Positions 1 through 27,143 of a stretch of DNA of 27,143 nucleotides are shown here, in pieces. How positions within the stretch are numbered: position 1 is the stretch's first letter; each line of letters opens with the position of its first letter. The position numbers and the translations under genes are program-made. The stretch is from positions 1 through 27,143 of the forward strand of contig DYNG01000001.1 of NCBI GenBank assembly GCA_020721165.1. Direction: 5' to 3'. Source of the stretch: Desulfocapsa sulfexigens (GTDB taxonomy: Bacteria; Desulfobacterota; Desulfobulbia; Desulfobulbales; Desulfocapsaceae). The notes under the pieces were generated by a model, which searched no databases, had not been told where the DNA came from, and was given only the letters and a program-made list of their open reading frames with translations.

Positions 1-1052
1 CTTTTTTCAAACCCAAGGTCACAGGCAAAGATCTGGTTATTTTCACGAGACAGCTTTCGACAATGATTGATGCCGGCCTGCCTTTAATTCAAAGCCTTGA
101 AATTCTTGCCAAACAACAGGATAACCCTACCTTTAAGACCGTGCTTACCGCCATTAAAAGGGATGTGGAAACCGGAAGCACTATCGCTGACGCCATGCGC
201 AAGCACCCCAAAGTTTTTGACAACCTTTTTTCCAACATGATCGAAGCTGGTGAAACCGGCGGTATCCTGGATACCATTCTTGGTCGCCTGGCTGTTTTTA
301 AGGAAAAATCCATGGCCCTGACCAAAAAAATCAAAGGGGCCATGACCTATCCGGCCATCTGCCTGGCCATCTCCCTGCTTATTCTGGGTGTTATCCTTAT
401 TTTTGTTATCCCCGTTTTTGAGGAAATGTTTACCAGTATGGGCGCAGCTTTGCCGCTCCCTACCCAGATTGTTGTCAATCTCAGCAATATCGTCAAATCA
501 AATTTCCTCTTTATTATTATGGGAATTTTTGCTGTCGTTTTTATAATCAAGAAGATTTATAATACTGAAAAGGGTCGCTATCGTATTGATGCCCTTCTCT
601 TGAAAGCGCCGGTTGTCGGCCCATTAGTCAAAAAAGTGGCCGTTGCCAAATTTACACGAACTCTCAGCACCATGTTGCAAAGTGGCGTCCCCATTCTTGA
701 TGCCCTCCAGGTCGTTGCCAAAACATCGGGGAATAAAGTCATTGAAGCCGCTGTCTTCCGGGTGGCATCCGGTATCAGTGAAGGACGCCCCATCGCCGAA
801 CCCCTGGAGGAAAGCGGGGTTTTTCCCAATATGGTGGTGCAGATGATCAATGTCGGTGAATCTGTTGGTGCTCTTGACACCATGCTGGGAAAAATTGCGG
901 ACTTCTACGACGAAGAGGTTGATCAGGCCGTCACTAATTTGACAGCCATGATTGAACCCTTTATGATGGTTTTTCTTGGAGGTATGATCGGTGGTATTGT
1001 TGTCGCCATGTACTTGCCCATCTTCTCCATGGCCTCGGTAGTTGGCGGCTGA
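1..1052 (+). CDS. pilC: Type IV pilus assembly platform protein PilC (GspF/T2SS-F family); 5' end lies outside the window
   Basis: The frame is open from base 3 (FFKPKVTGKDLVIFTRQLSTMIDAGLPL). It has two GspF repeats (FTRQLSTMIDAG..GETGGILD and FTRTLSTMLQSG..GESVGALD) and C-terminal IEP..VVAMYLPIF. Confidence 0.96.
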   Translation, partial: FFKPKVTGKDLVIFTRQLSTMIDAGLPLIQSLEILAKQQDNPTFKTVLTAIKRDVETGSTIADAMRKHPKVFDNLFSNMIEAGETGGILDTILGRLAVFKEKSMALTKKIKGAMTYPAICLAISLLILGVILIFVIPVFEEMFTSMGAALPLPTQIVVNLSNIVKSNFLFIIMGIFAVVFIIKKIYNTEKGRYRIDALLLKAPVVGPLVKKVAVAKFTRTLSTMLQSGVPILDALQVVAKTSGNKVIEAAVFRVASGISEGRPIAEPLEESGVFPNMVVQMINVGESVGALDTMLGKIADFYDEEVDQAVTNLTAMIEPFMMVFLGGMIGGIVVAMYLPIFSMASVVGG

Positions 1053-1105
1053 AAACGAAAACATCCACAACCAAAACCGCGAGAGAAACAGGCGATGACG
1101 GATAT

Positions 1106-1197
1106 TGTCGTTTGTATGCTCTCCATGAGAGCATACAAACATTAACGACACGCAACCCGTATGATGCGACCTGTGGAAACAGGGTGTCATACGGTTG
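1106..1197. other. Two adjacent stem-loops in the pilC-ihfA intergenic region
   Basis: Perfect 14-bp inverted repeat GTTTGTATGCTCTC-cat-GAGAGCATACAAAC (1110-1140). A second imperfect hairpin (1153-1197) has CCGTATGA/TCATACGG and CCTGT-ggaa-ACAGG. Confidence 0.6.
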
Positions 1198-1248
1198 AGA
1201 ACTATTTCATGTACCTCTTATTTATTCTTTACCTCAATGGAGCGCAGT

Positions 1249-1536
1249 ATGACACTGACCAAAGCAGAACTCGTTCAACAAATTTATAATGTCCATCCCT
1301 CTCTCAGCAAGCCGCAAGCCGTGGAGGCCGTTGACGCCTTTCTGCGTATTTCAAAAAGTACGCTCATCCAAGGAACGGACCTCCTTCTAAGTGGTTTTGG
1401 TAAATTTAGCGTGAAGGACAAAAAATCGCGACGAGGAAGGAACCCACAAACGGGGGACGAGCTGACGCTTGATGCCCGACGGGTTATCACCTTCAAACCC
1501 TCCGGGATTCTTCGCGACAAAATCAATACTCCTTAA
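1249..1536 (+). CDS. ihfA: Integration host factor subunit alpha (HU/IHF family)
   Basis: MTLTKAELVQQIY..LLLSGFGKFSVKDKKSRRGRNPQTG..RRVITFKPS. GGAG at 1239-1242 supports the ATG at 1249 over the longer ORF start. Confidence 0.9.
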   Translation: MTLTKAELVQQIYNVHPSLSKPQAVEAVDAFLRISKSTLIQGTDLLLSGFGKFSVKDKKSRRGRNPQTGDELTLDARRVITFKPSGILRDKINTP

Positions 1537-1602
1537 ACCCGACAGCGCCACCTGCTGTACGCTCTTCATGGCACAACTGCCAAATCGGGCAGGGTGGACT
1601 GT

Positions 1603-2121
1603 TCAGGGATGACATAAGCGGAGGATACTGTCTGGTACTTTTTCCACCGGTATCCCTAAAACACAGGAGAATCCGATGAGCTCATCGCCTGTGCAATTAA
1701 AAATTAGGGGCAGCCATTGATTGTCATCACGAAAGGAGGACTCCTTCTCCGCCACAATTTGCAATAAGGCAAGGAGCTCCTGAGCGACTTTAACCTGAAC
1801 GGCGGGGTCATTTGTATGCCCCCGCCGTTGTCGAAAGGCAAGAAAACGATTCCAATTAGAAATAGCTCGCTTGAGGCCTCGGTACACCCCGAGCTTCCTG
1901 TTTTCATAACAAAGATCACGGAAGATGATCTCTTGATAACGGGCACTGGCAGCTTCCAGCAACAGATCAATCTCTTCTTTGGTCAACCATAACCGTGGCC
2001 CATCGCGATCTTCCGTAAGATAATGGAGAGCCGAGTGGAAGGCAATCTCAGGGATTTCACCAGAATGCCGTACCAGTAACCATTCATCAGCTAAGACATC
2101 TGCTCGATCCGCAGAGAGCAT
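1603..2121 (-). CDS. Hypothetical protein, last gene of the hemA cluster
   Basis: 172-aa ORF whose start overlaps the hemA stop by 1 nt (position 2121), indicating translational coupling. No recognisable catalytic motif. Confidence 0.75.
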   Translation of the reverse strand: MLSADRADVLADEWLLVRHSGEIPEIAFHSALHYLTEDRDGPRLWLTKEEIDLLLEAASARYQEIIFRDLCYENRKLGVYRGLKRAISNWNRFLAFRQRRGHTNDPAVQVKVAQELLALLQIVAEKESSFRDDNQWLPLIFNCTGDELIGFSCVLGIPVEKVPDSILRLCHP

Positions 2122-3428
2122 TATTTTTCCTCTAAACCAAAAGCAGTACGAATCATCTCCACCTTTTCGTCATGCCTTTCCTTACACCCCTCTTCATCCT
2201 TGAGATAGGCAATGGGAGCATGCAGCAATTTGGCCGTAATTGCCAAAGCCATCTTTTCAATCACCTGATGATCTTCAAGCGTAAGGTGGGGTAATCGTCC
2301 CAGAGCCTTCTCTATTTCTAACTGACTAATATCGTTCGCCCTCTTTCTTAAAGCAATAATCGTAGGCACCACCGCAAGCCCATCGAGCCAGCGCTGAAAG
2401 TTAGCCGTCTCTTCATCAACAATACGCCGCGCCTTGACCGCTTCCTTCTCCCTTTCAGACTTGTTCAGCTCTACGACTTGATGCAGGTCATCAATATCAT
2501 AAAGATACACATTGTCCAGCTCATTCAATGCCGGATCAAGATCACGGGGCACGGCAATATCAATAAAGAAAATGGGTTCATTGCGACGGGCCCGCATAAT
2601 TGCTTTCATCTCCTGTTTATGCAGAATGAGATGAGGAGCACCCGTTGAACTGATGACAATATCAACCTGTTCCAGTTGATCAGTGAGTGCATCCAGAGAA
2701 ACCGCAGAACCATGAAAGCGTTGCGCCAGGCTCGTCGCCCGGGACAAGGTCCGATTGGCAACCACCACCTTATCAACCCCTTGGCTGACCAGATGCTCTG
2801 CCGCAAGCTCTGCCATTTCACCAGCCCCGATCAGCAAAACGCTCTTGGTATCCAGACTGCCAAAGATCTTTCTGGCCAGTTCAACGGCGGCATAACTGAT
2901 AGAAACGGCCGAGGCTCCAATAAGCGTTTCCGTTCGTACCCGCTTGGCCGTCGAAAACGCTTTATGCAGTAATTTATTGAGAATGGGACCGGTGCCCTTT
3001 CCCTCTGTGGCAAGACGATACGCCTCCTTTAATTGTCCAAGAATCTGTGCTTCTCCAATGACCATCGAATCAAGGCTGGTGGCCACCATAAAAAGATGAT
3101 GCACGGCATCAATGTTGCGATGGATATAGAGATAATCTTGATAATGCTCAGGGGCAACCGTATTCCCAAAAAGGAGGGGCACTATCCGGGACTCAATATC
3201 TGCACGACCCGCATTTTCCAACACTGCATTTTCTTGAACAACGACAATAATTTCAACCCGATTGCAGGTTGAAAGCAGATAACATTCTCGGCATCCATCC
3301 AGTTTCTGCAATTCTTGCAGGGTTTCCTCATAACTCTTCCCGCCCTGACCAATGGCCAACTGCTCACGAACTGCCAGTGGCGCTGTTTTATGGTTCACCC
3401 CCAAAAGCAAAATCATCTCACTGGGCAT
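2121..3428 (-). CDS. hemA: Glutamyl-tRNA reductase
   Basis: LLGVNHKTAPLAVRE, catalytic LSTCNRVE, SLDSMVIGEAQILGQ, NADPH-binding IGAGEM, DIAVPRD. GGAGG precedes the ATG at 3428; an alternative ATG is at 3416. Confidence 0.97.
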   Translation of the reverse strand: MPSEMILLLGVNHKTAPLAVREQLAIGQGGKSYEETLQELQKLDGCRECYLLSTCNRVEIIVVVQENAVLENAGRADIESRIVPLLFGNTVAPEHYQDYLYIHRNIDAVHHLFMVATSLDSMVIGEAQILGQLKEAYRLATEGKGTGPILNKLLHKAFSTAKRVRTETLIGASAVSISYAAVELARKIFGSLDTKSVLLIGAGEMAELAAEHLVSQGVDKVVVANRTLSRATSLAQRFHGSAVSLDALTDQLEQVDIVISSTGAPHLILHKQEMKAIMRARRNEPIFFIDIAVPRDLDPALNELDNVYLYDIDDLHQVVELNKSEREKEAVKARRIVDEETANFQRWLDGLAVVPTIIALRKRANDISQLEIEKALGRLPHLTLEDHQVIEKMALAITAKLLHAPIAYLKDEEGCKERHDEKVEMIRTAFGLEEK

Positions 3429-4245
3429 AGCTATGTATGCCTCCAAGCAGGAAGGTCACACCCCACAGGGTAAATATCATGGAGACGAAACCGATAATGG
3501 CCATAATGGCCGCTCGTTTCCCCCGCCATCCCGCAGAAAATCGTTGGTGAATCTGGGCAGCATAGAGGAACCAGGTAATCAACGACCATGTTTCCTTGGG
3601 GTCCCAATGCCAGTAAGATCCCCAGGCCTGACTCGCCCATATCGAACCAGAAATAATCCCAAGGGTTAAAAGGACAAAGCCAATCGCCAGACAATGGCTG
3701 TTGAGCTGATCAAGTGCATCGAGGGAAGGCAACCGTTTGAACAAATAGCCAAATTTCTTCTTTTTCAATTCACGATTCTGCAAAAGATACATGATGCCAC
3801 CGCAAAACGCTAAAGACAGAAAAGCGTATGAGGCAACCGTTACGCCGGCATGAACTGGCAGCCACCAGCTTTGCAGGGCTGGCGCCAGGGGGTTGATGGT
3901 GCGGGGACTTAACGCCGCAATGACAAGCAGTGCCAGAATTAACGGAGAGATAAAAGCTCCAAAATTTTTAACGGTATAACGCCAGCGAAAGGAAAGATAG
4001 GCCCAGGTCAATGACCAGGAAAAGAAAACCACGGTTTCATGCTGCGAGGTGATAGGTGTGTATCCGGTTTGAAAAAAACGCAAAAGGACATACATGGTTT
4101 GTAGAATACCTACAACCACAAGGGAAAAGCGAGCCAGACCTCTGAGTCGTTGGTTCTGGCTCACAAAAACAAACCAATTCACACACAAAGACAGGCCATG
4201 CGTGACAAGGATGGTGTGAAAAAGCAGGCGGCTCGTATCACCCAC
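3418..4245 (-). CDS. ccsA: Cytochrome c biogenesis protein CcsA/ResC family (system II heme lyase subunit; HemX-like position)
   Basis: WWD domain SGSIWASQAWGSYWHWDPKETWSLITW, conserved His in WLPVH and GIHSY, many TM segments. A GAGG RBS precedes the GTG at 4245; the ORF track start is 4305. Confidence 0.9.
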   Translation of the reverse strand: MGDTSRLLFHTILVTHGLSLCVNWFVFVSQNQRLRGLARFSLVVVGILQTMYVLLRFFQTGYTPITSQHETVVFFSWSLTWAYLSFRWRYTVKNFGAFISPLILALLVIAALSPRTINPLAPALQSWWLPVHAGVTVASYAFLSLAFCGGIMYLLQNRELKKKKFGYLFKRLPSLDALDQLNSHCLAIGFVLLTLGIISGSIWASQAWGSYWHWDPKETWSLITWFLYAAQIHQRFSAGWRGKRAAIMAIIGFVSMIFTLWGVTFLLGGIHSYAQ

Positions 4246-4360
4246 AATGGATATCCTCACGAAAAAAGACACCAATGGCAGGAGTTGTTCTCCAGCGCCA
4301 GGCATCGGTGGGTTCGACCAGAGTAATCAGTTTTATTCTGAATTCGTATAGAGAGGAGTA

Positions 4361-5059
4361 TCATATCGCTTGCACCTTGCCCACGATATCGTCCACATCA
4401 ATATCCGCTGGAAGAATTTCTTGTAATTTCACAGCAAGAGCGGGCCAATCTTGTCGTCGCAATAACGAAAGAAGGTTTGCACAATCAATGTCAGCAAATA
4501 CGGATTTATGGGTATCCACAGTCTCACCCCTCTTTCTGACCTCCGTCCACTTCCTGCTCTGCAGCACCTGCATCCGGATGGCGGACAAGAGGGTGACAAG
4601 CCCTCCATATTCGGGCCCATACTGATGTTCAAGTTCCTTGCGAACGGCAGCGGCCAGAGAAGGGCTGCCACCACCCGTAGAAACAGAAATCAGAAAATCG
4701 CCTCGACGAAGAGTGGCGGGAACATGGAAGGTGCTGGCATCAGGATTATCAGCAACATTGACCAGCGTAGAAAGCAAGCGAGCATCCTCAACAATCCGCA
4801 ACTGGGTTTCGGGACAATTCGTTAAAGCAAAAACAAAAGAAGCTCCTTTCAGATCTCCCTGTTCATAGACACGAGGGAGCCACTCCAGCCTCCCATCAAG
4901 CACAAGATTTTGAATTTGCATCAATATTTTCGGACTGACGAGCCGAACCCTGGCCCCACATGCCAATAGCCCATGCAATTTACGCGCGGCAACCAGCCCG
5001 CCGCCAATGACCACGCACAGTTGGCCGTCCATGTTCACATTGATGGGATATAAGACCAT
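4361..5059 (-). CDS. sirC: Precorrin-2 dehydrogenase / sirohydrochlorin ferrochelatase (SirC/Met8p, CysG N-terminal type)
   Basis: LYPINV..CVVIGGGLVAARKL NAD-binding motif, LVNVADNP..FHVPA, ISVSTGGGSPSLAAAVR. An alternative TTG start is at 5068. Confidence 0.92.
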   Translation of the reverse strand: MVLYPINVNMDGQLCVVIGGGLVAARKLHGLLACGARVRLVSPKILMQIQNLVLDGRLEWLPRVYEQGDLKGASFVFALTNCPETQLRIVEDARLLSTLVNVADNPDASTFHVPATLRRGDFLISVSTGGGSPSLAAAVRKELEHQYGPEYGGLVTLLSAIRMQVLQSRKWTEVRKRGETVDTHKSVFADIDCANLLSLLRRQDWPALAVKLQEILPADIDVDDIVGKVQAI

Positions 5060-5072
5060 ATGTTTCAAGCAG

Positions 5073-5768
5073 TCATTTCTTTTTACGAGTCAGACGATTG
5101 ACAATAATCGTCACATTCTTTTCCGGCTTGCGAATGACCTGTTTCCCGAGGGTAATATCAAATTCTTCTTTGGCCAGATTCAAAAAAAGCGGCAAACTTC
5201 GACGGCTGGCATCATGGGCAAGATAAACGCAGCCCTCTGGCTTGAGATATTTCTGCAAAACTGTCAGCAGTGGCTGGAAAAATTCGTCACGAAATAAAAT
5301 TTCCGCACCAATCACGATATCAAAAGGAGCTAGCTCGGGCGGATGCAACCAGTCAAGATGGGTAAAATTGATGCCATGGACCCCGGAGGCCGCCGCATTT
5401 ATTTTCTGGAAATCCATAATAATATCTTCATAATCGGATATCGTTACCGAAAAACCAGCAGCAGCTGCCGTAATCCCCGGGGTCCCCAACCCTGCCCCTA
5501 ACTCAAGAACCGTGGTTTCAGGCGAGGCCGGTAATTGATTCATCACATACGATAAAACCATAGCCGCTTCCCACAATTTCACCCAGAACGGAAACTCCGA
5601 AACATTGACCAGCGGATCCTTGCCAGCCAAAAACTCTTCAATATCAGCGGGTTTGAGGATTCGTAAAGTTGTTTCGCCCACTTTGAAGCGATCAAATCTC
5701 AATTTGTATTGAGATCTGATTCGATTATATATTTTTCGTTCTGGTTCAGGAAGATTCCGAATATCCAT
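5073..5768 (-). CDS. Class I SAM-dependent methyltransferase, family-16 (METTL21/Nnt1-like protein methyltransferase) type
   Basis: PFWVKLWEAAMVLS pre-motif, motif I VLELGAGLGTPG, post-I ISDY, LDW, motif II FDIVIGAEILF. Confidence 0.85.
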   Translation of the reverse strand: MDIRNLPEPERKIYNRIRSQYKLRFDRFKVGETTLRILKPADIEEFLAGKDPLVNVSEFPFWVKLWEAAMVLSYVMNQLPASPETTVLELGAGLGTPGITAAAAGFSVTISDYEDIIMDFQKINAAASGVHGINFTHLDWLHPPELAPFDIVIGAEILFRDEFFQPLLTVLQKYLKPEGCVYLAHDASRRSLPLFLNLAKEEFDITLGKQVIRKPEKNVTIIVNRLTRKKK

Positions 5769-5875
5769 TGATTTTCTGCGTCGTCAAGAGCCATGTCCAA
5801 GCATGGTCAAGAAAAGTTTTTTGTTTTTGTGTAGCTTATTCCCACCCTCGACGAACAGAATACGCTGTAACGCAC

Positions 5876-5914
5876 AAAAAAAGAGGGGCTGATTGAGTCT
5901 CCTCAATCAGCCCC
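5876..5914 (-). terminator. Rho-independent terminator after the small GC-tailed protein gene
   Basis: 13-bp perfect stem GGGGCTGATTGAG-tctc-CTCAATCAGCCCC (5885-5914), followed on the minus strand by a T7 tract (A run at 5876-5882). Confidence 0.9.
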
Positions 5915-5960
5915 GCAAACTACCTAAAAACGAAAGCTCTGTCAATTGTCAGCAGACAAA

Positions 5961-6191
5961 TTAGCAACCCTCGATGGCGCCTTTTTTCTTACCGGCAGCG
6001 ATTTTACCATCGGTAACGGTCACCTTATCACCTACTTTGGCAGCACCCATGGCAGAAACCTCTTTGCCATCATCACAGGTAACGGTTACTTTATCACCAG
6101 CAACGGCCTTAACGGTACCGGTGCAAGCAAAAGAAGAGGCGGCGCAAAGCATGAAAGACAGAGCAACAACAGCTACGATTCCTTTTTTCAT
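5961..6191 (-). CDS. Small secreted protein ending in Gly-Cys, ExtJ-like
   Basis: Signal peptide MKKGIVAVVALSFMLCAASSFA. The roughly 54-aa beta-rich mature part has GDKVTVT twice and ends KKKGAIEGC. A GGAG RBS precedes the ATG at 6191, and the gene has its own promoter and terminator. Confidence 0.85.
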   Translation of the reverse strand: MKKGIVAVVALSFMLCAASSFACTGTVKAVAGDKVTVTCDDGKEVSAMGAAKVGDKVTVTDGKIAAGKKKGAIEGC

Positions 6192-6265
6192 TTTTTTCTC
6201 CATTGATACTAATGCTTTTGGTTAATCTGGATCGCTCCAGGGTTAAAGAACTTCACATGGAAGTA

Positions 6266-6293
6266 ATTATACTCACACATAAGCTTCTGTCAA
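6266..6293 (-). promoter_or_regulatory. Consensus sigma70 promoter of the small GC-tailed protein
   Basis: Minus strand reads TTGACA (6293-6288), a 16-nt spacer, then TATAAT (6271-6266). An AT-rich UP-like tract lies upstream. Confidence 0.85.
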
Positions 6294-6317
6294 ATAAAAA
6301 ACTGAAAATAATGAATA

Positions 6318-6839
6318 CTAATTCATTATTTTTTTAATATCCTTTTCCAGGAGGGCATGGGGAACCATCCCTGGATACTTTTTAACAACAACCCCTTCCT
6401 TGTTCACTAAAAATGAAGTGGGGATTCCTGCTACTCCTCCAAAATCACGGGCCGTAGCATCATCTGCCATTAAAACAGGATAATTGATCGAGCGAATTTC
6501 AATCAATTTGGCAACGACCTCCGCGCCATCATCAACCGATAGGCCAATAACCGAAAAATTTGACTGGGCAAATTGTTTTTGCAACTCGATTAGCACCGGC
6601 ACCTCTTGCATACAAGGAGGACACCAAGTGGCAAAAAAGGTGACCAGCAGGGTTTTCCCCTCAAATGTCGTGCTTTTTACCGTCGCTCCCCCCTTGCTGG
6701 CATCAGTAAGACTAAAGGCCGGCATCTTACTGGCCGCAAAGAGAATAGAAGGGGAGAAAACAAGACAAAAAAACAGACAGTAAAGGCTTACTCTCACTCT
6801 GTTTCCGAATTCGGGGTTTCTGGTCAAAGAGGCACTCAT
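6318..6839 (-). CDS. TlpA/ResA-family thiol:disulfide oxidoreductase (exported)
   Basis: Hydrophobic N-terminal leader, LLVTFFATWCPPCMQEVP active site, GIPTSFLVNKEG cis-Pro loop. Confidence 0.92.
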   Translation of the reverse strand: MSASLTRNPEFGNRVRVSLYCLFFCLVFSPSILFAASKMPAFSLTDASKGGATVKSTTFEGKTLLVTFFATWCPPCMQEVPVLIELQKQFAQSNFSVIGLSVDDGAEVVAKLIEIRSINYPVLMADDATARDFGGVAGIPTSFLVNKEGVVVKKYPGMVPHALLEKDIKKIMN

Positions 6840-7164
6840 ATATCACTCCAAGGTATTATGCAACAACAGAGACATTTATTTTACATGCTTACAATAGGAT
6901 ATTTACATAAAAAGTCAATTGAGAAAGCTTGCCTATCCATGACAGCCAAAGAAATTCCTGACTATCTTCATGGAACAGGCCGCTCCACACAGAAAGGGTG
7001 TGGCCTCCCTCGTTTCCTGAATAAAGGTTTCATCTCCAACAGGAAGATAAAATATCGTCGCCAGGTAAAAGATATGGTATTACTGTAGAACAAACAGGGA
7101 ATTGAAATTCCTTGTGGTATATTTTTTGTTTTTTGAACTTTTCTTTGAACCAACGGTGCCTCCC

Positions 7165-8166
7165 ATGCAGATTTTTCCTGTTTTTTTCTCCACACTTCTC
7201 CTGCTTATTCTTACCTTAGCGCCTTCGGCCAACTGCCGAGCCGAGCTTGTTGACAGAGTTGTAGCAGTGGTCAATGACGATGTCATTACCTCTTCTGAAG
7301 TCAATGATGAGGGGAAGATGTTCTTCCAGAAAATCACTGACCAGGCCCCTGCCGATGAAGTTGCCTCTGCACTTCGACGGGCCAGAGAAGATGTCCTCAA
7401 CAGCCTGATTGATAAAAAGCTGATCGCGCAAGAGGCAGCAAAGCAAAAGCTGACAGTTTCCGATGAAGAAATAAAAGCAGCCGTCAAGCAAATGAGTGAT
7501 AACAACAACATGACCGTTGAGGAATTCCTGTTGCAGGTGCGGAGCACCGGCATGACAGAGGCTGTCTATCACGACAATCTACGGAATCAAATCCTGCAAA
7601 GTAAGCTGCTGAATTATGAGGTTCGATCCAAAATCATCATCAGCGACGATGAAGTCCTTGATTATTATGACACCCATTACACAAAACGCGTCGAACAGGG
7701 TGGATATTACCTTTTACAAATGGGATTCTTGGGGAAGAAGGATCCAAAAAACCTGGGGAGTCTTGACCCTGCATCGAAGTTAGAAGCGAAAAAAAAGGCC
7801 GAAAGGATCCATGCTTTGGCAGAAAGCGGCCAGGATTTTTCACAACTGGCCAAAAAGTTTTCCGAGCTTCCTTCTGCGGCTGATGGCGGCAACATCGGTA
7901 CATTCCAAAAAGAAGAGATGGCTGATTATATGAAAACAGCTCTTCTTTCCATCAAACCTGGCCAGATTACGCAAATCGTCGAGACCCCGGATGGGTATCA
8001 ATTTTTCAAACTCCTCTCCAGTCAAGAAGGCGGCGTCGTCCTTCAGGCGCCCTATGACTCAGTCAAAGAAGAGATAAAAAAGACCTTGTACGACGAAAAG
8101 CTGAAAACAGAATTCGAAGCCTGGGTCAGCAAGATAAGAACCTCTGCCTACATAAAAAAAATGTAG
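7165..8166 (+). CDS. surA: SurA-family periplasmic chaperone / parvulin peptidyl-prolyl isomerase
   Basis: Signal peptide, then ELVDRVVAVVNDDVIT (SurA N-domain) and one PpiC domain (DFSQLAKKFSE.PSAADGGNIG..GQITQIVETPDGYQFFKL). Start uncertain (7102 or 7165). Confidence 0.85.
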   Translation: MQIFPVFFSTLLLLILTLAPSANCRAELVDRVVAVVNDDVITSSEVNDEGKMFFQKITDQAPADEVASALRRAREDVLNSLIDKKLIAQEAAKQKLTVSDEEIKAAVKQMSDNNNMTVEEFLLQVRSTGMTEAVYHDNLRNQILQSKLLNYEVRSKIIISDDEVLDYYDTHYTKRVEQGGYYLLQMGFLGKKDPKNLGSLDPASKLEAKKKAERIHALAESGQDFSQLAKKFSELPSAADGGNIGTFQKEEMADYMKTALLSIKPGQITQIVETPDGYQFFKLLSSQEGGVVLQAPYDSVKEEIKKTLYDEKLKTEFEAWVSKIRTSAYIKKM

Positions 8167-8338
8167 GTAGACTGTGCTTGCAGCACAATTGAACAAAAGG
8201 GTTCTGAATAGCGGTATACTCTCGCTAACGCACGATCTCGGTCAATACGGCGATGCGCCGTGCGGCCCGGCGCGGAAAAATAAGTGTGCGCCGGAGTATA
8301 ACAAAAGAACAAATTGTGATTGCCAGGTAGGATTTGCC

Positions 8339-9112
8339 ATGCCCAGAACAAGGGAGAAGGTTGCCGCTATCGTCCTTGACTGCCGTGATTATGGGGAATC
8401 AGATCAGATTATGACATTTTTCTGTCAGGAACTTGGCCGGATGAGTGGCATTGCCAAGGGGGCCAAGCGCAGTCAGAAACGATTTGTCAATAAACTGGAA
8501 CTTTTCACATCCCTATCTCTTCACTATTCCGTCTCTCGACCAGGCAGTTTGGCCTTTATTGCCGAGGCCGAACTCGTGGACAGTTTTCTCAACCTGCGCC
8601 AAGATGCCCATCTTTTCCTTATGGCCTCGGTCATGAGCGAACTGATCATGGCAGCCACCCAAGAGCTTGAAGGTGATGACGGAATCTTCGCCCTTCTCGA
8701 ATGGGGACTTCGATCTTTACATTCCCGGTATCCAGCCCTGACCATACTGTCGTTTTTTCAAATACGATTTCTGGAGAGAATCGGCTATCGTCCGCATCTG
8801 TATTCCTGTTGCCAATGCAAGCAACCGTTTAGGGAAACCATCCGCTACAGCTTTGACAACCGGCATGGCGGCCTTGTATGCGAGCAGTGTCAAGACCAGG
8901 AAATGATCCCGCTCACCACGACCCTTTCTCCCGGCACGATCAAGATCCTCGAAGCCGCCCAGAACTGCCCTCTGCATCGTTTACATCGTCTCCAGCTTTC
9001 CGGCCTCGGCGTTGGCGAATCCTTGTCGTTCCTTCATCGTTATCAACAACATCTCCTGCAACGAGATATCTGCTCACTCAAGCTTCTCAATGAAGCAAGC
9101 TGGCAGATTTAG
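8339..9112 (+). CDS. recO: DNA repair protein RecO
   Basis: AIVLDCRDYGESDQIMTFF..GRMSGIAKGAKRSQKRF..LELF, Zn finger CCQC..VCEQC. AGGA RBS upstream of the ATG at 8339. Confidence 0.95.
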   Translation: MPRTREKVAAIVLDCRDYGESDQIMTFFCQELGRMSGIAKGAKRSQKRFVNKLELFTSLSLHYSVSRPGSLAFIAEAELVDSFLNLRQDAHLFLMASVMSELIMAATQELEGDDGIFALLEWGLRSLHSRYPALTILSFFQIRFLERIGYRPHLYSCCQCKQPFRETIRYSFDNRHGGLVCEQCQDQEMIPLTTTLSPGTIKILEAAQNCPLHRLHRLQLSGLGVGESLSFLHRYQQHLLQRDICSLKLLNEASWQI

Positions 9113-10080
9113 AGACAATGATTTCCTTCCACATACCGTAACTCCCCCCCATGCTCAACAATCTGGGCACCATCATCCTGGCGCATAACAATGGCCCCAT
9201 CCTTTCTGATTCCCATCACTGTTGCCGTATATAAGGGCTTTTTCTGAATATCATATCCATAAAGCACTCGCTTGCCGATAGTATCCGAAAGCCTCTGCCA
9301 CTGGCGCAGGAGTAGATGCTCCGATTCCAGTGTCTCCTCTTCCGGCCCTTGTGAATCATAGAGATGCTGTAAATCTCTTTCATCTTCATACCAAAGAAGA
9401 CCGATATTCCACGCCATTTTCGCCAGGAAGGAGAGAGTAAAATCGCGCAGGCTCACTTGCCTGCCAAGAAGTTGAACAAGGGAACAGGCCACATCAGCCA
9501 ACGACTCAGGAAAACAATCATTATTGACATTGATACCAAATCCAAGAAGATGAAACAATTCTCCATGCCCCGGACTCCGGTAGCTTTCCACCAGAAAGCC
9601 GGCCAGTTTTCGCTGGCCCACCATGACATCATTGACCCAGCGGACAGTAGCGGTTTCTGCCCCACACTCCCGCACCGCCTCGCAACAGGCAATTCCAAGG
9701 GCCAGGGGCAAAAGGGTTCTGGCCCGATCCATCAAGGTATCGGCCAAAATAAGACAACCCCATACCCCGCCAACCGGGGCATGCCAGTCGCGCGCAAATC
9801 TCCCCTTGGAGGCCGATACCGTTTCGGCCAGAATAACAGTGCCACTGGCTACCGAACGCCCGCCCTGTTCACAGGCGACAATATGCCGGCGCGCCAGATC
9901 CATCGTGCGTCCCACAGACCCATGGCGGTGGATAACAGAACCAACAATGGCGCCATAACGAAGAATAAGCTCAGGAAGAGAGGGAACAGATGAGCAACAG
10001 GTCAGGCGGCGAGCCGGAAGCTCACGAGCTGACACAAACTCACGAAGCTCAACCGACGACAAACCCTGTTGGGCTATCAT
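9109..10080 (-). CDS. Biotin-protein ligase (BirA/BPL catalytic domain, no HTH) with divergent motifs
   Basis: VILAE..SKGRFARDWHAP.GGVW, RWVND, catalytic RKLAGFLVE, LGFGINVN, and an SH3-like C-terminus (ATVMGIRKDGAIVM). Confidence 0.85.
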   Translation of the reverse strand: MIAQQGLSSVELREFVSARELPARRLTCCSSVPSLPELILRYGAIVGSVIHRHGSVGRTMDLARRHIVACEQGGRSVASGTVILAETVSASKGRFARDWHAPVGGVWGCLILADTLMDRARTLLPLALGIACCEAVRECGAETATVRWVNDVMVGQRKLAGFLVESYRSPGHGELFHLLGFGINVNNDCFPESLADVACSLVQLLGRQVSLRDFTLSFLAKMAWNIGLLWYEDERDLQHLYDSQGPEEETLESEHLLLRQWQRLSDTIGKRVLYGYDIQKKPLYTATVMGIRKDGAIVMRQDDGAQIVEHGGELRYVEGNHCL

Positions 10081-10119
10081 GGGGGAGGGGGAGATGAATC
10101 GTCAATATGAAAAAAGGCC

Positions 10120-10797
10120 TTACTCTTCAGCATGTCCTGGCTCTATCATCTTATCCCAATCAGCCTTAACCCTGGTGATGATTTTCTGAATAAGCGGTAA
10201 CTTATCCGAGGCACAGACGCCAATAAGAGGCTGCCCCTGATTGACCGAAATGCCGGGAGTAAAGTAAATCGAATGAATCACCCCCGCCTCACCAGTGTAA
10301 TAAACAGGCGTATCCCGCTTCATCAGCGACATAATGATAATTTCATCCCCTGATCGAATACTCAACGCTTTGGCCCCTTTTTTTTCAATCCGTGACTGAA
10401 TATCAAGAGAAAAGAAATATTTCGCCCGTTCTGGAGCCGGGAAAATGAATAATACCTCCTTCAGAATACTTTCAATGACCTCTTTCTTTTTTAAGGGGTG
10501 ACGAATCGTGAGTAATTTTTCACCAGCTTCCACGAACTGTCCTTCCAATTCGGTGCGAATCGAAGAAACAGCGCCATTGGTTTGCGCAGTAACTGTTTTC
10601 GGATTTCGCTCTCTGGTTATTTCAAAAAGAGGAGTTCCCGGGATATGTAACCATTGACCACTGGTCGAATTAACCCTGCTTCCTTCCTCAACCTTGAAAT
10701 TGACAATCCCCGTCTGCGTTGCACAAACGACCACATAATCATAAGGATCTGAGCGATATTTACTCAAGATTGCATCAAAATCTATCTCGTCGGCCAT
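10120..10797 (-). CDS. Biotin/lipoyl-carrier-like protein with two hybrid-motif domains
   Basis: Two biotinyl-domain-like halves: GTPLFEITRERN..AQTNGAV..GQFVEAGEKLLTI and GDEIIIMSLMKRD..GEAGVIHSIY..GISVNQGQPLIGV. It lies 39 nt upstream of the ligase on the same strand. Confidence 0.7.
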   Translation of the reverse strand: MADEIDFDAILSKYRSDPYDYVVVCATQTGIVNFKVEEGSRVNSTSGQWLHIPGTPLFEITRERNPKTVTAQTNGAVSSIRTELEGQFVEAGEKLLTIRHPLKKKEVIESILKEVLFIFPAPERAKYFFSLDIQSRIEKKGAKALSIRSGDEIIIMSLMKRDTPVYYTGEAGVIHSIYFTPGISVNQGQPLIGVCASDKLPLIQKIITRVKADWDKMIEPGHAEE

Positions 10798-10881
10798 CCA
10801 TTAACCTTGTATAAAAATGAATAAAATCAAGGACACAACAACTGTTTCGTTCCAGCATTCTTGATCGTGGCACCAGTTGTC

Positions 10882-11412
10882 TCAGTGCGATGCCTCGCCA
10901 TGTTGCGTCCCGGCACCATGAGGATCATGCGCGCCGCTCCCTTGAGCGGTTGCCCGATGAACCGCAAAAAGCGGGGCGGAAACCACCTCCATATCAACGA
11001 TCCGACATTGCGAAGCGACCGCCCTATTGCTTATATACTTCTTCGAAGTATATGAAAAAGCGCTATGGGCATGGGCCTTGATCGTATCCGAAACAAGCCA
11101 GGTATCACGGCCCTGCTCAGATCCGGAGCTATCCAGGAGTGTACACACAATTTTAATATTTTTCACATCCTGATCACCACGATTTTCAAGAGCAAACGAG
11201 GCCCGGGCAAGATGCCCCTTCTCTTGCACAGCCACCTCTGAACGGGCCAGAAGCACGGCCTGTTGCATCGCTTCGACCTGGCTGGAGACACTTACTGGAG
11301 GCAGGAACAATTGCGTGATACCACCAACGGCATCCATTTTTTGCAGGGCTACCATCACTAATCCCAGTATCACCGCACTAATAGCTATTTTACCCCAAAA
11401 TTTGCTGTCCAT
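10882..11412 (-). CDS. Membrane-anchored exported Ig-like (FxLYD/DUF3426-like) protein with a His-rich tail
   Basis: N-terminal TM/signal segment, LENRGDQDVKNIKIVCTLLDSSG strand pattern, two Cys, tail GAHDPHGAGTQHGEASH. AGGAG RBS upstream. Confidence 0.7.
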   Translation of the reverse strand: MDSKFWGKIAISAVILGLVMVALQKMDAVGGITQLFLPPVSVSSQVEAMQQAVLLARSEVAVQEKGHLARASFALENRGDQDVKNIKIVCTLLDSSGSEQGRDTWLVSDTIKAHAHSAFSYTSKKYISNRAVASQCRIVDMEVVSAPLFAVHRATAQGSGAHDPHGAGTQHGEASH

Positions 11413-11504
11413 ATACGATCTCCTTTTAGCCCACTGCCATTACCATGACAGAAAAAGACAACCCCCATCAAAACTGTTACGAGTAGCTCCCCATCAACGC
11501 AAAT

Positions 11505-11533
11505 TTTATACCTATATCATTCTCGCAAGGCAA
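11505..11533 (-). promoter_or_regulatory. Candidate sigma70 promoter for the 10882-11412 gene and possibly the downstream biotin genes
   Basis: Minus strand reads TTGCCT, a 17-nt spacer, then TATAAA. Confidence 0.5.
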
Positions 11534-11662
11534 GAGGATTTTCCGGATACAGCAAAAAAAATCACCCTCACACTAATACGCCGAAACCCCGAAAGGCAGA
11601 AATAATATCAAACTCTATGTTCTTCAACTGCTCTTCCTCCATGCTCGTCTCTCATCACTGCA

Positions 11663-11715
11663 ATAAAACACAAAGGCCTTTTTACCATTCAGGTAAAAAG
11701 GCCTTTGTGTTTTAT
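11663..11715. terminator. 24-bp perfect inverted repeat, probable terminator downstream of the cytochrome gene
   Basis: ATAAAACACAAAGGCCTTTTTACC-attca-GGTAAAAAGGCCTTTGTGTTTTAT, 24 nt after the stop at 11740. Confidence 0.75.
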
Positions 11716-11739
11716 CAACAACGCACTCTTCCGATCGTC

Positions 11740-12447
11740 CTACTCACAGGTCTTTGGTTTCGCAGCATCCAATGCGTATTGAGTGACAAATTTATGCAAA
11801 TTTTGCATCTGCTCAGTCGTATACCCATAGGTGTCAAATTGCGGCATTGCCTTCTTGAATTTCTTGTAGTCATCAGCAAAGAAACGATCCCAGGCGGCAA
11901 TCGTCCTATCCGCAGGGCTGATAATCGGGCCTTTGTTCTTCTTATGACAAGTGAGACATTTACGGAAAACATAACGACCCTTGGTTGGATCGCCAGCAGC
12001 CGGATTGAAAGCCGCCGTCGTCCCCGCTGGCTTTTCTTCCTTCACCGCCTCCGGTTGAGCAGTCCCTTTTTTGGCGGGTGTTGCTTCAATCGTTTTCGGC
12101 TTAACAGCCTCCTCATCATCTCCACCTTTCTTACCGGCCTCTTCCACCAGATACCGATGAATATTTTCTAACTGCCGATCATTAATCCCAATCACCGAAA
12201 AATCATGCTTCGTATCTCGTAATTTTTTATATTTATCAACAAAGAATGAGTCCCACTCGGCGGCACTTTTTTCCTCTGGCGCCAGACTGCTGAGGCCCTT
12301 CTCTTTATGACAGGCCCGACAGGTCTGAATGGCATACTTGCCCCACAGGGCATTTCCCGCCTTTTCATCAAAAGCCTGGGCTGGCTGGACATTCACCAGT
12401 AACAGCCCAAACGCACCAGCCATAATCGCAGTAGAGACTTTTCTCAT
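11740..12447 (-). CDS. Periplasmic diheme c-type cytochrome made of two repeated domains
   Basis: Sec signal peptide (..VQPAQA), CRACH and CLTCH heme-binding motifs, Ala/Lys/Pro linker. A GAGG RBS precedes the ATG at 12447. Confidence 0.9.
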   Translation of the reverse strand: MRKVSTAIMAGAFGLLLVNVQPAQAFDEKAGNALWGKYAIQTCRACHKEKGLSSLAPEEKSAAEWDSFFVDKYKKLRDTKHDFSVIGINDRQLENIHRYLVEEAGKKGGDDEEAVKPKTIEATPAKKGTAQPEAVKEEKPAGTTAAFNPAAGDPTKGRYVFRKCLTCHKKNKGPIISPADRTIAAWDRFFADDYKKFKKAMPQFDTYGYTTEQMQNLHKFVTQYALDAAKPKTCE

Positions 12448-12613
12448 TTGAACCACCTCTTCTTCCATGATTATCAGCAAATCCGTTTTCAATTTTAACC
12501 GAAAACGAACGATAAAATAAATATCTCAGTTTCTTCATATCACGCATACAGAAAGAATACAATACTGTTTGCCATCTTCCAGACTATCTCTCTCGACACA
12601 CTCTGTTCGCCAC

Positions 12614-14422
12614 TTATGCCATTCGGGTATCGTCAGGTTCTTCTTTCCTGGCAAGTTCAACAAAACCCCAATACGGGAAATCCAGGCCATATTGAGCCAC
12701 CAGGCCCGGTGGATGCTCCCGGCTCGCCACTAACCACAAGTCATTCCTCCGTTGTCGGGATAACGATTCCTCCAGGGGATCCCACTCTGGAGAAAAAACC
12801 AGGGCATTGTCGGCACTATACTCAATATCACCAGAGCCCTTAAACGAACCCATGTGGGGCCGATCCTTATACCCATCCCCACTGCCACGAGACAGCTCAG
12901 AAAGAATCAGAAAAGAGACCGCGAACTGATCCCGAATAGCCTCAAGCTGGCGCAGCCAGGAATCAATTCCCGTTCGCTGTTCACTCAAATCTTTAAACGG
13001 CAGTTTATGCAGGCTATCAATCACCACCACCGCATACTCGCTTCTAGTCTCGTGCCGGATAAAATCAATGTGCCGCCGCATGATTTCCGGGGTGAGCTGA
13101 CGATCATTGACCACCCGCAACGAACGCAGAATGTCTTGCAAGTCCTGACAGGCTTGAACAAATCTTTCCGCATTGGCGCCGGCCACCGCCTGATCCCTGA
13201 GAGCAGCGGTGGAGAGACGACTCAATCGGCTCAATGTGCGCTGATAGATCTTCTGCCGACCATTTTCAAAATCATAATAGAGAACCGGCACCTGACGACG
13301 GGCCATCTCGGTGGCGATCTGAATGGCAAAGCAGGATTTTCCGGATTTGGGCGCCCCGCCAATAATGTTAATCCCATGCACCCCATCCAGGGCCTCATCA
13401 AAACAGGAAAAGCCCGAGCGAAGAGCCCCATAGGCCTTTCCTGCCTGCATGGCAAGCTGTTCAACAAATCCCGTATATTCTCGCTGGGGAGATGCAAAAG
13501 GAGAAAAGGCCGTTGAGGCCTGAATCATGTTCAGAACCGCTGTCTTAAACTCTTTGCCCTGATCACAGGCCAGATTCCACAGGCTATAACTTTTGGCAAG
13601 ACCAGTCGGCCACCGGAATAGTCGAACCTTAAAGCCGATCCTGGCCGCCAGATTGCGAGCCGCAGCCTCCGCCTCCGCCGTGTTTTCCACCACCAAAAAA
13701 ACGGTATGAATGAAGGAAAAACGAGCGGCGTCCAGGTGCTCAAAATCATGACAATCCGGCACCGCAATCCCTGGAAAACCAAGCTGCTTGAGGGTCAGCA
13801 GATTTTCCTCGCCCTGACAGATAAACAGGGCCCCATTCTCACAGCGACCAATATCCTCAACATTAAAGATATGATACCGATCATCAAAAAATCGCTCATC
13901 TCCATGCCAGAAGAAATCTTCTGGCCGGTCAGGAAAGACACAACGAGCAGCATAACAGTTGCCATCATCCTGCACAAAAGGATAGACCAGATAACGGCCG
14001 TTATAACCAACCTGCAATTCAGCAAGAACACCAGGCCCAATCCCGGCCACCTGAAACCGGGCCAGCATCTCCCCACTTAAACGATCATGATAGGATTTGA
14101 CCTCATTGTTGATATTGGCAACCGGGAAATCAAAAGGCATCGCCCAAGACTCCCGGTCAGGATCATATCCCGGCACCGCATCGAGACCAATCCTCATTAT
14201 CTTGGCGAACCAGAGGGGAAAGCCACCCGGAACACAATGATTCAGGCATCGAAAATAACCATAAAAAAAACCCTCTGGTTGCAGATACACCACCAGACGG
14301 TCAGCAACGACCCTCCCCTGCTTATGACAGAAAGGGCAATCAGCGCTCAGATAGGTCTTTTCTTCATGAATATTGTGCAGAAAACGGCGATAAAATTGAA
14401 CTACAGCCTCGGGCTGCCTCAT
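12614..14422 (-). CDS. T7 gp4/Twinkle-like Zn-ribbon + Toprim-like + DnaB-type (SF4) helicase protein
   Basis: N-terminal CPFC..CLNHC, a Toprim-like segment (ICQGEENLLTLKQLGFPGIAV), Walker A GAPKSGKS, catalytic YDFENG, Walker B VVIDSLH, LSELSR, SGDIEYSAD. Start uncertain (14422 or 14485). Confidence 0.8.
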   Translation of the reverse strand: MRQPEAVVQFYRRFLHNIHEEKTYLSADCPFCHKQGRVVADRLVVYLQPEGFFYGYFRCLNHCVPGGFPLWFAKIMRIGLDAVPGYDPDRESWAMPFDFPVANINNEVKSYHDRLSGEMLARFQVAGIGPGVLAELQVGYNGRYLVYPFVQDDGNCYAARCVFPDRPEDFFWHGDERFFDDRYHIFNVEDIGRCENGALFICQGEENLLTLKQLGFPGIAVPDCHDFEHLDAARFSFIHTVFLVVENTAEAEAAARNLAARIGFKVRLFRWPTGLAKSYSLWNLACDQGKEFKTAVLNMIQASTAFSPFASPQREYTGFVEQLAMQAGKAYGALRSGFSCFDEALDGVHGINIIGGAPKSGKSCFAIQIATEMARRQVPVLYYDFENGRQKIYQRTLSRLSRLSTAALRDQAVAGANAERFVQACQDLQDILRSLRVVNDRQLTPEIMRRHIDFIRHETRSEYAVVVIDSLHKLPFKDLSEQRTGIDSWLRQLEAIRDQFAVSFLILSELSRGSGDGYKDRPHMGSFKGSGDIEYSADNALVFSPEWDPLEESLSRQRRNDLWLVASREHPPGLVAQYGLDFPYWGFVELARKEEPDDTRMA

Positions 14423-14520
14423 ACGAAGACCGTTGGGGGAAAAGAAAACAAGAAAAAGAACACATTGCCAACAGACAAAAAACAACTGCTGACCATATCA
14501 GGGCCTCAGCAAGAGGGAGA

Positions 14521-17500
14521 TTATGACACGATTTGCACTCCCGCAAGATCGGACTCCTGCAAGACTTGGTCAAATTGAATATGCACCGAAAACTGTACCT
14601 GCCCCACCACCTCAACCGCTACATCCGCCTGTCGGAAGAGAGCGACCACGACGCCAATCTTCCCTGCCGCCAGCAGAGGATTAACCGCGACCAACTCTGG
14701 TAACCGAACTCGGACTCGGCGCCCAAGCAGAGAGCGAAGGCTTTTATTCTGTGCCACCCGAACCAGACAACACATCCCGCCAATTGAAATATCACCATTT
14801 TCACTGAGCAGATCAAACCCGACCTCCCTGCCCTTCTCATCAATCATGGTCATGGCCAGTTGACCGCTAAAATTCCAGCGCTCCTGTTGCCGTCGCTCAA
14901 CCGCCATCATCCTTGAAGAATCACTTTCTCCATTCTGCAGACAGAATTTCTCCATTTTCGATTCCAGATCGGGATACAGGGCTTGCCATTTCCGCAAGCC
15001 CTCCCGGGACAGTACCAGAGCATCAACCATACCAACACTGGCGGCGCTTACCGTCCAGACCGAATCCTTGAAAAAGGAATCTGCTCCCACCACCCCGCCC
15101 GGCCCGATTATTTGCAAAAGGATATCGTTGCCCTGAGCATCCCGATGGAAAAGCTTCACTCGGCCTTTATTAATAAAGAATAGTTGTTGTTGCACCGCCC
15201 CCTGATTGGCCATGTTCGTATCCGGGACAAAGCTCACAAACTCCATGCTTGCATAAAGATTGTTAAACTCTTCTGTACTGAGACAATCATACACCTCCGA
15301 CCAGCTCACCCCGTGTCCATGCTCCGCCCCGGCATCCCTCTGCTCCTCTATCAACTCAGAAGCATACAGGATATCATCAATGGCCAGGGGATCAATTTCC
15401 ACCAGGCGCTGGCGCAGAATCTCCGCCTGATCCAACTGGTGAAGATAACTCAGGGTAATTATCAGATTGAGCAGCCTTTTCCGGGCCTCGACCAGTCTAT
15501 TCTGGTCCAGTAGGGAGTAAACCTCATTTTCTTCCGCCAGTTCCGTCACAGGCATATAGGCGTAAACAGGTCGTTCATGCGCCGTCGCCACCTGTTTGAG
15601 CAAGTTTTTCGCCTTTTTCTGCACTTCAGCAAGCCCTTGCTTCTGTTGCCGGCGATAACTGTCAAGCAGAGCCAGACCTTTCTGAGCTGCCTGCCAAACC
15701 GACTCCGCAATTCGTTTTGGTCTCACTTTCGCTTTCCCTGTAAATTCAAGCAGCGCCTTCTGGGCCTGCACCGAACCACTCCGACCCAGGGTTTCACACA
15801 CACTCACCAATAACTGATTTTTTATATCAGCAGAAAAATATTTCTCATCCCGCAGCAATTCCACCAGCGCCGTGACCACCTCTTCATCCACCACGGCAGC
15901 AAGAGCCTGCACCGCCTGAAATTTCAATTTTTCACTGATGCGGGGTAAGGCAGCCAGAAGCTCCTGTTTTTTCTGTCCGCCACTCAAGTTATTGACACAC
16001 AGCAAGGCCTCGCTTTGCACCCGTAAATCTTCATGACTCAGATAATCGCGGACGACACCAATATGCTCTTCACTCCCGGTAGCCGCCAACAAACGAATCA
16101 GATTTCGTTTTCCATGCCAGGGCATGGGTTTCTGCAAACGCTCCACCAGCAGGGGTGCTAACTGATCACCAACACCAGTCAGAATCTTCAACAGCCTGAT
16201 TCGCACTGACCGCTTGTCACTGGCCGAGATAGCATCCAGTAAAAAATGAATCCCCAGCGGCCCATGCAGGATAATCTTCTGGCAATACAATCCGTTAATT
16301 GGTTTTCCACAACATTGATCGAGGTAGGACTGCAACACCAAGACATCAACAGCCTGATCCTGAACCTGCCCCAATATCTTCCGCATCGCCTCTGTTTTTC
16401 CCGCAGCGCCGGAACGAATGGCATAAAAAAGGGCCAGAATTTTATCGGCGAGGATCTCATTGTTCGTGTGCTGGGCATGAGTCAAAATCCTTTGTAACAA
16501 CGACACACAACGATTCCATAGCTCATCGGCCTCTTCCGCCATTTTCAGGCAAAAAAGAAACGAGGGCGTTAATTTCTCCAACCATTCCCAATGCTGTAAA
16601 TACAGCAGCCTTTCTCCGACCAGTCCCAGAGCCTTACCGGCTTGAAGCTGCAACCCATCTTCCTCTGCCAACTTCAGCCCTTTTACCAGGGTTTGAATAA
16701 TGGCGGCGGCAACCGGCTCTTTTTTATGTTGCATCAACCGCAAAAAGGTTTCGGGAAGATGCTGGAGGACTTCCTTGTTTCTCAGGCCGTCAAGATCCCC
16801 TCGGGCAAGGGCATTCAATCCCGTATATAATCGTTTGCTCTGTCGTTGCTGCTCGGTCATGCCCATAACTTCAGCCGCATGAAATTGCCGGCCTGGCACC
16901 GTTTGCATCAATTCATGGCCGACTTCATCCACACACACCAACGATTCCTTATCGTTTTCGTTCAAGGATGACGATAAACGATCTGCTTCTTGTCGTTGAA
17001 ACTCAACCAGTGAACGGAAAACGACTTTATCACAACTCTCAATCAGTAAAGAAAAGAGTGGCAGGGTCTCCTCCTGGCAACAGAGCAGAAGCAAGGAGGA
17101 GGAGTCAAGATGCTTTGTCAACAAGTGAGCCAGCCTGCCCATGACAACCTGCCGGTCCCGCTCATCCTTCAGGGCCAGGTTGATGTTTTCGCTGAGCAAC
17201 GGCCAGTGCGAAGATGGTCCATACACCCCTTGCTGTTGCAGGGTTTGTAGAGAAAAACAGACGGCGGCCGCCAGAATATGCGCGACTTTATCCTGATCAT
17301 TGAGTGCGCGACGCATCTTCTCCCGATGGGGATCGCTCGGGTTCATCGCCAGAAAGAGCGAAAAATCATCCCTCCTCACGCCAGCGTCTGTCAGAATTTT
17401 CAGATAATCAGTGACATTATATGTAATAGTCGGCAGTTCCGATAAGTTTTTTTCCCGGTCACTCATAAATACTGCCGCCAGATCGGCAGACCGGACAAAG

Positions 17501-17886
17501 GCCTCATGTCCACCCGCCTTGGCAATTTGCTCGGGGTTGGCGGTAAAAAAACTCAAAATCTGCTTAAACCGCTTGCGATCAATCCCCTGCCCCAGAATCA
17601 TCACCTCAAATCCGGCCTTATTCAGCATGTCCACCATGGAAAGGCTATTCAATTGCTCACGACCATTCCGGTCAAAAATGACCCCATCCAAAGCAGGCAC
17701 TCCTTGTTCCAAGCTCAAGGAGAGGTGTTTGTATAAACGAATAAACTGTTTGAGATCAGAGTAGGCTGTTTCTATGGTATTTCCCACCTGCACACTTTGC
17801 TCAGGATAGAGGCGAAGAGTGGTGATCGCCTTGTTCATACCTTTCAAAACATCTAACGCATGCTGTTGTTGCTCACTGCTCGCCAT
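14521..17886 (-). CDS. Large multidomain protein: helical/HEAT-like repeats, cNMP-binding-like domain, PilZ-like C-terminus
   Basis: HEAT-like PWHGKRNLIRLLA..LSHEDLRVQSEALLCV..FQAVQALA, a CAP-like beta-roll (NQGAVQQQLFFINKGRVKL..GPGGVVG), and PilZ motifs RQQER and DISIGG. Confidence 0.8.
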   Translation of the reverse strand: MASSEQQQHALDVLKGMNKAITTLRLYPEQSVQVGNTIETAYSDLKQFIRLYKHLSLSLEQGVPALDGVIFDRNGREQLNSLSMVDMLNKAGFEVMILGQGIDRKRFKQILSFFTANPEQIAKAGGHEAFVRSADLAAVFMSDREKNLSELPTITYNVTDYLKILTDAGVRRDDFSLFLAMNPSDPHREKMRRALNDQDKVAHILAAAVCFSLQTLQQQGVYGPSSHWPLLSENINLALKDERDRQVVMGRLAHLLTKHLDSSSLLLLCCQEETLPLFSLLIESCDKVVFRSLVEFQRQEADRLSSSLNENDKESLVCVDEVGHELMQTVPGRQFHAAEVMGMTEQQRQSKRLYTGLNALARGDLDGLRNKEVLQHLPETFLRLMQHKKEPVAAAIIQTLVKGLKLAEEDGLQLQAGKALGLVGERLLYLQHWEWLEKLTPSFLFCLKMAEEADELWNRCVSLLQRILTHAQHTNNEILADKILALFYAIRSGAAGKTEAMRKILGQVQDQAVDVLVLQSYLDQCCGKPINGLYCQKIILHGPLGIHFLLDAISASDKRSVRIRLLKILTGVGDQLAPLLVERLQKPMPWHGKRNLIRLLAATGSEEHIGVVRDYLSHEDLRVQSEALLCVNNLSGGQKKQELLAALPRISEKLKFQAVQALAAVVDEEVVTALVELLRDEKYFSADIKNQLLVSVCETLGRSGSVQAQKALLEFTGKAKVRPKRIAESVWQAAQKGLALLDSYRRQQKQGLAEVQKKAKNLLKQVATAHERPVYAYMPVTELAEENEVYSLLDQNRLVEARKRLLNLIITLSYLHQLDQAEILRQRLVEIDPLAIDDILYASELIEEQRDAGAEHGHGVSWSEVYDCLSTEEFNNLYASMEFVSFVPDTNMANQGAVQQQLFFINKGRVKLFHRDAQGNDILLQIIGPGGVVGADSFFKDSVWTVSAASVGMVDALVLSREGLRKWQALYPDLESKMEKFCLQNGESDSSRMMAVERRQQERWNFSGQLAMTMIDEKGREVGFDLLSENGDISIGGMCCLVRVAQNKSLRSLLGRRVRVRLPELVAVNPLLAAGKIGVVVALFRQADVAVEVVGQVQFSVHIQFDQVLQESDLAGVQIVS

Positions 17887-18175
17887 AACCAACACCCTGT
17901 TTACTGCCTAACATGCAGTAAAATTTCCGATTTTAAAAAAAATAACAATGATGGTTTCGCAAAGAATCCTTCAACAGACTTTTTCTCAAATTCTACTCTT
18001 GCAATCTCAACAGGTTAAAAGTTGGATTTTTGTTTCTCTGCTTTCCTGAACCACTATCAACGATGAGCAAAAAACAAAAAATCAACATGTCCCTACCCAC
18101 ACAAGACATTATTTTCTATGGCCTATCACAAAAAAACCATAAAAGTCAAGGATCATGAAAGATATTGCGTGGATA

Positions 18176-18796
18176 TTATGCAATATTTCCCAAACACAGC
18201 GCAATAACCCCATATTTTTCCAACAGAGGGATGACTTCACCTAAGGGGAAACCAACCACATTGGAGTAGGAACCAAAAATTCCCTGGACTAAAAAAGCAC
18301 CCTGACCCTGAATGCCATAGGCGCCTGCCTTGTCGAGTGGTTCTCCGGTGGCCACATACGCTCGGGCCACCGCCTCGGAAAAAGGGCGAAAAACCACACG
18401 ACTCATAACCGACTGAACCCAGAAAACCCCATGTTGATGACAGGAAAGACATATTCCGGTATGAACCTGGTGCTCGGTACCGGCAAGCCGCACCAGCATG
18501 GAAAGGGCATCAGCGGCATCTTTCGGCTTCCCCAGAACTGCCTCAGCCAAACTCACCACCGTATCCGCAGCTAAAACCCAGCGCTGTGGATACAGCCTTG
18601 TCACCACCCGCGCCTTTTCCGCAGCCATGCGTTGAACAAAGGCCTGCGGTTTTTCTTGGGGCAGGCGCGCTTCAAGAATATCGGCCGCATGTATGCAATA
18701 CGAGATTCCCAACTCGTTGAAATACTGTTGCCGCCGTGGTGATGCCGAGGCCAGAACCAAGGGCTTAACCGTCTGATATATTGCGTGAAATGCCAT
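18176..18796 (-). CDS. maf: Maf family nucleoside triphosphate pyrophosphatase (YhdE-type)
   Basis: LVLASASPRR, VLAADTVV..LGKP, TGEPLDKAGAYGIQG, SNVVGFP. Confidence 0.95.
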   Translation of the reverse strand: MAFHAIYQTVKPLVLASASPRRQQYFNELGISYCIHAADILEARLPQEKPQAFVQRMAAEKARVVTRLYPQRWVLAADTVVSLAEAVLGKPKDAADALSMLVRLAGTEHQVHTGICLSCHQHGVFWVQSVMSRVVFRPFSEAVARAYVATGEPLDKAGAYGIQGQGAFLVQGIFGSYSNVVGFPLGEVIPLLEKYGVIALCLGNIA

Positions 18797-18822
18797 TAAT
18801 GCGGCCAGTTAACCATCATCTG

Positions 18823-19575
18823 TTATCCCCTGATGGCATAGCCCCCATCAACTGTGATCACCTGTCCCTGAATCATGGCGGCCAGTGGCGAACAGAGAAA
18901 AAGGGCCGTATCCGCCACATCTTCAGGCGTCGTCAATCGCCCCAAGGGAGTACGATGCAGAGCCGTCTCCAGGATCTCCTCCCGATTGGGGAATTTTTTG
19001 AGGGCATCCGTATCCACAGCGCCGGCGCTGATGGTATTCACATGAATACCGACCGGCCCCAGCTCAATGGCCAGATGCCGCACCAGGGATTCCAGGGCCG
19101 CCTTGGAAGCCCCGACCGTGGTGTAATTTTCAATGGCCCGGATGGCCCCCAAACTGGAAACCGCCAAGACCCTGCTTCCTCGCCCCATAAGGGGAATCCC
19201 CTTCTGCACCAGGGTTAGCAGAGCTCTGGCGTTGATATCCATGGCCCAGTCCCAGTGGCGCTCTGTCAATTCCAGTACCGGCTTTAAAACCCCGGAAGCC
19301 GCATTGGAAACAAGAATATCCAGAGTACCAAACTCCCGGGCAATCACCGCAAACATTGCAGTCACATCTGCCTCTTCAGCCACATTGGCCTTCACCAGAA
19401 GACAGCGGCCACCATGCTGTTCTATGATCCGGGCCGTCTCTTCAGCATCCCGCTTATGACGGACAAAATTTACTATTATGTTGGCCCCGTTTTCAGCCAG
19501 TCGTATGGCAATTGCCCTGCCAATCCCTCGCGATCCACCGGTTATTAAAGCTGTTTTACCTTGTAAATCAAACAT
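18823..19575 (-). CDS. fabL: Enoyl-ACP reductase, FabL-type SDR
   Basis: TGGSRGIG, NAASGVLKPVLELTERHWDWAMDINA, SSLG, ENYTTVGASKAALE (YxxxxxxK spacing), DTDALKKFPNRE. These closely resemble Bacillus subtilis FabL as I recall it. GAGGAG RBS. Confidence 0.85.
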   Translation of the reverse strand: MFDLQGKTALITGGSRGIGRAIAIRLAENGANIIVNFVRHKRDAEETARIIEQHGGRCLLVKANVAEEADVTAMFAVIAREFGTLDILVSNAASGVLKPVLELTERHWDWAMDINARALLTLVQKGIPLMGRGSRVLAVSSLGAIRAIENYTTVGASKAALESLVRHLAIELGPVGIHVNTISAGAVDTDALKKFPNREEILETALHRTPLGRLTTPEDVADTALFLCSPLAAMIQGQVITVDGGYAIRG

Positions 19576-19679
19576 ATTTACTCCTCGTCAAAAGGGAACA
19601 CCCCGCACGCCAACCCCCTGAGGCGGGTAGAGACGACACATGCACACCCGATTTCTCCTCAATGACAGCCCACTTAAAA

Positions 19680-20630
19680 CTATTCTTTCGTCCGATGCAA
19701 GCCAAGAACAACTCGCCTCAAAGAATTCGCGGCATATCGCCAGATCTGAAACCGAACCGGTTCCAAAAAAGAGGGGGCCACAAACCCAGAGCCAAAAAAA
19801 TCCGCAGGTTGCAAAAGCGGAAAGAGAAGGTCCGCAAGCGAACTTCCTGTTAACTTTCTTTCTGAGGCCACTCGCCACAAGGGGCTCTTGCATGGCTCCA
19901 ACTCAAGAGCAGCGAGCAATGCTGTGTCTAATGCCACGGCGCTCGGGGAAACCGCCACACAGCCAAAGAGCAGGGGGTCTCCATGCACCGGCCCATGCCG
20001 GTGCATCACTTCAATCCCATCGGCGACAACCAGGGTGTCTGGTAAAAGTTCATGCAACTCGATTATCATTTCCGCAAACTGCCGATGAGATTGGCCATGC
20101 CAGCCTCCCCGCATGTGCAGCCAGGATTTTCGGACTCCAGGCACAATACCAAAAATATTTTTCACCGCCATACTCACCAACATCTGGTCATGAGCCTTGA
20201 TCTTGGGCAGATTCACCAACAAATCGCACTCAAGAGCGCTGGCCGCAATCTTTACCGTTCTACCGCTGGCCAATCGTTTGGGTACAGACACAGAAAAATC
20301 AACAACAGGCACTGCCATGCCTCGAATGGCCCGCAAGAGCCCTTGTTGCTCCGCACAATGAAGCACACTGCCAAAAGCGGGTGAGTCACCCAGACGCACC
20401 CGACAGCTATGATCAAGAAACCACGCCGCCACAGCCGCAATAAATTCCGCATGGGTACATGCCAAAGAAGGGGCTGCGGCGCTGACCAGATTGGGTTTCA
20501 ACAAGATAGTGGTGCCAGGAGAAAGGGACGCGCAAATGGCGCCAGAAAGGATTTTATCCACAACTCTTTGCAGCGAGCGACGAGTGTATTCGTGACAACG
20601 ATCGAGAAAAACAGGAGGGAAAGAGGACAT
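19680..20630 (-). CDS. DUF362 domain-containing protein (no ferredoxin extension)
   Basis: ILLKPNLV, CTHAEF, GDSP, LVNLPKIKAH..SMAVKNIFG, VVADGIEVMH..GP..G.P, AVALD. Confidence 0.88.
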   Translation of the reverse strand: MSSFPPVFLDRCHEYTRRSLQRVVDKILSGAICASLSPGTTILLKPNLVSAAAPSLACTHAEFIAAVAAWFLDHSCRVRLGDSPAFGSVLHCAEQQGLLRAIRGMAVPVVDFSVSVPKRLASGRTVKIAASALECDLLVNLPKIKAHDQMLVSMAVKNIFGIVPGVRKSWLHMRGGWHGQSHRQFAEMIIELHELLPDTLVVADGIEVMHRHGPVHGDPLLFGCVAVSPSAVALDTALLAALELEPCKSPLWRVASERKLTGSSLADLLFPLLQPADFFGSGFVAPSFLEPVRFQIWRYAANSLRRVVLGLHRTKE

Positions 20631-21091
20631 AAAGAGAAAGAAGGGGTGACAAACACGGGCCTGAAAATAGAAAAAGCCAGTCACACACGCGTGGACCGGC
20701 TTTTTCCAAGGAGAGAAGAGATACTTAATTTAATGCATAAACCAGGCCACACCAGAATATAAAATAGAATAAATCTAATATATCAATGGCTTGATCGAAA
20801 ATCATGTCTTATTCGAGGGAAGAAAAAAGGCCATTCACCCCCTGTTTATTCAATTTTTTATACCCAGTCAAGAGAAAAGACCGCCAGGAAATTACGATTA
20901 TATCGCTATATCAGGCCATTATACGAACAATTATTTGAATCAAGCTCCTCCAATATATTTACCACCTCCTGAACACGCCTTTTTTTCCCCCAAAGCAGCT
21001 TTTTTTTGGTGTTTCCTGCATCTTCTGCTATGCTAAAAAATATTCCTGACCATTCTTTCCCTCTGATTCTTTTTTTGACCACCAAAAACCT

Positions 21092-23296
21092 ATGCCTTCA
21101 TTTTCATCATCCGCCAGAATATTCCATGAAAAACTGATCCATCTGTTTGATTATGGCCTTTCGTTTCAAGTAGTAATGCTCTCTTTCTATTTATTGGAGG
21201 TCTTTCTTTTACGCGAAATGCTCTCTTCTGCCTTTGCCTCTGTGACGCTCTGCGGCATCATCCTGGCAACCCTGTCCATAGCCCTTATTCTCCATCTCCG
21301 ACGAGGATCTCCCCGAAAAAGACGCAAAAAATGGCGCTTCCTGTTTCTTCTTTTGTTCCTGCAATCCTCTCTCTGGGGCGGCAGCGCCCTTCTGTTCATC
21401 CATGCCAGTGTGCCACACCTATTCATTCACACCCTGCTTCTCCTGTCCATCAGCATATCCTTCTCTTTCTATCTCGCCCCTTTTCCCCTCATAGCCTACA
21501 CATCTCTGGGTATCATCATCACGCCCTTCCTGGCCCTTTCTTTCTTCACTGCTACCCACAGCTTCACCACTCTTGTCACTGGCCTGTTCACTCTGGTAAT
21601 CATGAGCAGCTTCGTTCTTTTTTTCTTCTCGCGCATTATCGAGGCCAACATTCTTCTCAAGATTCAGAATCAGAAGGCCCTGCGCAACCTCACCACCAAA
21701 CTCCACCAACTCTCCCAGGAAAAACCGTCGAAACCAACTGGCCGCAGCGAGGCTATCTGGAATGCTATTCTCACCATTACCGACCAGGCCCACCTGCAGG
21801 ATACCTGGCAGAACTGCTTCAGCGGTAAACTCTCCAGCCTCTGTCACCCCTTGGAAACCAGCCGTATATACATCGTCGAGGCAAACTACCACAAAACTCC
21901 GACCACCCGGCACCAAGATAAATATCAAGCCAGTATTGACCATAGCTGGATATTCAACAATTCCGACTGTATCGCCCTGCTCAAATCAGGACAGATTGTG
22001 GATAATCGCTCTCCCCTGCTCTCAGAATGGGAACGAGGGGAGCTGCATGCCCTTGGTATCCGGTCTTTCCTCGATATCCCCATCCTCATCAAAGACTCCC
22101 TCTGGGGCCTTATTGGCATGGACAGGATGACGACTGACACCCCTTTTACCGAATCCCAGATCAAAGGACTGAAACTGATTGCCAATATCCTCGCCCTCAC
22201 CATTCGGAATCAACAGGATCGTGCAGAGCGAAATCGGCTGGCAGCCGTTGTCGAACAATCAAACGATTGTGTTCTTCTCACCAACCCAGCCGGTCACATC
22301 CTCTATGCCAATCCCGCCTGCGAAACCATTACCGGCTATAGCCCCTCTGAAATCATCAACACCAACATTGCCCAACTCCACCCCGAGACCATCATGGACA
22401 GCGAAATCTGGCAACAGGTCGCAAAAGCCTTGCATAACGGGGAAAAATGGCAGGGGCAATTCCCCAACTATCGCAAAGATCTCAGCCTCTACGAAGAAGA
22501 AATGCTCCTTTCACCCGCCTATGATCCGGTCAATAATATTATTAATCAAGTCATCGTCAAACGAAATATCACCGAAAAGAAGCGACTGGAATCCGTGGCC
22601 GAGGCCGCCAACCTTATGGACAATATCGGCTTCATTTTCTCCAGTATTCGCCACGAGCTGGGCAACCCGATCAATGCCATCAAAGTATCCCTTTCGGTTT
22701 TGGATTCTAATCTGCACTCATACGACCATGCTGATATTAAACGATTTATCAACCGCAGCCTGGCCGATATAGGTCGCGTCGAATATCTGCTGAAAACCCT
22801 CAAAAACTTCAGTATTTTTGAGCGACCCATTATTGAAGAGACCGACATGACGGCCCTGCTTACCCGATTTGTTGCCCTGGTCAACACAGACCTGGAGAGG
22901 AAAGACATCAAGCTGACCACCAATATCACTACAATTAAAGACCCCAGAATCGGCCAAGTTGACCACCGAGCCTTTCAGCAGGTTCTCCTCAATCTGGTTG
23001 CCAATGCCGCCGACGCTCTGGCCAGTGTTGAGCCCAAAAGAATCACGATCACCATGCTGAAAGAAAAAAATGGCCAAATCAATATCATTATTGGCGACAA
23101 TGGTTGTGGAATCAGTGAGGAAGAACAGGCCAATCTGTTCAAACCCTTTTATACCACCAAGCCACAAGGCACGGGGCTGGGCCTGATTATTGTCAAAAAA
23201 ATGCTGGCCAAGATGAATTGTTCCATTGCTATTTATAGTAAAAAAAACAAAGGAACCAAAGTGTTAATTGTTATCCCCGGCCTTGAGCACCGATGA
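21092..23296 (+). CDS. Membrane sensor histidine kinase (multi-TM, GAF, PAS, HisKA, HATPase_c)
   Basis: About 5-6 hydrophobic N-terminal segments, GAF (GIRSFLDIPI..LWGLIGMD), PAS (YANPACETITGYS..WQG..NYRKD), H-box RHELGNPIN, N-box QVLLNLVANA, DNGCGI, FKPFYTTK, GTGLGL. Confidence 0.95.
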   Translation: MPSFSSSARIFHEKLIHLFDYGLSFQVVMLSFYLLEVFLLREMLSSAFASVTLCGIILATLSIALILHLRRGSPRKRRKKWRFLFLLLFLQSSLWGGSALLFIHASVPHLFIHTLLLLSISISFSFYLAPFPLIAYTSLGIIITPFLALSFFTATHSFTTLVTGLFTLVIMSSFVLFFFSRIIEANILLKIQNQKALRNLTTKLHQLSQEKPSKPTGRSEAIWNAILTITDQAHLQDTWQNCFSGKLSSLCHPLETSRIYIVEANYHKTPTTRHQDKYQASIDHSWIFNNSDCIALLKSGQIVDNRSPLLSEWERGELHALGIRSFLDIPILIKDSLWGLIGMDRMTTDTPFTESQIKGLKLIANILALTIRNQQDRAERNRLAAVVEQSNDCVLLTNPAGHILYANPACETITGYSPSEIINTNIAQLHPETIMDSEIWQQVAKALHNGEKWQGQFPNYRKDLSLYEEEMLLSPAYDPVNNIINQVIVKRNITEKKRLESVAEAANLMDNIGFIFSSIRHELGNPINAIKVSLSVLDSNLHSYDHADIKRFINRSLADIGRVEYLLKTLKNFSIFERPIIEETDMTALLTRFVALVNTDLERKDIKLTTNITTIKDPRIGQVDHRAFQQVLLNLVANAADALASVEPKRITITMLKEKNGQINIIIGDNGCGISEEEQANLFKPFYTTKPQGTGLGLIIVKKMLAKMNCSIAIYSKKNKGTKVLIVIPGLEHR

Positions 23297-23450
23297 GCAA
23301 CAAAATCAGTTCTGGCAACAGCTTTTTCTGGACAGAGGGCAATGGCCCGTGGTACAAGAAAATAGGTTTCGATTCCATAAGACTGTGGTTGCACACAAAG
23401 TTATTCGCTCTACTTACGATCCGGACGACAGAACCGGTACAGGAGATGCT

Positions 23451-24644
23451 ATGAATACTGTTCTTGTTGTTGACGATGACGAAAGTTTCTTGTTGAATCT
23501 CATTGAAGGTTTCAAATCCTATCAGGATCAATTCAGCATCATGACGGCCAGCAATGGTGAAGAAGCCGTCACCATTCTTGACCAGCACGAAATCCATCTG
23601 GTTCTGACCGACCTGAAAATGCCAGTCATGGACGGATTCGCCCTGGTCGCCCACCTCAGCGCCAATCATGCCGCCATTCCGGTCATTGTCATGACGGCCT
23701 TTGGCACTCCGGAGATGGAAGATTCTCTCAAGGAGATCGGGGCTTTTCAGTATATCGAAAAACCCATTGACTTCAATGTATTGGTTTCAAAGATTCTCAA
23801 AGGCCTGGAAAGCCGCTCTAAAGGGCTCATTAGTGGGGTCTCACTGAGTTCCTTTGTGCAGCTGCTGGAACTTGACAAAAAAACCTGCACCATCACGGCC
23901 CATGCAGAAAAAAGACAGGGTAATCTGTATTTCAAAAACGGCGAGCTCATGGATGCCAACGCTGGAGATCTTACTGGAATTGATGCCGCCTTCGAAATTT
24001 TCAGCTGGGAGAATGTGGGAATCCTCCTGACCAACTCCTGCCCCATCAGCGAGCAAAAAATCCATGAGTCTCTCGGCTTTATTCTTCTGGAGGGAAGTCG
24101 GCGACAGGACGAGCGAGAATCTCCCGATAGTGCCCCAGCCACAATGGCCAGTCCGGATGCGCCCTTAGGCTCGATTGATCTGGCTGGATTAGAGCTGGGC
24201 CTGGACGATTTTCTTGCGGAAGAGGCTCCTCCGCTGCACGCAAATCCTCCCACACCATCTCCACACACGCCAACGGCCGCACCACCCTCAGCCCATGCCT
24301 CCAATCCCATTCTCACACAATTTATCAGTATGCTGGAGGCAATGCCCGAAATCAGTCATTCCATCCTCATTTCCAAAGAGGGAAATATTCTTCACAGCAC
24401 CAAAACCGGCACTGAGCAGGTGACAAACTTTATCACCTATCTCTCGGTGGTCAGCCAACAGCTGCAAATGGCAATGGGAACCGGAGATTCCCAATATACC
24501 CTGCTCTCGTTGGAAAATGGTCAGAAAATTCTCGCTCTTTGCGGGAAAGAGGTCATTGTTGCGCTGGAAATTGGAAGTTCTGTCATTCCGGGACCCATTG
24601 CTGCCGGATTACGACCAGTATTAAGCAGGATCAGCTTGCAGTAG
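23451..24644 (+). CDS. Response regulator: REC + DUF4388 (PATAN-like) + Pro-rich linker + Roadblock-like domain
   Basis: Intact receiver (VVDDD, LTDLKMPVMDG, MTAFG, EKP), DUF4388 pattern GVSLSSFVQLLELDKKTC..GNLYFKNGE..AAFEIFSW, C-terminal alpha/beta domain. AGGAG RBS before the ATG at 23451. Confidence 0.88.
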   Translation: MNTVLVVDDDESFLLNLIEGFKSYQDQFSIMTASNGEEAVTILDQHEIHLVLTDLKMPVMDGFALVAHLSANHAAIPVIVMTAFGTPEMEDSLKEIGAFQYIEKPIDFNVLVSKILKGLESRSKGLISGVSLSSFVQLLELDKKTCTITAHAEKRQGNLYFKNGELMDANAGDLTGIDAAFEIFSWENVGILLTNSCPISEQKIHESLGFILLEGSRRQDERESPDSAPATMASPDAPLGSIDLAGLELGLDDFLAEEAPPLHANPPTPSPHTPTAAPPSAHASNPILTQFISMLEAMPEISHSILISKEGNILHSTKTGTEQVTNFITYLSVVSQQLQMAMGTGDSQYTLLSLENGQKILALCGKEVIVALEIGSSVIPGPIAAGLRPVLSRISLQ

Positions 24645-24715
24645 GCACAAGCCCCCTTCTCTCAAAATGTCCTCAACTCCCAGCAGCAGGACGCAGATCA
24701 TAAAGGAAACACGCC

Positions 24716-25387
24716 ATGGACTCACTCCTCAAGGAAATCAATATGCTTCCCGGAGTTTTTGGTTGTTTTGTTTATACCGGTCATCAAGAATTGGCAGGAG
24801 CAAAACTTCCCCCTATTTTCAAGGAAAACACCATCGCGACCATGGGTAATCTTCTCACCCGCACCCTCAAAATGGCCACCATGGCCGATCTGCATTTAGC
24901 GGGGCTCGAATTTAAATTTGATGTTTCTTTGCTGATGGTAAAACCTCTGGAAGATGGTTCCATCCTGGTCATGGTGTGCGAGCCTGCCGTTAATAAGTCT
25001 TTGATCAATATGACCCTCGGCATGTTGGTCGCTGATATTCAGGCCGCCATCAACAAAGGGCCTGTACAGGCGCAAATAGCGCCCTCACCGGCGGCACAAC
25101 CAGCGACACCAGCTGCGGCTGCTCCCCCCGCCCCGGAAGCGCCCCAAAAACGGGAAGCTGACATTGATGCGACTCTGGCGCCGGTCCTGGAGAAAATAAA
25201 GGATGCCTTGGCGTACTCCATTGGCCCAATTGCCGGACAAACCTTGCGAGAATCCATCGAAACCTGGGCCCAACAAGGCCCGACCACCAAAAAAGAGCTA
25301 CCTGGACTGGCGGCGCTGTTGTGCAAAGAGATCAATGACAAAGATCTGGAAAAAGAATTTATGGAACAGATAAAACCTCTTTTCTGA
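24716..25387 (+). CDS. Roadblock/LC7 (MglB-like) domain protein with an Ala/Pro linker and a small helical C-terminal domain
   Basis: LLKEINMLPGVFGCFVY..LEFKFDVSLLMVKPL..ILVMVCEPAVNKSLINM roadblock-like pattern, linker PSPAAQPATPAAAAPPAPE, C-terminal LAYSIGPIA..LAALLCKEI..KEF. AAGGA RBS. Confidence 0.7.
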   Translation: MDSLLKEINMLPGVFGCFVYTGHQELAGAKLPPIFKENTIATMGNLLTRTLKMATMADLHLAGLEFKFDVSLLMVKPLEDGSILVMVCEPAVNKSLINMTLGMLVADIQAAINKGPVQAQIAPSPAAQPATPAAAAPPAPEAPQKREADIDATLAPVLEKIKDALAYSIGPIAGQTLRESIETWAQQGPTTKKELPGLAALLCKEINDKDLEKEFMEQIKPLF

Positions 25388-25410
25388 TTCTGTATCTCGC
25401 TTGCCAAGAT

Positions 25411-27143
25411 TCAACCTAAATCCTCGCCCTGCCCACCAGTTCTCACAGCAACAGCAGGAATCCCCTCCAGCACGATAATTTGCTGGAGACGATGAATAGT
25501 GTGTTCCCGTTCCGGTAAAAAAACAAGTACTGCCGACTGCCCGCTACAACGAAGACCCAATTCGGCAAGACACTCCCTTGAGAAGCGCAGGAATAAACCC
25601 TGGCGAAAAAGTCGTTTTGTACGGCCCTGCTCACTACAGGCAAACGATCCTGCCCCCCCCTCTGCTATTCCGTGCCGATACGCTTGAGTTTTGATCGCCT
25701 GCGGTTGTTCTTCCGTTCGCTCCACCTGGAGAAAGGATGGTAAAAAACGATGTCCGCACCGTAACCAGTCATAACGCAGAATCTCTAACAACAGGCGACT
25801 ATCCCCTCTCTTTACCACCTGTTGGTACAGCAGTCTCCCCATCAACTCCTGCGTAGCCGCCAGAGCGAAAAAATTTTCCTGCTGGCAGCAATACGCCAAT
25901 TCTTGAAAAAAGGAAAAAACATCTTCTCCTTTTCGCCGCAGATACTCCCAAAATGATGGAAAATAGCGATTGTTCACAAATTTTTCCACACATTCACACA
26001 ACCAGTAAAGCTCTCGCAGGGTGGCATGGTCCAACCATTGATTGGCCATAACGGCATAGGGAGGCCGACTGCAGCTCACAAACTGCCACAATGCGGCATC
26101 ACGACTGAGCGCTGTTCCCGGGAGAAGCTTCAGGAGTCCCATCTGTAAATAATGAGCCCCGGTGGCAAAAAGATCGGCAAAAGAATGAGCAAAGCTCTCT
26201 TTCGTTTCAAAGGGAAGACCAAGGATAAGATCGGCATGAAGATGAATGGAACCAATCTGGGCCAATCTTTTGATCGTGTGGAGAACGACCTGACTGACCG
26301 TTGACCGCCGGACCGCTTTCAAGGTCGGGGGATGGGTGGACTGCACCCCTATTTCAAACTGGAAACGACCAGCCGGGACAGTTTGCAGAAAAGCAAACAT
26401 TTCTTCAGTGAAATTGACTGGACTGATTTCAAAATGAAAAAGGGTATCTCCCGGTCGCTCCAGAAGAAACTGCCAGATGGCCAGTGCCCGTTCGGGACGG
26501 TCATTAAAAGTGCGGTCAACAAAACGAAGGGTCGCCGGCTGGTGATCAAGAATCTGGGCAAGCTCCCGCTTCACCAGGGCCAGTTCTTTATGCACCACTC
26601 CATGATCCGCCGAAGAAAGGCAATAGGAACAGGAAAAAGGACAACCGCGCGAACTTTCGTAATAAATGCAGCGATTATGCAGATGAGTACTGAAATCGGC
26701 CTCTCGATACGGCGACACCAGAAGGCCCTTCTGCGCGCTTCCACCCTGGAGAAAACGCCCCTCATAGTAAGGGGCCAGCCTCCTATTTTCCAGATCCCGA
26801 TAAAAGGAGGCCCCCACCGCCTCCATCTCCCCGCTGACCACCGTACAGTGGGACAACAAGGGATTTTCCCTGATTACCAAAGCCTGAGGCCCACCCACCA
26901 CAAATCCACAGTCGGGACGACAGATTTTCAGGTCATGGATAAGCTGTTCTATTCGATCAGAATTCCAGATTGCAGCCGAAAAAAAGATATAATCAGGACT
27001 TCCCGCGCTCAGTCGCAACAATGTTTCATAATAGGAATCATTGATTGTCCATTGACACACTTCTACTGTGACTGAAGGGCAATGGCGCTCCAACTCATTG
27101 CGAACATGAAAAACGGCCAGGCTGGAATGGGTAAAACGGGCAT
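25411..27143 (-). CDS. B12-binding-domain radical SAM protein (DUF4080-type); 5' end lies outside the window
   Basis: The frame is open to the window edge (ARFTHSSLAVFHVRNELE). It has FSAAIWN..VVGGP (B12-binding-like), YESSRGCPFSCSYC (CxxxCxxC), FVDRTFN, EIGVQS, DLILGLP, LKLLPGT. Confidence 0.92.
   Translation of the reverse strand, partial: ARFTHSSLAVFHVRNELERHCPSVTVEVCQWTINDSYYETLLRLSAGSPDYIFFSAAIWNSDRIEQLIHDLKICRPDCGFVVGGPQALVIRENPLLSHCTVVSGEMEAVGASFYRDLENRRLAPYYEGRFLQGGSAQKGLLVSPYREADFSTHLHNRCIYYESSRGCPFSCSYCLSSADHGVVHKELALVKRELAQILDHQPATLRFVDRTFNDRPERALAIWQFLLERPGDTLFHFEISPVNFTEEMFAFLQTVPAGRFQFEIGVQSTHPPTLKAVRRSTVSQVVLHTIKRLAQIGSIHLHADLILGLPFETKESFAHSFADLFATGAHYLQMGLLKLLPGTALSRDAALWQFVSCSRPPYAVMANQWLDHATLRELYWLCECVEKFVNNRYFPSFWEYLRRKGEDVFSFFQELAYCCQQENFFALAATQELMGRLLYQQVVKRGDSRLLLEILRYDWLRCGHRFLPSFLQVERTEEQPQAIKTQAYRHGIAEGGAGSFACSEQGRTKRLFRQGLFLRFSRECLAELGLRCSGQSAVLVFLPEREHTIHRLQQIIVLEGIPAVAVRTGGQGEDLG

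What the first reader, a model, noticed from the sequence alone, without database searches (positions are those of the whole stretch)
12614..14422. Chromosomal Twinkle-like primase-helicase with an apparently dead primase domain
The order Zn-binding motif, Toprim, SF4 helicase is that of phage T7 gp4 and mitochondrial Twinkle, yet no phage or integrase genes flank it. The Toprim acidic residues look lost: the usual EGExD reads QGEEN (13802-13816), and the DxD position reads VVENT. The helicase keeps Walker A/B and the catalytic Glu but has SELSR for SQLSR and ASRE for the K-x-R finger. Established: animal Twinkle lost primase activity but kept helicase function. Inference: a domesticated phage-type helicase with a new role, such as repair, strand annealing or accessory replication.
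Basis: partly seen in the sequence, partly recalled or inferred. Interest (0 to 1): 0.66.

Follow-up and report, generated by a model that had tools for sequence, protein, structure and literature searches.

The report
Chromosomal primase-dead ring helicase gene
Sulfur bacteria of the order Desulfobulbales keep, as an ordinary chromosomal gene, a mobile-element-type primase-helicase whose motor looks intact but whose primase metal site is gone, a bacterial parallel to the animal mitochondrial helicase Twinkle; its cellular job is unknown.

Summary
Window 12614-14422 (-) encodes a 602-aa protein with a Cys4 zinc ribbon, a DnaG-type RNA-polymerase domain (basic subdomain plus Toprim fold) and a DnaB-type (SF4) ATPase. 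Only DnaB_C is seen by Pfam. The primase half is shown by intermediate relatives, by a profile match to solved primases and by two AlphaFold models.

In 46 orthologues every Toprim metal ligand is lost or variable, and so is the motif II Arg. The zinc cysteines, the basic/aromatic DNA-binding tract and all helicase catalytic residues are kept. The dead half is under almost the same purifying selection as the motor (dN/dS 0.11 against 0.09).

The family forms one clade nested among intact Toprim-helicase fusions, one of which lies in a recombinase-bearing mobile element. Relatives of its N-terminal half were confirmed in 391 stretches of a one-genome-per-species collection. The gene is single-copy, sits in a fixed place (SDR-Maf-[HEAT/cNMP protein]-gene) and coexists with canonical DnaB, DnaG, RadA, PriA and DciA.

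The function is inferred, not shown. This scan had already found the family on other genomes, with the same conclusion. I found no paper describing it.

The parts
12614..14422 (-). Whole gene, 602 aa plus stop (P0001): a primase-dead primase-helicase fusion
   Evidence: ORF and translation. Orthologues are 50-81% identical over the full length. dN/dS is about 0.1.
14198..14422 (-). Zinc-binding domain, residues 1-75. The ligands are C29, C32, C59 and C63 (14234-14338).
   Evidence: C29, C59 and C63 are each conserved in 46/46 orthologues and C32 in 45/46. Intact relatives have the CHC2 DnaG type here. The fold matches the Aquifex DnaG ZBD+RPD structure 2AU3.
13838..14110 (-). N-terminal basic subdomain of the RNA-polymerase domain, residues 105-195. 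The motif II Arg is replaced (A126). The basic/aromatic tract is kept (R143, Y144, F149, Y157, R160, R166, F171, W172).
   Evidence: The profile alignment to T7 gp4 maps A126 to R84, Y144 to Y106, F149 to Y111, R160 to K122 and R166 to K128.
13523..13837 (-). Toprim-fold domain without metal ligands, residues 196-300
   Evidence: AlphaFold pLDDT is above 90 here. Foldseek matches 1NUI (rmsd 2.8 A over 190 columns) and the DnaG cores. dN/dS is 0.11.
13802..13816 (-). Motif IV, QGEEN in place of EGExD (T7 E157-D161)
13679..13693 (-). Motif V, VVENT in place of hhDxD (T7 D207/D209)
   Evidence: None of the 46 orthologues keeps an intact DxD.
13571..13588 (-). Motif VI region, YSLWNL in place of D-x-x-D (T7 D237 region)
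   Evidence: The orthologues have N/S/T and Q here; the intact relatives have D and D.
13418..13522 (-). Linker helices, residues 301-335 (the oligomerisation linker in gp4 and DnaB)
   Evidence: VIA alignments to DnaB and G40P start at model residues 307-312, which is the linker helix of those chains.
12647..13417 (-). DnaB-type SF4 ATPase/helicase domain, residues 336-592. It contains Walker A 13334-13357, the H1a Glu 13259-13279, Walker B 13010-13030, H3 SELSR 12887-12904, H4 12809-12844 and VASRE 12716-12730.
   Evidence: Pfam DnaB_C scores 84.9 bits. VIA Z is about 30 to G40P and DnaB. K362, E386, D469, K528 and R568 are conserved in 46/46 orthologues.
14521..17895 (-). Upstream, co-directional 1124-aa HEAT-repeat / cNMP-binding-domain protein with a sub-threshold PilZ-like C-terminus. 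It is a frequent operon partner.
   Evidence: Pfam hits. It lies directly upstream in 61 of 80 related loci, and its reading frame overlaps that of the helicase gene in at least two genomes. The 98-nt gap in the window has no terminator-like site.

Best explanation
The gene is a domesticated descendant of a mobile-element DnaG-primase/DnaB-helicase fusion. Shown by sequence, fold and comparative evidence: it keeps the zinc ribbon, the primase fold and its basic/aromatic DNA-binding tract, and a complete SF4 motor. It has lost the Toprim metal ligands and the motif II Arg, so it very probably cannot make primers. It is vertically inherited and under strong purifying selection over its whole length, and it sits beside a full canonical replication and repair set. 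Inferred: it forms a ring through its linker helix and works as an accessory 5'-3' ssDNA translocase/helicase. The dead primase module would serve as a DNA-recognition and loading clamp, as the N-terminal domains of Twinkle and T7 gp4 do. In the two families where it follows the HEAT/cNMP/PilZ-like protein it is probably co-transcribed with that protein and may be controlled by it.
For: Architecture and fold. The full model has pLDDT 88. The best Foldseek matches are T7 gp4 (5IKN and 1Q57, about 496 columns, E 2.6e-19), with Twinkle at rank 12. VIA aligns model residues 101-594 to gp4 residues 64-549 at Z 25.6, and the motor to G40P/DnaB at Z about 30. A model of the N-terminal half built from orthologues alone (pLDDT 87.8) gives 38 matches at E <= 0.001, and all 38 are DnaG-type primases.

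Homology chain. Relatives that are 30-33% identical over residues 104-591 carry Zn_ribbon_DnaG + Toprim_2 + DnaB_C. A profile that includes them hits 2AU3 at 1.4e-14 and 1NUI at 5.6e-11.

Dead site. Among 46 orthologues the EGExD Asp is N/T/S in 45, no DxD is intact, motif VI is lost, and the motif II Arg is A/S/G in 38.

Kept functions. The zinc cysteines are present in 45-46 of 46. R160 (T7 K122), R166 (T7 K128) and Y149 (T7 Y111) are kept in at least 43 of 46. Walker A Lys, the catalytic Glu, the Walker B Asp, K528 and R568 are kept in 46/46.

Selection. dN/dS is 0.11 for the Toprim domain, 0.11-0.12 for the ZBD and basic subdomain, and 0.09 for the helicase, over 18 independent pairs.

Origin. 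The orthologues form one clade (SH-aLRT 100) nested among intact fusions. The intact relative P0141 lies between serine recombinases, an MCM and a PolA.

Chromosomal fixation. The gene is a single copy in about 49 of 121 genomes of the order, and relatives were confirmed in 391 stretches of the one-genome-per-species collection. Synteny with SDR and Maf is fixed. Neighbours are housekeeping genes.

Accessory status. DnaB, DnaG, RadA, PriA and DciA are all present in five complete carrier genomes.

Precedent. The Twinkle N-terminal domain is needed for ssDNA binding and helicase activity (PMC2241861). T7 primase-domain residues are needed for loading the hexamer (PMC9198812).
Against: There is no biochemical or expression evidence; no RNA run could be listed. 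Two acidic residues stay conserved near the former site (E205 in 46/46, E250 in 45/46), so some metal or ligand binding cannot be excluded, and I had no model coordinates to inspect the pocket. The motor carries E instead of the DnaB Gln (SELSR) and Lys instead of the Arg finger. These are shared with intact relatives, but none of those has been assayed. The HEAT partner is absent in many carriers: about 12 of the 80 loci have Maf directly upstream of the helicase gene, and no adjacent HEAT gene was found in the four loci read from families f5, f7, f16 and one f17 genome. The link to that protein is therefore not obligatory. Ring formation and polarity are inferred from family membership only.
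Confidence: 0.6

Rival explanations
1. The primase is still active and uses a rebuilt, non-canonical metal site (E205, E250 and, in this genus, E206/E246), so the protein is a true bifunctional primase-helicase.
For: E205 and E250 are conserved in 46/46 and 45/46 orthologues. The zinc ribbon and the template-binding tract, which a primase needs, are retained.
Against: All three canonical ligand clusters and the motif II Arg are replaced by non-acidic, often variable residues (S/N/T/V/A) in 46 orthologues, while the nearest relatives keep them. The same pattern in Twinkle goes with loss of primase activity. E250 lies one position off any conserved acidic column.
Confidence: 0.07
2. The protein is not a DNA helicase in vivo. 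It is a RecA-fold NTPase switch or scaffold (KaiC- or RadA-like) in a second-messenger pathway, together with the HEAT/cNMP/PilZ-like protein.
For: The HEAT/cNMP gene lies directly upstream in 61 of 80 loci, with overlapping frames in some. Source annotations vary (KaiC/GvpD/RAD55, FlaH). The H3 Gln is replaced by Glu and the Arg finger by Lys.
Against: DnaB_C scores 84.9 bits against 14.9 for the KaiC-type ATPase family. The DNA-binding tract and zinc ribbon of the primase half are conserved. Many carriers lack the HEAT partner and one genome has the partner without the helicase. The partner's PilZ match is below threshold (E 0.005, 17.5 bits against a cut-off of 22.5).
Confidence: 0.13
3. 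It is an anti-mobile-element device: a primase-dead subunit that co-assembles with, or competes against, the related primase-helicases of invading elements, or that senses their DNA.
For: The nearest relatives are mobile-element replication proteins. The same MAG holds a T7-like phage contig with a real gp4-like gene.
Against: There is no significant PADLOC match (best is mads_8 at 4.4e-05, over the P-loop only). The gene is single-copy, sits in a fixed syntenic place and evolves slowly (dN/dS about 0.1), with none of the turnover typical of defence islands. It is only 14% identical in alignment to the co-binned phage's gp4-like protein, with one marginal BLASTP match.
Confidence: 0.08
4. It is a remnant gene of a cryptic prophage or integrated element, not domesticated.
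For: PHROG 239 (primase/helicase) matches at 1.9e-19. A language-model look-alike search puts the N-terminal half next to phage Toprim clusters.
Against: No phage or integrase gene lies within 27 kb. The position between Maf and housekeeping genes is the same across dozens of species. Purifying selection acts on every domain. Composition is unremarkable: the two 1-kb bins covering the gene have GC 0.49 and 0.52, against 0.43-0.55 across the window.
Confidence: 0.02

Closest known systems
Bacteriophage T7 gene 4 primase-helicase (gp4; PDB 1NUI, 1Q57, 5IKN, 6N9V)
   Same: It has the same three-part order: zinc ribbon, RNA-polymerase domain with Toprim fold, linker, SF4 motor. It is the best whole-chain fold match. 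The basic/aromatic tract is equivalent to T7 Y106, Y111, K122 and K128.
   Different: The equivalents of T7 R84, D161, D207, D209 and D237 are lost, and that of E157 is variable. The motor is closer to DnaB/G40P. There is no conserved acidic C-terminal tail. The gene is chromosomal, not phage-borne, and in the tree it lies far from a T7-like gp4.
Metazoan mitochondrial helicase Twinkle (PDB 7T8C, 8E2L)
   Same: It is also a gp4-type fusion in which the primase motifs are kept except the Mg-binding residues, alongside a working helicase. Its N-terminal domain is still needed for ssDNA binding (PMC2241861).
   Different: Twinkle has lost the zinc finger, whereas here all four Cys are conserved. 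Twinkle is the sole replicative helicase of its genome, whereas here a canonical DnaB and DnaG coexist. The loss is independent and bacterial.
Mobile-element Zn_ribbon_DnaG + Toprim_2 + DnaB_C fusions (for example P0135, P0139, P0141, P0146; PHROG 239)
   Same: These are the nearest sequence relatives: 30-33% identity over both the primase and helicase halves, with the same SELxR, FKxSGDIEY and A/S-x-R motifs.
   Different: They keep EGExD, DxD, motif VI and the motif II Arg, and they have a CHC2 rather than a Cys4 ribbon. The one whose context I read lies in a recombinase/MCM/PolA element.
Replicative helicase DnaB and phage SPP1 G40P (PDB 4ESV, 3BGW)
   Same: The C-terminal RecA-fold domain and linker helix match at Z 28-30, and the Pfam DnaB_C score is above threshold.
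   Different: There is no DnaB N-terminal collar domain. It scores 75 bits against the 385-bit cut-off of the DnaB equivalog. The real DnaB is elsewhere in the genome.

Membership tests
DnaG-type (Toprim) primase, catalytically competent | N-terminal zinc ribbon | tested here: met
   C29 and C32, then C59 and C63, are conserved in 45-46 of 46 orthologues. The fold matches the 2AU3 ZBD+RPD structure.
DnaG-type (Toprim) primase, catalytically competent | RNA-polymerase domain fold (basic subdomain plus Toprim) | tested here: met
   For the N-terminal model, all 38 Foldseek hits at E <= 0.001 are DnaG, gp4, gp61 or Twinkle primase domains.
DnaG-type (Toprim) primase, catalytically competent | Toprim acidic ligands (Glu and Asp of EGExD, DxD, motif VI Asp) and the motif II Arg | tested here: not met
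   The window reads Q..N, E-N-T and S..N, with A126 at the Arg position. None of the 46 orthologues has an intact DxD.
SF4 / DnaB-family hexameric helicase | DnaB_C domain with Walker A Lys, catalytic Glu (H1a), Walker B Asp and H3/H4 motifs | tested here: met
   Pfam DnaB_C scores 84.9 bits against a cut-off of 27. K362, E386 and D469 are conserved in 46/46. H3 has Glu where DnaB has Gln, and H4 has Lys where DnaB has its Arg finger.
SF4 / DnaB-family hexameric helicase | Ring assembly and 5'-3' unwinding | not testable with these tools
   A linker helix is present and aligns with that of DnaB/G40P. No oligomer model or assay was available.
Cellular replicative DnaB (TIGR00665 equivalog) | Score above the curated cut-off, and the DnaB N-terminal domain | tested here: not met
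   It scores 75 bits against a cut-off of 385.25 and has no PF00772 match. The true DnaB is on contig C62 at 596 bits.
T7 gp4 / Twinkle clade (as a lineage, not as an architecture) | Groups with gp4-type sequences rather than with other DnaB_C proteins | tested here: inconclusive
   PHROG 239 matches at 1.9e-19. However, phmmer against PDB finds DnaB chains and not gp4 or Twinkle, and in the tree the family is separated from a T7-like gp4 by long branches. No Twinkle sequence was available for the tree.
Prophage- or mobile-element-borne replication module | Flanked by integrase, recombinase, phage or plasmid genes, with patchy, non-syntenic distribution | tested here: not met
   Neighbours are housekeeping genes in the window and in 10 other genomes. 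The SDR-Maf-(HEAT)-gene order is fixed across the 80 loci.

The most novel reading that the evidence does not exclude
The primase-dead helicase and the large HEAT/cNMP-binding/PilZ-like protein encoded just upstream form a second-messenger-gated DNA motor. Nucleotide-signal binding to the scaffold would load or release a ring helicase that recognises specific ssDNA through its retained zinc ribbon. This would link c-di-GMP or cNMP signalling directly to replication restart, recombination or chromosome handling in Desulfobulbales.
Probability: 0.15. Interest if true: 0.8.

Novelty: new variant of a known kind. Interest (0 to 1): 0.55.

Why it matters
Loss of primase chemistry with retention of the primase fold is known from animal Twinkle. 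There it raised the still-debated question of what a dead primase domain does for a ring helicase. Here the same outcome arose independently in bacteria. It is found in hundreds of species, with cultured carriers available (Desulfocapsa sulfexigens DSM 10523, Desulfofustis glycolicus DSM 9705, Desulfoprunum benzoelyticum DSM 28570). It also has natural controls: close relatives that still have the metal site.

The dead half is as constrained as the motor (dN/dS 0.11 against 0.09), and it keeps the zinc ribbon and the DNA-binding tract. That makes the 'loading and recognition clamp' idea directly testable in a simple system. The frequent operon with a putative nucleotide-signal receptor hints at a regulated DNA motor of a kind not described in the papers I could search.

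It is also a clean case of a mobile-element replication gene turned into a host gene. It is a caution for annotation too: public records call it 'replicative DNA helicase', 'KaiC/RAD55-like ATPase' or 'FlaH'.

Tried and rejected
- Pfam on the protein and on its N-terminal pieces finds no Toprim or zinc-ribbon family. An HMM built from orthologue N-termini alone finds no primase in the PDB. Direct sequence evidence for the primase half therefore fails, and the link rests on intermediate relatives and on fold.
- PADLOC gives no convincing defence family.
- Pairwise BLASTP to the co-binned T7-like gp4 is marginal: 3e-4 in H4, and 1.1 in Toprim.
- I looked for displacement of a standard gene. DnaB, DnaG, RadA, PriA and DciA are all present in five complete carrier genomes, so none has been replaced.
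- I looked for a second conserved partner in families without the HEAT gene. The neighbours are unrelated housekeeping genes: Rho, FKBP, an AIR-synthase-like protein, a PEP-utilising enzyme, cardiolipin synthase, UvrB.
- I looked for a conserved regulatory motif in the HEAT-helicase spacer. Only the Shine-Dalgarno motif and the ATG are conserved, and there is no terminator.
- I looked for transcription evidence. Only DNA metagenomes (cave, biofilm, soil) hold the sequence, and no RNA run was listed.
- An Atlas look-alike search of the HEAT protein gave only generic HEAT-repeat clusters.
Full report
**1. The gene**

The minus-strand ORF 12614..14485 contains an ATG at 14422 that gives a 602-aa protein, P0001. 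This ATG is invariant in an alignment of ten sequences, and eight of the nine relatives carry a GGAG or AGAG Shine-Dalgarno-like motif 8-9 nt upstream of it. In the window that motif is degenerate. Local composition is unremarkable.

**2. What plain family searches see**

- Pfam reports only DnaB_C (residues 334-542, 84.9 bits) plus generic P-loop families.
- NCBIfam DnaB-type models score about 75 bits, far below their cut-offs.
- phmmer against PDB sequences finds DnaB and G40P chains only.
- The N-terminal 330 residues have no Pfam family.
- PHROG 239 ('DNA primase/helicase') covers residues 124-555 at 1.9e-19.
- PADLOC gives nothing convincing.

**3. The primase half is real but has diverged beyond direct sequence recognition**

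An exhaustive phmmer search found full-length orthologues. Next came proteins 30-33% identical over residues about 104-591 (P0135, P0136, P0139, P0141, P0146; E 1e-63 to 1e-44). These carry Zn_ribbon_DnaG, Toprim_2 and DnaB_C.

A profile of N-terminal halves that includes them matches Aquifex DnaG (2AU3, 1.4e-14), the T7 gp4 primase fragment (1NUI, 5.6e-11) and E. coli DnaG (about 4e-9). A profile of orthologues alone matches no primase.

Fold evidence closes the gap:

- The full AlphaFold model (pLDDT 88) is best matched by T7 gp4 over about 496 columns (E 2.6e-19), with human Twinkle at rank 12.
- VIA aligns residues 101-594 to gp4 residues 64-549 (Z 25.6). It aligns the motor alone to G40P and DnaB at Z 28-30.
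- A model of residues 1-330 built from orthologues only (pLDDT 87.8) gives 38 significant Foldseek hits. All are DnaG-type primase domains: 2AU3, Twinkle, 1NUI (rmsd 2.8 A over 190 columns), T4 gp61 and the DnaG cores.
- A language-model look-alike search agrees.

**4. The catalytic centre is gone and the rest is kept**

The profile alignment to 1NUI fixes the register. Q203, G204, E205, E206 and N207 correspond to T7 E157-D161. E246 and T248 correspond to D207 and D209. A126 corresponds to R84, which PMC9198812 places 3.3 A from the Mg ion.

Counts among 46 orthologues, against the 8 more distant relatives in the alignment (seven of which keep the acidic residues):

| Position | 46 orthologues | More distant relatives (8 rows) |
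|---|---|---|
| First Glu of EGExD | E 32, Q 10, V 4 | E 7 of 8 |
| Asp of EGExD | N 32, T 10, S 3, D 1 | D 8 of 8 |
| First Asp of DxD | E 14, S 10, V 9, others | D 7 of 8 |
| Second Asp of DxD | S 20, N 18, T 7, D 1 | D 7 of 8 |
| Motif VI aspartates | N/S/T (D in 5 of 46) and Q | D |
| Motif II Arg | A 29, S 5, G 4 | R 6 of 8 |

By contrast, the following are kept:

- The zinc cysteines, in 45-46 of 46. The intact relatives have a CHC2 ribbon here.
- The tract equivalent to T7 Y106, Y111, K122 and K128: Y144 in 44, Y/F149 in 46, R160 in 43, and R/K166 in 43.
- New family-specific invariants: W172, N247, E250, Q283.
- In the motor, K362, E386, D469, K528 and R568, each in 46/46.

SELSR, the Lys at the DnaB Arg-finger position and 'ASR' are shared with the intact relatives. 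They do not signal decay.

**5. The dead half is not decaying**

Mean pairwise identity among orthologues is 55-59% in the three primase subdomains against 69% in the motor. Over 18 independent species pairs (dS 0.13-0.76), dN/dS is 0.12 for the ZBD, 0.11 for the basic subdomain, 0.11 for the Toprim domain and 0.09 for the helicase.

**6. Origin and distribution**

In a maximum-likelihood tree the orthologues form one clade (SH-aLRT 100). The clade sits in a polytomy with intact Toprim fusions. It is far from the genome's own DnaB and from a T7-like gp4. The loss of the metal site therefore dates to the base of the clade.

The intact relative P0141 is encoded between two serine recombinases, an MCM-type helicase, an HTH repressor and a family-A polymerase. 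That is a mobile element.

- In 121 genomes of the window's order, about 49 carry one full-length copy (E below 1e-100, 50-74% identity, or split across contig ends). This includes 12 of 13 genomes in its own family.
- In 301 genomes across the phylum, only 11 have a match. Four of these lie outside the order.
- A scan of one genome per species confirmed 391 stretches encoding a relative of the N-terminal half. The 80 best include Desulfocapsa, Desulfofustis glycolicus DSM 9705 and Desulfoprunum benzoelyticum DSM 28570. Desulfocapsa sulfexigens DSM 10523 carries P0038.

**7. Context**

The whole window is made of housekeeping genes: pilC-type T2SS-F, hemA, cytochrome c assembly, siroheme synthase, a redoxin, SurA, RecO, a lipoate/biotin ligase, a cytochrome c, Maf, an SDR, DUF362, a histidine kinase and a radical-SAM protein. 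There is no phage or integrase gene.

Across the 80 best related loci:

- The order is SDR-Maf-[HEAT/cNMP protein]-helicase, with the 1100-aa HEAT protein directly upstream, in 61.
- The HEAT gene is upstream but separated from the helicase gene by 1-2 kb in about 6.
- Maf is directly upstream, with no HEAT gene, in about 12.

The reading frames of the HEAT gene and the helicase gene overlap in at least two genomes. In the window a 98-nt T-rich spacer without a terminator separates them.

In the order-wide sample the adjacency is confined to two families. One genome has the HEAT protein without the helicase. In other families the neighbours are unrelated housekeeping genes. The partner's cNMP-binding and HEAT domains are significant. 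Its PilZ match is below threshold (E 0.005).

**8. Accessory status**

The window's MAG is 64% complete. It has a canonical DnaB (596 bits), but no DnaG was found in it. Five complete carrier genomes each have DnaG, DnaB, RadA, PriA and DciA above the curated cut-offs. The gene is therefore an addition, not a replacement.

**9. Mechanism**

Shown by sequence, fold and comparative evidence:

- an intact-looking SF4 motor with its linker helix;
- a primase module stripped of its metal ligands but retaining the zinc ribbon and the nucleic-acid-binding tract;
- strong constraint on all parts.

Inferred:

- a ring translocase of 5'-3' polarity, as in the family;
- an N-terminal module that recognises or clamps ssDNA and helps loading.

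The precedents are human Twinkle, which has no primase activity but whose N-terminal domain is required for ssDNA binding and full helicase activity (PMC2241861), and T7 gp4, in which primase-domain residues are essential for loading the hexamer (PMC9198812). The cellular process and any control by the HEAT/cNMP protein are unknown.

**10. Comparison and novelty**

In architecture and in the pattern of loss, this is a bacterial counterpart of metazoan Twinkle. It differs in four ways. It keeps the zinc ribbon. Its motor is nearer to DnaB. It coexists with the canonical replisome. It has a frequent signalling-type operon partner.

Membership as a catalytically competent DnaG-type primase fails on the defining acidic residues. 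Membership of SF4/DnaB_C is met. Membership of the gp4/Twinkle lineage is inconclusive.

Five literature searches found no description of this family.

Earlier windows of this scan had already reported the same family in other genomes, with the same reading. I reached my reading before consulting them. Here I add the residue-level mapping of the retained DNA-binding tract and the lost motif II Arg, the per-domain dN/dS, and the test for gene displacement.

Noticed in passing
window 14500-15750 (3' third of the HEAT/cNMP/PilZ-like gene): A second public assembly of nearly the same strain (DYNZ01000077.1, locus L030) differs from the window by 0-3 bases per 250 nt over 7.4-14.5 kb. The difference jumps to 30-48 per 250 nt exactly across 14500-15750. 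That stretch encodes the sensor (cNMP-binding and PilZ-like) end of the neighbour gene, and the divergence has a sharp edge at the gene's stop codon. It could be a recombination tract or allele swap in the sensor domains, or a mixed-strain assembly artefact.
   Followed up: partly
L030 (DYNZ01000077.1): The contig that carries a copy of this gene whose N-terminal 330 residues are 100% identical is filed as 'Leptospira biflexa' MAG. Its gene content and all its relatives are Desulfocapsaceae/Desulfobulbaceae, so the record's taxonomic label looks wrong.
   Followed up: no
L003 (G000 contig C82), 655-2259 and 2358-3725: The same MAG bin holds a short T7-like phage contig. It has a genuine gp4-like primase-helicase (EGELD and DND motifs intact) followed by a family-A DNA polymerase. 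It is either a phage of this host or a binning passenger.
   Followed up: partly
window 14521-17895 (-): This 1124-aa protein has HEAT repeats (residues about 580-650), a cNMP-binding domain (888-969) and a C-terminal stretch that matches PilZ only below threshold (E 0.005, 17.5 bits against a cut-off of 22.5). Shorter paralogues of about 350 aa and about 800 aa, covering the C-terminal part, are scattered through the order.
   Followed up: partly
P0264 and P0231: At least one other, unrelated branch of Toprim-helicase fusions also has a degenerate DxD: P0264 reads LEQSD and has no Toprim Pfam hit. Loss of primase chemistry in such fusions may therefore have happened more than once in bacteria.
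   Followed up: no
window 14423-14440: The Shine-Dalgarno motif (GGAG or AGAG, 8-9 nt before the ATG) found in eight of the nine relatives aligned is degenerate in the window (ACGG). This suggests weak or coupled translation initiation in this strain.
   Followed up: no

Follow-up and report, generated by a model that had tools for sequence, protein, structure and literature searches.

The three conserved genes that fill positions 21092–25387 of the window (the whole analyzed stretch of 27,143 nucleotides from the sulfur bacterium Desulfocapsa sulfexigens) appear, on balance, to form a dedicated two-component input to a two-protein Roadblock platform belonging to the MglA small-GTPase/PilB-type-ATPase polarity systems. 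ORF calling placed exactly three co-directional ORFs there, all on the forward strand, in the order sensor histidine kinase (21092–23296, 734 aa), response regulator (23451–24644, 397 aa), and a third gene, RB2 (24716–25387, 223 aa), which encodes a Roadblock domain, a linker, and a DUF8082 domain. The unit is bordered by genes on the opposite strand: upstream lies DUF362, and downstream a radical-SAM/DUF4080 gene that converges on it; these flanks are metabolic genes. No GTPase, ATPase, or pilus gene was found within or adjoining the unit. The sequence-only reading had supposed that an MglA partner would be encoded elsewhere or that the output differs, and mglB-mglA indeed lie on another contig (C168) of this genome, whose completeness is 63.6%.

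The kinase is membrane-integral, with about six transmembrane segments. A Kyte–Doolittle 19-mer scan detected about six hydrophobic segments in its N-terminal region (aa 22–179; 21155–21628, forward strand, as are all features below), which matched no Pfam family and is conserved only among close relatives. This region is followed by a partial GAF match (aa 293–371; 21968–22204; PF01590, 34.3 bits), a PAS domain (aa 381–495; 22232–22576; PF13426, 50.3 bits, and PF00989, 44.7 bits), a DHp/HisKA region (aa 516–574; 22637–22813) that scores 22.8 bits with PF00512, below the 26.9-bit cut-off, and has its H-box histidine, His521, in an RHELGNP motif, and a catalytic HATPase_c domain (aa 624–729; 22961–23278; PF02518, 79.9 bits). 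The initial description of three co-directional genes including a GAF-PAS kinase is thus confirmed by both the ORFs and Pfam.

For the regulator, a GGAG lies just 5' of the ATG at 23451, and the resulting 397 aa equal the length of most orthologs; this ATG is probably the true start, rather than the TTG at 23268 where the ORF opens. The protein begins with a REC receiver (aa 4–115; 23460–23795; PF00072, 88.7 bits), in which residues D8, D9, D10, D54, T82, and K104 are invariant in the window regulator and 28 orthologs; the phospho-relay residues are intact in both the kinase (His521) and the regulator (Asp54). A short-form PATAN domain (DUF4388; aa 125–222; 23823–24116; PF14332, 52.3 bits) comes next, found at the same coordinates in the genome search. 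Alignment with the 28 orthologs delimits a Pro/Ser/Ala-rich linker (24117–24296) containing a conserved acidic-hydrophobic motif (aa 239–255; 24165–24215). The C-terminal domain, RbA (24297–24641), matches PF03259 (Robl_LC7) over aa 295–370 with 24.7 bits against a 23-bit cut-off, and its AlphaFold2 model (mean pLDDT 81, pTM 0.75) matches LAMTOR, Roadblock, and MglB structures at a Foldseek probability of 1.00. As anticipated, no DNA-binding domain was found in the regulator.

RB2 matched no entry in the local copies of Pfam and NCBIfam. Its N-terminal domain, RbB (aa 1–113; 24716–25054; AlphaFold2 block-mean pLDDT 85–94), is modeled with an alpha-beta-beta-alpha-beta-beta-beta-alpha secondary structure and matches solved Roadblock/LAMTOR/MglB chains at a Foldseek probability of 1.00, with target-normalized TM scores of at most 0.80, so that AlphaFold2 and Foldseek bear out the Roadblock folds proposed for both proteins. 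RB2 had been taken for a stand-alone Roadblock protein; the fold holds, but the protein also carries a Pro/Ala-rich disordered linker (25061–25165; pLDDT <50), whose variable length is seen as gappy alignment columns, and a C-terminal three-helix DUF8082 domain (25169–25381; helices 152–187, 192–206, and 209–222 in the AlphaFold2 model). PF26309 (DUF8082) is precomputed on 120 of the 120 listed RB2 homologs, the 99%-identical cluster included.

In line with the original proposal, modeling predicts a complex between the two Roadblock domains. RbA with RbB reached an ipSAE of 0.82 in three runs, whereas the best of three controls, none of them a homodimer, scored 0.00 (58 of 80 solved complexes attain the ipSAE mark, as do 2 of 110 mismatched pairs). 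The runs had at least 86% of their contacts in common, partner pLDDT was at least 74, and the predicted interface consists of the canonical alpha2 and beta3 elements on both sides. These models support a canonical Roadblock heterodimer; resemblance to solved Roadblock dimers could partly explain why the prediction passed. RbA and RbB share no significant sequence similarity with each other, neither has a significant match to MglB models (the NCBIfam MglB model included), and RbA has no significant similarity to PDB sequences; a GAP- or GEF-like role is therefore suggested by fold and context only.

Gene order also links the two domains. The regulator adjoins RB2 in 36 of 36 related loci (L007–L042), and the order of the trio is the same in all related loci of Desulfobulbales whose flanks are long enough to show it, the kinase lying directly 5' of the regulator even where outer flanks differ; the expected co-conservation of the three genes is therefore found. 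Among 12 loci with alternative arrangements in which gene order was inspected, RbA- and RbB-type Roadblocks stay neighbors in at least three further arrangements: REC-PATAN-RbA with RbB-DUF8082 within mglBA operons; PATAN-RbA with RbB-DUF8082, lacking REC (L060, L061, and L067); and a tether-swapped form, in which a kinase precedes REC-PATAN-RbB-DUF8082 and a 127-aa RbA homolog follows as a separate protein (hhalign probability 90%, E 1.7e-6, 111 columns). An RB2-like gene with a 110-aa ORF behind it may be a fourth such arrangement, the small partner being a lead proposed from its features only. A paralogous RB2-like pair in the same genus has LptF/G genes on one side and NAD(P)HX-repair genes on the other.

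An obligate hetero-pair predicts that distinct Roadblock types are kept as neighbors even when the tether is swapped. That two such types adjoin in every arrangement inspected, tether swap included, speaks against a rather unlikely alternative, in which each Roadblock self-dimerizes and a hetero-oligomer arises by stacking of the homodimers, like Myxococcus MglC/MglB with RomR, assembly being driven by phosphorylation-dependent dimerization of REC. Such stacking would fit the fused form P0345, whose regulator itself carries RbB, so that a receiver dimer could join two RbB domains, and it gains from the lack of homodimers among the controls; however, the predicted heterodimer interface occupies the very alpha2/beta3 surfaces needed for a homodimer. 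Pairing of RbA with RbB looks constitutive, because the same Roadblock pair occurs in the versions without REC. For this reason, the earlier suggestion that phosphorylation controls heterodimer formation is not supported, and the receiver more likely gates PATAN output or platform activity.

The strongest evidence is comparative, both in the kept adjacency of the two Roadblock types and in the MglA neighborhoods of relatives. In at least 36 of the 201 genomes of the order sample, an RB2-profile match lies 5.3–6.8 kb from a co-directional MglA paralog. In the nine loci that were read through (L046, L055–L059, and L062–L064), the regulator and RB2 are preceded by mglB, mglA, an unknown gene, and, next to the regulator, a TPR-MshEN-T2SSE ATPase; for L063 and L064, mglA was placed by the search of the order sample and mglB was not resolved. 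Relative to these nine loci, the window regulator shows 52–60% identity in REC and 44–59% in PATAN; identity is 21–27% for RbA (seven loci with BLAST detection) and 28–39% for the RB2 Roadblock domain. Because kinase-linked and mglA-operon RB2 proteins fall into separate clades (SH-aLRT 97 each), function may have diverged after their separation. MglA is present in all 89 other RB2-positive genomes of the sample and in 60 of the 111 RB2-negative ones, a nested co-occurrence that is weak evidence, as MglA is widespread in the order (150 of 201 genomes) and related genomes are not independent. Among the genomes checked from the same genus and family, mglA lies megabases away or on a separate contig. 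The joint occurrence of PATAN with REC, Roadblock, MglA/MglB, and T2SS-type ATPases has already been published (PMC4316618; bioRxiv 10.1101/2021.06.11.447907), as has the proximity of PATAN genes to mglA and mglB (PMC4316618), so that the PATAN–MglA–PilB links are in print.

A second alternative, to which we also assign a low probability, dispenses with the GTPase: the PATAN domain and/or the Roadblock-DUF8082 platform would directly target a PilB/T2SSE-type ATPase, or else another NTPase, and the kinase would simply toggle that ATPase upon a membrane or redox signal. The unit contains no GTPase; PATAN alone is enough for PilB1 binding and phototaxis reversal in Synechocystis (bioRxiv 10.1101/2021.06.11.447907); a REC-PATAN-DUF8082x2 fusion adjoins a TPR-MshEN-T2SSE ATPase and a PilZ gene on a 5.2-kb contig with no GTPase; same-genus and same-family genomes encode 6–8 T2SSE-type ATPases; and the Roadblock superfamily has been implicated in broader NTPase regulation (Koonin and Aravind 2000, cited in PMC4316618). 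Yet mglB-mglA always accompany the pair in the mglA-operon clade, and every RB2-positive genome sampled has MglA.

Among known systems, the unit resembles Myxococcus xanthus MglA/MglB/MglC/RomR, in which RomR, a response regulator, forms a complex with MglB and MglC (PMC10329633) and a Ras-like GTPase that controls type IV pili is the target of Roadblock-fold proteins (PMC10329633, PMC4719450): both link Roadblock-fold proteins to a receiver protein that has a Pro-rich linker, and MglA and MglB orthologs are present in this genome. It differs in that a single chain carries REC and Roadblock, joined via PATAN, the second Roadblock bears DUF8082, a dedicated kinase adjoins, and the pair is a predicted heterodimer instead of stacked homodimers; the Roadblocks lack an NCBIfam MglB match, and the regulator is not a RomR member and has no RomR-type C-terminus. 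The last two genes of the mglB-mglA-ATPase operon of other Desulfobulbales families are homologous to the window regulator and RB2, whereas the window unit lacks GTPase, MglB, and ATPase, has a membrane GAF-PAS kinase instead, and places its RB2 in a separate clade. As in the cyanobacterial PatA-type regulators PixE, PixG, and LsiR, a PATAN domain and a receiver are combined and a DNA-binding output is absent; in PatA-type regulators, PATAN is the output that binds PilB1, as for PixE, and PilC is bound too (bioRxiv 10.1101/2021.06.11.447907). The window regulator is not a PatA-type member; its domain order is reversed (REC-PATAN, not PATAN-REC), it has an extra Roadblock, and its input comes from a classical HisKA kinase instead of a CheA-type system. 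The proposed polarity/pilus module is supported by association, through homologous pairs that in many relatives share an operon with mglB, mglA, and a PilB-like ATPase. Ragulator LAMTOR2/LAMTOR3 (MP1/p14) heterodimers, small-GTPase platforms made of two diverged Roadblock proteins, are among the top structural matches of RbA and RbB; the likeness is in fold only (10–16% identity), and the bacterial pair is tethered to two-component domains. The actinobacterial conservon (CvnA kinase, CvnB Roadblock, CvnC, and CvnD GTPase) likewise sets a histidine kinase gene beside Roadblock gene(s) (PMC4316618), whereas our unit has no GTPase and a REC-PATAN regulator instead. A scaffold for signaling unrelated to pili or motility (development, envelope, or division) is improbable: PatA governs heterocyst patterning in Anabaena and the conservon aerial mycelium formation (PMC4316618), and both the metabolic flanks of the unit and the LptF/G setting of the paralogous pair would suit it, but CvnC/DUF742 and CvnD are absent at the unit, and MglA/MglB, PilB-type ATPases, and PilZ are the only conserved functional neighbors found for any family member.

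In the two-component input that we favor, the GAF-PAS membrane kinase would detect some signal and phosphorylate Asp54 of the regulator, whose putative outputs are PATAN and RbA rather than DNA binding. RbA would pair, probably constitutively, with RbB of the neighboring RB2 through alpha2/beta3, giving the asymmetric heterodimer predicted from the models and supported by gene order. By analogy with MglB, MglC, and Ragulator, this heterodimer may bind or regulate the single MglA detected in the genome, and PATAN may contact a PilB-type ATPase, as that of PixE does. Phosphorylation would toggle PATAN and/or the platform rather than make or break the dimer. Because related pairs share operons with MglA and a pilus-motor-type ATPase, the unit is probably a kinase-controlled branch of MglA polarity GTPase/pilus-motor-type ATPase systems.

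The sequence-only reading had described three co-directional genes, and the open reading frames (ORFs) agree, spanning exactly 21092-25387 on the forward strand. The first (21092-23296), identified by its ORF and Pfam domains, encodes a kinase of 734 aa with about six hydrophobic segments within residues 1-180, followed by a partial GAF domain, a PAS domain, a weak HisKA match (22.8 bits, under the 26.9-bit cut-off) and a strong HATPase_c match (79.9 bits), with His521 in an RHELGNP H-box; the kinase is thus membrane-bound, which corrects the earlier reading. The second ORF (forward strand) opens at a TTG at 23268, and an ATG at 23451, with GGAG just 5' of it, gives a protein of 397 aa, as long as most of its orthologs. 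This regulator is composed of a receiver (REC; PF00072, 88.7 bits), a PATAN domain (DUF4388; PF14332, aa 125-222, 52.3 bits vs a cut-off of 25), a Pro/Ser/Ala-rich linker and a C-terminal domain, hereafter RbA; no DNA-binding domain was found among its domain matches, as had been proposed. The third gene (24716-25387, forward strand; ORF) encodes a protein of 223 aa, RB2, without a match in Pfam (E up to 0.1) or NCBIfam, the latter giving only generic kinase and receiver matches for the trio. The kinase carries the DHp histidine and GHKL ATPase, and the receiver the acidic pocket, Asp, Thr and Lys of two-component proteins, D8, D9, D10, D54, T82 and K104 being invariant in the regulator and 28 orthologs. 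Phosphotransfer between the two is putative, on the basis of their conserved adjacency.

The trio is a self-contained unit, as both flanks are unrelated and on the opposite strand (DUF362, SDR and Maf genes on the 5' side, a convergent radical-SAM/DUF4080 gene on the 3' side). Because scans for promoter-like sites (5 vs a shuffled-sequence mean of 5.2) and terminator-like sites (1 vs a mean of 5.7) did not rise above chance, its operon structure rests on spacing and synteny. A 117-aa ORF lies 5' of the kinase gene (20409-20762, forward strand) and overlaps the 5' end of the opposite-strand DUF362 gene; its "conservation" in relatives is confined to that overlap, so a shadow ORF is more probable than a fourth gene. 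DNA nearly identical to 21000-25500 occurs in public metagenome runs from soil (2012), biofilm (2014), cave (2025) and sediment (2022), with no RNA runs among those listed.

Both Roadblock candidates of the sequence-only reading were upheld, as their models share the Roadblock topology and its PDB matches. In the AlphaFold2 model of RB2, built with 30 homologs, residues 1-113 (RbB) form an alpha-beta-beta-alpha-beta-beta-beta-alpha domain (block-mean pLDDT 85-94), residues 116-150 a disordered Pro/Ala linker and residues 152-222 a three-helix domain (block-mean pLDDT 70-81). The top list of Foldseek matches in the PDB contained only Roadblock proteins (an Asgard Roadblock, Streptomyces 3KYE, LAMTOR2/3 and MglB; probability 1.00, E down to 1e-6, target-normalised TM 0.70-0.80). 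RbB thus has the Roadblock/LC7 fold by Foldseek without matching the PF03259 sequence model, and some database sources label RB2 homologs as COG-type Roadblock/LC7/MglB. For RbA, modelled from the last 115 residues of the regulator with 29 sequences (mean pLDDT 81, pTM 0.75), topology and structural matches were as for RbB (Foldseek probability 1.00). RbA belongs to the Roadblock/LC7 family by its alpha-beta-beta-alpha-beta-beta-beta(-alpha) fold and by the sequence model, with a borderline PF03259 match (24.7 bits vs a 23-bit cut-off) that precomputed Pfam annotation places on only one of the regulator's orthologs. The two domains are too diverged for mutual recognition by sequence (profile-profile E 0.1, not significant), and the RbA profile matched no PDB sequence at E up to 1. 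The description of the third protein as a stand-alone Roadblock was right as to its fold and incomplete as to the rest, because its C-terminal helical domain is, by precomputed annotation of homologs, the new Pfam family DUF8082 (PF26309), placed on 120/120 of those listed, including a 99%-identical cluster. As a lead, an Atlas feature search with residues 148-223 also retrieved a DUF8082 cluster (score 0.77). We found no mention of DUF8082 in the literature searched.

Comparison with characterized systems suggests that the trio proteins would work like the MglB, RomR and PatA-type families rather than belong to them by the features tested. PatA-type regulators have an N-terminal PATAN and a C-terminal REC, unlike the REC-PATAN-Roadblock order seen here. 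RomR has a REC, a Pro-rich linker and a Glu-rich alpha-helical C-terminus that binds MglC; the regulator has the first two, whereas PATAN and Roadblock domains replace the third. Neither the regulator nor RB2 matches NF052242, the model for MglB, which is the GAP of MglA and stimulates its GTP hydrolysis; MglB is encoded next to mglA, whereas the window unit contains no mglA, and RB2 homologs in mglBA operons accompany a separate mglB. Conservons (CvnA-D) combine a kinase, a Roadblock protein, a DUF742 protein and a GTPase in a single operon, of which only the first two are found here. In Myxococcus, the rear pole is set by a complex in which the response regulator RomR is joined by two Roadblock proteins, MglC and MglB (PMC10329633).

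The trio is co-conserved in Desulfobulbales, an order that also includes cable bacteria. In a scan of species-representative genomes, relatives of RB2 turned up at 39 loci, almost all of them carrying the label Desulfobulbaceae, Desulfocapsaceae or Desulfocapsa; some, such as L034, are assigned to Desulfocapsa sulfexigens. The regulator lies directly 5' of RB2 in 36/36 loci examined (L007-L042), the kinase precedes the regulator wherever the flank is long enough, and the order is kept despite different outer flanks in L020, L021 and L023. In an order-wide sample, 90 of 201 genomes encode the RB2 family (10/10 of the same genus and 8/8 of one sister genus). An exhaustive profile search retrieved 625 cluster representatives (E up to 1e-3), most of them 210-230 aa long and matching over both domains, which makes RB2 a sizeable family. 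A 1551-bp contig (DYNZ01000285.1), assigned to a "Leptospira biflexa" MAG of a SulCav-coded sample, carries a regulator gene whose product shares 99% identity with that of the window; most likely it belongs to the same Desulfobulbales organism and was mis-binned.

Whether RbA and RbB pair was addressed by complex prediction, using the regulator's linker and Roadblock (176 aa) and full-length RB2, each with its own alignment. Three runs gave ipSAE values of 0.82, 0.81 and 0.82, compared with 0.00 for the best of three controls (tool verdict "supports binding"), with at least 86% of contacts in common and a partner pLDDT of at least 74. The ipSAE mark is reached by 58/80 solved complexes and 2/110 mismatched pairs, counts that are only rough because custom alignments were used. 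The predicted interface involves helix alpha2 and strand beta3 on both sides, which is the canonical Roadblock dimer; neither the conserved acidic linker motif of the regulator nor DUF8082 made a confident contact. Because many Roadblock dimers have been solved, this pass may reflect likeness to them rather than specificity.

In our view, gene arrangements provide stronger evidence for the putative pairing, and are independent of the prediction. Besides the window type, in which the kinase gene is followed by REC-PATAN-RbA and RbB-DUF8082, RbA and RbB-DUF8082 genes occur within mglBA operons, and REC-less pairs consist of a PATAN-RbA protein of about 242 aa and RbB-DUF8082 (L060, L061, L067). 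In a swapped arrangement (GCA_945787465.1), a kinase precedes a 489-aa REC-PATAN-RbB-DUF8082 protein; the next gene, after a gap of 1 bp, encodes a protein of 127 aa with homology to RbA from end to end (hhalign probability 90%, E 1.7e-6, 111 columns). The REC-PATAN tether thus moves between the two Roadblock types while their genes stay adjacent, as a hetero-pair predicts. A possible fifth arrangement combines a same-genus paralogous RB2-like protein with a 110-aa ORF that is Roadblock-like by a feature-based lead only; this ORF had no Pfam Roadblock match, and its hhalign alignment to RbA was weak and partial. In same-genus and same-family genomes (L065:7682-8702, L066:4824-5874, L068:3512-4553 and L069:7644-8638), the highly diverged second RB2-like gene (219-238 aa) is followed by the 110-aa ORF, with genes for LptF/G-type permease and NAD(P)HX repair on either side of the pair. 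The sequence-only reading had further suggested that phosphorylation could control formation of the heterodimer. This is disfavoured by the REC-less pairs, whose existence indicates that pairing would be independent of the receiver.

The window unit contains no MglA-like GTPase, for which the sequence-only reading had supposed either a partner encoded elsewhere or a different output. The genome, a 1.31-Mb MAG that is 63.6% complete, indeed carries on another contig (C168; L050:5538-8716) a gene like mglB (133 aa), directly after it one like mglA (201 aa), and next a gene for a 676-aa protein. The first encodes a Roadblock protein that matches the MglB model NF052242 at 56 bits, under its 200-bit cut-off, and the second a Ras-family GTPase with an MglA-type P-loop region and TVPGQ switch motif, as read from the translation. 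The third encodes an acidic repeat protein without a Pfam family, comprising two copies of a helical module of about 150 aa and a long acidic low-complexity tail; its homologs also follow mglA in loci L060 and L061 of family f2, and it may be a lineage-specific MglA partner. With this MglA as query, 150/201 genomes of the order sample were positive, including 89/89 RB2-positive genomes other than the window's and 60/111 RB2-negative ones (51 were not). This association is suggestive only, because kin genomes are not independent.

Gene order is more telling. In 36 genomes, an RB2-profile match (a partial one in a few cases) and a second-type mglA point the same way and are 5.3-6.8 kb apart; the product of this mglA is 50-56% identical to the MglA of the window's genome. 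Nine such loci (L046, L055-L059, L062-L064) show a single conserved order: mglB (~131 aa), mglA (~206 aa), a gene for a 450-680-aa protein, a TPR-MshEN-T2SSE ATPase of the pilus-motor type (~780 aa), REC-PATAN-RbA (390-440 aa) and RbB-DUF8082 (211-246 aa); L046 begins inside its own mglB, and in L063 and L064 mglA was placed by the order-wide search and mglB was not resolved. The 450-680-aa protein (L055:3986-5593 and its equivalents) has no Pfam match; an Atlas feature search, again only a lead, placed it with clusters that have CheW in 68% of their members (score 0.93, 176 shared features). A RomX/RomY-like partner role was considered for this protein and for the 676-aa one. DUF8082 was sought in this protein and in the 676-aa protein, and rejected, none being detectable. 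A fusion protein with REC, PATAN and two DUF8082 domains likewise adjoins a TPR-MshEN-T2SSE ATPase and a PilZ gene. On four contigs of family f2, mglB-mglA genes of the type seen in the window's genome are found 6.5-23 kb away from the REC-less pair; in L060 and L061, the two loci read through, mglB-mglA is on the opposite strand to the pair and is followed by the 676-aa-like gene. In the window's own genus only one MglA was found, far from the unit, and four same-genus genomes and one same-family genome gave no clear full-length ortholog of the 781-aa ATPase among their 6-8 T2SSE ATPases each (best, 45% identity over residues 200-779 of the query).

A maximum-likelihood tree of 53 RB2 proteins, which is unrooted and in which the non-kinase groups are small, splits by context into kinase-linked (37 rows, four of them with a flank too short to show the kinase; SH-aLRT 97), mglA-operon (9; 97), REC-less (3; 94) and small-pair (4; 100) groups. 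Together with the operon position of the relatives, this tree sets the window unit apart as a kinase-coupled lineage of its own, within a type of module that is elsewhere physically part of an MglA/MglB/PilB-like operon. The literature contains precedents for such a linkage: PATAN genes occur occasionally near group 1 and group 5 mglA genes (PMC4316618), and, as cited there, Makarova et al. (2006) reported MglB homologs encoded near PATAN-containing proteins. The PATAN domain of PixE interacts with PilB1 by itself and suffices for output, and the authors explicitly raised a conserved connection between PATAN, T2SS ATPases and MglAB (bioRxiv 10.1101/2021.06.11.447907).

The module also appears beside other sensors. 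Tll0287-like (PAS-like) sensor genes, two of three with a HAMP domain, lie directly 5' of or close to PATAN and RB2 pairs in several distant relatives (L046:8089-8970, L048:4334-5218, L067:5851-6753), which suggests another recurrent input. In the window's genome, three paralogs fuse a cyclic-nucleotide-binding domain to PATAN, one on contig C223 (L003:99-1193) and two in tandem on C92 (L004:721-1827 and 2011-3042); cyclic-nucleotide signals thus feed into PATAN outputs of this organism as well. A 193-aa ORF 3' of the C223 gene was rejected as an RB2 relative.

Taken together, the folds, the co-conserved genes, the predicted heterodimer and a strong contextual association support the proposal of a phospho-controlled polarity/pilus module, whereas phosphorylation-driven heterodimer formation is disfavoured; the links of the window unit to a GTPase and an ATPase are candidate ones, as is any effect of phosphorylation. 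What is new is a kinase-fed, GTPase-less satellite of MglA/PATAN/PilB-like systems, with a probable bacterial Roadblock heterodimer and the uncharacterised DUF8082. PATAN, Roadblock and DUF8082 proteins are abundant and uncharacterised. The trio, minimal and free of GTPase and motor genes, would allow tests of whether two diverged Roadblocks heterodimerise in bacteria, of the role of DUF8082 and of receiver control of PATAN and Roadblock outputs, the kinase-linked, mglA-operon, REC-less and swapped-tether forms serving as natural controls. We regard as rather unlikely, though worth stating, a model in which a classical histidine kinase would act directly on a Ragulator-like asymmetric Roadblock heterodimer, one subunit carrying REC-PATAN and the other DUF8082; the heterodimer would serve MglA as a phospho-switched platform of the GAP/GEF type, its PATAN arm engaging a PilB-type motor. 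To our knowledge, little has been established on how the MglA polarity switch receives its signals outside Myxococcus; if the model were true, the trio would connect an environmental sensor with a Ras-like polarity GTPase in a single step, without a chemosensory (Frz-like) pathway between them.
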